A DNA stretch of 64,000 bases from Paludibacter sp. (lineage in GTDB: Bacteria; Bacteroidota; Bacteroidia; Bacteroidales; Paludibacteraceae): the NCBI GenBank assembly GCA_019163375.1, contig JAFLKK010000001.1:294638-358637 (forward strand), in the 5' to 3' direction. The position numbers were made by a program, and so were the translations under genes. The notes under the pieces were generated by a model. It saw only the letters and a program-made list of their open reading frames with translations. It had not been told where the DNA came from and searched no databases. The first letter of the stretch is position 1; each line of letters begins with the position of its first letter. Below, piece after piece: positions 1 through 64,000 of this stretch.

Positions 1-515
1 GTTTTAGCTTGTTGAATGATACTTGGAATCAGGAAATCCGGATTTTGACCGGTTCCGTAAATATTAAATGGGCGGAAAATAGTAATTGAAACCTTAAAAT
101 CGCGGTTGTAACCTTCACACAAGCTTTCACAAATGACTTTTGTTTGAGCGTACGGATTGAATGCCTGTGTTGGATGATTTTCGTCGATGGGCTGGTATTG
201 GGGATGTCCGTAGATATATGAACTGAAAAACACCATTTTTGCATTGTTCAGTCGGCACAATTCCAACATATTCAAGGTGCTCAAATAATTGGTTTCGTAG
301 AATTTCTTAGGCTGTTCGTACGATGCAGGTACAAATGATAAATTGGCCAGATGCACGATGACATCCATTCCTTCATATTGCTTAACTTGTTGCCAATCAC
401 AAATATTCGTTCCATTGGCAATGTCCACCAATATCAATTCGTGCTCAGTTTTTTCAAGTTTCTTTTGTAAATAACTGCCAATAAATCCCGAATATCCGGT
501 GATTAAAATCTTCAT
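1..515 (-). CDS. NAD-dependent epimerase/dehydratase (extended SDR); 3' end lies beyond the window
   Basis: Frame is open from the window edge to ATG at 515-513 on the - strand (missing from the ORF track because there is no stop in the window). Own translation gives MKILITGYSGFIGSYL (GxxGxxG Rossmann) and later NPYAQTK (YxxxK). Confidence 0.75.
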   Translation of the reverse strand, partial: MKILITGYSGFIGSYLQKKLEKTEHELILVDIANGTNICDWQQVKQYEGMDVIVHLANLSFVPASYEQPKKFYETNYLSTLNMLELCRLNNAKMVFFSSYIYGHPQYQPIDENHPTQAFNPYAQTKVICESLCEGYNRDFKVSITIFRPFNIYGTGQNPDFLIPSIIQQAK

Positions 516-705
516 ATCGTGTGTTGAAATTTGAACATCAAAGATACGATAATCTTTTCATAGTTAATGTCTTAAAGACTGTTTTGTAGATTATATTAAG
601 TGTTTTTTCAATCTCAGCTTTGTAAATCCGTGTTTTTTAATTTATTACAAAATGAACAAATGAATGGAAATTGAACAGATATGGTAGCTTTTGGAAATGA
701 TTTGT

Positions 706-713
706 TACTTTTG
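706..713 (+). promoter_or_regulatory. Bacteroidota -7 promoter box TAnnTTTG (TACTTTTG)
   Basis: Exact match to the TAnnTTTG consensus about 70-80 nt upstream of the 785 CDS. The same GTTACTTTTGTG string precedes the tRNA at 34501. Confidence 0.4.
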
Positions 714-784
714 TGAGCAATTTAGAAAAATAAAGTGATAGTGGATTTCTTTCCTGGAATTTATGCTCTATCGTCTCACAATTA

Positions 785-1885
785 ATGTATTATATGAGAA
801 ATAAAACGCGCATTATTTATATAAAACCTGCGAATTCATCTTTTATTCGTGGTGACCAGCAAATTCTGGAAAAAGAATATGATGTGAAACCATTTTTGAT
901 GCTTCAAAATAATAGTAAACTAATTTTTGGGCTCAAAATAATAGAATTGTTTTTCTATTTGCTTTCCAATGCATTTCGCCGCAATGTTATTTTTGTTTCG
1001 TGGTTTGCCGACTATCACTCAGCTATAATGGCTCTGGTAGGAAAACTCACAGGCAAAAAATCCATTATTTTGATTGGTGGTCAAGAGGCGGTTTGTTATC
1101 CGGAGTTGAAAAAAGGAGTTTATCGGAAGAAGTTTCGTGGTTTTTGTGTGAAATTTGCCTTACGCAATACCAGCTTGATCATTGCTAATCATAAATCGTT
1201 GATTTATCATGAAAATCATTACTATAATCATGAACATCCGCATATTGATGGTATTCAGCATTATGTGTCCGGTTTAAAAACCAGGACTGAGATTGTGTAT
1301 AATGGAATCGACTCTTCGCTGTTTGAACGTACCATGTCTATTCAGAAGGTTGATAATCTGATCATAACTGTTGGCACAATGCATCAGGAAGGTGACTTTT
1401 ATAATAAAGGCTATGATTTGTTTATTCAGGCGGCAGCACGCAATCCTGAGTTGAAATTTGTATTGATTGGCCTGAACCCTAACTACTTGAATTGGACGGA
1501 AGAAAATTATCATCCCTCGCAAATTCCAAATCTTCAAATCATTCCTTCGTTTTGCCCTCAGGAAATTTTAAATCAAAAATACAACGAAGCCAAAGTGTTT
1601 GTGCAAGCCTCCATTACCGAAGGAATGCCTAACACGCTAAGTGAAGCTATGTTGTTGGAATGCATTCCTGTAGGTTCAAATATAAATGGAATCCCCGATG
1701 CAATAGGCGATACCGGTGTTGTTATAAAACAACGCAAGGTAGAAGAATTGGAAAAAGGGATCCTGGAGGCTTTGAAAATGGATTCCGGAAAAGCTGCTCG
1801 TCAGCGGGTGATGGATATGTTTACCATTAGTCTGCGTGAAGAAAAAATTCTGAAATTAGTGGGAGAAGTAGTTACAAGTAAATAG
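785..1885 (+). CDS. glycosyltransferase family 4 (GT-B fold)
   Basis: 366 aa. C-terminal EGMPNTLSEAM...GIPD resembles the E-x7-E retaining-GT motif. An alternative start at 794 is possible. Confidence 0.8.
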   Translation: MYYMRNKTRIIYIKPANSSFIRGDQQILEKEYDVKPFLMLQNNSKLIFGLKIIELFFYLLSNAFRRNVIFVSWFADYHSAIMALVGKLTGKKSIILIGGQEAVCYPELKKGVYRKKFRGFCVKFALRNTSLIIANHKSLIYHENHYYNHEHPHIDGIQHYVSGLKTRTEIVYNGIDSSLFERTMSIQKVDNLIITVGTMHQEGDFYNKGYDLFIQAAARNPELKFVLIGLNPNYLNWTEENYHPSQIPNLQIIPSFCPQEILNQKYNEAKVFVQASITEGMPNTLSEAMLLECIPVGSNINGIPDAIGDTGVVIKQRKVEELEKGILEALKMDSGKAARQRVMDMFTISLREEKILKLVGEVVTSK

Positions 1886-1967
1886 TTACTAGTATGTTTT
1901 GAATACTGTTTTCAGAAAGCTTATCAATAAATAATATAGACGATTTAAAAGGGAAATAAGATGAATC

Positions 1968-2915
1968 TTATTTCCCTTTTATAATATCAAAACCTTCGCC
2001 GTAAACACCTATGGCAGACGATTGCGAAATAAAGGCATTCGGATCGATGTCTTTTACGATGCGAAAAATTTTAATTGATTCGTTTTTTCGGGCTACTACC
2101 GTAATTACTTTCACAGGTTCTTTAGAGTACCAACCCATACCATCCAAAATAGTCACGCCCCGATGCACATCAATATTTATTCGGGTGGCAATTTGCTCGT
2201 ATTCCTTCGAAAAAATAAAAAACTGAACCGATTGGCGAACACCATTGATAACCATGTCCACCGCTATAGTGGTGATTGCCATGGCTGTAAGTCCATAAAC
2301 GATTCGCTCTATACTACCAAATTTCAGAAAGTACGAAGAGCAGATAATCAACACATCGCAATAAAGCAAAATTCTACCTAATGTAATGTTTCTGTACTTA
2401 TTTACAACTTTGGCAATTATATCGGTTCCGCCAGAGCTACCATTGGCCAGAAAAACGATTCCAATACCTACTCCCGAAAGCAACCCTCCAATGACACATG
2501 CCATAAAGTTATCGTCCTTCCCAACAAATGTTCCTTGTACAGCTTGAGGCAGCACTGAAAAGAAAAAAGTCATTATTGCTACGCCATAAATTGTTCGAAG
2601 GCTGAATTTCAAACCAATTGTACGAATAGCTATAAGTAATAAAACAGCATTGATGGAAAAGTAAGTAATAGAAATGGGAATTCCTGTTGCATAATACACC
2701 AAAGCGCCTACACCTGTTGCACCTCCACCGGTAATTTTGTGGGGTAGCAGAAAGGCTTTCCAGGCTCCGGCGTACAAAAACAATCCGAAAGCGATGAATA
2801 TGTATTCACGGATGTCAATCCAGGTTTGCTTGCCCATTTTTTTGACATTTCCTTTGACTCCCTGAAGATGGCTCAAGTTTGTTTTGCCCTTTGAGTTGTT
2901 ATTTCGAGTTCCCAT
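1968..2915 (-). CDS. YitT-family membrane protein (DUF2179 C-terminal domain)
   Basis: 315 aa with multiple TM segments, GGGATGVGALVYY, and a C-terminal VTILDGMGWYSKE...FISQSSAIGVYGEGF typical of YitT/DUF2179. The true start may be the internal MGKQTW. Confidence 0.75.
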   Translation of the reverse strand: MGTRNNNSKGKTNLSHLQGVKGNVKKMGKQTWIDIREYIFIAFGLFLYAGAWKAFLLPHKITGGGATGVGALVYYATGIPISITYFSINAVLLLIAIRTIGLKFSLRTIYGVAIMTFFFSVLPQAVQGTFVGKDDNFMACVIGGLLSGVGIGIVFLANGSSGGTDIIAKVVNKYRNITLGRILLYCDVLIICSSYFLKFGSIERIVYGLTAMAITTIAVDMVINGVRQSVQFFIFSKEYEQIATRINIDVHRGVTILDGMGWYSKEPVKVITVVARKNESIKIFRIVKDIDPNAFISQSSAIGVYGEGFDIIKGK

Positions 2916-2959
2916 AAATGTATAAAGTTGTTATTCAATTTCCCTTTTTAGTATAGAAA

Positions 2960-5716
2960 TTATATAACTATATTTACAATTTTACCGGGAACAACAATTA
3001 TTTTCTTAGGTGCATTACCGTCTAACTGTTTAATTGTTTGTTCGTTCGCCAAAGCAGTTTTTTCAACTTCTTCTTTGCTCATATCCGCAGGAAGTTCCAG
3101 CATGAAACGCACTTTACCATTGAACGAGATAGGGTATTTTACGGATGTTTCTTTCAGATACTCTTCGTTGCAAATAGGGAAAGTGGCATCACAAACACTC
3201 TCATTATTTCCCAATGCCTGATATAATTCTTCAGAGATATGTGGTGCAAATGGAGCAAGTAAAATTACCAGTGGCTCAAGAATAGCTTTCTTATAGCACT
3301 TCAAAGCGAAAAGCTCATTCACACAAATCATAAAGGCCGAAACAGATGTGTTGTATGAGAAATTCTCGATATCGAAGGTGATTTTTTTGATCGTTTTGTG
3401 CAGAATTTTCAATTCTTCGGCTGAAGGAACTTCGTCGGTCACAATAAAGTTTTCCTCTTTGTAGAACAAGGTCCACAAACGTTTCAGAAATCGATGAACA
3501 CCGTCAATTCCGTTGGTATCCCAGGGTTTTGATTGTTCCAATGGTCCGAGAAACATTTCGTACAAACGGAGCGTGTCAGCACCATATCTCACAACGATAT
3601 CATCCGGATTTACAACATTGTACATCGATTTTGACATTTTCTCAACTGCCCAACCGCATACATATTTTCCATCTTCCAAAATAAATTCAGCATTGGCATA
3701 GTCGGGCAGCCAATTTTTGAATTTGTCAATATCAAGCACGTCGTTCGAAACAATATTCACATCCACATGAAGTTGTGTTGTTTCATATTGATCTTTCAAA
3801 TTTAGCGATACAAAAGTATTGCTGTCTTTGATACGATACACAAAATTACTACGTCCCTGAATCATCCCCTGATTAACCAGTTTTTTGAATGGTTCATCTT
3901 CACAAATCAACTCTAAATCAAATAAGAATTTGTTCCAGAAACGACTGTAAACCAAATGTCCTGTAGCATGTTCGGTACCACCGATGTACAAATCCACATT
4001 TCTCCAATATTGGTTTGCTTCTGTACTAACCAATGCTTTATCGTTTTTCGGATCCATGTAGCGCAAATAGTAGGCCGATGAACCTGCAAAACCGGGCATG
4101 GTGCAGAATTCCAACGGAAAACCTTCTTCGTTTGTCCAGTTTTTTGCTCGGCCCAGTGGTGGTTCGCCTTTTTCGGTTGGCAGGAATTTATCTATTTCGG
4201 GCAATTCCAGCGGCAAACGGCTTTCGTCGAGCATATAAGGCATGTCGTCTTTGTAATAAACCGGAAACGGTTCACCCCAGTAACGTTGACGGCTGAAAAT
4301 GGCATCGCGTAAGCGGAAATTTACTTTCACACGTCCGATTCCTTTTTCCGAAATATATTCTTTTGCTTTCGCAATAGCTTCTTTTACAGTAAGTCCGTTC
4401 AAAAATCCGGAATTCATCATGATGCCTTCTTTTGCATCCAAACTTTCTTCGCTGACATCGCAACCTTCAATTAATGGAATAATTGGTAGACTGAAGTGCT
4501 TAGCAAAAGCATAGTCACGGCTATCGTGAGCAGGAACAGCCATGATGGCGCCCGTACCATAACCGGCCAGTACATAGTCGCTGATCCAAATTGGAATTTC
4601 TGTTCCGCTGACAGGATTGATGGCGTACGAACCGGAAAAAACACCCGATACTCTGCGGTCAGCAATACGCTCACGTTCGGTACGTTTTTTTGTAGCTGCA
4701 ACATAATTTTCAACCTCAGTAGCTTGTTCAGCTGTTGTCAGTTGTTTTACCAATTCACTTTCGGGCGCTAAAACCATGAAGGTTACACCATAAATAGTGT
4801 CGGCACGTGTGGTGAAAACCTCAAAATTGAAATCCTGACCTTTAATATTGAACGTCATCTCAGCTCCTTCCGAGCGTCCAATCCAATTCTTTTGTGTTTC
4901 TTTCAATGACTCCGTCCATTCCACAGTTCCCAAACCGTCCAGCAATCGTTGTGCGTAAGCTGAAACGCGCAAACTCCACTGACGCATAACACGTTGTTCT
5001 ACAGTATGTCCTCCTCGAACGGAAACACCTTCGCTCACTTCGTCGTTAGCCAAAACAGTTCCAAGTGCAGGACACCAGTTTACCTTTAAATCGGCCAAAT
5101 AAGCAATGCGATAGTTGAGTAGTACTTCTTGTTGATCTTTCTCAACTTTCGATTTCCATTCTCCGGCAGTGAAAGTCATTTCTTCGGTGCATGAGGCCTC
5201 AATGCCGGCTGTTCCCGATGTTTCGAAAGCTTTTATCAACGAAGCTATTGGTTGTGCTTTTTGTAATTTTGTATCAAAATAATGATTGAACATTTGAATA
5301 AATGCCCATTGAGTCCATTTGTAATAGTCTGGCTCACAGGTTCTTATTTCGCGACTCCAATCGTAGCAAAAACCGATTTTGTCCAATTGCTCACGATAAC
5401 GCGCAATGTTTTTCTTGGTGGTAACTGCCGGGTGTTGACCGGTTTGAATAGCATATTGTTCTGCCGGCAAACCGTAGGCATCATAACCCATTGGATGAAG
5501 TACATTAAATCCTTTTAAGCGTTTGTAGCGGCTGAAAATGTCCGAAGCAATGTATCCCAGCGGATGACCAACATGTAAACCTGCTCCCGAAGGATAGGGA
5601 AACATATCCAAAACGTAAAATTTGGGTTTGTTTTGATCAATTTCTGTTTTATAGGTATTGTTTTTCTTCCAATTAGCCTGCCATTTCTGCTCAATTTCAC
5701 TAAAGTTGTACTCCAT
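2960..5716 (-). CDS. leuS: leucine--tRNA ligase
   Basis: 918 aa with a class I HIGH motif (HVGHPLGY), KMSKS, and a CP1 editing-domain-sized insertion. Confidence 0.97.
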
Positions 5717-5782
5717 AATATATTGATAATAAGTAAATAACGATGTTGTTGGTGGGTTTCGTATTTTTTAAAAATAAACATG

Positions 5783-5790
5783 CAAAGTTA
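5783..5790 (-). promoter_or_regulatory. -7 promoter box (CAAAGTTA = reverse complement of TAACTTTG) for leuS
   Basis: TAnnTTTG match on the - strand, 67 nt upstream of the leuS ATG. Confidence 0.4.
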
Positions 5791-5923
5791 ATCAATTTAG
5801 CTGAATAATAGATGTCGGATTTGGCTAAAAAAATCATTCGTATTATTTTATATTGCAGTATTGGACAAGCGTTTCGAAAAAATGATTATTTTTGTAAGTT
5901 TTAAAATTAATCACACCTACATA

Positions 5924-6619
5924 ATGTTCAATAATCATATTACGGTTCAATTTAAAGTTCCCGAACCAACATTAAGACGTTTGCCCTGGTACCTGGCTTA
6001 TGCTCAATTGGTTCTTAAAGAGGGTGAACTATATCTTTCTTCCACTCAAATTGCTAAAAATATAGCCGTTGACGCCTCTATGGTTGCAAAAGATTTGTCT
6101 TATGTGAACATAGCGGGTCGAACTCGTGTGGGGTATGATGTGAAGGAACTCGTTGGAATCCTCGAAGAATTTTTGGGCTTTACCAACTCTCATAAGGCTT
6201 TTTTGTTTGGCGTGGGTAGTCTTGGTGGTGCTTTGATGCATGATAATGGATTGGAACAGTTTGGATTAGAAATTGTAGCCGGTTTTGACGTGAAATACGA
6301 ATTGGCCGGTACAAGCATTAACCGCGTACCGATTCATCATCTCGATCGTTTCGTGGAACTTCAACGCCAAACAGGAATTAATATTGGTGTGCTCACTGTT
6401 CCGGTAGATAAAGCCCAAATGGTATCCGAAATAATGATTGCCGGTGGAATTCAGGCTATTTGGAATTTTACTCCTTTTCGTATCCGGGTGCCCGAAAATG
6501 TAATTGTTCAAAATACATCTATTTATGCCCATTTAGCAGTTATGTTTAATAGACTTAATGCGATTAAAGAGGATGAAAAGAAACGAATTTCGAATCTCAA
6601 ACAACAATCATCAAAATGA
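5924..6619 (+). CDS. rex: redox-sensing transcriptional repressor Rex
   Basis: PEPTLRRLPWYL winged-helix N-terminus, Rossmann GVGSLGGAL, and a C-terminal AIWNFTPFRIRVP. The track ORF starts at a TTG at 5861; ATG 5924 (MFNNHITV) gives a typical Rex length. Confidence 0.88.
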   Translation: MFNNHITVQFKVPEPTLRRLPWYLAYAQLVLKEGELYLSSTQIAKNIAVDASMVAKDLSYVNIAGRTRVGYDVKELVGILEEFLGFTNSHKAFLFGVGSLGGALMHDNGLEQFGLEIVAGFDVKYELAGTSINRVPIHHLDRFVELQRQTGINIGVLTVPVDKAQMVSEIMIAGGIQAIWNFTPFRIRVPENVIVQNTSIYAHLAVMFNRLNAIKEDEKKRISNLKQQSSK

Positions 6620-7227
6620 AAATATTTGCTATTGGTCAAAATTATTCAGAGCATATCAAAGAATTAAATAGCTCTACCTCTGTAGATCCTATTGTTTTTA
6701 TGAAACCTGATTCGGCATTGTTGAAAAATAACAAGCCTTTTTTTATTCCAGACTTCAGTGAAGAGTTGCATTATGAAACTGAATTAATTGTACGGTTCAA
6801 TCGGTTGGGTAAAAATATAGATGAAAAATTTTCGCACAGATATTACGCTGAAATTGGTCTGGGTATTGATTTTACAGCACGCGATTTGCAGCGAAAACTA
6901 AAGGCTGAAGGTAAACCGTGGGAAATATCAAAAGCATTTGACAATTCGGCTGTTATAGGCGATTTTTTGCCGGTAAGTGAATTGGGAGATGTGCAAAATG
7001 TTCCCTTTCGTTTGGATATCAACGGTGTAACTGTTCAACAAGGCAATTCGAAAGATATGATTTTTCCCATAAGTAAACTTGTTAGTTATATCAGCCGTTT
7101 TTTTACCATTAAAATTGGAGATATTTTATTTACCGGTACGCCTGTTGGAGTTGGAAAAGTAGCTATCGGTGACCGGCTGGAGGGCTATATCTTCGACAAA
7201 AAGATGTTTGATTTTAATGTGAAGTAA
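6616..7227 (+). CDS. fumarylacetoacetate hydrolase family protein
   Basis: 203 aa. NYSEHIKE...FMKP...YETELIV...GIDFTARDLQ pattern of the FAH/2-keto-4-pentenoate hydratase fold. 4-nt overlap with rex. Confidence 0.8.
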   Translation: MKIFAIGQNYSEHIKELNSSTSVDPIVFMKPDSALLKNNKPFFIPDFSEELHYETELIVRFNRLGKNIDEKFSHRYYAEIGLGIDFTARDLQRKLKAEGKPWEISKAFDNSAVIGDFLPVSELGDVQNVPFRLDINGVTVQQGNSKDMIFPISKLVSYISRFFTIKIGDILFTGTPVGVGKVAIGDRLEGYIFDKKMFDFNVK

Positions 7228-7255
7228 ACTCAGACATTTTTTTTCTTGCTACTGA

Positions 7256-10200
7256 ATGCCTGACTTTATCTTTCATTCTTTCGTAAAAATGAATTCATTT
7301 TCCATGAAATATAAAACGATGCTTCTGGCATTTCTTTGCTTGTTTGTTACAACCTTGAGTTCGCAAACTGCTCTGACAACTTCATATTCGATTGCATGGA
7401 ATGGAATTGTAAAATGGACAATAAATTCAAATTCGATTAATGTTCTTTCTTTTACGGGTGCCCAATACCCGAAAGAAGACAGGTTGCCCTATTTTAATCA
7501 ACGTTTTCAATGTGACAAGGCTTTTTCGTATCTTGTAGAAGTACGGAATCCTGTTTTTTCTCCACTCACCACTCAGGAATCAGCTTTTTTTGAAGGGGCA
7601 TCAGTTCCTTCAACTGTCGAAGTCAGGACGAGTATTTTGGATCAATCAACAACTTCCTTTCTTGATATCAATGTTTTTCCATTTATAAATTGTCAGGGGC
7701 AACTGCAAAAACTTATGTCGTTCGACTTGCAGGTGACAAAGACGGCCGTTCCTCATAGAGTTGTAGCTGCTACTCGCCATGCCTACGCTTCCAATTCAGT
7801 TTTATCGCAAGGCAAATTTGTAAAGGTGAAGGTGAAAGATACCGGAATTTATAAATTGACCTTTGAGGATTTAAACTTAATGGGAATTAATCCTGCCAAT
7901 GTTCGGGTTTTTGGATATGGTGGAGCGGTGCTTGAGCAAGATTTTTCATTGCCAAAGCAGGATGATTTACCGGAACTTGCTATTTGGATGGAAAAAGGCA
8001 GCGACGGTATTTTCAATTCGGGCGATTATATTTTGTTTTATGCTCAGGGAATTAATCGCTGGATCTATGACAAAAGTATATCTGCATTTACTCATAAGGG
8101 GAATTCTTATTCGCAATATGGGTACTATTTTGTTAGCTCAGATGCCGGTGTTGGAAAGAGAATTGTGGATAAAGCCAAAATCTTGCCGGAAGCTCAAAAA
8201 GTAAATACAATAACTGAGTTTCTTGATTATAAAGTGTATGAAAAGGACTTGCTTAATATTATTGGTATCGATGCCGGAGTTGGTTCAGGTAGAGAATTTT
8301 ATGGGGAGCGATTTTCGGATGTAACTTCAATAAGTATTCCGTTCGCTTTTCCAAATATCGTTCCCGGCAGCACGACGAGTGTCAAATTAGATGTGGCAGC
8401 AAGTTCAGTGATGAATTCAAATTTCTCACTTTCGCTCAATGGTGAACAAACTAAATCACTGCCTGTATCGGCCAAATCTTCAACTGATTTTTACGAGCAG
8501 GCCAGGGGGAATACTAACACTTATTCTTTTTCGCCTTCAAGTGATAATCTAACCTTTAATTTGACTTACGATCGGCCCACGACCACTTCGGTTGGTTATC
8601 TAAATTATCTGGAAGTAAATGCTCGTCGCAAACTGAAAATGAACGGTTCGGTTATGCCGTTTCAAAATATGGACTTTTTAGGAACGAATTCATTTAATTC
8701 TTTTCAATTGACCGATGCATCAACCAATATTCAAATTTGGGATGTAACTGATCCAACGAACATTAAAAAGCTTGTTTCTGATAATAATGGAAGTACAGTT
8801 TCTTTTACAGAATCTGCGAACGAAGACCTAAGGTATATGGCAATTGATGTCACAGCTGCCTCTACATTCCCAAAACCGGAGATTGTGGGTGCTGTTTCTA
8901 ACCAGAATCTTCATGCTCTTGCATCGTCCGATATGGTTATTCTTACTCATCCTAATTTTTTGTTGCAGGCTGAGCGACTTGCACAGGCGCATAGAGATAT
9001 TGATAAGTTAACTGTTTCAGTCGTTACTACTGAGCAAGTTTACAATGAGTTTTCTTCCGGAGTTCCCGATGCTACTGCCTATCGTTGGATGATGAAAATG
9101 TTGTATGATAGAGCAATATCTGCAAATGATACTGACAATATGCCCAGGTATCTACTTCTTTTTGGCAGAGGTTCTTTCGATAACAGAAAAATCCTGCCCA
9201 ACTCGGGTGATAATTTAATTTTGACCTACCAGGCTGAAAATTCATTTGTTACAACTTTGTCGTACGTTACGGATGATTATTTTGGATTGTTGGGCGATAA
9301 TGAGGGGACTCAGGTGCCTTCGGATTTGCTTGATATTGGTATCGGTCGATTCCCGGTTTCAACTGTCGACCAGGCAAATGATGTTGTGGATAAGACGATT
9401 GGCTATATGCAGAATAAGGATAAAGGAAGTTGGAAAAATCAGATTTGCTTTTTGGCCGATGATGGTGATGCAGCTTTACACATGACCCAAGCTGATAGCG
9501 TGGCCGCTTCTGTGACGAGGTCTTATCCAGCGTTCCAGGTCAGTAAAATCTATCTTGATGCCTATTCTCAGGAAATCACAGCTAGTGGAGAATCTTATTC
9601 ATTAGCTAAAAATCGTTTTCAGAATCTGTTGCGTTCAGGAATGCTCTTGGTTGACTTTACAGGTCACGCAAGCCCCTCGGCCTGGACCAATGAACAGATT
9701 CTGACAACGGCAGATGTGATGGATTTGTCAAGCAAGCATTTACCATTATTTGTTGGGGCAACCTGTGATTTTTTGCAATTTGACATTAAAAGTGTTTCGG
9801 GTGGTGAGCAGGTATTGCTGAACCCGGTGGGGGGAGGTATTGGAATTTTGTCGGCAGCCCGTCCGGTTTATGCTTCGCAGAATTTTACCTTGAACAAGCT
9901 GTTTTGCGATAATTTGTTTAAAAAAGTAGGAGGTCAGCAGCAACGGATTGGAGATGTGCTGAAATACGCTAAAAACAATGTTGGTGCCGAAATGAATAAG
10001 TTGTCCTACGTTTATATGGGCGATCCGGCAGTGAAGTTAAATTATCCTACGAAATATAATGTTATCACTAGGACTATAAATGATAAAACTGTTCAGGGCA
10101 ATGATACCTTGCGTGCACTGTCGGTTGCAACTATTAAAGGGCTAATAGTTGATGATAATGGAAATAAAATTAATGATTTTGACGGAAGTTTGCGTGTTGT

Positions 10201-11119
10201 TATTTATGATAAAATTCAACAAATCACAACATTAAATAATCATGGTGATGGCGCGATGACTTATTCCGATCGTCCCAATATTTTATTCTCGGGAGATGCA
10301 ATTGTAAAAGACGGTGAATATTCTTTTTCGTTTATGTTGCCAAAGGATATAAAATACAATTATGGTGGCGGAAGAATGAATTTTTATGCCGGGGATGATG
10401 TACATAATTACGAAGCACAGGGCGTCTTCGAAAACTTTGTGGTAGGAGGGACTGCTAATAATTCGATAAACGATACTTCAGGTCCTGAAGTTTTGATGTA
10501 TTTGAATACCGATAATTTTGTATCAGGCGATAAAGTGAATGAGACACCTCTTTTTATTGCAGATATTAAAGATGTAAATGGTATTAATACGGTTGGGAGT
10601 GGCATCGGGCACGATTTATTACTGACAATTGATAATGACCCCATGAAATCGTTTATTCTAAATGATAATTTTCAGGCGTTGCTGAATAGTTATTCTGCAG
10701 GTACAGTGAAATATAAGTTGCCTCAACTTGAGAATGGAAAGCATACATTAACCCTCAGAGTCTGTGACTTATTGAATAATTCATCCACGACGAGTATTGA
10801 TTTTGAGGTTGTGAAAGGTTTAACCCCAACTATTTTCTCGGTCGCAAATTATCCTAATCCGTTTAGGGAAAGTACACGTATTCGTATAAATCATGATAGA
10901 CCGGAATCAATTTTAAAAACAACGGTTGAAATTTTTGATATTCTTGGAAAGAAAATCTGGAGTTTTGAGGAACCTTCTACCGACGACATAAGTTTGGATT
11001 TATCAGCAATGAAGGGTGTGAAAATAAAGTCAGGTGTGTACCTTTACCGTGTCAGTATTAAAACAACAAACAGCGAATTGTATTTTAAAACAAATAAAAT
11101 GATCATTCTTGGACAATAA
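7256..11119 (+). CDS. porU: type IX secretion system sortase PorU (C25 gingipain-like peptidase)
   Basis: 1287 aa with a signal-like MKYKTMLLAFLCLFVTTLSSQ. Its size and its position directly upstream of porV match known porU-porV pairs. The C-terminal ~80 aa resemble a T9SS sorting domain (NYPNPF...GVYLYRV). Confidence 0.75.
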   Translation: MPDFIFHSFVKMNSFSMKYKTMLLAFLCLFVTTLSSQTALTTSYSIAWNGIVKWTINSNSINVLSFTGAQYPKEDRLPYFNQRFQCDKAFSYLVEVRNPVFSPLTTQESAFFEGASVPSTVEVRTSILDQSTTSFLDINVFPFINCQGQLQKLMSFDLQVTKTAVPHRVVAATRHAYASNSVLSQGKFVKVKVKDTGIYKLTFEDLNLMGINPANVRVFGYGGAVLEQDFSLPKQDDLPELAIWMEKGSDGIFNSGDYILFYAQGINRWIYDKSISAFTHKGNSYSQYGYYFVSSDAGVGKRIVDKAKILPEAQKVNTITEFLDYKVYEKDLLNIIGIDAGVGSGREFYGERFSDVTSISIPFAFPNIVPGSTTSVKLDVAASSVMNSNFSLSLNGEQTKSLPVSAKSSTDFYEQARGNTNTYSFSPSSDNLTFNLTYDRPTTTSVGYLNYLEVNARRKLKMNGSVMPFQNMDFLGTNSFNSFQLTDASTNIQIWDVTDPTNIKKLVSDNNGSTVSFTESANEDLRYMAIDVTAASTFPKPEIVGAVSNQNLHALASSDMVILTHPNFLLQAERLAQAHRDIDKLTVSVVTTEQVYNEFSSGVPDATAYRWMMKMLYDRAISANDTDNMPRYLLLFGRGSFDNRKILPNSGDNLILTYQAENSFVTTLSYVTDDYFGLLGDNEGTQVPSDLLDIGIGRFPVSTVDQANDVVDKTIGYMQNKDKGSWKNQICFLADDGDAALHMTQADSVAASVTRSYPAFQVSKIYLDAYSQEITASGESYSLAKNRFQNLLRSGMLLVDFTGHASPSAWTNEQILTTADVMDLSSKHLPLFVGATCDFLQFDIKSVSGGEQVLLNPVGGGIGILSAARPVYASQNFTLNKLFCDNLFKKVGGQQQRIGDVLKYAKNNVGAEMNKLSYVYMGDPAVKLNYPTKYNVITRTINDKTVQGNDTLRALSVATIKGLIVDDNGNKINDFDGSLRVVIYDKIQQITTLNNHGDGAMTYSDRPNILFSGDAIVKDGEYSFSFMLPKDIKYNYGGGRMNFYAGDDVHNYEAQGVFENFVVGGTANNSINDTSGPEVLMYLNTDNFVSGDKVNETPLFIADIKDVNGINTVGSGIGHDLLLTIDNDPMKSFILNDNFQALLNSYSAGTVKYKLPQLENGKHTLTLRVCDLLNNSSTTSIDFEVVKGLTPTIFSVANYPNPFRESTRIRINHDRPESILKTTVEIFDILGKKIWSFEEPSTDDISLDLSAMKGVKIKSGVYLYRVSIKTTNSELYFKTNKMIILGQ

Positions 11120-11145
11120 AATGAAATTTTTCCGTTATCTTTAAG

Positions 11146-11153
11146 TATTTTTG
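11146..11153 (+). promoter_or_regulatory. -7 promoter box TATTTTTG for porV
   Basis: TAnnTTTG match 37 nt upstream of the ATG at 11190. Confidence 0.45.
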
Positions 11154-11189
11154 TACATTATAATAAAATGGATATAAATATTATACCTA

Positions 11190-12320
11190 ATGAAAAGTAA
11201 ACTATTAGCTCTGAGTCTTGTTATCGTGTTTTCAATGAGTGTATTAGCTCAGGAAAATAATCCCATTGTAACTGCCGTTCCTTCTCTTTCCATTGCTCCC
11301 GATGCCCGTGGTGGTGGTATGGGTGATGTTGGTGTTGCTACTTCACCGGACATAAACTCGCAGTATTGGAATCCTGCAAAATACGTTTTTATGGAGAGTG
11401 ATGCCGGTGTTTCAATTTCGTACACTCCGTGGTTGCGTAAATTGGTAAGTGATATTGACTTGGCATATTTGGCCGGATATTGGAAATTGGATAAAAGACA
11501 GGCGGTAAGTATGTCGCTTCGTTATTTTTCGTTGGGTGATATTACCTTGATGGATGAGTTTGGTTACCCGCAGGGGTCTTCACATCCGAATGAAATAGCT
11601 GTTGATGCGGCTTATTCTTTAATGTTCACGGACAAACTATCAGGGTCTGTGGCTTTTCGTTACATTCGCTCCGATTTAGGGAATGGTATTGCACAGCAGG
11701 AAATCTATCCGGGTAGCGCAGTGGCTGCCGATGTAGCTGCGTATTACAGAACGCCTATTACACTTCAAAATACAGAGGGGACATTAGCATTTGGTGCGAA
11801 CATCTCTAATATTGGGTCGAAAATATCGTATGATAAAAAAGTAACGAGTAGCTTTTTACCGACTAATATGCGTTTGGGTGCTTCGTTCGACTATCCCATC
11901 GATGATTACAATAAAATATCTGTGAGCACCGATATTAATAAGCTACTTGTTCCAACACCGAAATTGAACCCTACTACTGAAGATTTACAAGCTTATAGCG
12001 ATATGTCGCCGCTTGCAGGTATTTTCAATTCTTTTGGTGATGCACCGGGTGGCTTTTCGGAAGAAATGCGTGAGATATCCTGGTCGTTAGGTGCTGAGTA
12101 CGCTTATAATAACCAACTGTTTGTTCGTGGTGGTTATTATAATGAAAGTCAATACAAGGGTAATCGTAAGTACTTTACAGCCGGTTTTGGTTTTAAATTA
12201 AACGTGTTCCAATTGGATGCAGCCTATGTAATTTCTACCTCTCAAACCAATCCGCTTGATCAAACTCTTCGATTTACATTAGGTTTTGATATTTTTGGAT
12301 TGAAAAATCTTGTAAGATAA
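11190..12320 (+). CDS. porV: T9SS outer-membrane channel/shuttle protein PorV (LptO)
   Basis: 376 aa with a signal peptide, PDARGGGMGDVGVATSPD near the N-terminus, and beta-barrel-like alternating sequence. Adjacent to porU. Confidence 0.85.
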   Translation: MKSKLLALSLVIVFSMSVLAQENNPIVTAVPSLSIAPDARGGGMGDVGVATSPDINSQYWNPAKYVFMESDAGVSISYTPWLRKLVSDIDLAYLAGYWKLDKRQAVSMSLRYFSLGDITLMDEFGYPQGSSHPNEIAVDAAYSLMFTDKLSGSVAFRYIRSDLGNGIAQQEIYPGSAVAADVAAYYRTPITLQNTEGTLAFGANISNIGSKISYDKKVTSSFLPTNMRLGASFDYPIDDYNKISVSTDINKLLVPTPKLNPTTEDLQAYSDMSPLAGIFNSFGDAPGGFSEEMREISWSLGAEYAYNNQLFVRGGYYNESQYKGNRKYFTAGFGFKLNVFQLDAAYVISTSQTNPLDQTLRFTLGFDIFGLKNLVR

Positions 12321-12355
12321 TATAGTTTACCCGATTAAAATAAATACTCATTTAC

Positions 12356-12400
12356 AAAAACGGTTGTTCACTACCTTTCGGTTGGTTCAACCGTTTTTGT
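12356..12400 (+). terminator. rho-independent terminator after porV
   Basis: AAAAACGGTTG...CAACCGTTTTT stem followed by a T-run. Confidence 0.6.
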
Positions 12401-12432
12401 ATTTATGACAAATTACGAATAAAAATTATAGA

Positions 12433-12918
12433 ATGATGAAAGCTATACGAATTGGTTTTGGATACGATGTACATGCTTTTGCCAACGAGCGGGAGTTATG
12501 GTTAGGCGGAATAAAAATAAAGCATACAGTGGGTCTGCTGGGTCACTCGGATGCCGATGTATTGATCCACGCATTGTGCGATGCTTTGTTGGGTGCTGCC
12601 AACCTGCGTGATATTGGTTACCATTTTCCGGATACCTCAAAAATCTTTAAAAATATAGATAGTAAAATACTATTGAGAGATACAATGAAGCTCATTCGCG
12701 ACAAAGGGTATGAGTTTGGCAATGCCGATTGCACGGTGTGCGCTGAAGAGCCAAAGCTTAATCCACATATACCACTTATGCAGGTTTGTCTATCTGAGGT
12801 AATGGCGGTTGACTTGGATTCGATTTCAATTAAGGCAACAACATCTGAGAGAATGGGCTTCGTTGGGCGAAAAGAAGGAATTGCTGCTTACGCTAGTGTG
12901 TTGATTTTTAAACAATAA
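12433..12918 (+). CDS. ispF: 2-C-methyl-D-erythritol 2,4-cyclodiphosphate synthase
   Basis: 161 aa. IGFGYDVHAF...GHSDADVLIHALCDALLGA zinc/substrate motifs. Confidence 0.95.
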   Translation: MMKAIRIGFGYDVHAFANERELWLGGIKIKHTVGLLGHSDADVLIHALCDALLGAANLRDIGYHFPDTSKIFKNIDSKILLRDTMKLIRDKGYEFGNADCTVCAEEPKLNPHIPLMQVCLSEVMAVDLDSISIKATTSERMGFVGRKEGIAAYASVLIFKQ

Positions 12919-13016
12919 GTGGCTGTTGTGTGTTTTACTTTTTTAGAATATGTTTTTTCTATATTCATATAAAAAAACTCTATCGCATTTTATGGTGAAA
13001 CTTATGTGCTTGTGTG

Positions 13017-13024
13017 TATTTTTG
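13017..13024 (+). promoter_or_regulatory. -7 promoter box TATTTTTG for the peroxiredoxin gene
   Basis: TAnnTTTG match 39 nt upstream of the ATG at 13063. Confidence 0.45.
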
Positions 13025-13062
13025 TATCAGAATAAAACAAACAATTTAAAATAAAACAAAAC

Positions 13063-13695
13063 ATGTCAGTATTAGTAGGAAAAAAAGCGCCAGTATTTAA
13101 CAGCAAGGCTGTGGTAAATGGCGGCGAAATTGTAGAGAATTTTTCTTTGGAACAATTTGTAGGTGAAAAATATGTAGTATTCTTTTTCTACCCTGCAGAT
13201 TTTACTTTTGTGTGTCCAACTGAATTGCTAGCTTTCCAGGACAAAGCTGCTGAGTTTGCTGCTCTTGATACGGTTGTGATTGGTGCTTCAACCGATTCTG
13301 AATTTTCGCACTGGAAATGGCTTCAAACTCCACAAAATCAAGGTGGAATTCAAGGAGTAACGTATCCTTTGGTTGTGGATCAGAATCTAACTATCTCAAA
13401 GAACTACGATGTTCTTATCGGTGCTGATGAGTATGATGAAGAAGGAAATGAGTCATTTGTAGGTGAACCTAAAGCATATCGTGGTTTGTTCCTTATTGAC
13501 AAACAAGGTGTTGTTCGTCATCAATTGGTAAATGATTTACCATTAGGACGTAATGTGGACGAAGTACTCAGACTTATTGATGCACTTCAGTTTACCGAAA
13601 AATATGGCGAAGTTTGTCCTGCAAACTGGAAAAAAGGTGACAAGTCACTTAAACCAACACAAGAAGGTATTTCAAGCTACTTGTCTGAAAAATAA
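13063..13695 (+). CDS. typical 2-Cys peroxiredoxin (AhpC/Prx1 type)
   Basis: 210 aa with the peroxidatic FTFVCPTE motif and a resolving Cys in GEVCPANW. Confidence 0.92.
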   Translation: MSVLVGKKAPVFNSKAVVNGGEIVENFSLEQFVGEKYVVFFFYPADFTFVCPTELLAFQDKAAEFAALDTVVIGASTDSEFSHWKWLQTPQNQGGIQGVTYPLVVDQNLTISKNYDVLIGADEYDEEGNESFVGEPKAYRGLFLIDKQGVVRHQLVNDLPLGRNVDEVLRLIDALQFTEKYGEVCPANWKKGDKSLKPTQEGISSYLSEK

Positions 13696-13718
13696 GAACT
13701 GACTCCTAAAATAGAAAA

Positions 13719-13756
13719 ATCGCCATAACGAAATAGTTGTGGCGATTTTTTTTTTT
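13719..13756 (+). terminator. rho-independent terminator
   Basis: ATCGCCATAAC/GTTGTGGCGAT stem (one G-U pair) followed by a 10-nt T-run. Confidence 0.8.
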
Positions 13757-13790
13757 GTGAATACTATGGAGATTATGGGTGTATTATTCA

Positions 13791-13822
13791 AAAAAAAAGA
13801 CCGAATCAACGGTCTTTTTTTT
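13791..13822. terminator. bidirectional terminator (serves the minus-strand phosphorylase gene)
   Basis: A8-GACCG-AATCAA-CGGTC-T8 symmetric hairpin, 20 nt beyond the stop at 13842. Confidence 0.75.
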
Positions 13823-13841
13823 GAAATTTGTTTGTGGATTT

Positions 13842-16406
13842 CTAGATCCAACGTACAAAACAGAAATCCTGACGGTGAGGTAAATCCTCATTTTTAGGGA
13901 ACATACGGAAACCATATTTGAATGTGCCCGCCATGTTCAATCGTTTTTCAAGATTGAAGTATAATTTCGTACCCTCAGTTTTTATTACCTTCAATTCTTC
14001 TACGTTGTACAAAATGTCAACATTGTTTTTGCCTAGTTTTGTGGCAACCAATTCAATGCCGATTCCTTTGTCCTCGATAGATTTAGTGTCGATAACAATG
14101 TTGATGTCATACGCTTCGCCAACCTGTGGGTTGTGAATCATTTTGTCTGGTACTTCTACCGATACGATTTCAATACTATCCCAACCTTTTGCAACTTTTT
14201 CTTTCCAGCTTGCAATTTCTTTGGCTTTCGCAAAGTCATTTGCCTTTAAAGCTGCTGAACGAGTAGATAGTTTCGTGTAGAATTTTGCAATATAGTCATC
14301 AATCATACGCTTCGTTGTAAAACGAGGAGTGATTTGAGCAATTGAGTTTTTGATTACCTGTATCCATTCCGGTGAATAGCCTTTGGTATTTTTAGCGTAA
14401 TACAATGGAATAATGTCGTTTTCAAGCATGCTGTAAATAGTGGCAGCATCCAATTGGTCTTGATGTAAATCATTTTCATACGTACGTTTTTCTGTCAAAG
14501 CCCAACCGGCGCCTTTTACGTAACCTTCTAACCACCAGCCATCAAGTACAGAGAAGTTTAATACACCATTCATTTGTGCTTTTTCTCCGGAGGTACCCGA
14601 AGCTTCCAATGGACGTGTTGGAGTGTTTAACCAAATATCTACACCTGAAATTAAACGTTTAGCCAAACGCATGTCATAGTTTTCAAGGAAAATTACTTTT
14701 CCAAGGAATTGAGGCATACGTGAGATTTCGATGATACGTTTAATCAGACCCTGACCACCACCATCGGCAGGGTGAGCCTTTCCGGTAAATAAGAACTGAA
14801 CAGGATGAATCGGATCGTTTACGATTTTTTCGAGACGTTCTAAGTCTGTGAATAATAAATGAGCGCGTTTGTAAGTCGCAAATCTACGTCCAAAACCAAT
14901 GATCAATGCATTCGGATTAATTGCTTCTAAAACAGAAACAATACGTGATGGATCACCTTGATTTTTCAACCAGTTTTCGCGGAATTGACCTTTGATATAA
15001 TCTACCAATTTGTTTTTCAAGCCCATGCGTGTATCCCAAATTTCCTGATCCGGAATTTTATATACACCTTCCCAAATTTTTAAATTTGATTGATCGGCAT
15101 AAAAAGCTTTTGTGAAGTATTTTTCGTATACTGCTTTCCAGTCGGACGAAGTCCATGTTGGTAAGTGTACCCCGTTAGTTACATAGCTAACGTGTAGTTC
15201 TTCAGGGAAATATCCTTTCCATATTGGTTGGAACATCTCTTGTGATACTTTTCCGTGTAACCAGCTTACGCCGTTTACTTCCTGACAAGTATTACATGCA
15301 AAAGTACTCATGCTGAATTTTTCAGAATGATCGCCCGGATGTTCACGTCCCATATCAATAAATTCATCCCATGATAGTTGCAATTTGCCTGCAAACTCGC
15401 TCATGTATTTACTGAACAAGCCTTCTTCAAAGCTATCGTGACCTGCAGGAACCGGTGTGTGAACAGTATACAATGAACTTGCTCGTACAACTTCCAACGC
15501 TTGGTTGAACGATAGTTTTTTGTCGGCAATCAAGTCGGCCAATCGTTGTGCATTGATAAGAGCGGCATGTCCTTCGTTACAGTGATAAACCTGTTTTTCG
15601 ATACCTAATTTCTTCAACGCTAAAATACCACCCACACCGAGTAAAAACTCTTGTTTCATGCGGTTTTCCCAGTCGCCACCATAAAGTTGGTGAGTAATTG
15701 GTCGGTCATATTCGCTGTTCATATCATTGTCAGTATCTAACAGATAAAGCGAAATACGTCCCACAGCCACTTTCCACAAATATGCATACACAATGCGACC
15801 CGGATAAGGAACTTCAACTAAGATTGGTTCGTCATTGGCATCTTTTACTTGTTGAATTGGTAGATTGTTGAAATTTTGCGCTTCGTAAACTGCTACTTGC
15901 TGTCCGTCAACAGATAAAGACTGAGTGAAATAGCCGTAGCGATATAAAAATCCAACAGCTGTTAAGTCTACGTTGCAATCGCTGGCTTCTTTTAAATAGT
16001 CACCGGCCAAAACGCCTAAACCACCCGAATAGATCTTCAGCACTTCAGTCAGACCGTACTCCATGCTGAAATAGGCTACCGAAGGCTTTTCGATATTTTT
16101 CGGAGCATTTAAATACGCTTGAAAGTCTTCGTACACTGCATCCACTTTCTTGATAAATTCAACATCATTGCCCATGGCAACAAGTTTCTCGTAACTTAAA
16201 ATGTTGAGCAATAGAACAGGGTTCGATTGAGCTTCAATCCATGCAGCCTTGTCAATTTGTCTGAACAAATTTTTAGCATTTGTGTCCCATACCCACCAGA
16301 TATTTTGGGCAATTTCTTCTAATTTACTCAAGTTAGCCGGTAAAAAGGTTTTTACGCTAATCTCTTTTAAGTTTGACTCGTTTACGTTATTGACTTTAAT
16401 TTTCAT
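13842..16406 (-). CDS. glgP: alpha-glucan phosphorylase (GT35, with N-terminal DUF3417-type region)
   Basis: GT35-like length and motifs ([14 protein letters not shown] pyridoxal-phosphate region). The track ORF extends to 16517, but its first 37 codons are hydrophobic junk; ATG 16406-16404 (MKIKVNNV) is preferred. Confidence 0.9.
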
Positions 16407-16578
16407 GCTTTTTTCTTTTATAAAACCTACTATAACTAATAGAAAATGAATTATTTGAATTTTTAAAAACCGAATTATTGTACAAAAATAGGGAAAAACG
16501 AATAGATAATGTGGCATTTCGTTCGAAAACCCATTATATCGATTTCAAACGTTTGCACTTAATCCTCATATACTGGAA

Positions 16579-18237
16579 CTAACTGATTCTTTTGTTCTTA
16601 TTTGTTAGTGCTATATTATAAGCAGTATCGTAGTATTGAATAAAGTGCTTCCAAAGTGCTTTTTCAGCAATAATGGATGCTTTTTTGCGGATTTTTGTTA
16701 CTTCCGTATCTTTGCAGGCGGCAAATTGAGCAATCATTTCTGCAATTTTAGTGGCTACAACATAACCATTGTAATCCGACCGATGGATTACACCCACACC
16801 ATTCTCAATTCCCTGAGTTTCGTGAGATACCCATTGTCCGAAACCTGATAGGTCTGTAGTAATGGTTGGTACAGCAAAAGCAACGCTTTCGAGAGGTGTG
16901 TAACCCCATGGCTCGTAGTAAGATGGGAATACTGTCAAATCCATTCCAATCACTAAATCGTAGTACGATTTGTTGAAAATACCATCTGCACCGTTCAAAT
17001 AGGAAGGTACAAAAATGATTTTTACTTTTTGTGTTTGCTGGTTTGTGAAGTGAAACCAGTGAATGGACGACATGACAGAGTCATTATAATAGTCGTGTAA
17101 ATCGTGAGTTGTGAATCTATTCGAAGAGTTGAATCTCATTTCGGGATTTTGCAAACTTGTTGCCAAATCCAGTCTGGCTCCTTTGATGTGAGCCGGTACC
17201 ATAATGAAGACTACTACTTCTTTTTTTAAATCAGGATTTTCGGACAATAATTTCAAAGATTCAATGAAAGTATCTATCCCTTTGTTTTTAAATTCGTATC
17301 TACCGGCAGTACTTACAAACAAGGCATCCTCTGTTAATTCGTAGCCAAGTAGTGTTTCTGCTACATTTCGCAAGGTAGCACGTGCAGCCTTTCTCGCCGG
17401 TGCAAATTTGCGTCCCTGAGGTACAAAGTCATCTTCAAAACCGTTTGGAGTAATGATATCGGGCTTTTTCTCCAGCAATTGCTCACATTCAATCCCAGTA
17501 ATCTCGCTTACTGTGGTGAAGCAATCAACGATATGAGCCGCAATTTTTTCGGTGGAATGTTTCGAAACCATATTTAGCTCGTAAGCCATTTGGTCGCCAT
17601 TGTATTCGTTTATATAATCGTACAGAGGTTTGTGATTTCCGGCAATGGATCGACCGATGGAAGTGGCGTGCGTGGTAAATAAGGTAGCTACTTCGGGCAA
17701 ATGTTTCTGAATGTAAAAAGCTCCGAAGGTGGTCATCCACTCGTTGAAGTGTGCAACCACTTGTTGTTTCTTTTTTAATTTGAAAAAGCGGTAGAAACTC
17801 TCGATAATCATACCTGTTGAGTAACCAAACATCGATGATTCATCGTAGTCGCCATAAGCAGGCATTGAATTTACACCTGCTTGCTCCCAAATTTCGCCAT
17901 AGATTTGATCCTTTTTCTCCATTAGTGGCAAAAAATCTACAAGAATAGCTATAGGGCGACCGGGAATTGCCCATCGTCCGACACGAATTTTCAGTTGGTA
18001 CTCTTTCTCGGTAAATGTCTTCCAGTCTGCATACAGTTGAGTCGATTCTTCGAAATACGGATTAAGTTTATCACCCCAAACATCCGGGCCGATAAAAATA
18101 AGCTTATCGGGGTTGGTTTCCTGCAATGTGGCAGCGCGCGTTGATAGCACTGTATAGATTCCGCCCACCATATTACACACTTCCCAACTCGTTTCAAATA
18201 TATATTCGGGTTTCAACATTTCTGCCATGAATTTCAA
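16579..18237 (-). CDS. glycogen synthase, GT3 (eukaryote-like) family
   Basis: 552 aa with N-terminal FETSWEVCNMVGGIYTVLSTRA, characteristic of GT3 glycogen synthases found in Bacteroidota. Adjacent to the phosphorylase gene. Confidence 0.88.
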   Translation of the reverse strand: MKFMAEMLKPEYIFETSWEVCNMVGGIYTVLSTRAATLQETNPDKLIFIGPDVWGDKLNPYFEESTQLYADWKTFTEKEYQLKIRVGRWAIPGRPIAILVDFLPLMEKKDQIYGEIWEQAGVNSMPAYGDYDESSMFGYSTGMIIESFYRFFKLKKKQQVVAHFNEWMTTFGAFYIQKHLPEVATLFTTHATSIGRSIAGNHKPLYDYINEYNGDQMAYELNMVSKHSTEKIAAHIVDCFTTVSEITGIECEQLLEKKPDIITPNGFEDDFVPQGRKFAPARKAARATLRNVAETLLGYELTEDALFVSTAGRYEFKNKGIDTFIESLKLLSENPDLKKEVVVFIMVPAHIKGARLDLATSLQNPEMRFNSSNRFTTHDLHDYYNDSVMSSIHWFHFTNQQTQKVKIIFVPSYLNGADGIFNKSYYDLVIGMDLTVFPSYYEPWGYTPLESVAFAVPTITTDLSGFGQWVSHETQGIENGVGVIHRSDYNGYVVATKIAEMIAQFAACKDTEVTKIRKKASIIAEKALWKHFIQYYDTAYNIALTNKNKRIS

Positions 18238-18333
18238 ATTTAGAATGATTGCAAAGATACTATATTTTCGGGTTCCGTGGTGTTAAATCGACACAAGTTA
18301 TCAACAAAATAATTTTATTAACCGAAAAACACC

Positions 18334-18363
18334 CTATTTTTATGTTGTACAACATAAAAATAG
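18334..18363. promoter_or_regulatory. perfect 30-bp palindrome in a divergent intergenic region
   Basis: CTATTTTTATGTTGT|ACAACATAAAAATAG, checked base by base. Lies about 100 nt upstream of the glycogen synthase start. Confidence 0.5.
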
Positions 18364-18670
18364 ATTTTATGTCGATGTTTTGTTTGAAAAATGATTTATA
18401 TAGGTTTCTATTTTCAAGTTTTTTTTCTATTGCAAGAATTGAACCAATGTTTTATCCATATTCGGGAATCTGTTCTGTTATTTGCTAAGTTGACCTGGAT
18501 TTGCAGAAATGATTTTTAATTTGTCGAGTAGGTTTGAGTCTGATTTTTGTGTAAAATATATTATTGCAGATTTAATTGTCGAGTGTTATATTTTGTTCAA
18601 TATAATTCGTATATTTAGTGCACAGTATGTTGTTAATAGTTGAATGTTCATTATTAAATAGTTATACATT

Positions 18671-19996
18671 ATGGGAACGAAGAAAAATTTTGTTTTAGAC
18701 ACCAATGTTATACTGCACGATTATAAATGTCTTCATAATTTTGAGGAAAATGACATTTATATCCCCATTGTGGTATTAGAAGAGCTTGATCATTTTAAAA
18801 AAGGGAACGAGCAAATTAACTTTAATGCCCGTGAGTTTGCCCGCGAGTTGGATTTAATTGCGGATGATACTTTGTTCAAGAAAGGTGCCGATCTGGGTGC
18901 GGGGAAAGGTAAATTGTTTATTCTGACCGGTGGTGAGTACCCGGATATAATTTCGAAGTCGTTTTTGGAGAAAACATCCGATCATCGTATTTTGGCAGCA
19001 ACCTATACTTTGCGGGAGTCAAAATCCAAGCAAAAGTGTATTTTGGTGAGTAAGGATATTAATTTACGCATGAAGGCACTCTCGCTGGGGCTGGATTCTG
19101 AAGATTATATCAATGATAAGGTGACTGATTTTAATGTTTTTGAACGAAATCATGAAATATATGAAAATATAGCACCGGAGCTCATTGACAGATTGTATTC
19201 TAATGGTGGAACTATTCCGCTGGAGGATTTGGAGTTTGCCTCAGACATTGAACCGCAGGATTGTTTTGTACTAAAGAGTGTGCGTTCGAGTGTGTTGGCT
19301 CGGTATAATCCACATACAGGTATGGTGAAACGGGTGGAAAAAGAGCGCTGTTTTGGTATCGAACCCCGTAATGCCGAGCAAACTTTTGCTATGAATGTGC
19401 TATTGGATGACGATGTAAAATTAGTTGCGTTGACAGGTAAGTCGGGTACAGGTAAAACTCTGTTAGCATTGGCAGCTGCGCTCCATAAAAATGAGACGTA
19501 TAAACAGATTTTGCTCGCACGCCCCATAGTGGCTTTGGGAAATAAGGATCTTGGCTTTTTGCCGGGCGACGAAAAACAAAAAGTAGCACCGTATATGCAG
19601 CCTTTGTTTGATAATCTAAATGTGATAAAGCATAATTTTTCGTATCAGGGGAAGGAGATTAAGCTCATTGAGGATATGCAACATAATGAACAGTTGGTAA
19701 TTGAAGCATTGGCTTACATTAGGGGGCGTAGTTTGAGCGATACATTCTTTATTATTGATGAGGCGCAGAATCTTACGCCTCATGAAATAAAGACAATTAT
19801 TACGCGTGCCGGTGAGGGAACGAAGATCGTATTTACCGGTGATATTCAGCAAATTGATTCGCCTTATCTTGATATGTTGTCAAATGGTTTGGTATACATG
19901 ATTGACCGGATGCGCGGGCAGAGCATTTTTGCCCATATAAATCTGGTAAAAGGAGAGCGTAGTTATTTGTCGGAACTGGCGAGTGATTTGCTTTAG
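18671..19996 (+). CDS. PhoH-like ATPase with N-terminal PIN domain (PhoH2/YlaK type)
   Basis: 441 aa with a PIN-like VLDTNVILHD...VLEELD, Walker A GKSGTGKT, and a PhoH C-terminal region. Confidence 0.9.
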   Translation: MGTKKNFVLDTNVILHDYKCLHNFEENDIYIPIVVLEELDHFKKGNEQINFNAREFARELDLIADDTLFKKGADLGAGKGKLFILTGGEYPDIISKSFLEKTSDHRILAATYTLRESKSKQKCILVSKDINLRMKALSLGLDSEDYINDKVTDFNVFERNHEIYENIAPELIDRLYSNGGTIPLEDLEFASDIEPQDCFVLKSVRSSVLARYNPHTGMVKRVEKERCFGIEPRNAEQTFAMNVLLDDDVKLVALTGKSGTGKTLLALAAALHKNETYKQILLARPIVALGNKDLGFLPGDEKQKVAPYMQPLFDNLNVIKHNFSYQGKEIKLIEDMQHNEQLVIEALAYIRGRSLSDTFFIIDEAQNLTPHEIKTIITRAGEGTKIVFTGDIQQIDSPYLDMLSNGLVYMIDRMRGQSIFAHINLVKGERSYLSELASDLL

Positions 19997-20019
19997 TTGA
20001 GAGGCAAGAGCTAAGAAAG

Positions 20020-20055
20020 AAAAATCCCTTGCAACGGTTGTTGCAAGGGATTTTT
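20020..20055. terminator. bidirectional terminator between the phoH-like gene and gap
   Basis: AAAAATCCCTTGCAAC-GGTT-GTTGCAAGGGATTTTT, a perfect 11-bp GC-containing stem with A/T runs on both sides. Confidence 0.85.
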
Positions 20056-20075
20056 AAATTTTATAATAGGTCAGC

Positions 20076-21089
<1,014 letters not shown>

Positions 21090-21316
21090 TTAAAATTGAG
21101 TTTTTTCTGTTTTCGCCACAAAAGTACAAAATTCTGTCTGATTGACAAAATTAAGCTGTAATTAAATACATTTATTTTTCAATTGCTAGGTAGAGATTGC
21201 AAATCGTTATTTGCGATCTGTGGTGTTTAATTTTGGAATGTGTTCTTTTAACCGGATATATGGCTAAAAATCAGAATTGTATAAGAGTTGTAGAATCATT
21301 GAATATAATAAAATTA

Positions 21317-21367
21317 AAACAACAATTCATTTCTTTTTTTTTTGATATGAATTGTTGTTTTTTTTTT
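21317..21367. terminator. bidirectional terminator downstream of the DUF2892 gene
   Basis: 13-bp perfect stem AACAACAATTCAT/ATGAATTGTTGTT flanked by A- and T-runs. Confidence 0.6.
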
Positions 21368-21383
21368 AGAAGAAGAGTGAATG

Positions 21384-21587
21384 CTAATCCTTCTTGCAGG
21401 TTCTGATGTCTAGCAATGTGTAAAGTGGACAAAAGCTGACCAGACTTGTAACCGTCAGTATAAGTGCCACTACTAATGCAATGATTCCAACGGTGCCGGT
21501 TATAACTCCCGAATAAAAAAGGACAATTAATACGATAGCTGCTGCAAGACGGATTAATTTGTCCAAAGATCCCATGTTTTTCTTCAT
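21384..21587 (-). CDS. DUF2892 (YgaP-like) small membrane protein
   Basis: 67 aa. GSLDKLIRL..., two TM helices, and a C-terminal FCPLY motif typical of DUF2892. Confidence 0.75.
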   Translation of the reverse strand: MKKNMGSLDKLIRLAAAIVLIVLFYSGVITGTVGIIALVVALILTVTSLVSFCPLYTLLDIRTCKKD

Positions 21588-21788
21588 ACGAATAAATTTA
21601 AAGTGTTTCTCAGTTTGTTTTCTTTAAACAAAATTTTAAATGTTTATGTTCAGTTTATTTTTTTTTTTGAGTTGTAGAATTGTGGCTACATGCGGTCTGT
21701 CAATTGTAGTTGTAGTGAATTGGATTGTTTTCCTGCACGAAGAGATTAAATTAAGTGTTTTATTCTTTGAACTTAATTTATTCTTCAT

Positions 21789-21796
21789 TATCTTTG
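21789..21796 (+). promoter_or_regulatory. -7 promoter box TATCTTTG
   Basis: TAnnTTTG match 33 nt upstream of the ATG at 21829. Confidence 0.45.
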
Positions 21797-21828
21797 TGGT
21801 TCTAAAATAAAATAAAAGAACAAGCAGA

Positions 21829-22185
21829 ATGGAAATCTCAGGAAAAATTATTGCCGTGTTGCCGATTGCAACAGGTCAAGGAAAAAATGGAACATGGCGC
21901 TCACAAGATTATGTACTGGAAACAGCCGATCAATATCCTAAAAAGGTGTGTTTTAATCTTTTTGGTGATAAAATCGATCAGTTTCCTATCGCTATAGATG
22001 AAACTGTAAATGTAAGTTTTGATGTTGAAAGTCGTGAGTACAATGGTCGTTGGTACACAACTATCCGTGCCTGGAAAATTGATAAAAACGGTTCAGGAAA
22101 TGCACCTGTTGCTGTAAATTCAGCAGCTACTGCACCTTTCGAAGTGGCTCCGGCAGCATCTGAAGGTAGCGATTTGCCTTTCTAA
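21829..22185 (+). CDS. DUF3127 domain protein
   Basis: 118 aa. MEISGKIIAVLP...GKNGTWRSQDYVLET...KKVCFNLFGDKIDQF matches my recollection of DUF3127. Confidence 0.7.
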   Translation: MEISGKIIAVLPIATGQGKNGTWRSQDYVLETADQYPKKVCFNLFGDKIDQFPIAIDETVNVSFDVESREYNGRWYTTIRAWKIDKNGSGNAPVAVNSAATAPFEVAPAASEGSDLPF

Positions 22186-22206
22186 AAAGACAAAAGACAA
22201 AAGACG
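22186..22206. repeat. heptanucleotide tract (AAAGACA)2-AAAGACG
   Basis: Starts right after the stop at 22185. Same unit as at 30594 and 34294. Confidence 0.7.
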
Positions 22207-22235
22207 ACTGTTGTCCGTTCTCTGTCGACATATTT

Positions 22236-23276
22236 ATGAAAAAACGCATATTGTTGGGTATGAGTGGCGGCACCGATAGTTCGGTTGCTGCCATTCTTTT
22301 ATTGGAACAGGGCTATGATGTAGTAGGCATCACTTTTCGTTTTTGGGAAGAGGGTGAGAATAATCATTTGCAGGATGCCATACGGTTGGCCGCGCAACTT
22401 GGAATTGAGCATATCACTTATGATGCTCTCGATGTTTTTCGGGCAAACGTGGTGCAATATTTTATGGATGAGTATCTTGCCGGTCGCACACCCTTTCCTT
22501 GTGTGAAATGTAATAATGAGCTGAAATGGAAGCTGATATTGGAGGAAGCGGATCGACTCGGTTGCGACAAAGTGGCTATGGGTCATTATGTGAATATCAT
22601 AGAGGAGAATGGGCACTATTTTGTGACTGAAGGTAAAGATCCGGATAAAGATCAATCGTTCTTTCTTTGGGGATTGACGCAAGCGCAACTTTCGCGCATT
22701 GTTTTTCCACTGGGTCAATTCCATAAAACCGAGGTTCGCGCCATGGCTGCCAGTCGAGGATATAAAAAAGTATCGGAGAAAAGAGATAGTCTGGGAGCGT
22801 GCTTTTGCTCGGGTGATTATCGTCCATTTTTGAAAAGACAACTCGCAGAGCCGGAAAAATATATTTATCCAGGTCATTTTTTGGATGAAGAAGGAAATGT
22901 GCTGGGTAGCCATGACGGTTTTCCGCTTTACACGGTGGGGCAACGACGTGGATTGATGCATTTGAACCGAAAAGTGTTTGTAAAAGAAATTCGCCCCGAA
23001 ACGAATGAAGTAGTGTTGGCTCCGCTGAAAAGCATGTACAAGTCCGAATTTATTATCAGAGATGTAAATGTGGTCGACGCTTCGCTTTTTAGCGCAGAGT
23101 TTGATATTTATTGCCGGATTCGTTACCGCAAACAAAATACATTGTGCCGTGTCATTTTTCTGGAGAACAGAACTGCCAGGGTTGAACTTGCCGAACCGCT
23201 CGAATCCATTGCACCCGGACAAACGGCTGTGTTTTATAGAAATGGACGGATATTGGGAGGAGGGTTTATCAGTTGA
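22236..23276 (+). CDS. mnmA: tRNA 2-thiouridine(34) synthase
   Basis: 346 aa with the PP-loop SGGTDSSVAA and conserved catalytic-Cys regions (FPCVKCN, GACFC). Confidence 0.93.
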   Translation: MKKRILLGMSGGTDSSVAAILLLEQGYDVVGITFRFWEEGENNHLQDAIRLAAQLGIEHITYDALDVFRANVVQYFMDEYLAGRTPFPCVKCNNELKWKLILEEADRLGCDKVAMGHYVNIIEENGHYFVTEGKDPDKDQSFFLWGLTQAQLSRIVFPLGQFHKTEVRAMAASRGYKKVSEKRDSLGACFCSGDYRPFLKRQLAEPEKYIYPGHFLDEEGNVLGSHDGFPLYTVGQRRGLMHLNRKVFVKEIRPETNEVVLAPLKSMYKSEFIIRDVNVVDASLFSAEFDIYCRIRYRKQNTLCRVIFLENRTARVELAEPLESIAPGQTAVFYRNGRILGGGFIS

Positions 23277-23353
23277 CAGTGAACAGTTATCAGTGAACAG
23301 TTATTTAGCAACTAATATCACGAAGTAATTACCGCTTACCTCTTACCGCTATA
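23270..23353. repeat. heptanucleotide-periodic tract (CAGTTGA CAGTGAA CAGTTAT CAGTGAA CAGTTAT ... CGCTTAC CTCTTAC CGCTATA)
   Basis: 12 consecutive 7-nt units spanning the mnmA stop and the 3' end of the hlyIII gene. 23284-23300 is the exact reverse complement of 30726-30742. Confidence 0.7.
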
Positions 23354-23993
23354 TTTGGATTTTCCAAATAGCCACAAAATGGCAAATGCTTCCGCCAAGT
23401 ACAAACAAATGAAAGATGGCGTGGGTGTACTGAATTTTTTTGAAAGAGTATAATACAGCGCCAACCGTGTAAGACAATCCGCCGGCAATAAGCCAATAGA
23501 GTACAGGCATGGAATTGGTGGCACCTAGCGAATCGATCAATGGTTTGAAAGCGATAACCACGACCCAGCCCATGGCCACATAGCAAATCGTTTCGAGTTT
23601 ACTCCCTTTTTTGAGGTTCATAAAGCTCAACGAAATTCCAAAAACGGCTGCCGCCCAGATAATTCCAAATAACGACCAGCCCCAGCTTCCATTTTCGCGG
23701 AGTACCACCAGTGTAAAAGGCGTGTAGCTTCCTGCAATCTGCACATAGATGGCTGCATGGTCGAACTTGCGACGTATTGCTTTCGTTTTTTGATTTTTTT
23801 CGGCGTGATAAAGCGTTGATGAAAGGTACATGAGCACCATGGAGATGACAAAAACAATGTCGCTGGCTATTGCCCACGGGTTTTGCGATGCGATGGCTTT
23901 TTGTAGCAGGAAAGCTCCGGCTATGATTCCGAACCCAACCCCGATGGCGTGTGAGTAGGTGTTGTATCTTTCTTCTTTGGCTGAATAATTCAT
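23349..23993 (-). CDS. hemolysin III / PAQR family channel protein
   Basis: 214 aa, 7 TM. YSHAIGVGFG...HAAIYVQIAGSYTPF...HLFVLGGSICHF. Confidence 0.88.
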   Translation of the reverse strand: MNYSAKEERYNTYSHAIGVGFGIIAGAFLLQKAIASQNPWAIASDIVFVISMVLMYLSSTLYHAEKNQKTKAIRRKFDHAAIYVQIAGSYTPFTLVVLRENGSWGWSLFGIIWAAAVFGISLSFMNLKKGSKLETICYVAMGWVVVIAFKPLIDSLGATNSMPVLYWLIAGGLSYTVGAVLYSFKKIQYTHAIFHLFVLGGSICHFVAIWKIQI

Positions 23994-24015
23994 AGATGTA
24001 ATAAATGGTTAGCGA

Positions 24016-24483
24016 TTAATGATTAATAGAGCGAAGTGCTTTTTCTATCACATTGTTTTCGAATCCGCGACTTTGAGCGAAGCGGAATAACTTGCCTTGT
24101 TTCTCGTATTCAAATTCGTACTTCAATCCAACCAGTTTTGTTTTCAGGATAGAGGCCAGCAATTCCTCGTATTCACCATCGTCGATGGTGTTTAATGCTT
24201 CTGAAATCAAAGCATTATCTATTCCTTTCCCTTTGAGGGCAAAGGATATTTTAATTTTACCCCATTTGTTGAAACGGAATTTGTCTTTTACAAAGAAGAT
24301 GCAAAAGCGTTTTTCGTTGATAAAATCTTCTGCTATCAGACGTTTGATAATGGTCGATTTATCGTCGCAACCTACGCACCAAGCATCTAATTTGGTTTCG
24401 ACTTCCGATACGCAATGTTCGGAAATAGAGCAATAGGAAGCTGCTTTGTGCAACAATTCCTCTAAAGAATATTCCTTTTTCAT
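24016..24483 (-). CDS. recX: regulatory protein RecX
   Basis: 155 aa with helical repeats. AASYCSISEHC...DFINEKRF...FALKGKGI pattern typical of Bacteroidota RecX. Confidence 0.7.
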   Translation of the reverse strand: MKKEYSLEELLHKAASYCSISEHCVSEVETKLDAWCVGCDDKSTIIKRLIAEDFINEKRFCIFFVKDKFRFNKWGKIKISFALKGKGIDNALISEALNTIDDGEYEELLASILKTKLVGLKYEFEYEKQGKLFRFAQSRGFENNVIEKALRSINH

Positions 24484-24584
24484 GTTTTTTGAAAATAAGG
24501 GTAAGCAGTGATTTTTTTTTGAAAGGACAAATGTAACTATTTTTCTTGTTTTAAGAATGAATTAAAATACATTTTTACTTCAAT

Positions 24585-24616
24585 AAAAAAGAGACGCAGC
24601 CTGTGCGTCTCTTTTA
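24585..24616. terminator. bidirectional terminator after the DUF4349 gene
   Basis: A6-GAGACGCA-GCCTG-TGCGTCTC-T4, immediately beyond the stop at 24619. Confidence 0.8.
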
Positions 24617-24618
24617 GA

Positions 24619-25566
24619 TTATTTAGATTGTTGTTTTCTCAGTCTACGTTTTCTAAACCATTTGCGGATGAGGAAATATAATGCGGTTACAATAATCAGG
24701 AATGGCCACATGCCGAATAACCATAAAATAAAATCAACCATTCCAAACCAGCCTTCAACAATAGATTCTTTCCATTTTTCCCAGAAACTATCGCGTTTTA
24801 CAGGTTTGTAGGTGAAATCTTTTTCTGTTGAGATGGTGAGGTTCAAGGTGCTGTAATCAACACAATCGTTCAAAAAACGCAATCTGCCTTCCGAACTTTC
24901 AATTTCTTCCTGTAACACGCGGATGGCTTGTTCAATCTCAACAATATCTTTAACCGAGCTTGCTTTTTTCATAATTTCATTGTAACGTGCCAATGAATTT
25001 CGTTTACTTGCAAGTCGGGTTTGTAAATCAACAAACTCTTCCGTCACATCCCGAGCGGTAATTTCTTTGAAAAGCACTTTGACGCCGCCGTTTTCTGCCG
25101 ACGAAATAAATTTCTCGAAGCTGATGACCGGGATGCGTATGGTTAGTTGATAGCCCGATGATTGATCTGAATTTTGCAGATTCTCACTGGCGTAGTAGCC
25201 GCCAATACTTTTTACCAATGAATCGATATGTTGTTTTGCTTTTTCAACGTTTTTTACCTGCAATCCAAGTCTGCCATCCTTGATGATTTTTTTCTTGATA
25301 ACCTGCGGAGTTGGTTTTTTAGGTTCTTCGCTTTGTGGACTTGGAGAAGACTCATCTACGGTGGATTCTACGTCCGCAAAATCTACGGCGCCTTGTTCTG
25401 AATTACGCACATCTGCAACAGAAATAGCTACGTCATTTTTTACTTCTGCTTTACTTAATGAAGACATTGCCATAACTTCAGAGTTTGCAGGTGCCTGTTC
25501 GGAGGCTTTTGGTTCGCAAGAATATACTAATGCGGCGAGCGAAAATAGGTAAATAATTTTTTTCAT
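24619..25566 (-). CDS. DUF4349-like lipoprotein with C-terminal TM anchor
   Basis: 315 aa. Signal plus lipobox (LVYSC), a low-complexity linker, a coiled-coil-like core, and C-terminal TM helices. Last gene of the TonB_C/rSAM operon (11-nt gap). Confidence 0.6.
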   Translation of the reverse strand: MKKIIYLFSLAALVYSCEPKASEQAPANSEVMAMSSLSKAEVKNDVAISVADVRNSEQGAVDFADVESTVDESSPSPQSEEPKKPTPQVIKKKIIKDGRLGLQVKNVEKAKQHIDSLVKSIGGYYASENLQNSDQSSGYQLTIRIPVISFEKFISSAENGGVKVLFKEITARDVTEEFVDLQTRLASKRNSLARYNEIMKKASSVKDIVEIEQAIRVLQEEIESSEGRLRFLNDCVDYSTLNLTISTEKDFTYKPVKRDSFWEKWKESIVEGWFGMVDFILWLFGMWPFLIIVTALYFLIRKWFRKRRLRKQQSK

Positions 25567-25577
25567 ATTGATGTGTA

Positions 25578-26591
25578 TTAAACTGTTGGTATGTAGTTGA
25601 TAATCGGGTCTTCTTTAGCTAAAGTGCCAAAACACTGTTCGGATGCTGCCCGGCAACCGCCTTTGCACACCGACCAGTGGGAGCAGGGTTTGCATAGATC
25701 AGGCACGGAGGTCTCCCATTGGGTGGTATAGTCGGAGTAAAGAATTTCTTCCAACTCCTTTTGGTAGATATTGCCGGCCACTACGGGTGAGTGATTACAC
25801 AAGCGTATATTACCGTTTATATCCAGTGTTATTGGGCGTTTAAGTACGTCGAACGAACAATGTCCGAAACCGATAAGCGGATAGTCGGCCGGATTGAGTA
25901 AACAAATGGGTGAGCAAACGTTGGCGGTAAGGCGGAGGTCCAGCTCCATTGCTTTGTCGTTGGCAACCGCAAAAGCACTGCGCAATTCTGCAGCTGTAGC
26001 CGAAACTTCCATGGGATTGGCACAGCCTTTTCCACCGATATTATAACGGTTGAGCATGATGCGTTTGCAACCCAGCGAGTTTATAAATTCGAGCGTTTCG
26101 CCTAATTGATTTACATTATGCCGGGTAATAACCACTACCGGAACCACGCTTCCGCCAAGTTGCAGCACTTCGCGGGTGGAGGTGACTGACTTTTGCCAAC
26201 TGCCTGGCACTTGCACCATGCGGTCGTGAATATCGGCTTGCGCTGAATGGATAGGAAATTCGAACAATCCCACGCCGAGTTTAATGAGCTGCTTGTAATC
26301 CTTGGCTTTGCCCTGCGTACCGTTGCTGATAAGGGTCACCTGCTTGCCTTCCATGCGACAAAACAGTATCACTTCCGCAAAACGCTCCGACAGAAAGGGC
26401 TCACCACCCGTGAATGCTACGTATTGAATATCAGCAACACTAAAAAGTTTTTTAAGCGTCTCTATCGCTTTGGTGTACGAATTAAACGGAACCCGTTCCA
26501 CGGCATCCGTTTTCCATATATTATAACAATATACACAATCGAGGTTGCAGCGGTCGGTGGTTTCAAAAGCGATATGTTGGAGGTTAAGCAT
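25578..26591 (-). CDS. radical SAM enzyme with C-terminal SPASM domain (peptide/protein-modifying type)
   Basis: 337 aa. CNLDCVYC (CxxxCxxC), GGEPF, and a Cys-rich C-terminus CSPIC...CSFD...CNHSP...CKPCSHWSVCKGGCRA. Confidence 0.9.
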   Translation of the reverse strand: MLNLQHIAFETTDRCNLDCVYCYNIWKTDAVERVPFNSYTKAIETLKKLFSVADIQYVAFTGGEPFLSERFAEVILFCRMEGKQVTLISNGTQGKAKDYKQLIKLGVGLFEFPIHSAQADIHDRMVQVPGSWQKSVTSTREVLQLGGSVVPVVVITRHNVNQLGETLEFINSLGCKRIMLNRYNIGGKGCANPMEVSATAAELRSAFAVANDKAMELDLRLTANVCSPICLLNPADYPLIGFGHCSFDVLKRPITLDINGNIRLCNHSPVVAGNIYQKELEEILYSDYTTQWETSVPDLCKPCSHWSVCKGGCRAASEQCFGTLAKEDPIINYIPTV

Positions 26592-26597
26592 ATGTAT

Positions 26598-27296
26598 TTA
26601 TTCTTGTGTTCTGAAAATTATGGGCAATGTATATCGAACGCGAACTGCCTGCCCATTTTGCTTGCCGGGACTAAATTTAGGCATAGCTTTAATTGCTTTG
26701 ACAGCTATAGAATCTAATATTGGATCCAGACTTCGATATATTGTAATGTCTGAAATAGAACCATCTTTATTGACAATAAACCCACAAATAACTTTGCCAT
26801 TGATGTTTGAAAGACTTTCGTTGCTTGGGTATTTAATGTGTCTTTCGAGAAAATTCATTAATTCAGTTTCGCCTCCAGTAAACTGTGGTATTTGGTCAAC
26901 TGTTTCATAAATAGAATTGTCATCCACTATCTCTACTGAGTCTTGTAGGATAACTTCCGTGTCGTAGCAAGTGACCATAGGTTCTACAAAGTGAATGATG
27001 GAATGGTTACTTTTCGATTGTTTTATAGTATCACTTTTTGCAGAAGCTTTTTCTTTAATACTAACTTTAGAAGACTTCGAAACCAATTCAGTTGAATCAG
27101 TTCTTCTAGTTGCATTTGAACTTGTTTGTTGATTATCCGCTTTTTTATTACAACTCGTTAGCCCCAGCCCTAAAATCAATGACCCCAACAGCAATTTCGG
27201 ACGAACAAATACCCGCCACCCACCGGTTTTGTCGGCCAAATAGGCGAATAGTTGGAACAGCACATTAAATGTGTGGAGTTTTATTTTTCTGGACAT
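26598..27296 (-). CDS. TonB C-terminal-domain protein, paralog 4 of the tandem array
   Basis: 232 aa. Shared N-terminal module MSRKIKLHTFNVLFQLFAYLADKTGGWRVFVRPKLLLGSLI, lipobox-like GLTSC, VTCYD motif, and a TonB_C-like end (GKVICGFIV...RSLDP...PGKQNGQAVRVRYTLPIIF). Confidence 0.85.
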   Translation of the reverse strand: MSRKIKLHTFNVLFQLFAYLADKTGGWRVFVRPKLLLGSLILGLGLTSCNKKADNQQTSSNATRRTDSTELVSKSSKVSIKEKASAKSDTIKQSKSNHSIIHFVEPMVTCYDTEVILQDSVEIVDDNSIYETVDQIPQFTGGETELMNFLERHIKYPSNESLSNINGKVICGFIVNKDGSISDITIYRSLDPILDSIAVKAIKAMPKFSPGKQNGQAVRVRYTLPIIFRTQE

Positions 27297-27298
27297 AA

Positions 27299-27865
27299 TT
27301 ATTTCTTTGGGAGTTTAAAGATAACTGGTAGGGTGTATCTGACATTTACCTTTTTTCCATCCTGTTTGCCGGGAATCCACTTAGGCAAAAGTTTTACAAC
27401 TCGTATTGCTTCTTTATCACAAGCTGGTTCGAGTGAGCGTAACACGCTCACATCCCTAATTACACCTGTGCTATCTATAACTATACTTAAGGAAACTTTT
27501 CCTTCAATTTTTTTTTCTATAGCTTTTTCGGGATATTTAATATTTTTCGATAAAAATGTCATTAATTCTCCATCGCCACCCGGGTAATATGCTATTGGAT
27601 CAATAACATAACACCAGATGTTGTCTTTATCTTCATCTGATTGAATGGAGTCTTTTGTATCTTGAGTTTTGTTGATACTCGTTGATTTTTCAGTTTCTTT
27701 GTTCTCTGTCTTTGTTCCACAACTCGTCAATCCCAATCCTACAATCAACGACCCCAATAGCAATTTCGGACGTACAAACACTCGCCATCCTCCGGTTTTG
27801 TCGGCCAGATAGGCGAATAGTTGGAACAGCACATTAAATGTGTGGAGTTTTATTTTTCTGGACAT
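27299..27865 (-). CDS. TonB C-terminal-domain protein, paralog 3
   Basis: 188 aa. Same N-terminal module, GLTSC, IWCYV, and TonB_C motif (YPGGDGELMTFL...EGKVSLSIVIDSTGV...RSLEPACDKEAIRVVKLLPKWIPG). Confidence 0.85.
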   Translation of the reverse strand: MSRKIKLHTFNVLFQLFAYLADKTGGWRVFVRPKLLLGSLIVGLGLTSCGTKTENKETEKSTSINKTQDTKDSIQSDEDKDNIWCYVIDPIAYYPGGDGELMTFLSKNIKYPEKAIEKKIEGKVSLSIVIDSTGVIRDVSVLRSLEPACDKEAIRVVKLLPKWIPGKQDGKKVNVRYTLPVIFKLPKK

Positions 27866-27867
27866 GA

Positions 27868-28443
27868 TTATTCCTTTGGAAGTTTAAATTTTAAGGGTAG
27901 AGTGTATCTCACATTTGTTTTCTTTTTGTTCAGATAATCATATCCGGGAATCCATCTGGGCAAAAGTTTCACAACTCTTATTGCTTCTTTATCGCAAGCC
28001 GGTCCGAGTGACCGTAATACACTCACATCCCTCACTACACCAGTACTATCTATAACAAAGCCTAAGATTACTTTTCCTTCAATTTTTTTCTTGATAGCTT
28101 CTTTTGGATATTTTAAATTTTTGGATATAAATGCCATTAATGCTGCATCGCCGTCGGGGTAAGTTGGCATTTGCTCGGTAACATAGCACCAAACATTTTC
28201 ATCTGTTTTTTTTGATTGTGTAGTGTCTTTGTTGTTTAGTGTCTTGTCATCGTTGGACGTTTTCTTGTTTGATGGATTTTGTGCCACCGCTTGTTCGGAG
28301 CTCATGAGTCCCCAGCCCATAATGAGTGACCCAAGCAGCAACTTGGGACGTACAAATACACGCCATCCACCGGTTTTGTCGGCCAGATAGGCGAATAGTT
28401 GAAAGAGTACATTGAACGTGTGGAGTTTTATTTTTCTTGACAT
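27868..28443 (-). CDS. TonB C-terminal-domain protein, paralog 2
   Basis: 191 aa. Same N-terminal module, VWCYV, and TonB_C motif; roughly 75 percent identical to paralog 3 by eye over the C-terminal domain. Confidence 0.85.
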   Translation of the reverse strand: MSRKIKLHTFNVLFQLFAYLADKTGGWRVFVRPKLLLGSLIMGWGLMSSEQAVAQNPSNKKTSNDDKTLNNKDTTQSKKTDENVWCYVTEQMPTYPDGDAALMAFISKNLKYPKEAIKKKIEGKVILGFVIDSTGVVRDVSVLRSLGPACDKEAIRVVKLLPRWIPGYDYLNKKKTNVRYTLPLKFKLPKE

Positions 28444-28447
28444 GACA

Positions 28448-29056
28448 TTAAGGTTTAAAGATGACGGGGACAGTGTAATAAACCTTCACAACCCGACCAT
28501 TTAGCTTGCCGGGAATAAATTTTGGTAGTAATTTTAGGACTCTTATTGCTTCTTTGTCGCACGTAGGGTCTAACGATCGGAGAATAGTAAAATTGTTTAA
28601 ACTTCCATCTGTATCAACTATAAACCGGCAAATCACTTTTCCTCCAATACCATTGTAGCATTGAACTATAGGTTGTGGAGTAATGTTTTTATGGATAAAT
28701 GCTATCATAGCACTATCTCCACCAGGATACTGTGGCATTTGTTCAACCACATCAAAAATAATATTGGCAGTATCTATAGGCTCAGTTACTCTTTCATAAC
28801 ATGTAACAATTGGTTCATTGTGTATAACTAATGGTCCGTCAAATTTAAATGAAGTTTTTTTTAAACCACTAGACCCTTTTTTTAATTGAGTTTGAGCATT
28901 TATTGGCATGCTGCTTGCCAATCCTAGCCCAACTATCAATGAACCCAACAGCAATTTTGGACGTACAAACACCCGCCATCCACCGGTTCTGTCGGCCAGA
29001 TATGCGAATAGTCGAAAGAGCGCATTGAATGTGTGGAATTTGATTTTACTTGACAT
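28448..29056 (-). CDS. TonB C-terminal-domain protein, paralog 1 (promoter-proximal)
   Basis: 202 aa. N-terminal module MSSKIKFHTFNALFRLFAYLADRTGGWRVFVRPKLLLGSLI, VTCYE, and TonB_C motif (RSLDPTCDKEAIRVLKLLPKFIPG). Confidence 0.85.
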   Translation of the reverse strand: MSSKIKFHTFNALFRLFAYLADRTGGWRVFVRPKLLLGSLIVGLGLASSMPINAQTQLKKGSSGLKKTSFKFDGPLVIHNEPIVTCYERVTEPIDTANIIFDVVEQMPQYPGGDSAMIAFIHKNITPQPIVQCYNGIGGKVICRFIVDTDGSLNNFTILRSLDPTCDKEAIRVLKLLPKFIPGKLNGRVVKVYYTVPVIFKP

Positions 29057-29079
29057 AGTTCATAGATTTTAAGATTGGA

Positions 29080-29087
29080 CAAATATA
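29080..29087 (-). promoter_or_regulatory. -7 promoter box (CAAATATA = reverse complement of TATATTTG) for the TonB_C/rSAM operon
   Basis: TAnnTTTG match on the - strand, 24 nt upstream of the ATG at 29056. Confidence 0.5.
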
Positions 29088-29348
29088 GTAATTTATTGAT
29101 TATATTAACAACAAATAATATATTTATTTTCATTTTGTTTATACTGTTGATAACTTTTAGTGAGAACTATTGCATATTTAATATTGACTCGATATGTTTC
29201 GTGTGAAAATAGATGAATGGTTGATAATTAAGGCATACGTCTATGAATACCTCGAAGGAATAATGGAAATTAGGAGTTTGTAATGGGTGTGTTTAACGGG
29301 TTTTAAATAAAAAATCAATAAAAATAACAAACATAGATTACTAATTCA

Positions 29349-29621
29349 GTCAGAAACCTTGGTAAAACCGTCAGTCTGCTCGGTAAAACTGTCAGACCGC
29401 TTCGTAAAACTGTCAGACCGCTCGGTAAAACCGTCAGAACTCTCGGTAAAATTGTTTATTTGCTTAGTAAAACTGTCTGAGCGTTCGGTAATTTTGTTAT
29501 ATTCCTTCGTAAAACTGTCAGAAGCCGGGGTAAAACTGTCAGACCGCTCGGTAAAACCGTCAGAAACCTTGGTAAAACTGTCAGAACTCTTCGTAAAATT
29601 GTCTTGTAGCTTCGTAAAGTT
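29349..29621. repeat. 13 tandem copies of a 21-bp unit (consensus GTCAGAnnnnnnnGTAAAACY)
   Basis: Units delimited by hand at 29349, 29370, 29391 and so on to 29601. A conserved ~14-nt core GTAAAAC(T/C)GTCAGA alternates with a ~7-nt variable part. Units 4 and 10 are identical, as are units 1 and 11 apart from the last base. Confidence 0.95.
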
Positions 29622-29709
29622 GGAATGGAGCTGGGTGACTTTTTAATCACAGGGGGTAAGCGCAACTCAAAAGCTCAGCCCCGAAGGGGTTGAATATCTC
29701 GATTAGATA

Positions 29710-30576
29710 CTATTTTCTATTCACCAAATAAATCCCCACCAACACCACTACTGCCCCCGCCATTTCTTGCAGCGTAAGCATTTCGCCAAGAATAGGAACC
29801 GAGAAAATAGCTGTGAAAACGGTTTGGCTCAGCAAACTTACCGACGCCACCGTTGGGCGGATATGTCCCAGTGCCTGATTGATGGCCAGCCAACCAAGTA
29901 GTTGTGGTATGAAACCCAATGTACCCAATGCCAACCATGTTTGGGTGCTAAAACCCCAGAGTGGGGTAGAAGTGAAGAGGCAAATCAGACCCAGTAATAC
30001 CGTGCTCGAAATCATGGATATGGTGGTGAATGAAAAGGTGTCGAGCGAGTTTCGGCCTTTGCGCACGGTGAGCAGGTAGGCGCCGTAGAACATGCTGGCA
30101 AAAATGGCCAGCGCATTGCCAAAGTTCAGATGTGCTTCCAATATCTGATTTACACCAATAATAATGGTTACCCCTAAAATGGAAATAATGGTGCCTATCC
30201 AGAAAATTCTGGTGGGTTTCTCTTTCATAAAAAGGAGCGCACCAATGCCCACCCACACCGGAGCCAGATTGGCCAAAAGGGTAGAGATAGACGCTTTTGA
30301 AAGCATGATGGAGCTGTTCCACAACGCAATGTCGCAGGCAAAAAGCAGTCCGCAGATAATGGCTACTTTTACCCCTTTTATGTCGGTAATGGGCTTTTTG
30401 AAATAGAGCCACACGGGAATGATACCAATGGTCCCGAACAACATGCGATAAAATCCTGACCCAAATCCACTAATCCCGGCCAGTTTTACCAATATTGCCG
30501 ACCACGAGATGCATAGCACACCAAACAGTAATAAAAGGTAATGAATCCAAGGGTGGTTTTTATGCATTTTAATCAT
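29710..30576 (-). CDS. EamA/DMT-family transporter
   Basis: Ten predicted TM segments in two EamA-like halves. The track ORF extends to 30678 only by translating the heptamer repeat (SFVFCLL x3), so ATG 30576 or 30567 is preferred. Confidence 0.85.
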   Translation of the reverse strand: MIKMHKNHPWIHYLLLLFGVLCISWSAILVKLAGISGFGSGFYRMLFGTIGIIPVWLYFKKPITDIKGVKVAIICGLLFACDIALWNSSIMLSKASISTLLANLAPVWVGIGALLFMKEKPTRIFWIGTIISILGVTIIIGVNQILEAHLNFGNALAIFASMFYGAYLLTVRKGRNSLDTFSFTTISMISSTVLLGLICLFTSTPLWGFSTQTWLALGTLGFIPQLLGWLAINQALGHIRPTVASVSLLSQTVFTAIFSVPILGEMLTLQEMAGAVVVLVGIYLVNRK

Positions 30577-30593
30577 AATAGTGGGTAGATAAG

Positions 30594-30770
30594 AAAGACA
30601 AAAGACAAAAGACAAAAGACAAAAGACAAAAGACAAAAGACAAAAGACAAAAGATGAAAGATGAAAGATGAATGACAACGGACAGCAGATAAAAGATAGA
30701 CGAACTGATTACTGATTACTGATTACTGTTCACTGATAACTGAAAAGATTACTGATCACTGAACGAATCA
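30594..30770. repeat. ~25 consecutive heptanucleotide units: (AAAGACA)8 (AAAGATG)3 ... (CTGATTA)3 CTGTTCA CTGATAA CTGAAAA ...
   Basis: Counted by hand: AAAGACA x8 at 30594-30649, AAAGATG x3 at 30650-30670, CTGATTA x3 at 30705-30725. Lies between the EamA start and the prmC stop. Confidence 0.9.
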
Positions 30771-31590
30771 TTCTGTTATTACCCGAAATATCTTTTCGCA
30801 ATTCAATTTCCGAGAAACCCAACGAAGCGAGTAATTCCACACATTCCTTTCCGTAGTCGCGATGGATTTCGAAATATAGTTTTCCATTCGGGTTTAATTG
30901 CTTTTTTGCAAAAAGTGCAATGTGACGGTAGAAAAGTAGAGGGTCATTATCCGGTACAAACAAAGCCAGATGGGGCTCATGCTCCAGTACATTTGCTTCT
31001 ATCTCGCTTTTTTCCAACTCAGGAATGTAAGGTGGATTGCTGACGATAATATCCCATTTCTTGCTTTGATCCGCCACGTTTAGAATGTCGACTTTCGAAA
31101 ACTCAACGTCCAGTTTATTTAACCCGGCATTGCTGCGAGCTGTCTCTAGCGCTTTGTCCGAGATATCAAAAGCCTCGACTGTCGCATTTGTAAATTCATG
31201 CTTCAATGCAATGGCAATGCAGCCGCTTCCGGTTCCAATATCCAAGATGTTCAAGGCCTCGCTGCGGTTATTTTCGGAGCGAATCCAATCCACCAATTCC
31301 TCTGTTTCGGGGCGGGGAATAAGTACCGAATCGTCTACCATAAATGGGAGTCCGTAAAACTCCGTTTCACCCAAAATGTATTGAATTGGAACGTGTTTTT
31401 TCAACAATTCGATAAAACTTTCAATTTCATGACGTTGTATATCAGAAAAAAGAGTATTTTTGTTAAGGATAATTTGAGTGCGCGAATAACCGGTTAGCTT
31501 TTCGATGATCAGATTCGTGAAGCTTCGGATTTCCGTTTCGGGATATAGTCCCTGAAGTTCCGTTTGAATATGGATAATAGAGGATTGCAT
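30730..31590 (-). CDS. prmC: peptide chain release factor N(5)-glutamine methyltransferase
   Basis: SAM motif DIGTGSGCIAI and catalytic NPPY (VSNPPYIP). The track start at 31608 overlaps a promoter-like TGCAAAGATA, so ATG 31590 is preferred. The last ~12 codons read into the heptamer tract. Confidence 0.88.
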   Translation of the reverse strand: MQSSIIHIQTELQGLYPETEIRSFTNLIIEKLTGYSRTQIILNKNTLFSDIQRHEIESFIELLKKHVPIQYILGETEFYGLPFMVDDSVLIPRPETEELVDWIRSENNRSEALNILDIGTGSGCIAIALKHEFTNATVEAFDISDKALETARSNAGLNKLDVEFSKVDILNVADQSKKWDIIVSNPPYIPELEKSEIEANVLEHEPHLALFVPDNDPLLFYRHIALFAKKQLNPNGKLYFEIHRDYGKECVELLASLGFSEIELRKDISGNNRMIRSVISNLFSYQ

Positions 31591-31675
31591 AGTGCAAAGA
31601 TAACTCAAATGTGCTAATATGACAATAATGCAATGTGCTAATTGGAAACATTGCGTTAATTACTAATTGTGAATT

Positions 31676-32725
31676 ATGAATTATGAATTAAAGTACATGC
31701 ACCGCTGCCTGCAGCTGGCACAATATGGTGTTAGTTACGTGGCGCCAAACCCCATGGTAGGGGCGGTGTTGGTCATTGACGACAAAATAATTGGCGAAGG
31801 GTATCACCAACGATTTGGCGAACCGCATGCCGAGCCTAATGCTATTCATTCGGTGAAAGACAAAGAATTGCTGAAAAGTGCCACTTTGTATGTCAATCTG
31901 GAGCCTTGTTCGCATTATGGTAAAACACCGCCATGTGCCGATTTGATAGTGAGGAGTGGTATTCCGAGAGTGGTCATCGGCACGCTCGATCCGAACCCGA
32001 AAGTGGCAGGACGAGGAGTGGAAATACTTCGCAATGCCGGTATTGAAGTGGAAGTTGGGGTGCTGGAAGAAGAATGTCGGGAATTGAATAAGCGTTTTTT
32101 TATTTTTCAAGAACAACAACGTCCTTATGTTTTGTTGAAATGGGCACAGACCCACGATGGCTTTATCGACCGAAAACGGACGGATGTTTCAGAACCGCCG
32201 CTGATTATTTCGAATAATATCACCCGACAACTGACGCATCAAATGCGCTCCGAAAACCAGTCGATAATGGTAGGCTCCAATACGGTTTTGTTGGATAATC
32301 CGTCGCTTACAGTGCGCAATTGGTCCGGAAAATCGCCTATCCGTGTGGCGCTCGACAGGCAAGGACGTATTCCGGAAAATTCAAATTTGCTGGATGGAAG
32401 TGTACCGACCATTGTTTTTAGCGAGATAGAAAAACCAAATAAGACCCATTTGGAGTTCGTAAAAGTTGATTTTGAGAATGATGTTTTACCCACTATTCTC
32501 CAAAAACTGTACGAACGAAATATCCATTCTGTTTTGGTAGAAGGCGGTGCGCAGTTGTTGACCAGTTTTATTCAATCGGGGCTTTGGGACGAAGCAAACG
32601 TTGAGGTCTCGCCGGTTATAATTAATGACGGCATTGCTGCTCCGTTACTACCGTTGCAACCTTCGTGCTGTAGAACATTCGAGGGTCATGAATGGTTATT
32701 TTACACCAATATAAGAAAAAAATAA
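31676..32725 (+). CDS. ribD: bifunctional diaminohydroxyphosphoribosylaminopyrimidine deaminase / 5-amino-6-(5-phosphoribosylamino)uracil reductase
   Basis: 349 aa. CMP/dCMP deaminase zinc motifs HAEPNA and PCSHYGKTPPC, plus a C-terminal RibD reductase domain. Confidence 0.93.
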   Translation: MNYELKYMHRCLQLAQYGVSYVAPNPMVGAVLVIDDKIIGEGYHQRFGEPHAEPNAIHSVKDKELLKSATLYVNLEPCSHYGKTPPCADLIVRSGIPRVVIGTLDPNPKVAGRGVEILRNAGIEVEVGVLEEECRELNKRFFIFQEQQRPYVLLKWAQTHDGFIDRKRTDVSEPPLIISNNITRQLTHQMRSENQSIMVGSNTVLLDNPSLTVRNWSGKSPIRVALDRQGRIPENSNLLDGSVPTIVFSEIEKPNKTHLEFVKVDFENDVLPTILQKLYERNIHSVLVEGGAQLLTSFIQSGLWDEANVEVSPVIINDGIAAPLLPLQPSCCRTFEGHEWLFYTNIRKK

Positions 32726-32856
32726 ATATTTGTTTGCCTAAGATATATAAGTCAGAATAATCAAACGTAGTTGATGATTTTTTTACACACTATTCAGATC
32801 AGCAGACTTGTAACCCGTAACTATTTACTTGTAACTACATAAATTGTTAGCTATCG

Positions 32857-34287
32857 ATGACTCGATTACTGTTTTTTGTTTTTTTAGCTGTATATATTTA
32901 TACATTGATAAGTATTATCTCTGTGTTGTTGCTCGAGAACAGAAATCCCGCGCGTTCTCTTTCGTGGGTCCTGGTATTGCTGTTTGTTCCGGTGCTCGGC
33001 ATGTTTTTCTATGTGCTTTTTGGGCAGGATTTGCGTAAAAAGAAAATCATATCCAAAAAAAGTATCCGTCGCGTAACCGACAGACCTGTTGCTTCGTTCG
33101 ATATTAGCAAGTTAGATGCCGGTTTGATGAGCGATAATCAGCTGAACCTCATTAAGATGCTTTACAAGAACAGCGATGCTGCCGGATATGCATATAATAA
33201 AATAGAAATTCTACCTACCGGTGAAAGAACTTTTGATGCCGTTTTCAATGCCATTCGCAATGCTAAAGAGCATATTCATATTGAGTTTTTTATTTTTGAT
33301 GATGATAAAATATCTAACCAATTGCGCGAAATACTCATTCAAAAAGCTAAGGAAGGCGTTCGGGTGCGTATGATCTACGATTATTGGGGGAGTTTTGATT
33401 TGTCTAAAAAATATCTCAAATCATTGCGGGATGCAGGCGTGTATGTCTGTTCGTTTTTGCCGTTTCGTTTCCGTTTCCAGTTTTCCAGTAGTCGCATTAA
33501 TTATCGTAATCACCGCAAACTGGTTATTGTTGATGGAAAAATTGGTTTTACAGGTGGCTTGAATGTGGCCGACCGCTATATTTATGGAAATACGCTTGGT
33601 AAATGGCGCGACACTTTTGTCAGTTTTGAGGGCGCTGCGGTTCATGGGTTACAGTTGCTGTTCCTGGTGGATTGGTATTTTGTAGAAAGGAAACTGATTA
33701 CTGATGAGAAATATTTTCCCACCCCCGAAGTTTTTGATACAAATATGGTTCAGATAGTGAGTAGTGGTCCTGATAGCGACTGGGAAGCCATCATGCAGGG
33801 CATTGCTTCGGCTATCATGTCGGCCACCAGGTATATCTATATTCAATCGCCCTATTTTATGCCCAATGAAGTGATTGCGTCCTGCATTCAAATGGCATCG
33901 CTGAGTGGGGTGGAAGTGAGGCTGATGATTCCGTTTCGTTCCGACTCGCGACTGTCCGACGCAAGTACCTTTAGTTTTCTTGGGCAGGCGCTCGAAGCGG
34001 GTGTGCGTGTTTTTCATTACAAAAACGGATTTTTGCACAGTAAAGCTATTGTTATCGATGACTCAATATCTATTGTTGGCTCCTGCAATCTGGATGAACG
34101 GAGTTTTGTGCATAATTTTGAGGCCAATGCATTTATCTACGAGACTAAAACAGCCTTAAAGCTTAAAGATCTTTTTGTAAATGATATGGAAAATTGCGTT
34201 GAATTTACATTAGAAGCCTGGGTAAACAGAAAAAGACGGCAGAAACTAAAAGAATCATTTGCACGACTTTTCAGCCCGTTGATGTGA
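32857..34287 (+). CDS. cls: cardiolipin synthase
   Basis: 476 aa with two N-terminal TM helices and two HKD motifs (HRKLVIVDG, HSKAIVIDD). Confidence 0.93.
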   Translation: MTRLLFFVFLAVYIYTLISIISVLLLENRNPARSLSWVLVLLFVPVLGMFFYVLFGQDLRKKKIISKKSIRRVTDRPVASFDISKLDAGLMSDNQLNLIKMLYKNSDAAGYAYNKIEILPTGERTFDAVFNAIRNAKEHIHIEFFIFDDDKISNQLREILIQKAKEGVRVRMIYDYWGSFDLSKKYLKSLRDAGVYVCSFLPFRFRFQFSSSRINYRNHRKLVIVDGKIGFTGGLNVADRYIYGNTLGKWRDTFVSFEGAAVHGLQLLFLVDWYFVERKLITDEKYFPTPEVFDTNMVQIVSSGPDSDWEAIMQGIASAIMSATRYIYIQSPYFMPNEVIASCIQMASLSGVEVRLMIPFRSDSRLSDASTFSFLGQALEAGVRVFHYKNGFLHSKAIVIDDSISIVGSCNLDERSFVHNFEANAFIYETKTALKLKDLFVNDMENCVEFTLEAWVNRKRRQKLKESFARLFSPLM

Positions 34288-34293
34288 TTTTTG

Positions 34294-34377
34294 GACAAAA
34301 GACGAAAGACAAAAGATAAAAGACGAAAGACAAAGGTCAGCAGACAGCAGAATAAAGACAAAAGAGGAACGATAATT
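34294..34377. repeat. 12 heptanucleotide units (GACAAAA GACGAAA GACAAAA GATAAAA GACGAAA GACAAAG GTCAGCA GACAGCA ...)
   Basis: Begins 7 nt after the cls stop. Same unit family as 30594 and 22186. Confidence 0.85.
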
Positions 34378-34500
34378 TAAATAAAATTGAGGAGCAGAGC
34401 CGGAAAGAGAGGGCTAAACAAAGATTTTAAGCGAAAAAAAAGGATTGAAATTTTAGTGCAAATAATAGGGTTTATATTTTTCAGGAATTAAATTTTTTGT

Positions 34501-34508
34501 TACTTTTG
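34501..34508 (+). promoter_or_regulatory. -7 promoter box TACTTTTG for tRNA-Pro
   Basis: TAnnTTTG match 18 nt upstream of the mature 5' end of the tRNA. Confidence 0.5.
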
Positions 34509-34525
34509 TGCCACTAAAAAAATAG

Positions 34526-34601
34526 CGGGATGTAGCTCAGCCCGGTTTAGAGTACTGGTCTGGGGGACCAGTGGTCGCAAGTTCGAATCTTGTCATCCCG
34601 A
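34526..34601 (+). tRNA. tRNA-Pro (anticodon GGG)
   Basis: Folded by hand: acceptor CGGGATG/CATCCCG, U8-A9, D stem GCTC/GAGT, anticodon stem CTGGT/ACCAG with loop CUGGGGG (GGG anticodon, G37), variable loop TGGTC, T arm GCAAG-TTCGAAT-CTTGT, discriminator A. No encoded CCA. Confidence 0.9.
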
Positions 34602-34649
34602 CTGCTATTTATCAAAGGTTTACACGAAAGTGTAAACCTTTTTTATTTG
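34558..34649 (+). repeat. attL: left direct repeat of the island (3' 44 nt of tRNA-Pro plus its terminator)
   Basis: 92 nt, identical to 56730-56822 except for one extra T in the T-run of the right copy. Confidence 0.9.
34614..34646 (+). terminator. rho-independent terminator of tRNA-Pro
   Basis: AAAGGTTTACAC-GAAA-GTGTAAACCTTT followed by a T-run. Duplicated at 56786-56817. Confidence 0.8.
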
Positions 34650-35102
34650 CTACTCTACCGTTTTTCTACCCTTTTTGAGCGATTTAAATATAATAAAATA
34701 CAAATCGAGTGATTTGTAACTCGCTTTGGCTCAATTCGAAACTAAATTTTCAAAAGTGATTATCTCGCTTATTATCGCACATTTTTCATTGCTTGGATAT
34801 GTAAGGTAGCTTATCTTCATTGCAGCGCTATATGAGTCTCTAAATGAGTTTGTATGCTATTTGCATTTGAAGTCTATGCTTGCAATAATGATAAATAAAG
34901 TATATAGTTGTTGTGAAAATTTCATGAAGACATCTCCATTTTCTAATCTGAAACTAAATAGAATATCGGTTTTAATTCTTAGGGTTCTTAAGCGCATTGA
35001 AATTCAGTATTTAGCATTATTTATATATTTATAACATTATCATTTATTTAGTATTTTTGTAATAGAAATTTGACTTAATGAATTTCGTTAATACTTATTA
35101 TT

Positions 35103-35921
35103 ATGGCAAGGCAACTTGGACATGTAAAGTACGGAGGTACTATCGGCGAAATTCGCCATTTCAAGATTAAAGGTATGAAAGGCAATTTTGCCGGTTTAAA
35201 AGGAGGAGCAACAGGTGATCAAATTAAAAATGATCCGGGCTTTGTGAGAACACGTGAAAATATGAATGAGTTTGGTGGTTGTGCCAATGCAGGGCGTTCT
35301 GTACGAGTAGGATTGAATATGCTTATGAAACAAATGAGTGATTCACAATTGACTGGTCGATTAACTGGGATTATGAAGAAAATCAACTTGGAAGATCAAA
35401 CAGAAGCTCGTGGATATCGTGCAATTTTGATTTCTACACAAGGTAAGTATTTACAAGGGTTGCATTTCAACAAAAACGTTAGTTTTGACAGTTCTTTCTT
35501 GCCTCTTGTAAACTTGACAAACTCAGGTGATGCTGTAAGTTCCACCATGGAAATTGCACCATTCAATCCAATGAATAGTGTAATTGCTCCTGCAGGTGCT
35601 ACTCATTTCCGTTTGATTAATGCATTATCAGTTATTTCGGATTTTGCTTACAATGCAACTACTGGCATTTATGAGGCAATTGAGCCATCATTAAATGAGC
35701 TTTCGAATGTTGCTTATTCGGATTATTTGGATTTGAAGACTGAAATTACTGCACCAACATTAATTGAAAGTGCCCTTCCAGGAGCACCACAATTGACAGG
35801 AAGTACAACTGTTTTGAATTCTGTTGGTATTGAGTTTTATCAACAAGCTGGTTCAGGGTATTATTTGCTAAATGCAGGTCATGCTTTAAAAATTCAAAAC
35901 GTAGTTTTACCAGTTTCTTAG
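35103..35921 (+). CDS. hypothetical protein (272 aa), the only plus-strand CDS in the island
   Basis: Clean ORF with a TATTTTTG box at 35052-35059 and a terminator at 35977-36007. No recognisable catalytic motif. The N-terminus MARQLGHVKYGGTIGEI...VRTRENM vaguely recalls small conserved Bacteroidota proteins of unknown function. Confidence 0.65.
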   Translation: MARQLGHVKYGGTIGEIRHFKIKGMKGNFAGLKGGATGDQIKNDPGFVRTRENMNEFGGCANAGRSVRVGLNMLMKQMSDSQLTGRLTGIMKKINLEDQTEARGYRAILISTQGKYLQGLHFNKNVSFDSSFLPLVNLTNSGDAVSSTMEIAPFNPMNSVIAPAGATHFRLINALSVISDFAYNATTGIYEAIEPSLNELSNVAYSDYLDLKTEITAPTLIESALPGAPQLTGSTTVLNSVGIEFYQQAGSGYYLLNAGHALKIQNVVLPVS

Positions 35922-35976
35922 GATTCCAGTAAAAAAAGCCTCCAATTATAACATTGAGAAAATGTTATATTTCAGA

Positions 35977-36007
35977 AAAGGGTGTTCCGCAAGGATCACC
36001 CTTTTTT
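35977..36007 (+). terminator. rho-independent terminator
   Basis: GGGTGTTCC-GCAA-GGATCACCC (one mismatch) followed by TTTTTT. Confidence 0.75.
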
Positions 36008-36025
36008 AGTTGTTATGCACAAAGG

Positions 36026-36033
36026 TATTTTTG
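36026..36033 (+). promoter_or_regulatory. -7 promoter box TATTTTTG at the start of the ORF-free region
   Basis: TAnnTTTG match directly after the terminator and directly before the four CTTATGTA repeats (36045-36088). Confidence 0.35.
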
Positions 36034-36039
36034 TCATGA

Positions 36040-37626
36040 GTGCACTTATGTAGGGCTTATGTATGACTTATGTATGCTTCATGTATGGATAGCGGTGTTA
36101 GAAATTTGAGGTCGTTAGAAGCCATGAAATGGCTAAAAATGCTCAGTTGTAAAAATCCTCGTTGAGTTACGTAAATTCTAATCCAGATAAAAACTACTTC
36201 ACATACAAAACCAAAGGTAAACCACTCTTTCTGCACGCGCAGCGTAAACCATCTTTATTTTTCTTTTTCCGAAGTATTATTATGTCGCAAAATAAGAAGA
36301 CGGTAGTAATCCACATTATATTGCACGTAGTGCCAAGCACGTTCACAAAGAATGAAAAGCGATAAATGCCCCTCATAAAAAGGGGCTGGGGTTTTCATTG
36401 TTTGTATTCCGCTGTCCCCTATTGGTCAAAAGCGGTTCGGGAAAAACCACATTGATAAATTTACCTATTTTTGCCGAACGGCTTTTGCGGGGCATTAAAG
36501 TCAACTCGTCACATTTCTTACTTGGTTTTATTTAAACCAAGCAAGGTATGTGTACCGTTCTGCCTATTTGAAAAATGGTTTTGATAAGCTATTCGGTTAT
36601 CAATATCATTTATATGCGATATTGGCGGAACGCCTTAAAACGCAAGCTTTGCTTGTATTCATTCTTTCCTTACTGCCTATTTGGCGTTTATCTTTTTTGG
36701 GGCTAACTCGTCGCAGGGAAAGAAAAATATACCATTGGGTTAGCGTTGGAAAAAGCATAGGTGGCGAGGAAACGGAATGGCACAAGGCGTTGGGGAATGG
36801 AATGGAGTTTAACTGGTTGCTTTTGTGGGAGGAAGGTTGCAAATTTTGCAAGGTTTTCAACGTGGGTGGATAAGCAACCGTTGAACGAAATGGAATGACA
36901 GCGTGGATTTGTGGCATGGAGTGACTAAACCACTTATGCTGTGGGGTGCTGAGGTGGGTGAAATGAACGAAAGCGGAATGAAGTGTAAGGAATCGTAGTG
37001 AATGAGTATTTCGAAATGAATGTAGAGTCTGGAACGAAATGAGCAAAGAGAATGAACCGACTGCAAGCACATGGAAATAAAACACGATATGTTTTTCTTT
37101 TCACTGCGCAACTGTTGGGTGGTGGGGAAATCTTGAGGTTTTATATTGCCGGAACGGCTAAACAACTCACCGATTAGGTGTTTTATTCTTTCCGCTCTCC
37201 CTTTAGGGGCTTATTCTTCGGGCAGCGGAGCGGGACAAAGCGTTGATTTTGTGCGGCTATTATACATAATTTGGTTATGGGCTTCCCTATTGATTTGCCG
37301 TCAGGCAAGGGAACGACCATAACTACATGTTATGTATAATAGCTTTGAGTTGTTTTTTTTCTGGCGCAAGTGCAGTACGGTGGTGGTGGTTGGAGTGCAA
37401 ACGTCTTTTTTGCCTTTTGCAAAAAGTGTGACAGAAAAAAACAACAGAAGGGTGGATTGTGCGGAAGCCGACAAAAAGACCGTGCAAGCCCAGAGGAACG
37501 AGGGGCGGGGATTTTTGGCGGCTGGGGATTGCCCCGTGGAGCTGCCCGTAATTTACTTTCAGGTGAAGCCTGACCGCATTTTTGATAAATACTCTTCGTT
37601 TGATTTGAAGTGTGGAAATAAAAAAA
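36040..37626 (+). ncRNA. candidate long non-coding transcript, or a decayed remnant (ORF-free, G-rich on the + strand)
   Basis: No credible ORF in 1.6 kb. G:C is about 3:1 over 36781-37080 (98 G, 34 C by hand count), with 8 GAATG copies, several hairpins, and promoter-like and terminator-like elements at the ends. Strand and ends are inferred only. Confidence 0.25.
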
Positions 37627-37653
37627 ATATCCTACTTGTAATTAGTAGGATAT
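37614..37653 (-). terminator. rho-independent terminator of the Panacea-associated operon
   Basis: Perfect 10-bp stem ATATCCTACT/AGTAGGATAT (37627-37653) abutting the stop codon. On the - strand it is followed by an 8-T run. Confidence 0.85.
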
Positions 37654-38141
37654 TAAATAAGATTATATTTCTTTTTTATTTTTGGCTCAATGGTTTCTGA
37701 ATTTTTTATGAGTTTTAATGCATCGACAAAGTCTGATTCAGATAGTAGGCCTTTATCTTTGCCATCTGATTTAAGTCTTGTTCTGTCGATTGGAAATAAT
37801 TGACTACAATCTAAAGTGCTTTTATACTTTAAAAAATGTGGATAATCTTTTTGCAGTAAAGGATATTGAAGATCGGAAAGTTCAGTCGTAAGTTCATTTG
37901 ATTCAGAATTAATAAGAAAAGTAGCATATAGATAGCGGTCGTTGTCATTAGAAATAATTACAACATATTTTCTTCTTGTATCGTATTTTCCCTTTAATAT
38001 TAAACCATCTTCTTCAGATAATATAATTTCAATTATCCTTCCTGGAACTAATTTTTCATCAGTGACTTTTTCTTTTTCTTTTTGCTCAATGACCTTGTCC
38101 ATTTTTAATTTTTCGAGCACTTTCTTCCAATCAGCAACCAC
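37653..38141 (-). CDS. hypothetical protein, candidate toxin partner of the Panacea-domain protein
   Basis: 162 aa. Overlaps the upstream DUF4065 gene by 11 nt. The segment PGRIIEIIL...RRKYVVIISND...YATFLINSE loosely resembles the PemK/MazF-type SH3-barrel pattern (weak). Confidence 0.6.
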   Translation of the reverse strand: MVADWKKVLEKLKMDKVIEQKEKEKVTDEKLVPGRIIEIILSEEDGLILKGKYDTRRKYVVIISNDNDRYLYATFLINSESNELTTELSDLQYPLLQKDYPHFLKYKSTLDCSQLFPIDRTRLKSDGKDKGLLSESDFVDALKLIKNSETIEPKIKKKYNLI

Positions 38142-38703
38142 CTTTCAGAGATATATTTAAAATATGCATGTTGCGTATATAATCCAACATTCCATCTGTT
38201 GCATTATCAGCTTTAGCTATCTCCAATATGGTCATACGATCATTTTCTGGGTCTACCATTCTACTTTTACTTGCACTTAACCACGCTGCATCATGTGATT
38301 TTTTAGACAATAGATAAGATTTCTTATCCTTGCATTTTTCAAAAGAATAATCTAAACATTTAATATCAGAAACTGATAATTCGTCTAAATCAGGTTCTAT
38401 CTGAGAAAAAACGATTTTATTCTTGATTTCTATACCAGAAATAAATGTTTGAACATCATCAGAATTCTGATTGTTTTTATTCTCCAAAGCTAGAAAAGCG
38501 TTGTATGCAAATGACGGAACTGGGCCGTGCTGTTTTGCATGAAAAGTTTCGTTAATTATAACTCTGCCATAGGTTGATAGGTGTCTTTGTTGGGCAAAGT
38601 AAATAATTTTGAAAAGTTTTATATAGTCTACACCTTCTGGAAATTTGTTTAGAATGTACAGAACGGTGGCTCTAATCTTTAATAAATCGTCTTTAGACTT
38701 CAT
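38131..38703 (-). CDS. Panacea (DUF4065, SocA-like) domain protein, putative antitoxin
   Basis: 190 aa. KLFKIIYFAQQRHLSTYGRVIINETFHAKQHGPVPS matches the DUF4065 core pattern as I recall it. Confidence 0.7.
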   Translation of the reverse strand: MKSKDDLLKIRATVLYILNKFPEGVDYIKLFKIIYFAQQRHLSTYGRVIINETFHAKQHGPVPSFAYNAFLALENKNNQNSDDVQTFISGIEIKNKIVFSQIEPDLDELSVSDIKCLDYSFEKCKDKKSYLLSKKSHDAAWLSASKSRMVDPENDRMTILEIAKADNATDGMLDYIRNMHILNISLKGGC

Positions 38704-38802
38704 TTTATTATAATATTTAAGTACTAATTTAGAGATTTCTAACTAATACTAACTTAAAAATCACATTTTGAACTAATGATTTTTTCCTTTAAAATCGGTG
38801 TG

Positions 38803-38810
38803 CAAAAGTA
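38803..38810 (-). promoter_or_regulatory. -7 promoter box (CAAAAGTA) for the Panacea operon
   Basis: Reverse complement of TACTTTTG, 100 nt upstream of the ATG at 38703. Confidence 0.35.
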
Positions 38811-39136
38811 AGTCAATTTATTTCTAATAACAAAGCATTTTATATAAAAGTTTTAATGTGTTTTGTTATTTAGAATTTTCTCAAATAATAAATTTTCAAT
38901 CATCATGGAATCAGGTAATTGAAAATAAATGAATAAGAAGAATGAGCAACGGGGAAATAATAACCTTTGTTGTGCAACAATTCAGCAGAATCAAGATTTA
39001 TTTCTGCTTTGCTTTGGAGTATGCTCATAAATTGGCTGCAAAAGTAATACAATTCTCAAAGGTATGAAAATATTTTAGAATAAACAAACGTAAAACTTGT
39101 GCTAATGGAAGTATTTGAATTAAAAATAGTTGCAAA

Positions 39137-39164
39137 ATACGCAGTCTCTTTTGAAACTGCGTAT
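39137..39164 (-). terminator. putative terminator after 39189-39725
   Basis: ATACGCAGT/ACTGCGTAT 9-bp stem, followed on the - strand by a short T-run. Confidence 0.5.
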
Positions 39165-39188
39165 AACAAACAGAAATTTAAACATTGA

Positions 39189-39725
39189 TTATAACATTGA
39201 TTTTGCTTGCTCCAGATATGTATATAGCGTTATTAAATCTTCGATATTAAGCCATACATAGCTTTTGCTATCGAATTTTTCTAATTTTAAATAGGTAGAC
39301 CAAGTACCTTTGCTAGTGAAACAGCCACCCTCAAAACCTCCACGACTGCGATAATTTACTTCAGTATAATTTGTGGGTGTTGTTGGGAAAATTTTATCTT
39401 GCATCAGTTTTATGGATTTCATTAAACCAGTAACTTCGTCTGGGTCGAGAAGTGCTGCTTTTGTGTCGGTAGAGTAACTTGAAACATATTCGTATTCAAA
39501 TTTTAAAGCAGATTGTTTTGTACTTGAAATTAAATCAGTGAAATATACAACTTGAATTTTGCACTTTTTTAAGGTGCCAATTTCAATAAATTCTTTTTGC
39601 ATAAGTGCTCCTGCTTTTGCTGAGAAAACTTCTGCATTACTAAGTTCTTTATCTTTGACTGGAGTTTGTGCATTTAGACCTATGCACAACAATGTGATTA
39701 GAAATGAATAAATAATTTTTTTCAT
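39189..39725 (-). CDS. secreted protein of unknown function
   Basis: 178 aa with signal peptide MKKIIYSFLITLLCIGLNAQ. No recognisable domain. Confidence 0.6.
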   Translation of the reverse strand: MKKIIYSFLITLLCIGLNAQTPVKDKELSNAEVFSAKAGALMQKEFIEIGTLKKCKIQVVYFTDLISSTKQSALKFEYEYVSSYSTDTKAALLDPDEVTGLMKSIKLMQDKIFPTTPTNYTEVNYRSRGGFEGGCFTSKGTWSTYLKLEKFDSKSYVWLNIEDLITLYTYLEQAKSML

Positions 39726-39796
39726 GCTGTTACTTTTTTAGAATGATTTATTAGTTAGATAAATAAAGCACAAAGTAACGTTAGTAAATTGACAAC

Positions 39797-40708
39797 TTAT
39801 GACAATGAAAATTTATTTTTCATTTTATTTAAAATTTCTGCAATGTGTTGCTCAAATTCTTGTGAATCAATTATTTCAATATCGTCTAATAATCCCATTA
39901 CAAAGCGACCTACACCATCATAAGAGCAAACATCGATATCGAGTAACCATTCATTATTTGGGAGTTTCTGGAGGTGTTTTGTGGCTAGTGGAAATTCTTC
40001 AATAAGGAGGTTTGCGGAACGTAAACCGAGTTTTAATTTAACGTGTTTCATTTCGCAGCTGTTCATCCTGAAAATATCAATACAACCGGACTGGTGATTT
40101 TCTTCGTGTTTCCAGTTTTCTGGTAATACTTCGACTGAACCAATGCGTGAAACCTTGAAAAGTTTATTCGTGTTTTCTTCGGGACAATAACACCATACCT
40201 GTACATAGTTGGTTGTGAATGCGTAGGCTTCTACATGACGGTCACGTATATCGTTGCCGTGTGCTGAAGAGTAATTGCGAAGGATTACTGGACGTTTGTT
40301 TTCTATTGCTTCAACCAACTGTTGTACATTCTTACCATTTTTGCCACTTACAATGGTTTCGGCAAGTATGTTGTAGTTATAAACGGTATAGAGTTTCTTT
40401 TTGAGGTTTTGTTTGAGTAGGTTGTTTTCGTCGATATTCTCAATGGCAGATTTGAGAATAAAAGCTTCTTCTTCGGTAAAGTGAATTAATTCACTTATGT
40501 CTTTAAAATAAGGCGAAGATTTATCGAGCTTTATGTAATTATCCACTTTTTTAATGACAAAACCTGCTTCCCTGAATGTATCGATATAGCGATAAACGGA
40601 ACGTTGTGAAATTGAGAGCTTAGCTGCAATTTCGTCAACGTTTAATGAATTGTTTGCTGTAAGCAATTTCATTAAACGTAAAAGGCGTTCAAGTTTTGGC
40701 TGATCCAT
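39797..40708 (-). CDS. WYL-domain transcriptional regulator (HTH + WYL)
   Basis: 303 aa. N-terminal HTH LSISQRSVYRYIDTFREAGFVI, and a central segment RHVEAYAFTTNYVQVWCYC consistent with a WYL domain. Confidence 0.75.
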   Translation of the reverse strand: MDQPKLERLLRLMKLLTANNSLNVDEIAAKLSISQRSVYRYIDTFREAGFVIKKVDNYIKLDKSSPYFKDISELIHFTEEEAFILKSAIENIDENNLLKQNLKKKLYTVYNYNILAETIVSGKNGKNVQQLVEAIENKRPVILRNYSSAHGNDIRDRHVEAYAFTTNYVQVWCYCPEENTNKLFKVSRIGSVEVLPENWKHEENHQSGCIDIFRMNSCEMKHVKLKLGLRSANLLIEEFPLATKHLQKLPNNEWLLDIDVCSYDGVGRFVMGLLDDIEIIDSQEFEQHIAEILNKMKNKFSLS

Positions 40709-40796
40709 GAATAGTTTTTTTATTTTTTTTAAATTAACATTTTGGCTATTATCGCATTATACGATATAAAAAATGCTAGCCTTCCTGAAAAGTCAG

Positions 40797-41552
40797 CTAA
40801 TTTAACAAACGTCTAATATCAAACACCAACTTATGCACCCACACACTGTAACGCTGTTTTCGTTTTACCCATTTTTCTAACTTGCCAATAAATTCAGTTA
40901 CAGCAGGACGGTAATTGTCAATTTCAGTTTGTTTCCATTGCTCCACCAAATTACTCGAAATACGGTATAATTCAGGATCTAGTTTGCGTAATTTTACTTT
41001 TGCTGACGAATAATCCAAATCCGGATTTGGGTCGCATAAAACAGCAAATAACTTACCTAAATGTGTATCTAAACATGAATAGCTAAGATTTTGATATAAA
41101 AACTCTAAACTTGATAATTCTGCTTCCGTACATTTATGTGCATTATAATCAATAGTAAACTTTGTTTTATCAAATCCTAATTCAAGATATAAATCATAGA
41201 ACCTGATATGTTGCAATACATTTCCAATATGATCGCCTAATTCTGTTTTCAATAACACTGACAATACCGGACTATCTGCCATATAAATTTTCAGGCAACC
41301 ATTGATATAACACCCATTCATGCTCATTTGGGCATGTAACAGTTCGTGAGCAAACGAATCTTTGCAAAGATTCTGAAAATCAATATATATTATTGCTTCC
41401 TCGTCAAGTGTAAAACAACCATAATTACCATCCTTAGTTTGTTCAATTGATACCGTAAAATGTGCATTAATTTCCTGCCAAAGTTTTTGGCTTCGGGAGT
41501 CGATTAAGTTGTTGATTATTTCAGAGTTGTTCATAATAGTATGCTCCATCAA
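40797..41552 (-). CDS. hypothetical protein with an HExxH zinc-metallopeptidase-like motif
   Basis: 251 aa. The single FAHELLHAQM motif is the only functional clue. Confidence 0.55.
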   Translation of the reverse strand: MMEHTIMNNSEIINNLIDSRSQKLWQEINAHFTVSIEQTKDGNYGCFTLDEEAIIYIDFQNLCKDSFAHELLHAQMSMNGCYINGCLKIYMADSPVLSVLLKTELGDHIGNVLQHIRFYDLYLELGFDKTKFTIDYNAHKCTEAELSSLEFLYQNLSYSCLDTHLGKLFAVLCDPNPDLDYSSAKVKLRKLDPELYRISSNLVEQWKQTEIDNYRPAVTEFIGKLEKWVKRKQRYSVWVHKLVFDIRRLLN

Positions 41553-41594
41553 AACCTGCTGATTGTTAGCTAATTCTCGATAAACAAACGATAG

Positions 41595-42623
41595 TTATTC
41601 AAGATTTGGCTTATCGCCAGTCTTAATAATTGATATGTTATTTAATTTTACATTACCTTTTTGTGGGCTTGCATTATCGGCATACACTATCCATGTAATT
41701 TCGCATTCAACTGATTTATAATTAGCGTCCAATTTTATCTTTTCTGATCTGCCTCTTAAACCGGGTAATACGGGGTCGAAACGTGAAGGACCATATTCAG
41801 GAACGCTTTGTAAACCTGCATTTTTAAATCCTACAATATCTCTGAAAGTATTCTCTCCATAAAATTCAACCCATCCTTCATTCGGTTTGTTAAGATATTT
41901 TACAGCGTCTGAATCACAAATTATTTCAGGTAGTTGTACAAAATAATTGATATAATTGGCAAAAGTCTTGCCGTTATTCACCGGAAAAACTTTTAATGTA
42001 TAAATTGTAATATACTTTTTGGGAGGATCTACAGCTTCTTTACTCAACGAAAATGGCTTATATTGAGGAAAAATTGAGTTTTTACCTTCTTCATAAGTAT
42101 ATTCTTCAATCTCAAAATTCAGTCCAATTACCGGATATTTCAATCGATTCATTATATCTTTAATTTCATAGTCGAGCATGGGAACTACCTCGAAATTATA
42201 TCTCTTATAGTATTTGAATTCTTTTGTATTTTGGTGTGCTGTTGAACTTTGTGGAACCTCAACGACATAAACTACTTCATCAACTTGTTCTAAAGCAATA
42301 GGGTAAATCCGTAGACCATCAATTTTGGGGCTTATTCCGTTCGAAATCACCTGATCCAGCCATTCTTTTGAAATTACGGAACGTTTCACCGGTGTTATTT
42401 TCTCCGGCAAATGTTTATTTTCTCCAGAACCAAACTCTTTTATACCATAAATGATTACTCCACCAGCAGAATTTGCCATAGCACTTACGTCCTTAGCAAT
42501 TTCTTTTTTATAATGCTCAGTGTTCTGGAGGGCATCAGCCGACTTATATTCATGATGTATGCTTTCTTCAACACCATCTGAAATAAGGGTTTCCAGATCT
42601 TTTAAACTTTTTGGGACTATCAT
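41595..42623 (-). CDS. AlbA_2 (Schlafen-like, divergent AAA) domain protein with an uncharacterised C-terminal half
   Basis: 342 aa. EESIHHEYKSADAL...IAKDVSAMANSAGGVIIYGIKE fits the AlbA_2 pattern (E.K ... AfaN..GG.i.iG). 4-nt ATGA overlap with the upstream ORF6N gene. Confidence 0.65.
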   Translation of the reverse strand: MIVPKSLKDLETLISDGVEESIHHEYKSADALQNTEHYKKEIAKDVSAMANSAGGVIIYGIKEFGSGENKHLPEKITPVKRSVISKEWLDQVISNGISPKIDGLRIYPIALEQVDEVVYVVEVPQSSTAHQNTKEFKYYKRYNFEVVPMLDYEIKDIMNRLKYPVIGLNFEIEEYTYEEGKNSIFPQYKPFSLSKEAVDPPKKYITIYTLKVFPVNNGKTFANYINYFVQLPEIICDSDAVKYLNKPNEGWVEFYGENTFRDIVGFKNAGLQSVPEYGPSRFDPVLPGLRGRSEKIKLDANYKSVECEITWIVYADNASPQKGNVKLNNISIIKTGDKPNLE

Positions 42624-43180
42624 TCCTTTATTCCTTTCCTTAAAATGAGTTGTTCGGCATCCGGAGTTGAAACTGACATTAACTGCCGTAATGCCTCAAA
42701 AACTTCTTTGAATTGACTATCGTATTTAGTTTCCAGAACTGATAATTTTTGGGAGAGTTCGTGATTGGAGGAAACAATTTCGCGTATTTTTACAAATACC
42801 CTGACTACCTGTAGGCTTGCAGAAATGGCTTGGGCGGTATTCAACACACTTGCCAGCATTAATGCGCCATGTTCGGTAAAGACAAAGGGAAGTTTACGAC
42901 GACCACCTCTGTTTGATATCGCATTTTGCGACATCAAATCTTCTCCCACGTTTGATATCGCATTTTGCGACATCAAATCTGCCCATTCCTGTTTACTCAG
43001 TTGAAACATAAAATCGGCAGGAAAGCGAAGCTGATTGCGTTTTACCTGTTCATTGAGCCTACTGGTAGTTACCCCATAAATCTTACCCAAATCCGAATCG
43101 AACATTACTTTTTTTCCACGAATAGAATATACAAGATTTTGTATGTCTGATTCAGTTGCTGCAATTAATCCATTTTCCAT
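42620..43180 (-). CDS. ORF6N (KilA-N-related) DNA-binding domain protein
   Basis: 186 aa. IRGKKVMFDSDLGKIYGVTTSRLNEQVKRNQLRFPADFMFQLS...RGGRRKLPFVFTEHGALMLASVLN is the typical ORF6N pattern. Contains an in-frame 13-aa tandem duplication. Confidence 0.8.
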   Translation of the reverse strand: MENGLIAATESDIQNLVYSIRGKKVMFDSDLGKIYGVTTSRLNEQVKRNQLRFPADFMFQLSKQEWADLMSQNAISNVGEDLMSQNAISNRGGRRKLPFVFTEHGALMLASVLNTAQAISASLQVVRVFVKIREIVSSNHELSQKLSVLETKYDSQFKEVFEALRQLMSVSTPDAEQLILRKGIKE

Positions 43181-43235
43181 TTGTCTTAATCCTTGATTCT
43201 TTAATTATTTTACTTTTCGCAATCTAACAATTTTC

Positions 43236-43370
43236 TTAAATATCTATTGCAACATACTCCTTTTCACTCAGCCAAAAATCTGGACATACCACCAGCACTT
43301 CGGCATACGTTAAGTCGTAGAGCTTGAAAGCCATTTCATCTATTTTTTGCTCTAAAGCGGTAATGTTAGA
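43236..43370 (-). pseudogene. relic 3' end of an Eco57I/TaqI-C-type restriction-modification gene
   Basis: Own translation gives SNITALEQKIDEMAFKLYDLTYAEVLVVCPDFWLSEKEYVAIDI*. The IDxxxYxLYxLTxxE tail is characteristic of type IIG/BREX-type MTase C-termini. There is no upstream coding body. Confidence 0.5.
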
Positions 43371-43375
43371 TTTTT

Positions 43376-44593
43376 TTATCTTTCCAATATTTTCCCCAAG
43401 TGATATTCTGCCAATTGGTTTTCACCATCGTAGGTGGTATCTGTTATTTCTACCAAAGCAGTTTGTCTGTCTTTGCTGTAGCCGACATAAAATCGAATAA
43501 GGTCATATTTAGTGAGATAACGTTTTCCGTCCTCATTACTAACCCAAGTGTATTTTCCTAATTGTGCTTGCTTTAGTTGGCGATATTCAACGTCCTTTCT
43601 ACCGGCAAGTATTTCATCTAACCATACTTGTTTGATAATGAGTGTCAATACTTTTAATCCGGTGGTGTCAAATTTCTCTTTTGAGTTTTCTTTTTCCGGT
43701 AATTGTTCCAACGTAAATAACGAAGGATTGTATTTGTAATGAATAATGCTTCCATCAATTATTCTGTTTATTACGCTTTCAATAATACCCAAAGGTGCAA
43801 CATACCATTCACGAGCCGCAAAACGAGCACCCATAGCATCAACTAATTGCATTCTGAACTGAACTGCACTAAAAAATGAATGAATGAGTGCTTCAAATTT
43901 CTGGGTGTTCATATTAAAGGTTTTCCATGTTGCCACAATATCCACATTATCCATCAAGTAGGTAGTGTCATTTTTGGCGTTAGCAATTCGTGTTTCAACG
44001 GGAGTAGTGGAAAATCCTATTTTATATAAGTCGTTTTGACCGCTAATTTGCGGATTTGAAGAAAGTGAGCGTAATACATATATCCAACCGTCCTGAATAT
44101 CGTCAACAGTTACTTCAAACTTGGAATCAAAAACAGTGTCGTTAGTATCAATACTTTCAGTAACAAAATAGCCTTCTGAAGTTAATGATCTCCTTAATGT
44201 ATCGAGAAATATATCTGATTCAGTGCCGTTTTCATAAATACAACGTGTTCGGGCATCTTTCTTTTTCCTTTTAGTTTTTTCTACTAAGTCATCAACATAA
44301 TCCAAGAAAAGTACAACACCACCGATTACGTAATAATTGCCAGCTTTCAACGCATTTGCATTAAACTTCTTAATGCTTCTTTTCCCTGTTTTGAGTTCAA
44401 CATGCACCTTTTTAAAACCACCTTCGTAATCAGAAAAATTGGCACACTGAACGCGACGAGCCACATAGTCAGGCTTGTCTTTTTCCAACGTTTTTAAATT
44501 TTCAGGGACATTAAACAGGCTCAAATCCTCTTTTCCAATATCATTCAGTAAAGGGTCGTTGAAGAGTTCTTCTAATTCTTTATCAATTGGCAT
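43376..44593 (-). CDS. T5orf172 (GIY-YIG-like) domain protein with a C-terminal ASCH/PUA-like domain
   Basis: 405 aa. DLYKIGFSTTPVETRIANAKNDTTYL...FEALIHSFF fits T5orf172. The C-terminus LKVLTLIIKQVWLDEILAGRKDVEYRQ...IRFYVGY fits ASCH. Confidence 0.7.
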   Translation of the reverse strand: MPIDKELEELFNDPLLNDIGKEDLSLFNVPENLKTLEKDKPDYVARRVQCANFSDYEGGFKKVHVELKTGKRSIKKFNANALKAGNYYVIGGVVLFLDYVDDLVEKTKRKKKDARTRCIYENGTESDIFLDTLRRSLTSEGYFVTESIDTNDTVFDSKFEVTVDDIQDGWIYVLRSLSSNPQISGQNDLYKIGFSTTPVETRIANAKNDTTYLMDNVDIVATWKTFNMNTQKFEALIHSFFSAVQFRMQLVDAMGARFAAREWYVAPLGIIESVINRIIDGSIIHYKYNPSLFTLEQLPEKENSKEKFDTTGLKVLTLIIKQVWLDEILAGRKDVEYRQLKQAQLGKYTWVSNEDGKRYLTKYDLIRFYVGYSKDRQTALVEITDTTYDGENQLAEYHLGKILER

Positions 44594-44597
44594 GTTT

Positions 44598-44879
44598 TCA
44601 ATAGTATAAGAGGTTGGCTGTATCGTAGTCTTTTAGAAAAGCACTTCTTTCTTCGTCTGAACGAATACTTAATAAACGTCTGTAAAGTTTACGCTCACTG
44701 AAATCTGCACCTTCTTCTTTTGGTTCACATCCATTTGTCAATACCCAATCACATATTTCCAAAAACGATTCAACTAATCTATCATCGCTTGTTATCCTTG
44801 GAGCAAATGGTCTGACATCTGACAATATGGGATCATTGAAAAGTTCTATTAAATCTTCTGCCCAACTCATAGTTTTCAA
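44598..44879 (-). CDS. 93-aa protein sharing the ELFNDP(I/L)L N-terminal motif with the downstream T5orf172 protein
   Basis: 4-nt overlap with the helicase stop and a 4-nt gap to the next gene. LIELFNDPILSDV here compares with LEELFNDPLLNDI in the 405-aa protein. Confidence 0.6.
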   Translation of the reverse strand: MKTMSWAEDLIELFNDPILSDVRPFAPRITSDDRLVESFLEICDWVLTNGCEPKEEGADFSERKLYRRLLSIRSDEERSAFLKDYDTANLLYY

Positions 44880-46840
44880 TTTTGTTTAGATTGACTTAAC
44901 CCGCTCAAATATCTGCGTTTTTCATTACTTATAATGGTGTATGCCTGTTCTAATTTTCGTATTTGGGGTGAAGCATTATCCTTTGTTGGCAATACGTTAT
45001 TGTTGCTTGCAAGATATTCTTTTAATGGACCTTTGAATAGTATTTTTGCTTCATCGAGTGTCATATCGTATTTCTGCTCGGCAATAGTGTCCTGAATAAT
45101 TTTAAGAATAGGAGCTGAAACACTTTTGGACATAATCTCATAAGCCCGCTGGAACGGATTGATACTGTCTATAAGAGTAATATTTAAATCGTCGATATTG
45201 ATAAAACGATTTGTTAGCTTTAATAAACGGTTGCCTTCACTTTCGACAATATCGTTACCTTTTATAATGGTATCAAGGATAGCACGTTGCCGAACTTCTT
45301 CTACTTCTCCCTCAGATAAATCGGGATATTTTTCACGTATGATTTTTGGTATTAATACCTGATTGATAACTTCCGGTGGAGTGTTACCATCGAGCGCACG
45401 AACAATCATATTATTTTGAAGAATGGTAGCCTTTAGGTCGTCCAATTGTTCCGAAACAATCTGTGCGACTTTAGCCGAAGAAAGGGGTTTTAATCCTTCT
45501 ACAAATAATTCTCTTGCTCCGGTTGGTTTCTCAAATGGATCTTTTCGCGTTTTGAAATTCCAAGAGGGTGACATTACTTGTTCCATAAGTAATGAAGCCA
45601 CAATGGCTTTCAACATATCGTTAACTGATTTTGCCACATCATCCTGCTTAGCATCGGGCGCAGCTATCAGGTTGGTGAACTGTGCATGTTCTTTGCCCTC
45701 ACAATCGCGTGTACACCGACCGATAATCTGTACTACTTCAGTAAGAGAGCCGCGAACACCAATAGTAATACAACGCTCACACCATTGCCAATCGAAACCC
45801 TCCTTGGCTGTACCAAGTGCAATAATTACATCTACATGTTCTTTACGGCTCATACGTTGCAAATAGCCTTGCAATATGGTACGCTCTTTTGGATTATCTT
45901 CCACCAAATCAGCGAAGTATAGTATTTTGCCATCAGGGGTAACTACCGGTGTAATGCCCGTATCGTAGTTTTTATCACCCTTTACACCATAGAGGTTCAT
46001 AATATCTTCTACTTCGGTGTGTTTTCCTGTGCCTGAAGCAGCTCTCGAATTTACCGAAGGAATATGTATTAATGTTTTCTTAGTAGGATCTAAAAGTGGC
46101 TTTATGCCTGACAAATAATTGCCATTGGAATAAAAGTGATAGCCTAAACCCAATGTTTTAAGGTGTTTGTAACCATTGAGTTGCTGGTAATAATTATAGG
46201 TAACAGGATAAAACCGCCTTTCGTCTTCGGGACGCAGCACAAAATCGCCATCACCACGAAAATAGGAACCAGTCATAGCAATAATATGAGCCGAAGTTTC
46301 GGTCATAATTTCGCGAACGATATTACCTAAACCGCTATCTGCTGAAGCCGAAGCATGATGAAACTCATCAATGGCGAGCAAACAATCATTAAACACGTCG
46401 TTACTGAGTTCTTTCATGGCATTGCGTAACGTTGCGTGTGTACAAACAAGTTTGTTTGCGCTCCTCTGAATGAAAAACTCTTTGAAACGACCAATTTTAT
46501 CGCGCTCGTTTTCTGTGTCACAAAGATTGAAATACTGTGTGACTTCCCAGTCGTAAAGAAAACCTTGTTTTTTGAGATTCGTGTTTTGAAAAGAACGACC
46601 GATTGTTTTTTCGGGAACAACAACTATTACTTTGTTGATACTTTGATTGGCAAGTTTGTAAAGTGCAACATACATTAATGCTCTTGACTTGCCGGAAGCA
46701 GGAGGTGCTTTTACTAAAAGGTATTGTTCGTCGCGAGCTTTATATACTTTTGCTTGCATTTCGCGCATACCTAATTCGTCTGTGTTCGACGAATTACCAG
46801 TTTGCTCGTATTTAATTTCAACAATGTTGTTTGATTCCAT
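44876..46840 (-). CDS. SF2 DEAD/DEAH-box helicase (type III restriction Res-like ATPase)
   Basis: 654 aa. Walker A PPASGKSR, DEFH box, QIIGRCTR (motif VI), and a ~200-aa C-terminal extension. Confidence 0.85.
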   Translation of the reverse strand: MESNNIVEIKYEQTGNSSNTDELGMREMQAKVYKARDEQYLLVKAPPASGKSRALMYVALYKLANQSINKVIVVVPEKTIGRSFQNTNLKKQGFLYDWEVTQYFNLCDTENERDKIGRFKEFFIQRSANKLVCTHATLRNAMKELSNDVFNDCLLAIDEFHHASASADSGLGNIVREIMTETSAHIIAMTGSYFRGDGDFVLRPEDERRFYPVTYNYYQQLNGYKHLKTLGLGYHFYSNGNYLSGIKPLLDPTKKTLIHIPSVNSRAASGTGKHTEVEDIMNLYGVKGDKNYDTGITPVVTPDGKILYFADLVEDNPKERTILQGYLQRMSRKEHVDVIIALGTAKEGFDWQWCERCITIGVRGSLTEVVQIIGRCTRDCEGKEHAQFTNLIAAPDAKQDDVAKSVNDMLKAIVASLLMEQVMSPSWNFKTRKDPFEKPTGARELFVEGLKPLSSAKVAQIVSEQLDDLKATILQNNMIVRALDGNTPPEVINQVLIPKIIREKYPDLSEGEVEEVRQRAILDTIIKGNDIVESEGNRLLKLTNRFINIDDLNITLIDSINPFQRAYEIMSKSVSAPILKIIQDTIAEQKYDMTLDEAKILFKGPLKEYLASNNNVLPTKDNASPQIRKLEQAYTIISNEKRRYLSGLSQSKQN

Positions 46841-46845
46841 AATTT

Positions 46846-49500
46846 CTATTTTGTCATTTTCTCGTATAATTTAAACAAACACGCCAAGCGTTCTTCATCA
46901 TTGTTGAATGGAGCGGACTGATAGCAACCATCCACAGCCAAGTCTAAAGCATGGTGTGCTGCCCGTAAATCAGTCGGCATTTTGTTGGGGTCGTACATTT
47001 CGGCCAATGTTTTCTCAGTGTAATTTTCTCGTGTCAGCAGTACTTCTTCGGCTAAGGCTTCTATAATCTTTTTCTTGTTTAAAGAGATTTCGGGGAAGGG
47101 GAAAGAATTATAACATAAGCTTGTATATCGATAATCCATTTTTAGTTTGCCTCCAATTGTTTTAAGCCATACAATATTCATAGCGGAAGTCATTACACCA
47201 AATAACCATAATGGTGCATCAGAGATTGTATAACATGCATTTGTGACTACTGAATTACTATCAGAATAATCCATAGGTATATATATTCTATTTGAAGACG
47301 AAGTTGAAGGAATTATTAATGTTTTAGAATTGCATGCGTTAAATTCCCGAAACTGGTGAGGTCGTTGTGCTAACTTTCTTGCACCCTCGTCAGAACTTTG
47401 AATACGAATTTGAGCAGTTTTTTCGATTCGTTGTTTAATAAATGGAATTTGCTCTGCATTTTCGCGTTCTTCATCGGAAATCCATAAGCAATAACGAACT
47501 AGCCCATTTATAAAATCAGCAGAACTAAACAATTTTTTTATGTATTTTATTGAATCCGGGAATTGAGTTGTCAAATCGACTCTATCTGTTTCTGACAGCA
47601 AAAGATTGCCACCATCATAAGGCATACACCCTCTTATTATTAATGGAAATTTTGATAAACTATTTGTATGCTTTTTTACAATCAAATTATCACCCACGAT
47701 TAAATATGGATTTATATTGCTTACTTCCATTTTTGATACACCTTCGAAAATTGTACTCTTTTTGTGTTTTTCCTTATTTATTAAGCCAATTATAACACAA
47801 AAGACAGCTGCATTCTGCGTAGCATTATTACTCCACTTAAATGATAAATGAGCAAAGTCAATAAGTATATCTGAATTTAAAATAGGTGTCCATAATGGAT
47901 CTACCATTTCGCCTTGACATACTGAATTTGTACTTACAAAAGCACATTTAGCATTCGAGGATTTTAAATACTCAGACCCTTTAATGAACCAAATTCCAAT
48001 GTAATCAATTTTTTTATAGTTTGCATATTTTCCGATTGCAATGGTTCTATCTCTTTGTTGAAATTCATCAAGCTTTGCACTTCCCAAATACGGCGGATTC
48101 CCCATAACAAAAACCTCTTCTTCCGGAGTATGCGGACATACCTCGTTCCAATCTATGCGACAGGCATTGTCTTCACGAATGTTGTCGATATTTTTGAGTG
48201 GAAGCGCTTCAATCTTTACATCAGAAAATGCTTTTGTGAATAGCGCGTTCATTTGGTGTTCGGCAAGCCACAGTGAGAGCATGGCTATTTCGTGGGCAAA
48301 ACTATCTATCTCAACACCATAGAACTGCTTGATACTGATATTAGTAAAAGGAAAAGCGTGTGAACCGGTGAGTTCGGCAATGCGTTTCCATATACGGATT
48401 TCAAGTTCGCGAAGTTTTTTATATGTAATTATAAGGAAGTTACCGCTGCCACAAGCAGGGTCAAAGAATTTCATTTTGGAAATGCGAATCAACAAGGTGT
48501 TGAGTTGCTTTTCGCTGTTTTCAGCTTTTAAGTATGCCTCATTCAATTCGTTCAGAAAAAGTGGTTGTATAAGTTTTAGGATATTAGGCACGCTGGTGTA
48601 GTGCATCCCGAAATTTCCTCGAAGTTCAGGTGTCACTACCCCTTGAAACATTGAGCCAAAAATATCGGGGTTAATTTCGCCCCAATTAAGTGTACCACAC
48701 TCTAAAATGATTTTTCGAGCTTTGTATCCCAATTGTGGAATGGTAATACGTTGGCTAAACAATCCTCCGTTTACATAAGGAAACTGTTTAATCACGTTAG
48801 GCAAGTCGAGGCGAGCATTGTTATCCATCACATTGAAAATGGTATCTAATGCTTCCGCTAAATCACTACCATCGTCTTGCGTACATTGCTTAATGTAGTT
48901 TGAGAAAATGTCTTTTTCGAAAATTTTGGTATCCTCGGCAAAAAAGCAAAAAAGCAGGCGGGTCATAAATATATTCAAATCGTGCACATCCGATTCGGAC
49001 GAAATTTCGTTCTGTCTGCGGATTTCGTTGTGAAGCTTTGCCATTTTTACTGCTGCTTTTACATCTGCATCAGCTTCTTCTGCAATGAAAAAACGATCAT
49101 TAGCTTCGCCTGCCAACGGATAAAAGAATTGAAAATCGAGCCAGATTTTATCTACCTTGTTTTCATACGATTCTCTTTCTTTGGTATCGTAGGCAAGCAG
49201 TGTTTCGCCATCGCTAACAGCTATTATCCGTGGGTTTTGTTTAGCAATTTTATCATCTTTCTTTAATGCTTCTAATTCTTCAGTAAGTTGGATAGTTGTT
49301 ACTGGTTTGTAGGCAAATTGTTTTTTAACAAGTACGCCATCAAAAGTAGCCAAATTACCTTTGCCAGCTTTGTAACGCTTTATATAGGTGTCGCTTGTAC
49401 CAAATGCCTTCAATAGTTTGTAACCAATTTCTAAGGGGAGAGTTTCTGAACTTAACTTTTTGAGTTCTTTTTCAATGTCAGAGTATTTGATAGAAGCCAT
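46846..49500 (-). CDS. MmeI-family (type IIL-like) N6-adenine DNA methyltransferase
   Basis: 884 aa. MHYTSVPNILKLIQPLF, motif I FFDPACGSGNFLI, motif IV GNPPYLG, and an MmeI-type C-terminus MYDPNKMPTDLRAAHHALDLAVD...ERLACLFKLYEKM. Confidence 0.85.
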   Translation of the reverse strand: MASIKYSDIEKELKKLSSETLPLEIGYKLLKAFGTSDTYIKRYKAGKGNLATFDGVLVKKQFAYKPVTTIQLTEELEALKKDDKIAKQNPRIIAVSDGETLLAYDTKERESYENKVDKIWLDFQFFYPLAGEANDRFFIAEEADADVKAAVKMAKLHNEIRRQNEISSESDVHDLNIFMTRLLFCFFAEDTKIFEKDIFSNYIKQCTQDDGSDLAEALDTIFNVMDNNARLDLPNVIKQFPYVNGGLFSQRITIPQLGYKARKIILECGTLNWGEINPDIFGSMFQGVVTPELRGNFGMHYTSVPNILKLIQPLFLNELNEAYLKAENSEKQLNTLLIRISKMKFFDPACGSGNFLIITYKKLRELEIRIWKRIAELTGSHAFPFTNISIKQFYGVEIDSFAHEIAMLSLWLAEHQMNALFTKAFSDVKIEALPLKNIDNIREDNACRIDWNEVCPHTPEEEVFVMGNPPYLGSAKLDEFQQRDRTIAIGKYANYKKIDYIGIWFIKGSEYLKSSNAKCAFVSTNSVCQGEMVDPLWTPILNSDILIDFAHLSFKWSNNATQNAAVFCVIIGLINKEKHKKSTIFEGVSKMEVSNINPYLIVGDNLIVKKHTNSLSKFPLIIRGCMPYDGGNLLLSETDRVDLTTQFPDSIKYIKKLFSSADFINGLVRYCLWISDEERENAEQIPFIKQRIEKTAQIRIQSSDEGARKLAQRPHQFREFNACNSKTLIIPSTSSSNRIYIPMDYSDSNSVVTNACYTISDAPLWLFGVMTSAMNIVWLKTIGGKLKMDYRYTSLCYNSFPFPEISLNKKKIIEALAEEVLLTRENYTEKTLAEMYDPNKMPTDLRAAHHALDLAVDGCYQSAPFNNDEERLACLFKLYEKMTK

Positions 49501-49538
49501 TTAATAGAATGATTTAATTGATTGGATTTGTCGAATTG

Positions 49539-49546
49539 CAAAAATA
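49539..49546 (-). promoter_or_regulatory. -7 promoter box (CAAAAATA) for the MTase-helicase operon
   Basis: Reverse complement of TATTTTTG, 39 nt upstream of the ATG at 49500. Confidence 0.45.
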
Positions 49547-49586
49547 CTGATTAGTTTTGACAATTAATGACAATGATAGAAAAACA

Positions 49587-50633
49587 TTATACTTCAATTA
49601 GCTCTAATTTATCAATTAGAAATATGAGTGCTGGATTTTCCTCAATCATTGATTGAAGTTCTGGAGTAAAAGTGCTTTGAATCTGCTTTTCACTGGTTTT
49701 AGTTTTCAATTCTTCAATCATATAATCAGCAATATCAAGCCCTTTAGTTCTCTGCTCTTCCGTGGCAATGTCTTCGAGTATCGTTGAGACTTTGATTTCA
49801 CATTCAATAAAGAGTTTGATTTCGTCAGCTTTTATACACCATTTGTCATAACCGCCCAAATCAGGGAATAAAATCACATTCCTATCTTTTAAAACCTTTG
49901 CTTTTTCAACGGATAGTCCGTTGAGTTGGCCAGTTGATAACCAAATGGAATCTGAAATAATTGCACTGGCAATAATGGCTGATTTTTCACTTTCGACAAT
50001 TGCCACTGTATTGTCGGGGTAGAGTTTCAGAAGGTGTTCTCCGAAAAAACATTGCTGAAGGTTATAATCTTCGGGCAATGTGCCTGATTTCTTTAGTTTA
50101 TTATGAACCCAATCAATCGAACCACTTTCGTGTTTAATTCTTCGACCTGTTTCATGGTTGTATTGCATGATTTTGCCTGTGCGGACACTTTTATTTATAT
50201 CTATCTGCCAGAAGATTACTTCTTTGTTTTTGGTAGCTCCTAAGGCGTAGTTTTGATATACTTCTTCTATCTGCTTGTCTGTAAGGAAATCGAATAGAAA
50301 GCGGACGAAATTGCTTTTATAACTTGCTGAACGTTCGACGTAGGAAAATGGGATTGTTCCGGCTGGTGGGGGCGGGGTGATTGTTTTTGGGATAGACCCC
50401 ACCCAACCTCCCCCAAGGGGAGGAGTAAGAGACGGATTATCAATGAAAAATTGTTTCGGTGTGTAATGATACCCGCATTTAGATTCCCGGTTGCATTTGC
50501 CAACTTTTGAATTTATTGGTTGGTTGGTGTTGGCATCAATGTAAAGCGTGAAGCTTTCTTTCATACCACATTCCGGACAGGTGTGGCGTGTGGTTTTACC
50601 TTTGTATTTTTCGAGGTATGGAGTTGCGTACAT
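49587..50633 (-). CDS. primase-like protein (N-terminal zinc finger + Toprim-like domain)
   Basis: 348 aa. HTCPECG...GKCNRESKCGYHYTPKQFF zinc ribbon, with IVESEKSAIIA and LFPDLGG consistent with Toprim acidic motifs. Confidence 0.6.
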   Translation of the reverse strand: MYATPYLEKYKGKTTRHTCPECGMKESFTLYIDANTNQPINSKVGKCNRESKCGYHYTPKQFFIDNPSLTPPLGGGWVGSIPKTITPPPPAGTIPFSYVERSASYKSNFVRFLFDFLTDKQIEEVYQNYALGATKNKEVIFWQIDINKSVRTGKIMQYNHETGRRIKHESGSIDWVHNKLKKSGTLPEDYNLQQCFFGEHLLKLYPDNTVAIVESEKSAIIASAIISDSIWLSTGQLNGLSVEKAKVLKDRNVILFPDLGGYDKWCIKADEIKLFIECEIKVSTILEDIATEEQRTKGLDIADYMIEELKTKTSEKQIQSTFTPELQSMIEENPALIFLIDKLELIEV

Positions 50634-50673
50634 AATTTAATCAACAATTAATAATTAGTAATGCATGTGCATA

Positions 50674-50833
50674 GTGAATAATGAATAATGAATAATGGAG
50701 CAAAGTATTGAATAATAATACAATGTGTTGAATTTGATTATTCATAGTACTTTTAGTGATAAAATAGAGTGAATAATGATACGTGTATTAACTGGCTAAA
50801 TTGCAGGTTGATAAGGCAATATTCATTATTCAC
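50674..50833. repeat. iteron cluster (GTGAATAATGA / GAATAAT) between the primase-like and DUF3987 genes
   Basis: GAATAAT x3 in tandem at 50676-50696; single direct copies at 50710 and 50771; inverted copies at 50737-50743 and 50821-50833. Confidence 0.7.
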
Positions 50834-50848
50834 TATTCAACAACTATC

Positions 50849-52213
50849 TTATTTTAATCTACTTATTGTGGATTGTGATAGGCCAGTTAAGCGAGCTGCT
50901 TTCAATTGAGTTTCTCCTTTTTCTAAAAGAAATTTTGCAACCTTTTTCATGTCCAAAGCATTATTTTCACTACTTTCAAGCTTTTCCAGTACCATGTACA
51001 TGGTGTTTTCGAAATATTTACAAAGTTTAGCCGCATTTTCGGCAGCTTTTATACTTATCATACTTGTATTGTTACCTTCCATTATTTCCAGTATTAAAGC
51101 AAACCGAAGGTAATGAACATCAAATTTGTTCAGTTCTTCACTTAGCAAACTGTCTCCGGCTGCATTTACTTTATTGGCGTTTTCTGCTTGCCATTTATAG
51201 AAAAATGCTCTTGCCTCAGGTGTAAAAGTGTACACTTTTGACATGGGCTGACCATCAGGGAATACACGGCCAGGATTATTCTCAATATATGCTCTAATCC
51301 ATCTGTTATAATCTTCAAGAATAGCATTGTTTAACTCATTCTCAGTAATAATTTGCTTTTCTGATTTTGCGGGATATGCCCACAAGAACCGCTGCAAAAA
51401 TCCACTGTCTGATTTGTCCATAGGAAACATTTTCTTTAGTTTACGAGGCTGAGAAGTGCCAATAATACAAAGAAATGGTCGCTCAATTGTCATTGGCTTT
51501 TGGTGTTGACCTACTCTGTCAATATCAGTTCTTTTGACGCTCCACATACTTAAATAAGTACTACTCTGGTCGGCTTTTGAATAGTTGTTCATACCCAATA
51601 GCCATGTTTCAAGCTCCTCGCTTATAACGCAAACTGACCTCTTATTGTCGGCAATTCTTTTTGCAAGAATCTCAGGTGTGAAGTTCGACATCAAGGTTTT
51701 GGTGAGTATTGGTTCTTCGACGGCAATAATATTTTTCTTTTCTTTTTTTGTCAAAGATTGATACTCAATAAACTCCGTGTATAATGGCTCGTAATTGTTG
51801 TAATTTTCCTTGTCGATAGTTTTTAGGATATCAAATAACATATCTAAAGGGTGTGATTTGGAAGCTCCTGCATTGCCGATCAAACTCATGTACAATGGAC
51901 AAAATTCTTTCCAACCATTCTTGACTTGCAATAAAGCCGTTTTTCCAATAGCAGTTGCAACGGCTGCAAGAATTGTAGCCGCTGAATAGTCAACTGGAAA
52001 GTTTAAGGTGTCCCTTGTTTCCATAATGATATTACGGAAAACAGGTGAGAAGACTTCAATAGGAAAAGGGTTATCTTTTGCTTCGGATTGCTTTGAATTG
52101 GATTGAATATCTGATTTCAACAAATTGATAAAATCAGTATTTTTGTTTTGCATTATTTCGTTAGCCCCTTCTGACTCTGGCAAGTCCGAGGGGGTTTGTT
52201 TTTCGTCTATCAT
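50849..52213 (-). CDS. DUF3987-type P-loop protein (replicative helicase/primase-associated) with a C-terminal HTH
   Basis: 454 aa. LIGNAGASKSHPLDML P-loop-like motif and a C-terminal ARLTGLSQSTISRLK. This gene type commonly accompanies integrases in Bacteroidota integrative elements. Confidence 0.65.
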   Translation of the reverse strand: MIDEKQTPSDLPESEGANEIMQNKNTDFINLLKSDIQSNSKQSEAKDNPFPIEVFSPVFRNIIMETRDTLNFPVDYSAATILAAVATAIGKTALLQVKNGWKEFCPLYMSLIGNAGASKSHPLDMLFDILKTIDKENYNNYEPLYTEFIEYQSLTKKEKKNIIAVEEPILTKTLMSNFTPEILAKRIADNKRSVCVISEELETWLLGMNNYSKADQSSTYLSMWSVKRTDIDRVGQHQKPMTIERPFLCIIGTSQPRKLKKMFPMDKSDSGFLQRFLWAYPAKSEKQIITENELNNAILEDYNRWIRAYIENNPGRVFPDGQPMSKVYTFTPEARAFFYKWQAENANKVNAAGDSLLSEELNKFDVHYLRFALILEIMEGNNTSMISIKAAENAAKLCKYFENTMYMVLEKLESSENNALDMKKVAKFLLEKGETQLKAARLTGLSQSTISRLK

Positions 52214-52578
52214 CTTTTGTTTCCTCCTTTTGCTTTTGCTTTGTGATAGTTGTCGTTTAGAAGTTTTTCAATATCACTTTTACGATAGTATATTTTGCCC
52301 GCAATTTGACTGTAGCCAATTTTTTCTTCGTCTCTCCAAACTTGTGCTGTGCGTGTGCTAATTTCCATTAGCTCCATAAATTTGGTGTTTGGAACAAAAG
52401 GATCATCCATTTTCAAATCTGCTTCTTTCAATGTGTTGGTAATTTCTTCCAACTGCTTGAATGCTTTGTCGAAATTGGTAGTGAGAACCTTGATTGATTC
52501 TTTTCTTTCTTCATCTTCGTCGAACTTTTTATAAAGGTCAGCAACGAGTTTGTCTAAGTATGTTTTGTAGTCCATCAT
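52210..52578 (-). CDS. helix-turn-helix (excisionase/MerR-like) DNA-binding protein
   Basis: 122 aa. ELMEISTRTAQVWRDEEKIGYSQIAGKIYYRKSDIEKLL. 4-nt overlaps on both sides. Confidence 0.65.
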   Translation of the reverse strand: MMDYKTYLDKLVADLYKKFDEDEERKESIKVLTTNFDKAFKQLEEITNTLKEADLKMDDPFVPNTKFMELMEISTRTAQVWRDEEKIGYSQIAGKIYYRKSDIEKLLNDNYHKAKAKGGNKR

Positions 52579-52949
52579 CGTTTCCTCCCATTCGTTAAGC
52601 TATTTTCTTTTTCTTCGATAAACTCTTCGACGGTTTGAATCCGATTGGATAAAAGCCAGGCTTCTATTTCCTCTCTTTTGAAAATTACCCGAGCATTTTT
52701 CTTGTAAAATGGAATTGCCTTCTCGCATATCATTTTATTGATTGTGTTTACAGCATAGCCGGAAAGTTGACTACATTCTTTTTTGCCAAATGTTTCGGGA
52801 AAAGAATTTTCTTTTGATTGAATAATTGGCTGCGGTTGAATCATTGATCCAACTAGCTCTTTGAACTGACCAATTGTTAGGGCAGCTAAAGGAGTGTCGT
52901 TTGTAGGTTGGAATTTTGTTTCCATGATTAATGTGTTTTTTTGTAACAT
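52575..52949 (-). CDS. helix-turn-helix (excisionase-family) DNA-binding protein
   Basis: 124 aa. KKECSQLSGYAVNTINKMICEKAIPFYKKNARVIFKREEIEAWLL. Confidence 0.65.
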   Translation of the reverse strand: MLQKNTLIMETKFQPTNDTPLAALTIGQFKELVGSMIQPQPIIQSKENSFPETFGKKECSQLSGYAVNTINKMICEKAIPFYKKNARVIFKREEIEAWLLSNRIQTVEEFIEEKENSLTNGRKR

Positions 52950-52990
52950 GCTTCAAAATAGCCGGCCGGTTTATCTTGAATTGCATGATG

Positions 52991-52998
52991 CAAAATTA
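52991..52998 (-). promoter_or_regulatory. -7 promoter box (CAAAATTA) for the HTH/replication operon
   Basis: Reverse complement of TAATTTTG, 42 nt upstream of the ATG at 52949. Confidence 0.4.
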
Positions 52999-53035
52999 CA
53001 ATTTAATTATGACTCAAGTTCTTGATTATCAAACT

Positions 53036-53060
53036 AAAAACCGACACCAGAGCCTGTCGG
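53036..53060 (-). terminator. putative terminator after the 695-aa gene
   Basis: CCGACA-8 nt-TGTCGG hairpin, followed on the - strand by TTTTT. Confidence 0.5.
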
Positions 53061-53141
53061 CTGATGTCGGTTCGTGTCGGTTAAGGAGTTGTAAAGTGTA
53101 GAGAGTCAATTAAATGACAGGACAAATAATATGTCGGAAAG

Positions 53142-55229
53142 TTATTTCAACAAATCATCGATTTCTTTGAATGTAAGTTGATATTTGTCCTTACTATATA
53201 TGTCAATGTTAAAAATTTTGCGTGCTTTTGAATAATCAATACTATGATCCATTGAAATCTTCTCAATAAAATAGCTCAATGCCCTTTTAATACCACCTTT
53301 AAATACCCATTTTATCTGTTTGGGATTGTTGAGAGGAATGCCGCCAAACCAATATAACCACGTATTTAAATCGCATTTCAATAATTTATTTAACTTTGCA
53401 TGAGCTGTTTTCAATTCATCAGTGGTTTTCCAGATTGTCTGAATTGTTGGCGTGTAACTTTCTGATTCATTATTTTCTGTTGTTTCGGTGATTTTTGCAT
53501 ACTCATCTTCAGCAAATTCTGAGAAGTGCAATAGATCATCAATGTTACATCTGAATTCAGCAAGAGGGATTTTTTCTAAGATTAATTTATATCTTTCGAA
53601 TAATGTGTAGTTTTCTGGAATATTGTGTTTTAGTCTATACATTTGAGGTGTGCTGCCATCCCAATCGGTAATAGTTTCAATTGAAAATTCATCCCAGTTG
53701 TTGATAAAATTAAAATAATATTCACATGTAGGAATAGGAAAACCGTAATACCCTGTTTCGCAGTCGTATGGCTTTGATTCTGTACCATCTTGATAGATTT
53801 TAGGTAAATGAAAAGTCATTGAATATGCATAATCTCGAATGTCTGCAATAAGATGTTTAAAGCTTGTCTTGTCAAAATCATCAGTGTTGTGTTTAATGAA
53901 CTGATACATGATATGTTCTGTGACCTTCTCTTCTCTGGTATTGTTATAGTAATCAGTTTCTTCCAGTCCTGTTTTTGGAGGATATAAAGCATCGCAAAAT
54001 TGGTGAGTTGTCAGTTCGAGATATTTTTTATTCGTAAAAATATCATTTTTTGTGTGTGGAACTCTGATAGTCTGTGATTGTTCAACAACATAGTTATCGG
54101 AGTTGAAGTTTTCTGATTCAGTTCGGAGTCTATACTGTTTCTCTGCTATTTCTGAAAAATATAACAAATCTGTGAGTCCAGCTCTAAATTTTGCTTCGGG
54201 AATGTGATTTTTTAGTGTTCTGATTTTTTCTCTTAATGTTTCCTGTTCGTCAACTTCAGACTCGATATTGAAAATTATTGATAGTGTAATTGGGTCTGTG
54301 TCGTAGTACTTGTATTTGTTTTCCTCGAAACTGTCATTTTCATTATCATCATTTTTTTTGATAATTTCGTTTTCGGGTCTCGGAATTAAAATCTGTATTT
54401 TATGAGCAAAATTTCGGATTTCGGACAATAAGTATTCGAAGTCGGGTTTGTTGTAATTCTTAGTGACAGATTTTATATACTTCTCCATTTGTGAAGGTGT
54501 AACATCATCATCATACGAACGTCGGCCGTGAAGTTTGTATAACATGCTGCAAAACTCAGCGGGTGTTGCATTGTAGTTTATTTCATCATTGATTTGTGCT
54601 TGTTTGGGTTGTTTTATAATAGGTTTTTCTTGTAGTACTGAATTGGTAGTATGATTTTCTTCAAGCTTTAATTGAATGATATTGTTGGGAGTTGTTTTGG
54701 AAGACTCTATGATACGAGCATATTCTTTCTCTGCTAAATCTGAAAATTTTAAAAGGCTATCTAAGTCGTGCAGGAATAACGCACTTGGAAGTGCTTTGTG
54801 GAATAATTCAACCTTTTGCCTTAATGTTTGTTTATCTGTGAATTTTAATTTACATTTAAAATCGAAAATGCAGATTAAACTGGATATACCATATTCGAAA
54901 ATTGAGATAATATCGTTAAAATTATGTTTTAGATAGTATTTGTGGCTTTCTCTTAATTCTTTGTTTTCAGTGCTTTGAAGACCAGTGGCTTGGTCAATTT
55001 CAATCTCAGGGCAAGCTGCTGGGTTTATAGTGTTAAATTCAATATTGATATGAAAATTCCTAATATCTTGGATAAGGTATTCGAAAGATTTTAAATCAAA
55101 ATTATTTGACTTTTCTTCGATAAACTGATACATGTCAACCAAGGGAATTTGAGTTCTGTCAGATGGAACTTCAAATAAGCTATAAACCTTTTCACAAAAT
55201 TGATAAATTGAATAGTCGCTAAACTTCAT
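53142..55229 (-). CDS. hypothetical protein built from three ~200-aa internal repeats plus a C-terminal domain
   Basis: 695 aa. Each repeat has FC..LY, then DF.K.SF(E/K).LI.DIR(N/D)(F/Y), then L.DLL.FSE.AE.EY. Confidence 0.65.
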   Translation of the reverse strand: MKFSDYSIYQFCEKVYSLFEVPSDRTQIPLVDMYQFIEEKSNNFDLKSFEYLIQDIRNFHINIEFNTINPAACPEIEIDQATGLQSTENKELRESHKYYLKHNFNDIISIFEYGISSLICIFDFKCKLKFTDKQTLRQKVELFHKALPSALFLHDLDSLLKFSDLAEKEYARIIESSKTTPNNIIQLKLEENHTTNSVLQEKPIIKQPKQAQINDEINYNATPAEFCSMLYKLHGRRSYDDDVTPSQMEKYIKSVTKNYNKPDFEYLLSEIRNFAHKIQILIPRPENEIIKKNDDNENDSFEENKYKYYDTDPITLSIIFNIESEVDEQETLREKIRTLKNHIPEAKFRAGLTDLLYFSEIAEKQYRLRTESENFNSDNYVVEQSQTIRVPHTKNDIFTNKKYLELTTHQFCDALYPPKTGLEETDYYNNTREEKVTEHIMYQFIKHNTDDFDKTSFKHLIADIRDYAYSMTFHLPKIYQDGTESKPYDCETGYYGFPIPTCEYYFNFINNWDEFSIETITDWDGSTPQMYRLKHNIPENYTLFERYKLILEKIPLAEFRCNIDDLLHFSEFAEDEYAKITETTENNESESYTPTIQTIWKTTDELKTAHAKLNKLLKCDLNTWLYWFGGIPLNNPKQIKWVFKGGIKRALSYFIEKISMDHSIDYSKARKIFNIDIYSKDKYQLTFKEIDDLLK

Positions 55230-55253
55230 AGTTAGAATGTAATATTATTGTGA

Positions 55254-56558
55254 CTACAATACCTTCACTGCTTCATCAATTACATTGCTGTTAAAGCTAT
55301 CGAGATAGGTGTTTGTTGTTTTAAGGTCTTTATGACCTAAGATTTGAGAAATGACTTCTCTTGGCACTTCATTGTTCTGTAAACTCATAGCCATAGTATG
55401 ACGACTAACATAAGAGGTCAGATTTATGTCACTGATTTCAAATTCATCTGCCAAGCCATCAAGATATGAATTTAGTTTTTTCAATCTTGTTTTAAGGTGA
55501 TTGTAAAGTTTTTCGCCAGTGAGATTTTCAATAGTTACAATTGGCAATAAGTAAGTATCAACAGGCTTCTTCATCTCGGAAAGTTCATTGATAAGCGTTT
55601 GAAGCTCTTCTGATAGCTTGATATTTATTGCCTTAGAACCTTGGCTGTTTTTTGTTTTGTGGCGTTTATATACAATATAAAGCCCATTCTCATACCTCTT
55701 AATATTGTCAGGTGTTAAGCGTGCCATATCCACGAAACTCATTCCATAGCAAAAGTATGAAAAAAGAAATAACTTTCGAGCATATTCATTAACTTTTTTA
55801 TCTGAACTTGTGGTTTTGATCTTAATGAGGTATTCAGAAGGTAAATATCGTTTCTCGGTCTCTTCTCCTAATTTGGCAACTTCAAAACCTCCTTTTCCAA
55901 ATGGATATGTCGTTGGACTTGCTTCTTTTGCCTCAATGGCCATATTTAATGCTGCACGCAATGATTTGAAATAAATTCTTCGTGTATTGCCGGAACAACC
56001 TTTCCGTTGAACTGTTCTTTTGTTGCCTTTAGTGCTTGTGTAGATAGTTTCTCGTGGCATCTGCATGAAAGTGTCTAATGCCCGGATATATTTAATGTCT
56101 ATTTCCGAAAATAGTTTCTTATCGAAATTTTTATCGAAAAGTTCGAGCATATCCAAAGTGCGTTGATAGCAAATTGCATTTCCTGTGTGATCTGTTTCTT
56201 TCAACGTTTTTATGAGATTCTCAAAAAAAGGTTTAACTTTGCCTTTCTTTGAGCGATTAAGGAATGCTTCTTCAAATTGGTTGAGTGTCCAGTCGATTTT
56301 GTTTTCGTCAAAATCTTTTATGGTCTTTTCCGCTTTCGTTTCCTGTTCGTTCAGATAAGCATTGTTTTTTTCGTGGAGTGGATTAATACGTTTATCTTTT
56401 TTGAAACGACCGAAGACTTCATCCCATTGGCTTGGTGTTGCAGTCATATTTAAGCCAATGAATTTCTTTTGACCGCTTTTAGAAATGCGTAAACAGATTG
56501 GATTTGTACCGTCTTTATTGGTATCAAAAGTGCGAAGGAAAATTTTAAACTTTGCCAT
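55254..56558 (-). CDS. tyrosine-type site-specific integrase (Bacteroidota arm-binding N-terminus)
   Basis: 434 aa. Catalytic-region motifs MSFVDMARL, SYVSRHTMAMS, ILGHKDLKTTNTYL. Sits 171 bp from attR. Confidence 0.9.
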   Translation of the reverse strand: MAKFKIFLRTFDTNKDGTNPICLRISKSGQKKFIGLNMTATPSQWDEVFGRFKKDKRINPLHEKNNAYLNEQETKAEKTIKDFDENKIDWTLNQFEEAFLNRSKKGKVKPFFENLIKTLKETDHTGNAICYQRTLDMLELFDKNFDKKLFSEIDIKYIRALDTFMQMPRETIYTSTKGNKRTVQRKGCSGNTRRIYFKSLRAALNMAIEAKEASPTTYPFGKGGFEVAKLGEETEKRYLPSEYLIKIKTTSSDKKVNEYARKLFLFSYFCYGMSFVDMARLTPDNIKRYENGLYIVYKRHKTKNSQGSKAINIKLSEELQTLINELSEMKKPVDTYLLPIVTIENLTGEKLYNHLKTRLKKLNSYLDGLADEFEISDINLTSYVSRHTMAMSLQNNEVPREVISQILGHKDLKTTNTYLDSFNSNVIDEAVKVL

Positions 56559-56577
56559 GGCAATACATTTTTGTGTT

Positions 56578-56620
56578 TACTCTACCTTTTTACTCTACCT
56601 TTTTTCTACCCTTTTTGATA
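56578..56620. promoter_or_regulatory. candidate integrase arm-type sites (CTCTACC / CTACCC x3, 13-bp period)
   Basis: CTCTACC at 56580 and 56593 and CTACCC at 56606, separated by T5-6. A near-identical 28-nt string, TACTCTACC(G/T)TTTTTCTACCCTTTTTGA, occurs just inside attL at 34651-34678. Confidence 0.45.
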
Positions 56621-56729
56621 AAAGTTAGTACAAATTTATCTAAACGAGGGTATTTTGAATGGTTGATTATCAAGTACAAATATACACAAATACAATGAAT
56701 TACCAAAATATATTATATAGTATTCTCTC

Positions 56730-56822
56730 GTCTGGGGGACCAGTGGTCGCAAGTTCGAATCTTGTCATCCCGACTGCTATTTATCAAAGGTTTACACGAA
56801 AGTGTAAACCTTTTTTTATTTG
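56730..56822 (+). repeat. attR: right direct repeat (non-functional 3' tRNA-Pro fragment plus terminator)
   Basis: Matches 34558-34649. Lacks the 5' 32 nt of the tRNA. Confidence 0.9.
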
Positions 56823-56881
56823 ATAAACCTTTATTCGCTAAAGATGTATTCGCCAGGAAATCAATACTCAAGATAATAAAA

Positions 56882-59800
56882 CTACGAGTTGATGTAATGA
56901 GAAGGTGAGCATCCAAACTGTGCTTTGAAACACTTGCTGAAGTAAAATGGATCGTTGATACCCACCATATACGAAACTTCCGAAACATTATATTTATAGG
57001 TTTTCAGCAGTTCAGCAGCTTTTTTCATTCGTCTGACACGTATAAATTCGTTTGGAGAATAACCGGTCAAGTACTTGATTTTCTTGAAAAACAAGGTTCT
57101 ACCGGTGTTTGTCATGGCAGCAAAATCGTCAACCGAAAAATCGGCATTGGTTAGATGTTGTTCCAATAAATCCTCCACCAACTTCAAGAACTGATGATCT
57201 CTTTCGGGTATTATGGATTCATTTTCATTCTCGTTTTCCTGTTGTAATTCTTCAAACGATTCATTTGTAGCATAGTGCCTGTGTAATTTCTCACGTTTCT
57301 CTATCAGTTTATTTATTTGAAGGAGCAGATGAGTCATGCTGAACGGTTTGCTGATATAGGCATCGGCACCGGCTTGTATTCCTTCTGTATGATGCTCATC
57401 AGAAATATATGCTGTTAATAATATAACAGGGATATGACATGTTGCAAAATCATCTTTTAATTTTTTTGTCAAATCAAAACCGTTCATGCCCGGCATCATT
57501 ACATCACAAATAATAAGATCCGGATCTTCTTCCATTCCTTTTTTGATACCGACACTTCCGTTTTCGGCAGTAATAACTTCGAAATGCGAAGACAATTTTT
57601 CGAACAGAAAATCACGAATGTCGTCGTTATCATCAATAACCAGAATTTTGAATTTTTTGCCTGCCAAAGGAGCAATGGGGAGTAAGTTGAGATGTACATC
57701 ATTGCCGTTTTGTTCTACAAATTCGGATAGCTTGTACAGTACTTTTTTCTCTTCTTTCAAAACGGTTATTTGTTCGTTGACAAAATCATCGCTTTCGTAC
57801 ACATCCTTTTTGAGGGGTAATTCTACGATAAATACCGAACCTCCGCCTTCATTTTCTTTAAACTCCACCTTTCCCTTGTGTAGGTTTGTAAATTCATTTA
57901 CCAACGAAAGTCCCACTCCGGTTCCATTTGCCGAAAAATTGATTTGCATAAACCGGCTAAACAAGAGGCTCTGTTTTTCCTTCGGAATACCCATTCCATT
58001 GTCGTAAACGGCTATTCGAAGCATTTGAGAGTTGTTGTCAATTTCTGCTATGAGCGAAATCTTGCCACCTCTGGGGGTAAATTTAAACGCATTCGAAAGC
58101 ATATTGAACACAATTTTATCCACCTTGTTTTTGTCAAGATAAATGGGAATGGAAGCCGGTGATGGTCTGAACTGATAATCAATATTTGTTTTAGAAGCCA
58201 CATTGCTGAAGCTGTTGAATATCTCCCGGAGAAACACAACAGCGTCGGTTGGCTGCAAATTTAGTTTTTGTTTATTGTTCTGAAGTTTACGGAACTCCAT
58301 TAGCTGATCAATCAATCGCATTAAGTGCGACGTGTTTTTGTCCAGGTCTTCAATCAGATGCTGCGATGGAGCGTTCATTTTGTCTTTTTGCTCGTTCAGC
58401 GTGTCCACACTTCCTTTTATTAAAGTAAGCGGAGTGCGGAATTCATGACTAATATTGGTAAAAAAACGTAGTTTGTAATCAGTAAGTTGTCGTTCAACTT
58501 TTACAGCATTATTTAAACGGGTGAACTTCATGATTAGCCCGTAACTAAAGTAACCTATTGCTCCAAGAAGAATGAGATATAGGAATATAGCGAAATTCGA
58601 TTGCCAGAATGGCGGTTGTATTTCAATTTCAAGTGTAGTAACATTTTTGTCCCAAACTCCCTCGCTGTTGACACTTTTTACCATGAACTGGTATTTCCCG
58701 GGTGGCACATTCCGATACGTTGCCACGTTGATAGAGCCGGAAAGGTTCCAGCGCTTTTCGTAGTTTTCAAGTATATACATAAATTGATTTGCATTCGGAT
58801 CTCTGAAATTGAGATTGGCAAATTCAATATGGAAAACCTTATCGGAGGCCTTTAGTTCTATTTTGTCGGAAAAAGAGATTGATTTCTCGAGTGGTGCATT
58901 TTTTGCTTTGATTTTAGCATTCTCATCAAAAATGGTGAATCCGGTCAGAATAACCGTATTTTTTTCATTTTTATTTAGTTGAATGTCCTTTGGATTGAAA
59001 ATATAGAACCCATTCAAACTTCCCCATAGCATTGTGCCGTTTTTGATAGTCAAACAGGCTGCCTCCGAGAAAATATTTGACGAAAAATCATTCGTGAATT
59101 TATAATACTGGAATAAGTTATTCTTAGGGTTTAACTTGTGCAATCCACTCTCAGTGCTTATCCACAAACAGCCCGTTTTGTCTTCCTGTATAGCCATAAT
59201 ATTATCGTTGGCCATGCTGTGTTGTTTGTTGTAAACTTTGAAGATGCCGTTACCGGTTGAAGATTCACCAATAAATTTATTGATGCCACCTCCTGCAGTA
59301 GCCAGCCAGATATTTCCCTTCGAGTCCTGAAAGATATAACGTACTTCGGGGTTACTCAACCCATCCTTACTTTGGGGATTGGATGTGTAGTATTTATAGG
59401 CTTTGGGGTTGCGGAGCAGTGCGTCGGGATTGAACCGAAGCACACCGTTGGAAGTGGCCACCCAGATGTCTCCTCCACGATCCTGAAAAATGTAACGGGC
59501 AAAGCGCACCCACTCATCTTGTTTGAAAAATGTTTTGAAGCCTTCATTGCCTTCAGCCGTGGTTTTTACACACACTCCACCGCCAAAAGTAGCTACCCAT
59601 AGTCGCCCTTTTTTATCTTTTAGCAGCGAAAAAACGGTGTTGTTGCTTAAGCTGGTTGGATTGTCGGTTTTGTAATAGTAATTGGCGCTTGCCGGATTTC
59701 CATTTTTAAGTTCAATAATTCCATTCCCTTTTGTGCCGAGCCAAATGGATCCCGAATTGTCCTGATACATGCTGTATACATTAAACTTTTTTTCAAAAAG

Positions 59801-61252
59801 TGTTTTTTTTGAGTTCAATGTCCGGTCGTACTGATAAAGCACGCCTGCTTTTGTAGCTACCCATATATTTTGGTTTTTATCTTCTAAAAAGGATCTGATG
59901 ACATTGCCATCTCTTAGATTGTTTTCGGGGTCGGGGTATCGTATCTGCACATTTCTGTTGGCAAAAGATAGCTTGTTGATACCCATGTTTTCGGTGCCAA
60001 TCCAAATATTCTCGTTCTTGTCGAGGACGATGGATAGCAAAAAATTGGATGCGAGTCCGTTTATATCTTTGCTGGAACTGTAGTGAGTCAGGTTTCCCGA
60101 GGCAAGGTTATAACAAAACAAGCCATTACCGTAGGTGGTAATCCACACATTGCCATGCTTATCACTTTCGAGTTGAAAACGTTCCTCGTCGATAAGATGC
60201 AAAATGGAGGGTGGGATAAGGTTTAGTTTTACCGTTTTTTTGTTGTTTTTATCCAACAACCAAATATTACCGGTGAAATTGAATGCCCAAACATTGCCGT
60301 ATTTGTCTGATTTTAAATAGACATCGGAGCCAATTTGTTCGCCCAAAATAGATTCGGAAGTGCTGTATTGATTGGTGAGCGTATTGTAAATGAAAAGCCC
60401 TTTTCTTTCGATAGATACCAGAATTTTTGTGGCACCTAAAGTTGCAATTTGGAAGGTAGATGTTTGCACAACCTTGTTTGAAAATTTAAGCGCTACAAAT
60501 CGTTCGAATTTCTCTGTACCTAAATTATAAACCATTATGTCTCCATTAATAGAAACAAAATATATCTTTTTGTTCAATTCATACGCCTTTATATAGCTAA
60601 TGTTGTTGTTTTTATCCTGTCGGAGTTTGATAACCTGATTGTTCTTTATCAGACAAATACCTTTGGAAGTGAGAACCCAATTGTTGAAATGACTGTCCTG
60701 AAAAATATCATTCACTGCATTTGATGAGATGCTATTTTGACCTGAACCGGCTTTGAAGGTTTGCGCAGTAGCTTTTTCTCCCGAAAAAGATATTTTGACG
60801 CAGCCTGTAGACACACTTCCGAGCCAGATATTTTTTTGTTTGTCTTCGTAATAGAGATTGTGTTTTACAAGAAAATCGGCTTTATCTTCGTAGATTTGCA
60901 CAAAGCTCTCAGTGGTAGGGTCGTAACAATGCATCATGTCCCGGTAAGTTCTCACCCAAATATGTCCGTAACTATCCTGATGCAGTTCCTTGATTTTCTC
61001 GCTCGAAAGAGTTGTCATATTTGACGGATCGAGTTTGAAATTTTTAATTTTCAGGCCGTCGTATCTGTCTAAACCATTCAAGGTGCCAAACCACAAGAAC
61101 CCGGTTTTGTCCTGCAGCATGTAGCGTATTGTATTGTGCGAAAGTCCATTGTTGGAGGTTATGTGTTCAATGGTCGGTTGGTTTTCGGCATATATAGCCA
61201 GAGGCAATATGGTTGCAAAAAAGGCAATCCAAATAGTTGCTTTTATACGCAT
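56882..61252 (-). CDS. hybrid two-component system sensor kinase/response regulator with AraC-type HTH (HTCS)
   Basis: 1456 aa. Periplasmic beta-propeller repeats (W.GT..GL), a TM segment, HisKA SHEFRTPL, HATPase GTGVGLS, a receiver domain, and a C-terminal AraC HTH. Confidence 0.92.
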   Translation of the reverse strand: MRIKATIWIAFFATILPLAIYAENQPTIEHITSNNGLSHNTIRYMLQDKTGFLWFGTLNGLDRYDGLKIKNFKLDPSNMTTLSSEKIKELHQDSYGHIWVRTYRDMMHCYDPTTESFVQIYEDKADFLVKHNLYYEDKQKNIWLGSVSTGCVKISFSGEKATAQTFKAGSGQNSISSNAVNDIFQDSHFNNWVLTSKGICLIKNNQVIKLRQDKNNNISYIKAYELNKKIYFVSINGDIMVYNLGTEKFERFVALKFSNKVVQTSTFQIATLGATKILVSIERKGLFIYNTLTNQYSTSESILGEQIGSDVYLKSDKYGNVWAFNFTGNIWLLDKNNKKTVKLNLIPPSILHLIDEERFQLESDKHGNVWITTYGNGLFCYNLASGNLTHYSSSKDINGLASNFLLSIVLDKNENIWIGTENMGINKLSFANRNVQIRYPDPENNLRDGNVIRSFLEDKNQNIWVATKAGVLYQYDRTLNSKKTLFEKKFNVYSMYQDNSGSIWLGTKGNGIIELKNGNPASANYYYKTDNPTSLSNNTVFSLLKDKKGRLWVATFGGGVCVKTTAEGNEGFKTFFKQDEWVRFARYIFQDRGGDIWVATSNGVLRFNPDALLRNPKAYKYYTSNPQSKDGLSNPEVRYIFQDSKGNIWLATAGGGINKFIGESSTGNGIFKVYNKQHSMANDNIMAIQEDKTGCLWISTESGLHKLNPKNNLFQYYKFTNDFSSNIFSEAACLTIKNGTMLWGSLNGFYIFNPKDIQLNKNEKNTVILTGFTIFDENAKIKAKNAPLEKSISFSDKIELKASDKVFHIEFANLNFRDPNANQFMYILENYEKRWNLSGSINVATYRNVPPGKYQFMVKSVNSEGVWDKNVTTLEIEIQPPFWQSNFAIFLYLILLGAIGYFSYGLIMKFTRLNNAVKVERQLTDYKLRFFTNISHEFRTPLTLIKGSVDTLNEQKDKMNAPSQHLIEDLDKNTSHLMRLIDQLMEFRKLQNNKQKLNLQPTDAVVFLREIFNSFSNVASKTNIDYQFRPSPASIPIYLDKNKVDKIVFNMLSNAFKFTPRGGKISLIAEIDNNSQMLRIAVYDNGMGIPKEKQSLLFSRFMQINFSANGTGVGLSLVNEFTNLHKGKVEFKENEGGGSVFIVELPLKKDVYESDDFVNEQITVLKEEKKVLYKLSEFVEQNGNDVHLNLLPIAPLAGKKFKILVIDDNDDIRDFLFEKLSSHFEVITAENGSVGIKKGMEEDPDLIICDVMMPGMNGFDLTKKLKDDFATCHIPVILLTAYISDEHHTEGIQAGADAYISKPFSMTHLLLQINKLIEKREKLHRHYATNESFEELQQENENENESIIPERDHQFLKLVEDLLEQHLTNADFSVDDFAAMTNTGRTLFFKKIKYLTGYSPNEFIRVRRMKKAAELLKTYKYNVSEVSYMVGINDPFYFSKCFKAQFGCSPSHYINS

Positions 61253-61881
61253 TGGTTGTGTGATTTTAGTGGGTATAAGATGGTACTGGATGTAAAGAAA
61301 TAAAGTTACTACGAAGATATGAAAAGTAATTGTTTCTACGAAGTAGTTTAGAGTAATTGTTTCTGAATATGTAATGAATTTAATCTATTTGATTGAAATA
61401 CAGTTTTTTTGAAAATAGCTTATTGTAATATGCAGTTCTATGTGTTTTTTATCGTTACAAGTATTGATATTTGCCCGTTAAATTAAGAATTGATCCCTTT
61501 ACGAGCAATTCATATCTATTTGCTACAAAGATAAGTTTGATCGGATACTGAATTTATATGAAATTTGATATAAAAACCATACTTTTTGATAAATATAGTT
61601 TCAATTGAAGCTGATTAGTCATTGCAATGTTGGATGAATCGTTCTTGTAGCTCCCTATTCTCGTTCTATTGTTCATTTAGTCATATGTTTATAACTTGTG
61701 TATGATTTGATACTATCCGGCTTAAATTGAATTGTAGTTCATAAATCTGTACATTTGTCCATTTTGAATTGGGATTAATTATTGTTCTTTTGTACTCCAT
61801 TTAAAAGAGAAAATGGGTTTTCTATTTATTGTAGTGTGATTTTAGTTAAGTATGTTTATGTCGAAAAACAGTTTTTATTTT

Positions 61882-64000
61882 ATGAGAAAATTAGTGGGTT
61901 TGTTTGTGTTGATGTGTCTGAGTATTCACCTGTTTGCAAGTGCCGATAAAGTTATCAATTTGAAAGGCAAGTGGAGTTTTGCAATTGATGAGCATGATCA
62001 GGGAATTTCTGCGAAATGGTTTTCTAAAAAACTGAGCGATTCTATAAACCTTCCGGGTTCGATGGTAGAAAATATGAAAGGCTATAAAATAACTTTAAAT
62101 ACAAAGTTTACCGGCAGTATTTACGACAGCTCGTGGTTTTTTAATCCTCGTATGGCAAAATACCGTCAACCAGAAAATTTGAAAATGCCATTCTGGCTAA
62201 CGCAACTTAACCGTTATGATGGTTTGGCATGGTATCAGAAAGAAGTATCTATTCCGGCATCGTGGAAGGGTCGTTTTATTTCGTTGAAATTGGAACATCC
62301 GCATTTTATTACTCAAGTGTGGATAGATAATACAGAGATTGGTACTCAAAATTCAATGACTGTTCCACATGTTTATGGTTTGCCGGCAACTATTAAGTCG
62401 GGGAAACACCGCATTACGGTGCGCATCGACAATCGCCTGAAGAGTATGGATGTGGGGACTAACTCTCACAGTGTTACCGACCACACTCAGGGGAACTGGA
62501 ACGGTATGGTGGGCGATTTGCAACTAGAAGCGCGACCAACTATCTATTTTGAAGATATTCAGGTGTATCCAAACCTGAAAACGAAAACAGCATTGGTGAA
62601 AATTCATGTACTGAATGTAAATGGTAAACCTGTAAGTGGAAAAATAAATATATCAGCTAAAAGTTTCAATAGCGGTATTTCTCAAACAGTTGCTCCTATA
62701 GAACTTCCGATAAAGCTGACAGGAAAAGAAGCGTCATACGAAATATCACTTCCAATGGGTGATAATATGCAAACATGGGATGAATTTAATCCGGCACTTT
62801 ATAACCTGAATGCCACGCTTACCGTAGGAAAACAAACTGATACCAAAGAAGTGGAGTTTGGTATGCGTGAAATAACTATTCAGGGAAAATATTTTTACGT
62901 AAATGGTAATAAAACGATGCTTCGCGGAACGGTTGAAAATGCATTATTCCCGCTAACCGGTTATCCACCAATGGATGTTGCCTCGTGGGAACGTGTATTC
63001 CGTATCTGTAAATCTTATGGTTTGAACCATATGCGTTTCCATTCATATTGTCCGCCGGAAGCTGCATTTAAAGCCGCAGATAAATTGGGCTTTTACCTTC
63101 AGCCCGAAGGTCCAAGCTGGCCAAATCACAGTACTCAGTTGGGTAGAGGGTTGCCAATTGATACGTACCTGATGGATGAGACTAAACGAATGACCAAAGA
63201 ATATGGTAACTATGCTTCTTTTGTATTTTTAGCTTCGGGTAATGAGCCTCGTGGTGCATGGGTTCCATGGGTAGGTAAATTTGTAGATTACTGGAAAGCT
63301 ACCGATGCACGTCGGTTGTATACAGGTGCATCAGTAGGACAAGGTTGGGCATGGCAACCTAAAAGTCAGTATCATGTAAAAGCAGGTGCGCGGGGTTTGA
63401 CCTGGAGTACGGCTCGTCCTGAGACAATGGGCGATTATGCTTCACGTATAGACACGATAAAAGAACCTTACGTATCGCACGAAACTGGTCAATGGTGTGT
63501 TTTCCCTAATTTTGATGAGATAAAAAAATACACGGGAGTAACCCGTGCTAAGAATTTCGAACTTTTTAAAGAAGATTTGTACGATAGTGATATGTCTGAT
63601 TTGAGTCATGAATTTTTGATGGCGTCGGGTAAATTACAATCATTGTGTTACAAGCATGAAATTGAAAAGACACTTCGTACTCCTAATTATGCCGGGTTTC
63701 AGTTGCTTTGTTTGAATGATTATTCGGGTCAGGGAACTGCTTTGGTGGGTGTGCTGGATGCATTCTGGGATGAAAAGGGCTACATGAATGCTCCAACTTT
63801 CCGTCGCTTTTGTAACTCCACTGTTCCGTTGGCAAGGATAGAGAAGTTTGTTTTCAGAAACAACGAAACGCTTGAAGCCAAAATACAGATAGCACATTTT
63901 GGAAAAGAAGCTTTGAAAAATGTACGGACACTTTGGCGTATACGCGATACTGATGGGTTGACATTGAAAGAAGGTGTGTTGACCGAAGACGAGATACCTG
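61882..64000 (+). CDS. glycoside hydrolase family 2 protein (5' part; continues beyond the window)
   Basis: Open frame from ATG 61882 to the window edge (not in the track because there is no stop). Own translation shows signal peptide MRKLVGLFVLMCLSIHLFASA, a GH2 sugar-binding pattern GLAWYQKEVSIP...VWIDNTEIG, and a TIM-barrel SGNEP. Confidence 0.8.
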   Translation, partial: MRKLVGLFVLMCLSIHLFASADKVINLKGKWSFAIDEHDQGISAKWFSKKLSDSINLPGSMVENMKGYKITLNTKFTGSIYDSSWFFNPRMAKYRQPENLKMPFWLTQLNRYDGLAWYQKEVSIPASWKGRFISLKLEHPHFITQVWIDNTEIGTQNSMTVPHVYGLPATIKSGKHRITVRIDNRLKSMDVGTNSHSVTDHTQGNWNGMVGDLQLEARPTIYFEDIQVYPNLKTKTALVKIHVLNVNGKPVSGKINISAKSFNSGISQTVAPIELPIKLTGKEASYEISLPMGDNMQTWDEFNPALYNLNATLTVGKQTDTKEVEFGMREITIQGKYFYVNGNKTMLRGTVENALFPLTGYPPMDVASWERVFRICKSYGLNHMRFHSYCPPEAAFKAADKLGFYLQPEGPSWPNHSTQLGRGLPIDTYLMDETKRMTKEYGNYASFVFLASGNEPRGAWVPWVGKFVDYWKATDARRLYTGASVGQGWAWQPKSQYHVKAGARGLTWSTARPETMGDYASRIDTIKEPYVSHETGQWCVFPNFDEIKKYTGVTRAKNFELFKEDLYDSDMSDLSHEFLMASGKLQSLCYKHEIEKTLRTPNYAGFQLLCLNDYSGQGTALVGVLDAFWDEKGYMNAPTFRRFCNSTVPLARIEKFVFRNNETLEAKIQIAHFGKEALKNVRTLWRIRDTDGLTLKEGVLTEDEIP

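Follow-up and report, generated by a model that had tools for sequence, protein, structure and literature searches.

A Bacteroidales variant of the DnmA(YeeA)-YeeB-YeeC cluster in a tRNA-Pro-integrated element of Paludibacter: a candidate multi-subunit restriction-modification-type system

Identification and genomic context of the module

We analysed a 64,000-nucleotide stretch of a Paludibacter genome (hereafter the window), and sequence comparison identified a module within it as a Bacteroidales variant of the already described DnmA(YeeA)-YeeB-YeeC cluster, carried as cargo of a mobile element integrated at tRNA-Pro. We consider it fairly probable that the module is a multi-subunit, ATP-dependent defence of the restriction-modification (R-M) type with type I/ISP-like logic. 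An earlier note had correctly pointed to the likeness to Bacillus subtilis yeeA-yeeB-yeeC, while its description of the module as uncharacterised is out of date. Morgan et al. (2009) had set apart a 'second group' of MmeI homologues without PD-ExK, always found next to a helicase and a GIY-YIG protein, and suggested that such proteins act in a type I-like way and modify a single strand (PMC2731913). B. subtilis YeeA is the m6A methyltransferase (MTase) DnmA, which modifies one strand of the site GACGAG (PMC7261158). The B. subtilis studies, from 2020 and 2023, saw no restriction, whereas in Vibrio crassostreae phage resistance comes from yeeAB (bioRxiv 10.1101/2021.05.05.442762). The features of the locus are as follows.

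46846-49500, minus strand: MmeI-like gene, 884-aa ORF
49006-49500, minus strand: N-terminal MmeI_N-like domain, aa 1-165 (MmeI_N, 58 bits, profile positions 28-181)
47086-47694, minus strand: target-recognition domain (TRD), aa 603-805, which varies more than any other segment of the system
44876-46840, minus strand: helicase gene, 654-aa ORF
44598-44879, minus strand: small ORF with TTG start, 93 aa
44598-44870, minus strand: small ORF with ATG start, 90 aa
43376-44593, minus strand: last gene (YeeC-like), 405-aa ORF
44537-44593, minus strand: YeeC N-terminal motif M-P-I-D-K-E-L-E-E-L-F-N-D-P-L-L-N-D-I, repeated in the small-ORF N-terminus at 44814-44870
43379-43681, minus strand: ASCH (PUA-like) C-terminal domain, from Foldseek, sub-threshold Pfam and motif
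49539-49546, minus strand: TATTTTTG, Bacteroidota-type -7 promoter-like box, read from the sequence
34558-56816: integrative element of ~22.2 kb with exact 87-bp direct repeats and the module as cargo
34526-34602: tRNA-Pro, overlapping the left repeat
55254-56558, minus strand: integrase, element gene

The repeats that bound the element (34558-34644 and 56730-56816) consist of the tRNA-Pro 3' half and a hairpin. Besides the integrase, the element encodes HTH_17, DUF3987 and DUF6371 proteins, and the module adjoins its replication and integration genes. Defence-type neighbours include PDC-S05/ORF6N, a Schlafen-like gene, a WYL regulator and a Panacea-type toxin-antitoxin pair.

Gene layout and upstream box

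The ORF reading of the window revealed four intact, closely spaced genes at 43376-49500 on the minus strand, co-directional as the earlier note had described. The gaps of 5 nt (MmeI-like gene to helicase) and 4 nt (small ORF to last gene) were reproduced, while the claimed 4-nt overlap between helicase and small ORF exists for the TTG start only. Since 25 of the 26 small-ORF homologue clusters (88-93 aa) start at the residue equivalent to M4 (MSW/MNW...), the start is likely the ATG at 44870, which would give 90 aa and a 5-nt gap to the helicase; the single cluster P0021 (93 aa) has the MKTMSW start of the window ORF. Each motif quoted in the note was located: FFDPACGSGNFLI (aa 345-357), GNPPYLG (aa 467-473) and MPTDLRAAHHALDLAVD (aa 841-857) in the MmeI-like protein, KIGFSTTPVETRI (aa 191-203) in the YeeC-like protein, and the three helicase motifs at the positions given below. 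The proposed promoter box is present, 38 nt 5' of the MmeI-like gene ATG inside the 86-nt intergenic region ahead of the operon. Since the window holds only slightly more TAnnTTTG matches than expected (108 versus 87 +/- 10), the box alone is weak promoter evidence.

The MmeI-like subunit

The predicted MmeI, helicase and T5orf172 domains were matched in Pfam HMM searches. All five MmeI profiles (MmeI_N/hel/Mtase/TRD/C) matched the first protein with 53-324 bits, and the PADLOC model REase_MTase_IIG scored 948 bits. From its N-terminus, the protein has an MmeI_N-like domain that lacks PD-ExK, then a helical spacer, the gamma-class N6-adenine MTase, the TRD and a C-terminal domain. When we compared it with the MmeI structure 5HR4 using phmmer (E = 3e-170), the alignment covered only residues 87-883, corresponding to MmeI 105-903. 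The MmeI catalytic residues D70/E80/K82 are absent from the window protein, that region being not alignable, and no conserved D...ExK was found among 55 homologues, in which the conserved residues of the N-domain are G55..K59 and S96-D97-G98. These comparisons indicate that the N-domain is a catalytically degenerate MmeI_N homologue, and, with D70/E80/K82 missing, the protein cannot cut by itself; YeeA alone likewise showed no nuclease activity (PMC2731913). The earlier note calls the protein a methyltransferase; nuclease-dead full-length MmeI homologue is the more fitting name. Following Morgan et al., we propose that the N-domain may serve as a docking platform for the helicase and the nuclease. 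The TRD showed a mean identity of 40% (minimum 10%) to 53 homologues versus 55-66% in the other domains, as expected if specificity diversifies. By analogy with DnmA, the protein likely methylates adenine on one strand.

The YeeB-like helicase

The second gene encodes, judged by its motifs and relatives, a YeeB-like SF2 helicase/translocase. It contains Walker A PPASGKSR (aa 46-53), DEFH (158-161), TGS (190-192) and QIIGRCTR (371-378), and it matched Pfam DEAD (3.8e-9), ResIII (3.3e-8) and, weakly, Helicase_C. The phmmer comparison, which covered the helicase of the Bacillus plasmid representative, gave E = 6e-220. It is the best-conserved gene of the set, with a mean identity of 65% and dN/dS of 0.03-0.05. 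Solved sequence relatives were found for neither the helicase nor the YeeC-like protein, so that the translocase and nuclease roles are read from motifs alone.

The YeeC-like nuclease and its split-off N-terminal module

The YeeC-like protein carries an N-terminal acidic motif, a beta-rich N-domain (~aa 44-160), a T5orf172/GIY-YIG-like domain (169-278; Pfam T5orf172 and MUG113, 42 bits each) and an ASCH-like domain (~305-405). Among 24 homologues, G169, I171, Y172, K191, I192, G193, R202, H238, E262 and N289 are invariant, and the GIY-YIG-type residues Y172, Y190, R202, E262 and N289 are conserved.

The small ORF had no Pfam match, and its AlphaFold model (four helices, pLDDT 85) found no fold match in the PDB. 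Its counterpart is fused to YeeC in 117 of the best 150 cluster representatives. Fusions were seen in P0072-74, P0078, L024 and L081, and the fused YeeC proteins matched the small ORF with E = 5e-18 (Bacillus), 2e-16 (Vibrio) and 7e-10 (Klebsiella), while in Acinetobacter it is a separate 95-aa ORF (E = 6e-18). The N-termini of YeeC and the small ORF share 10 of 19 residues (BLASTP E = 5e-4), the small-ORF HMM matches YeeC aa 1-19 (E = 4e-5), and the fused Bacillus, Vibrio and Klebsiella YeeC contain two copies of the motif (DDIFxDDDLGLLD), which may act as a docking peptide. From these sequence relationships, the small ORF is evidently the helical N-terminal part of canonical YeeC, here encoded on its own, a new observation; the locus is therefore not truly four-component, contrary to the earlier note with its separate "93-aa protein".

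The ASCH-like C-terminus proposed in that note was borne out at the fold level in the AlphaFold model (pLDDT 79.8). The Pfam score (18.5 bits, E = 0.0033) is under the cut-off of 21.2, but Foldseek matched the ASCH structures 3iuw, 1wk2 and 5gus with probability up to 1.0 and a TM-score of 0.69 on target, and 2z0t was a further hit. The ASCH motif GxKxxExR (PMC6803910) is present as G331-R-K333-D-V-E336-Y-R338, in which K333 and E336 are invariant among the YeeC-like homologues, while conservation of G331 and R338 is 90% or more. The domain is absent from the examined Bacillus, Vibrio, Klebsiella and Acinetobacter YeeC forms, and no plasmid-borne homologue outside Bacteroidales covers it. ASCH is a minority, mainly Bacteroidales, addition to YeeC, which is also a new observation. 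The data permit a role as a modification or RNA reader.

Conservation and selection

The suggested neighbourhood check showed conservation among related Bacteroidales loci: 68/68 of those with >2.4 kb upstream have the helicase, 76/76 of those with >300 nt upstream have the small module and 38/40 of those with >8 kb upstream have the MmeI-like gene. The order MmeI-like gene, helicase, small ORF, YeeC held in all related loci where all four were detected, and synteny persisted down to 43% YeeC identity. The dN/dS values were 0.03-0.19 across the four genes (0.08-0.15 for the small ORF), indicating purifying selection on all of them. The trio of MmeI-like gene, helicase and YeeC is also found on Bacillus, Vibrio and Klebsiella plasmids.

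Proposed mechanism and alternative explanations

In the R-M-type reading, the subunits would form a complex in which the variable TRD reads a short asymmetric site and the MmeI-like subunit methylates one adenine on one strand, marking self DNA. The nuclease-dead N-domain would recruit the helicase/translocase and the GIY-YIG/T5orf172 nuclease, and at an unmodified site ATP-driven translocation would link recognition to cleavage by the latter. Since a single strand would carry the mark, two sites would probably have to communicate, in the manner of type ISP and type III systems. The nuclease may be tethered through the N-terminal helical module, a separate 90-aa protein here, and the duplicated acidic-hydrophobic motif, and the lineage-specific ASCH may enable the cleavage subunit to bind nucleic acids or bases. 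The earlier note's suggestion, an ATP-dependent R-M-like defence in which the GIY-YIG protein would do the cutting, remains plausible.

This reading is favoured by the intact motifs, PD-ExK loss, conserved GIY-YIG residues, synteny, dN/dS and TRD divergence, and also by the plasmid trio, the position as mobile-element cargo beside defence-type genes, the Morgan model, one-strand m6A and Vibrio phage resistance. Against it, no restriction by the B. subtilis cluster was seen in plasmid transformation or with the phages Nf, phi29 and SBS-PhiJ, and the cluster was termed a relic. Phage genomes show no avoidance of the DnmA motif, and the authors concluded that a mechanism, if there is one, has to be other than canonical R-M (PMC9973331). 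Furthermore, biochemical cleavage has been reported for no family member, the helicase and YeeC have no solved relatives, several related loci are decayed, and what PADLOC recognised on the island was the MTase alone, classed as type IIG, and no defined system.

The undepleted phage sites would also suit defence without classical restriction, which we regard as unlikely, though worth weighing: the MTase would mark or regulate, while helicase, GIY-YIG protein and ASCH take their cue elsewhere, for example from phage replication intermediates, from RNA-DNA hybrids or from ASCH-read modified phage bases, in a BREX/DISARM-like or type IV-like logic. RNA-DNA hybrids affect DnmA localisation (PMC9973331), nucleotides or RNA are ligands of ASCH/PUA-like domains (PMC6803910), and PADLOC found the MTase partly similar to DrmMI and PglX. 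However, the BREX/DISARM partners PglZ, BrxC and DrmA/B/C were not found in the island, and TRD hypervariability fits sequence-specific self/non-self discrimination. ASCH is missing from most family members, including the examined Vibrio alfacsensis plasmid homologue, so it cannot be the core sensing device.

It is quite improbable that the MTase is a functional orphan, epigenetic or regulatory in its role, beside inactive relic genes, as proposed for B. subtilis, although the B. subtilis data speak for it (PMC7261158, PMC9973331), DnmA figures among the orphan MTases in a 2025 EcoSal review and decayed copies occur in some Bacteroidales (L052, L066, L049, L056, L077). None of the four window ORFs is truncated and their catalytic motifs are intact, the helicase is the best-conserved gene, dN/dS is 0.03-0.15 for helicase, small ORF and YeeC, the synteny is retained in distant loci, and the module lies on a mobile element and not in the core genome.

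We give similarly little credence to a module mainly serving its element through addiction (post-segregational killing once methylation lapses), stabilisation or exclusion of competing elements and not host phage protection: its location beside the replication and integration genes, 228 plasmid records with the family (148 conjugative or mobilisable) and toxin-antitoxin pairs often inserted within the operon of related loci agree with it, but dnmA deletion in B. subtilis caused no growth defect (PMC7261158), and since addiction and defence are compatible in R-M systems, element service would be an additional role rather than an alternative mechanism.

Comparison with known systems

The MmeI-like subunit is homologous to MmeI (5HR4) from residue ~87 to the C-terminus, including the helical spacer, FxDPxCGxGxF, NPPY, TRD and C-domain, whereas its own family is always accompanied by a helicase and a nuclease on a chain of its own, partners that the single-chain MmeI-type IIL/IIG enzymes do without. 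In type ISP enzymes, an asymmetric site modified on one strand calls for ATP-driven communication between sites, and the window system would logically need the same. With type ISP (LlaGI, LlaBIII) and type I systems the module shares the combination of gamma-class adenine MTase, TRD, SF2 ATPase and nuclease, but its components are separate polypeptides, its nuclease is GIY-YIG/T5orf172 and not Mrr/PD-ExK, HsdS and HsdR are absent from it, and no type I or ISP component model of PADLOC or NCBIfam matched at the locus. The predicted beta-barrel and GxKxxExR cavity motif resemble those of ASCH/PUA-like proteins (E. faecalis 3IUW, TTHA0113 1WK2, ZmASCH 5GUS, human EOLA1), while the window protein joins this domain to a GIY-YIG-type nuclease within an R-M-like operon.

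Like the DnmA-YeeB-YeeC cluster, the module has a PD-ExK-less MmeI-like MTase, an SF2 helicase and a T5orf172/GIY-YIG protein; gene order and orientation agree, neither includes a second MTase, and both lie in a horizontally acquired region. Bacillus, Vibrio and Klebsiella plasmid representatives, of which the Bacillus sp. BD59S plasmid homologue stands proxy for B. subtilis YeeA/B/C, matched the window proteins with E = 1e-214 to 1e-236 (MmeI-like) and 1e-35 to 1e-59 (YeeC). The window cluster differs in that YeeC is split into 90-aa and 405-aa ORFs, the latter with the extra ASCH-like domain.

Gene organization of the quartet

The earlier note had described four co-directional minus-strand ORFs as a split, ATP-dependent restriction-modification candidate, and all four are present in the window as follows:

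46846-49500, minus strand: MmeI-like methyltransferase of the DnmA/YeeA type (MT), 884 aa
44876-46840, minus strand: YeeB-like SF2 helicase (HEL), 654 aa
44598-44879, minus strand: small ORF, 93 aa from TTG or 90 aa from ATG 44870
43376-44593, minus strand: YeeC, 405 aa

The 5-nt gap between MT and HEL and the 4-nt gap between the small ORF and YeeC were confirmed, but the 4-nt overlap between HEL and the small ORF depends on the TTG start. The small protein has 26 homologue clusters (88-93 aa); in 25 of them the first residue aligns with M4, and the remaining one starts with MKTMSW as the window ORF does, so the true start is probably ATG 44870, which would leave a 5-nt gap. The motifs quoted from the sequence were all located in the four proteins. 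The proposed promoter box TATTTTTG is also present at 49539-49546 on the minus strand, 38 nt upstream of the MT ATG, but its pattern is statistically undistinctive, with 108 TAnnTTTG matches in the AT-rich window against 87 ± 10 expected, which is barely enriched. A sigma-70 promoter scan gave results at chance level (23 found, 22.5 expected), and terminator-like hairpins (10 versus 4.5 ± 1.9 in shuffles) were weak stems within coding sequence.

Pfam supported the domain assignments for MT (MmeI domains), HEL (DEAD and ResIII) and YeeC (T5orf172 and MUG113), but not for the small ORF, which has no family annotation in Pfam, PADLOC, NCBIfam or PHROGs. PADLOC recognised MT as REase_MTase_IIG, a label that reflects overall homology only. 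The other three genes matched no named system in PADLOC, NCBIfam or PHROGs.

The methyltransferase lacks the MmeI nuclease motif

All five MmeI domains were detected in MT, including MmeI_Mtase (324 bits), MmeI_TRD (231 bits) and MmeI_C (90 bits), and residues 87-883 were aligned by phmmer to residues 105-903 of the MmeI structure 5HR4 (E = 3e-170). The gamma-class N6-adenine methyltransferase motifs are FFDPACGSGNFLI and GNPPYLG. The PD-ExK catalytic residues of MmeI are D70, E80 and K82 (PMC2731913), and these fall within the stretch of MmeI that is not alignable to MT. No D-X9-E-X-K pattern is conserved within residues 1-100 in an alignment of 55 MT homologues, although an MmeI_N-like domain is nonetheless detectable (58 bits). 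The target-recognition domain (TRD) is the most divergent segment, with a mean identity of 40% and a minimum of 10% versus 55-66% in the rest of the protein, a pattern consistent with diversification of specificity.

The small ORF corresponds to the N-terminal module of YeeC

Some YeeC homologues (P0072-74 and P0078) are about 100 aa longer than YeeC of the window, and their added N-terminus aligns with the small protein. An HMM built from the small protein (S93) matched the YeeC N-terminus in three sources: residues 9-92 of the Bacillus plasmid protein (E = 5e-18), and the proteins of Vibrio alfacsensis (E = 2e-16) and Klebsiella (E = 7e-10). On an Acinetobacter plasmid the match was a stand-alone ORF of 95 aa located between the helicase and YeeC genes (E = 6e-18). 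We then searched 1.84 billion cluster representatives with a 506-position whole-YeeC profile, which is a census of YeeC architectures and not of stand-alone small proteins, and found 1984 clusters at 50% identity. Among the top 150 of these, 117 carry the fused module without ASCH, 11 have neither (split as in Acinetobacter, or truncated), 11 are of the window type with ASCH but without the module, 5 are fused with ASCH, and 6 are partial matches. The HMM and alignment matches, together with the census, show that the small ORF is the detached N-terminal module of canonical YeeC. The same matches rule out a novel fourth component, so that the separate 93-aa member of a four-gene system in the earlier note is instead a part of YeeC, and the "extra" small gene or uncharacterised protein of neighbourhood surveys is simply this module.

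The AlphaFold model of the small protein is a four-helix module (pLDDT 85), and Foldseek gave no fold match in the PDB (best E = 2.7), leaving a relationship to "helicase-associated" helical repeats unsupported. Among helicases, the S93 HMM gave only weak matches, at the C-terminus of the Acinetobacter and Bacillus proteins (E about 1e-5 to 1e-4), and none in HEL of the window. In addition, the N-terminal motif ELFNDPILSDV of the small ORF recurs at the YeeC N-terminus as ELFNDPLLNDI (E = 5e-4), and fused YeeC proteins contain two copies of an equivalent motif, DDIFxDDDLGLLD. The duplicated motif may be a docking peptide. The occurrence of the module in either fused or split form argues for an independent adaptor role.

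YeeC combines a candidate nuclease with an ASCH-like barrel

The AlphaFold model of YeeC (pLDDT 79.8) comprises a beta-rich N-domain, a T5orf172/GIY-YIG-like core and a C-terminal barrel. The T5orf172 match is well above threshold (42.4 bits versus a cut-off of 20), the motifs GWIYVL and YKIG are the GIY and YIG equivalents, and among 24 homologues Y172, R202, H238, E262 and N289 of the core are invariant while Y190 is kept in at least 90%. With these GIY-YIG/T5orf172 features, YeeC is a candidate nuclease. PDB sequence searches with HEL and YeeC gave no matches.

The C-terminal barrel (residues 311-405, pLDDT about 76-91) matched ASCH structures in Foldseek, namely 3iuw (probability 1.0, TM 0.69 on the target), 1wk2 (probability 1.0), 5gus (0.98) and 2z0t. 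The ASCH signature GxKxxExR (PMC6803910) is found as G331-R-K333-D-V-E336-Y-R338, in which K333 and E336 are invariant and G331 and R338 are kept in at least 90% of 24 homologues. Pfam ASCH (PF04266) reached 18.5 bits on the isolated C-terminal 99 aa, below the 21.2 cut-off (E = 0.0033), and gave no match on full-length YeeC at E ≤ 0.01. The proposed T5orf172-ASCH fusion is thus upheld by Pfam in its first half, and in its second half by fold and signature motif but not by the Pfam threshold. None of 228 plasmid-borne homologues from other phyla covered the ASCH domain, which is a lineage-specific accretion.

Conservation of the module and its neighbourhood

A scan of species-representative genomes found relatives in at least 583 genomes. 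Nearly all of the best 80 matches are labelled Bacteroidales, with a few MAG contigs having another or no taxon label, and the closest among these 80 are Paludibacter MAGs (83-85% identity). The neighbourhood is conserved: the small module is present in 76 of 76 related loci having upstream sequence (fused in 2), the helicase in 68 of 68 with sufficient upstream sequence, and the MmeI-like gene in 38 of 40.

The MT/HEL junction, compact in the window with its 5-nt gap, looks like an intra-operon insertion hotspot. Inserts of 0.34-2.9 kb were observed in 46 of 66 related loci (L004-L085). Their varied cargo comprises toxin-antitoxin pairs of the Phd/YoeB-like kind, genes resembling Bro-N/RhuM and a protein of 409 aa whose N-terminal domain is ASCH. 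Two further arrangements were observed. In Bacteroides ihuae (L024, 2800-7748), the helicase is directly preceded by SIR2-like, HerA-like and SLFN_AlbA_2/HATPase_c_4 genes; an MmeI-like gene was not seen within 7.7 kb, and the 508-aa YeeC has the module fused. In the OXA-23 plasmid p2014BJAB1 of Acinetobacter baumannii (L086, 4009-7813), ISAba1 directly precedes a helicase gene cut down to residues ~180-607, which is followed by a 95-aa module ORF and a 304-aa YeeC. The annotation of the 14.8 kb examined there contains no MmeI-like methyltransferase gene.

The module is carried by an integrative element of about 22.2 kb bounded by exact 87-bp repeats. The element also carries two HTH_17 genes, DUF3987 and DUF6371/Zn-ribbon genes, and further defence-type cargo (ORF6N, Schlafen/AlbA_2, WYL regulator and Panacea antitoxin). 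Its features are as follows:

34526-34602: tRNA-Pro(ggg)
34558-34644 and 56730-56816: exact 87-bp direct repeats (3' half of tRNA-Pro plus hairpin)
37653-38141, minus strand: 162-aa ORF without family match
38131-38703, minus strand: SocA/Panacea-domain protein, antitoxin-like, overlapping the 162-aa ORF
39797-40708, minus strand: HTH-WYL-WCX transcription regulator
41595-42623, minus strand: Schlafen/AlbA_2-domain gene, 4-nt overlap with the ORF6N gene
42620-43180, minus strand: ORF6N-domain gene, PADLOC candidate PDC-S05 (6e-50)
53142-55229, minus strand: 695-aa ORF adjoining the integrase, no Pfam or PADLOC match
55254-56558, minus strand: tyrosine integrase

The SocA/Panacea gene and the 162-aa ORF probably form a toxin-antitoxin pair. 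WYL-type regulators often lie beside defence systems, and this one is conserved with the island in two related loci (L001 and L002). The ORF6N and Schlafen/AlbA_2 genes follow the quartet in the same two loci but not in a third (L004), and they are therefore a separate candidate defence pair. In L004 other genes flank the quartet (GmrSD upstream, HNH downstream), indicating that the quartet moves as a unit.

Proposed mechanism and alternative explanations

We moderately favour a split, ATP-dependent restriction-modification system. The MmeI-like subunit would recognise the site and place m6A on one strand, while its nuclease-dead N-domain would serve as an assembly platform. The YeeB-like SF2 motor would link unmodified sites to cleavage, and the GIY-YIG subunit would cut, tethered via the helical module (in trans here) and the acidic peptide motif, while ASCH may be an added device for binding nucleic acid or a base. 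What was observed are features at the sequence level; from these we infer assembly of the complex, translocation, the rule for cleavage and a defence role in the Paludibacter host.

Our confidence is limited since the B. subtilis data are negative. YeeA of B. subtilis (DnmA) places m6A on one strand of the asymmetric site GACGAG, and deletion of dnmA left growth and plasmid transformation unchanged (PMC7261158). Fernandez et al. (2023) detected neither protection against three phages nor avoidance of the motif in phage genomes, and called the B. subtilis locus a relic; they also noted an "uncharacterized protein family" in the gene neighbourhood (PMC9973331). On the other hand, yeeAB of Vibrio crassostreae gives resistance to one phage group (bioRxiv 10.1101/2021.05.05.442762), so the two experimental systems disagree on defence. 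A non-canonical form of defence seems rather unlikely for the window locus.

We regard it as improbable that YeeC of Bacteroidales has gained an ASCH pocket that directly reads a base, either the m6A placed by the system itself or a hypermodified base of a phage, with the 90-aa module and the duplicated peptide as exchangeable adaptors that assemble methyltransferase, helicase and nuclease in trans. If this were true, the nuclease itself would test whether the DNA is modified where it cuts or close by. The system would then be a hybrid, in part blocked by modification as in type I/ISP-like restriction and in part reading it as in type IV-like restriction, and its assembly principle would be new.

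An orphan methyltransferase with relic downstream genes is very unlikely. The dN/dS values against three relatives, with dS near saturation, were 0.16-0.19 for MT, 0.03-0.05 for HEL, 0.08-0.15 for the small ORF and 0.05-0.10 for YeeC. Decayed copies were found in a minority of related loci (L052, L066, L049, L056 and L077); the copy of Segatella copri HDE04 has a truncated helicase and no methyltransferase, and the other decayed loci have fragmented or split MT or HEL genes. The module family turns over. A function mainly serving the mobile element is likewise very unlikely.

For biochemical reconstitution, this intact, compact locus on a mobile element is more promising than the B. subtilis copy, which is apparently inactive. 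The window locus also defines an ASCH-bearing Bacteroidales sub-family of gut and rumen bacteria, in which defence systems shape phage and plasmid flow.

Comparison with known systems

Type I restriction-modification was rejected for missing partner genes: no PADLOC or NCBIfam model matched HsdS or HsdR, and the MTase_I match on MT was weak (2e-5) and limited to the catalytic motif region. MT shows partial similarity to DrmMI and PglX in PADLOC, but DISARM, BREX and MADS membership was dismissed for the same reason, as no domains of DISARM class 1 (DrmA/DrmB/DrmC) or BREX (PglZ/BrxC/BrxL) partners occur in the island. Weak PDC-S57, PbeA and Cas3 matches were judged uninformative. Type ISP enzymes are driven along DNA by ATP and cleave upon collision between head-to-head sites. 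They combine nuclease, SF2 ATPase, methyltransferase and TRD in one chain with an Mrr/PD-ExK-type nuclease, whereas the module has four separate ORFs and a candidate nuclease of the T5orf172/GIY-YIG type. MmeI-type IIL/IIG enzymes share the gamma-class motifs, TRD and C-domain with MT, but carry an N-terminal catalytic PD-ExK that MT lacks.

The likeness to B. subtilis yeeA-yeeB-yeeC, pointed out in the earlier note, proved correct, while calling the module undescribed was an overstatement, given that the family has been described since 2009 and DnmA studied in B. subtilis. Morgan et al. (2009) reported a "second set" of MmeI homologues that have no PD-ExK and depart from MmeI over the first ~100 residues. 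In their account, a helicase resembling YeeB and a GIY-YIG protein resembling YeeC "invariably" flank these homologues, and they proposed a type I-like system with single-strand modification (PMC2731913). Conserved dnmA-helicase-T5orf172 synteny across bacteria was later shown (PMC9973331). Relatives in at least 583 species genomes and on 228 plasmids, together with 1984 clusters at 50% identity, make this a widespread family, and the literature up to 2026 yielded no named system or demonstrated mechanism for any member.

The window locus shares the features of this cluster. MT resembles MmeI along its whole length except for the first ~100 residues, a YeeB-like helicase directly follows it (E = 6e-220 against that of the Bacillus plasmid), and a YeeC-like protein lies downstream, with matches to YeeC of Bacillus (5e-59), Acinetobacter (1e-65), Vibrio (5e-35) and Klebsiella (5e-42). 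As in the DnmA cluster, Pfam detected no second DNA methyltransferase in the 17 neighbouring ORFs (32.8-61.3 kb). The locus is not a new kind of system, but a member of a known, mechanistically unsolved family, and as a variant with split YeeC and an added ASCH domain it clarifies the family architecture, in which the module is either fused or split.
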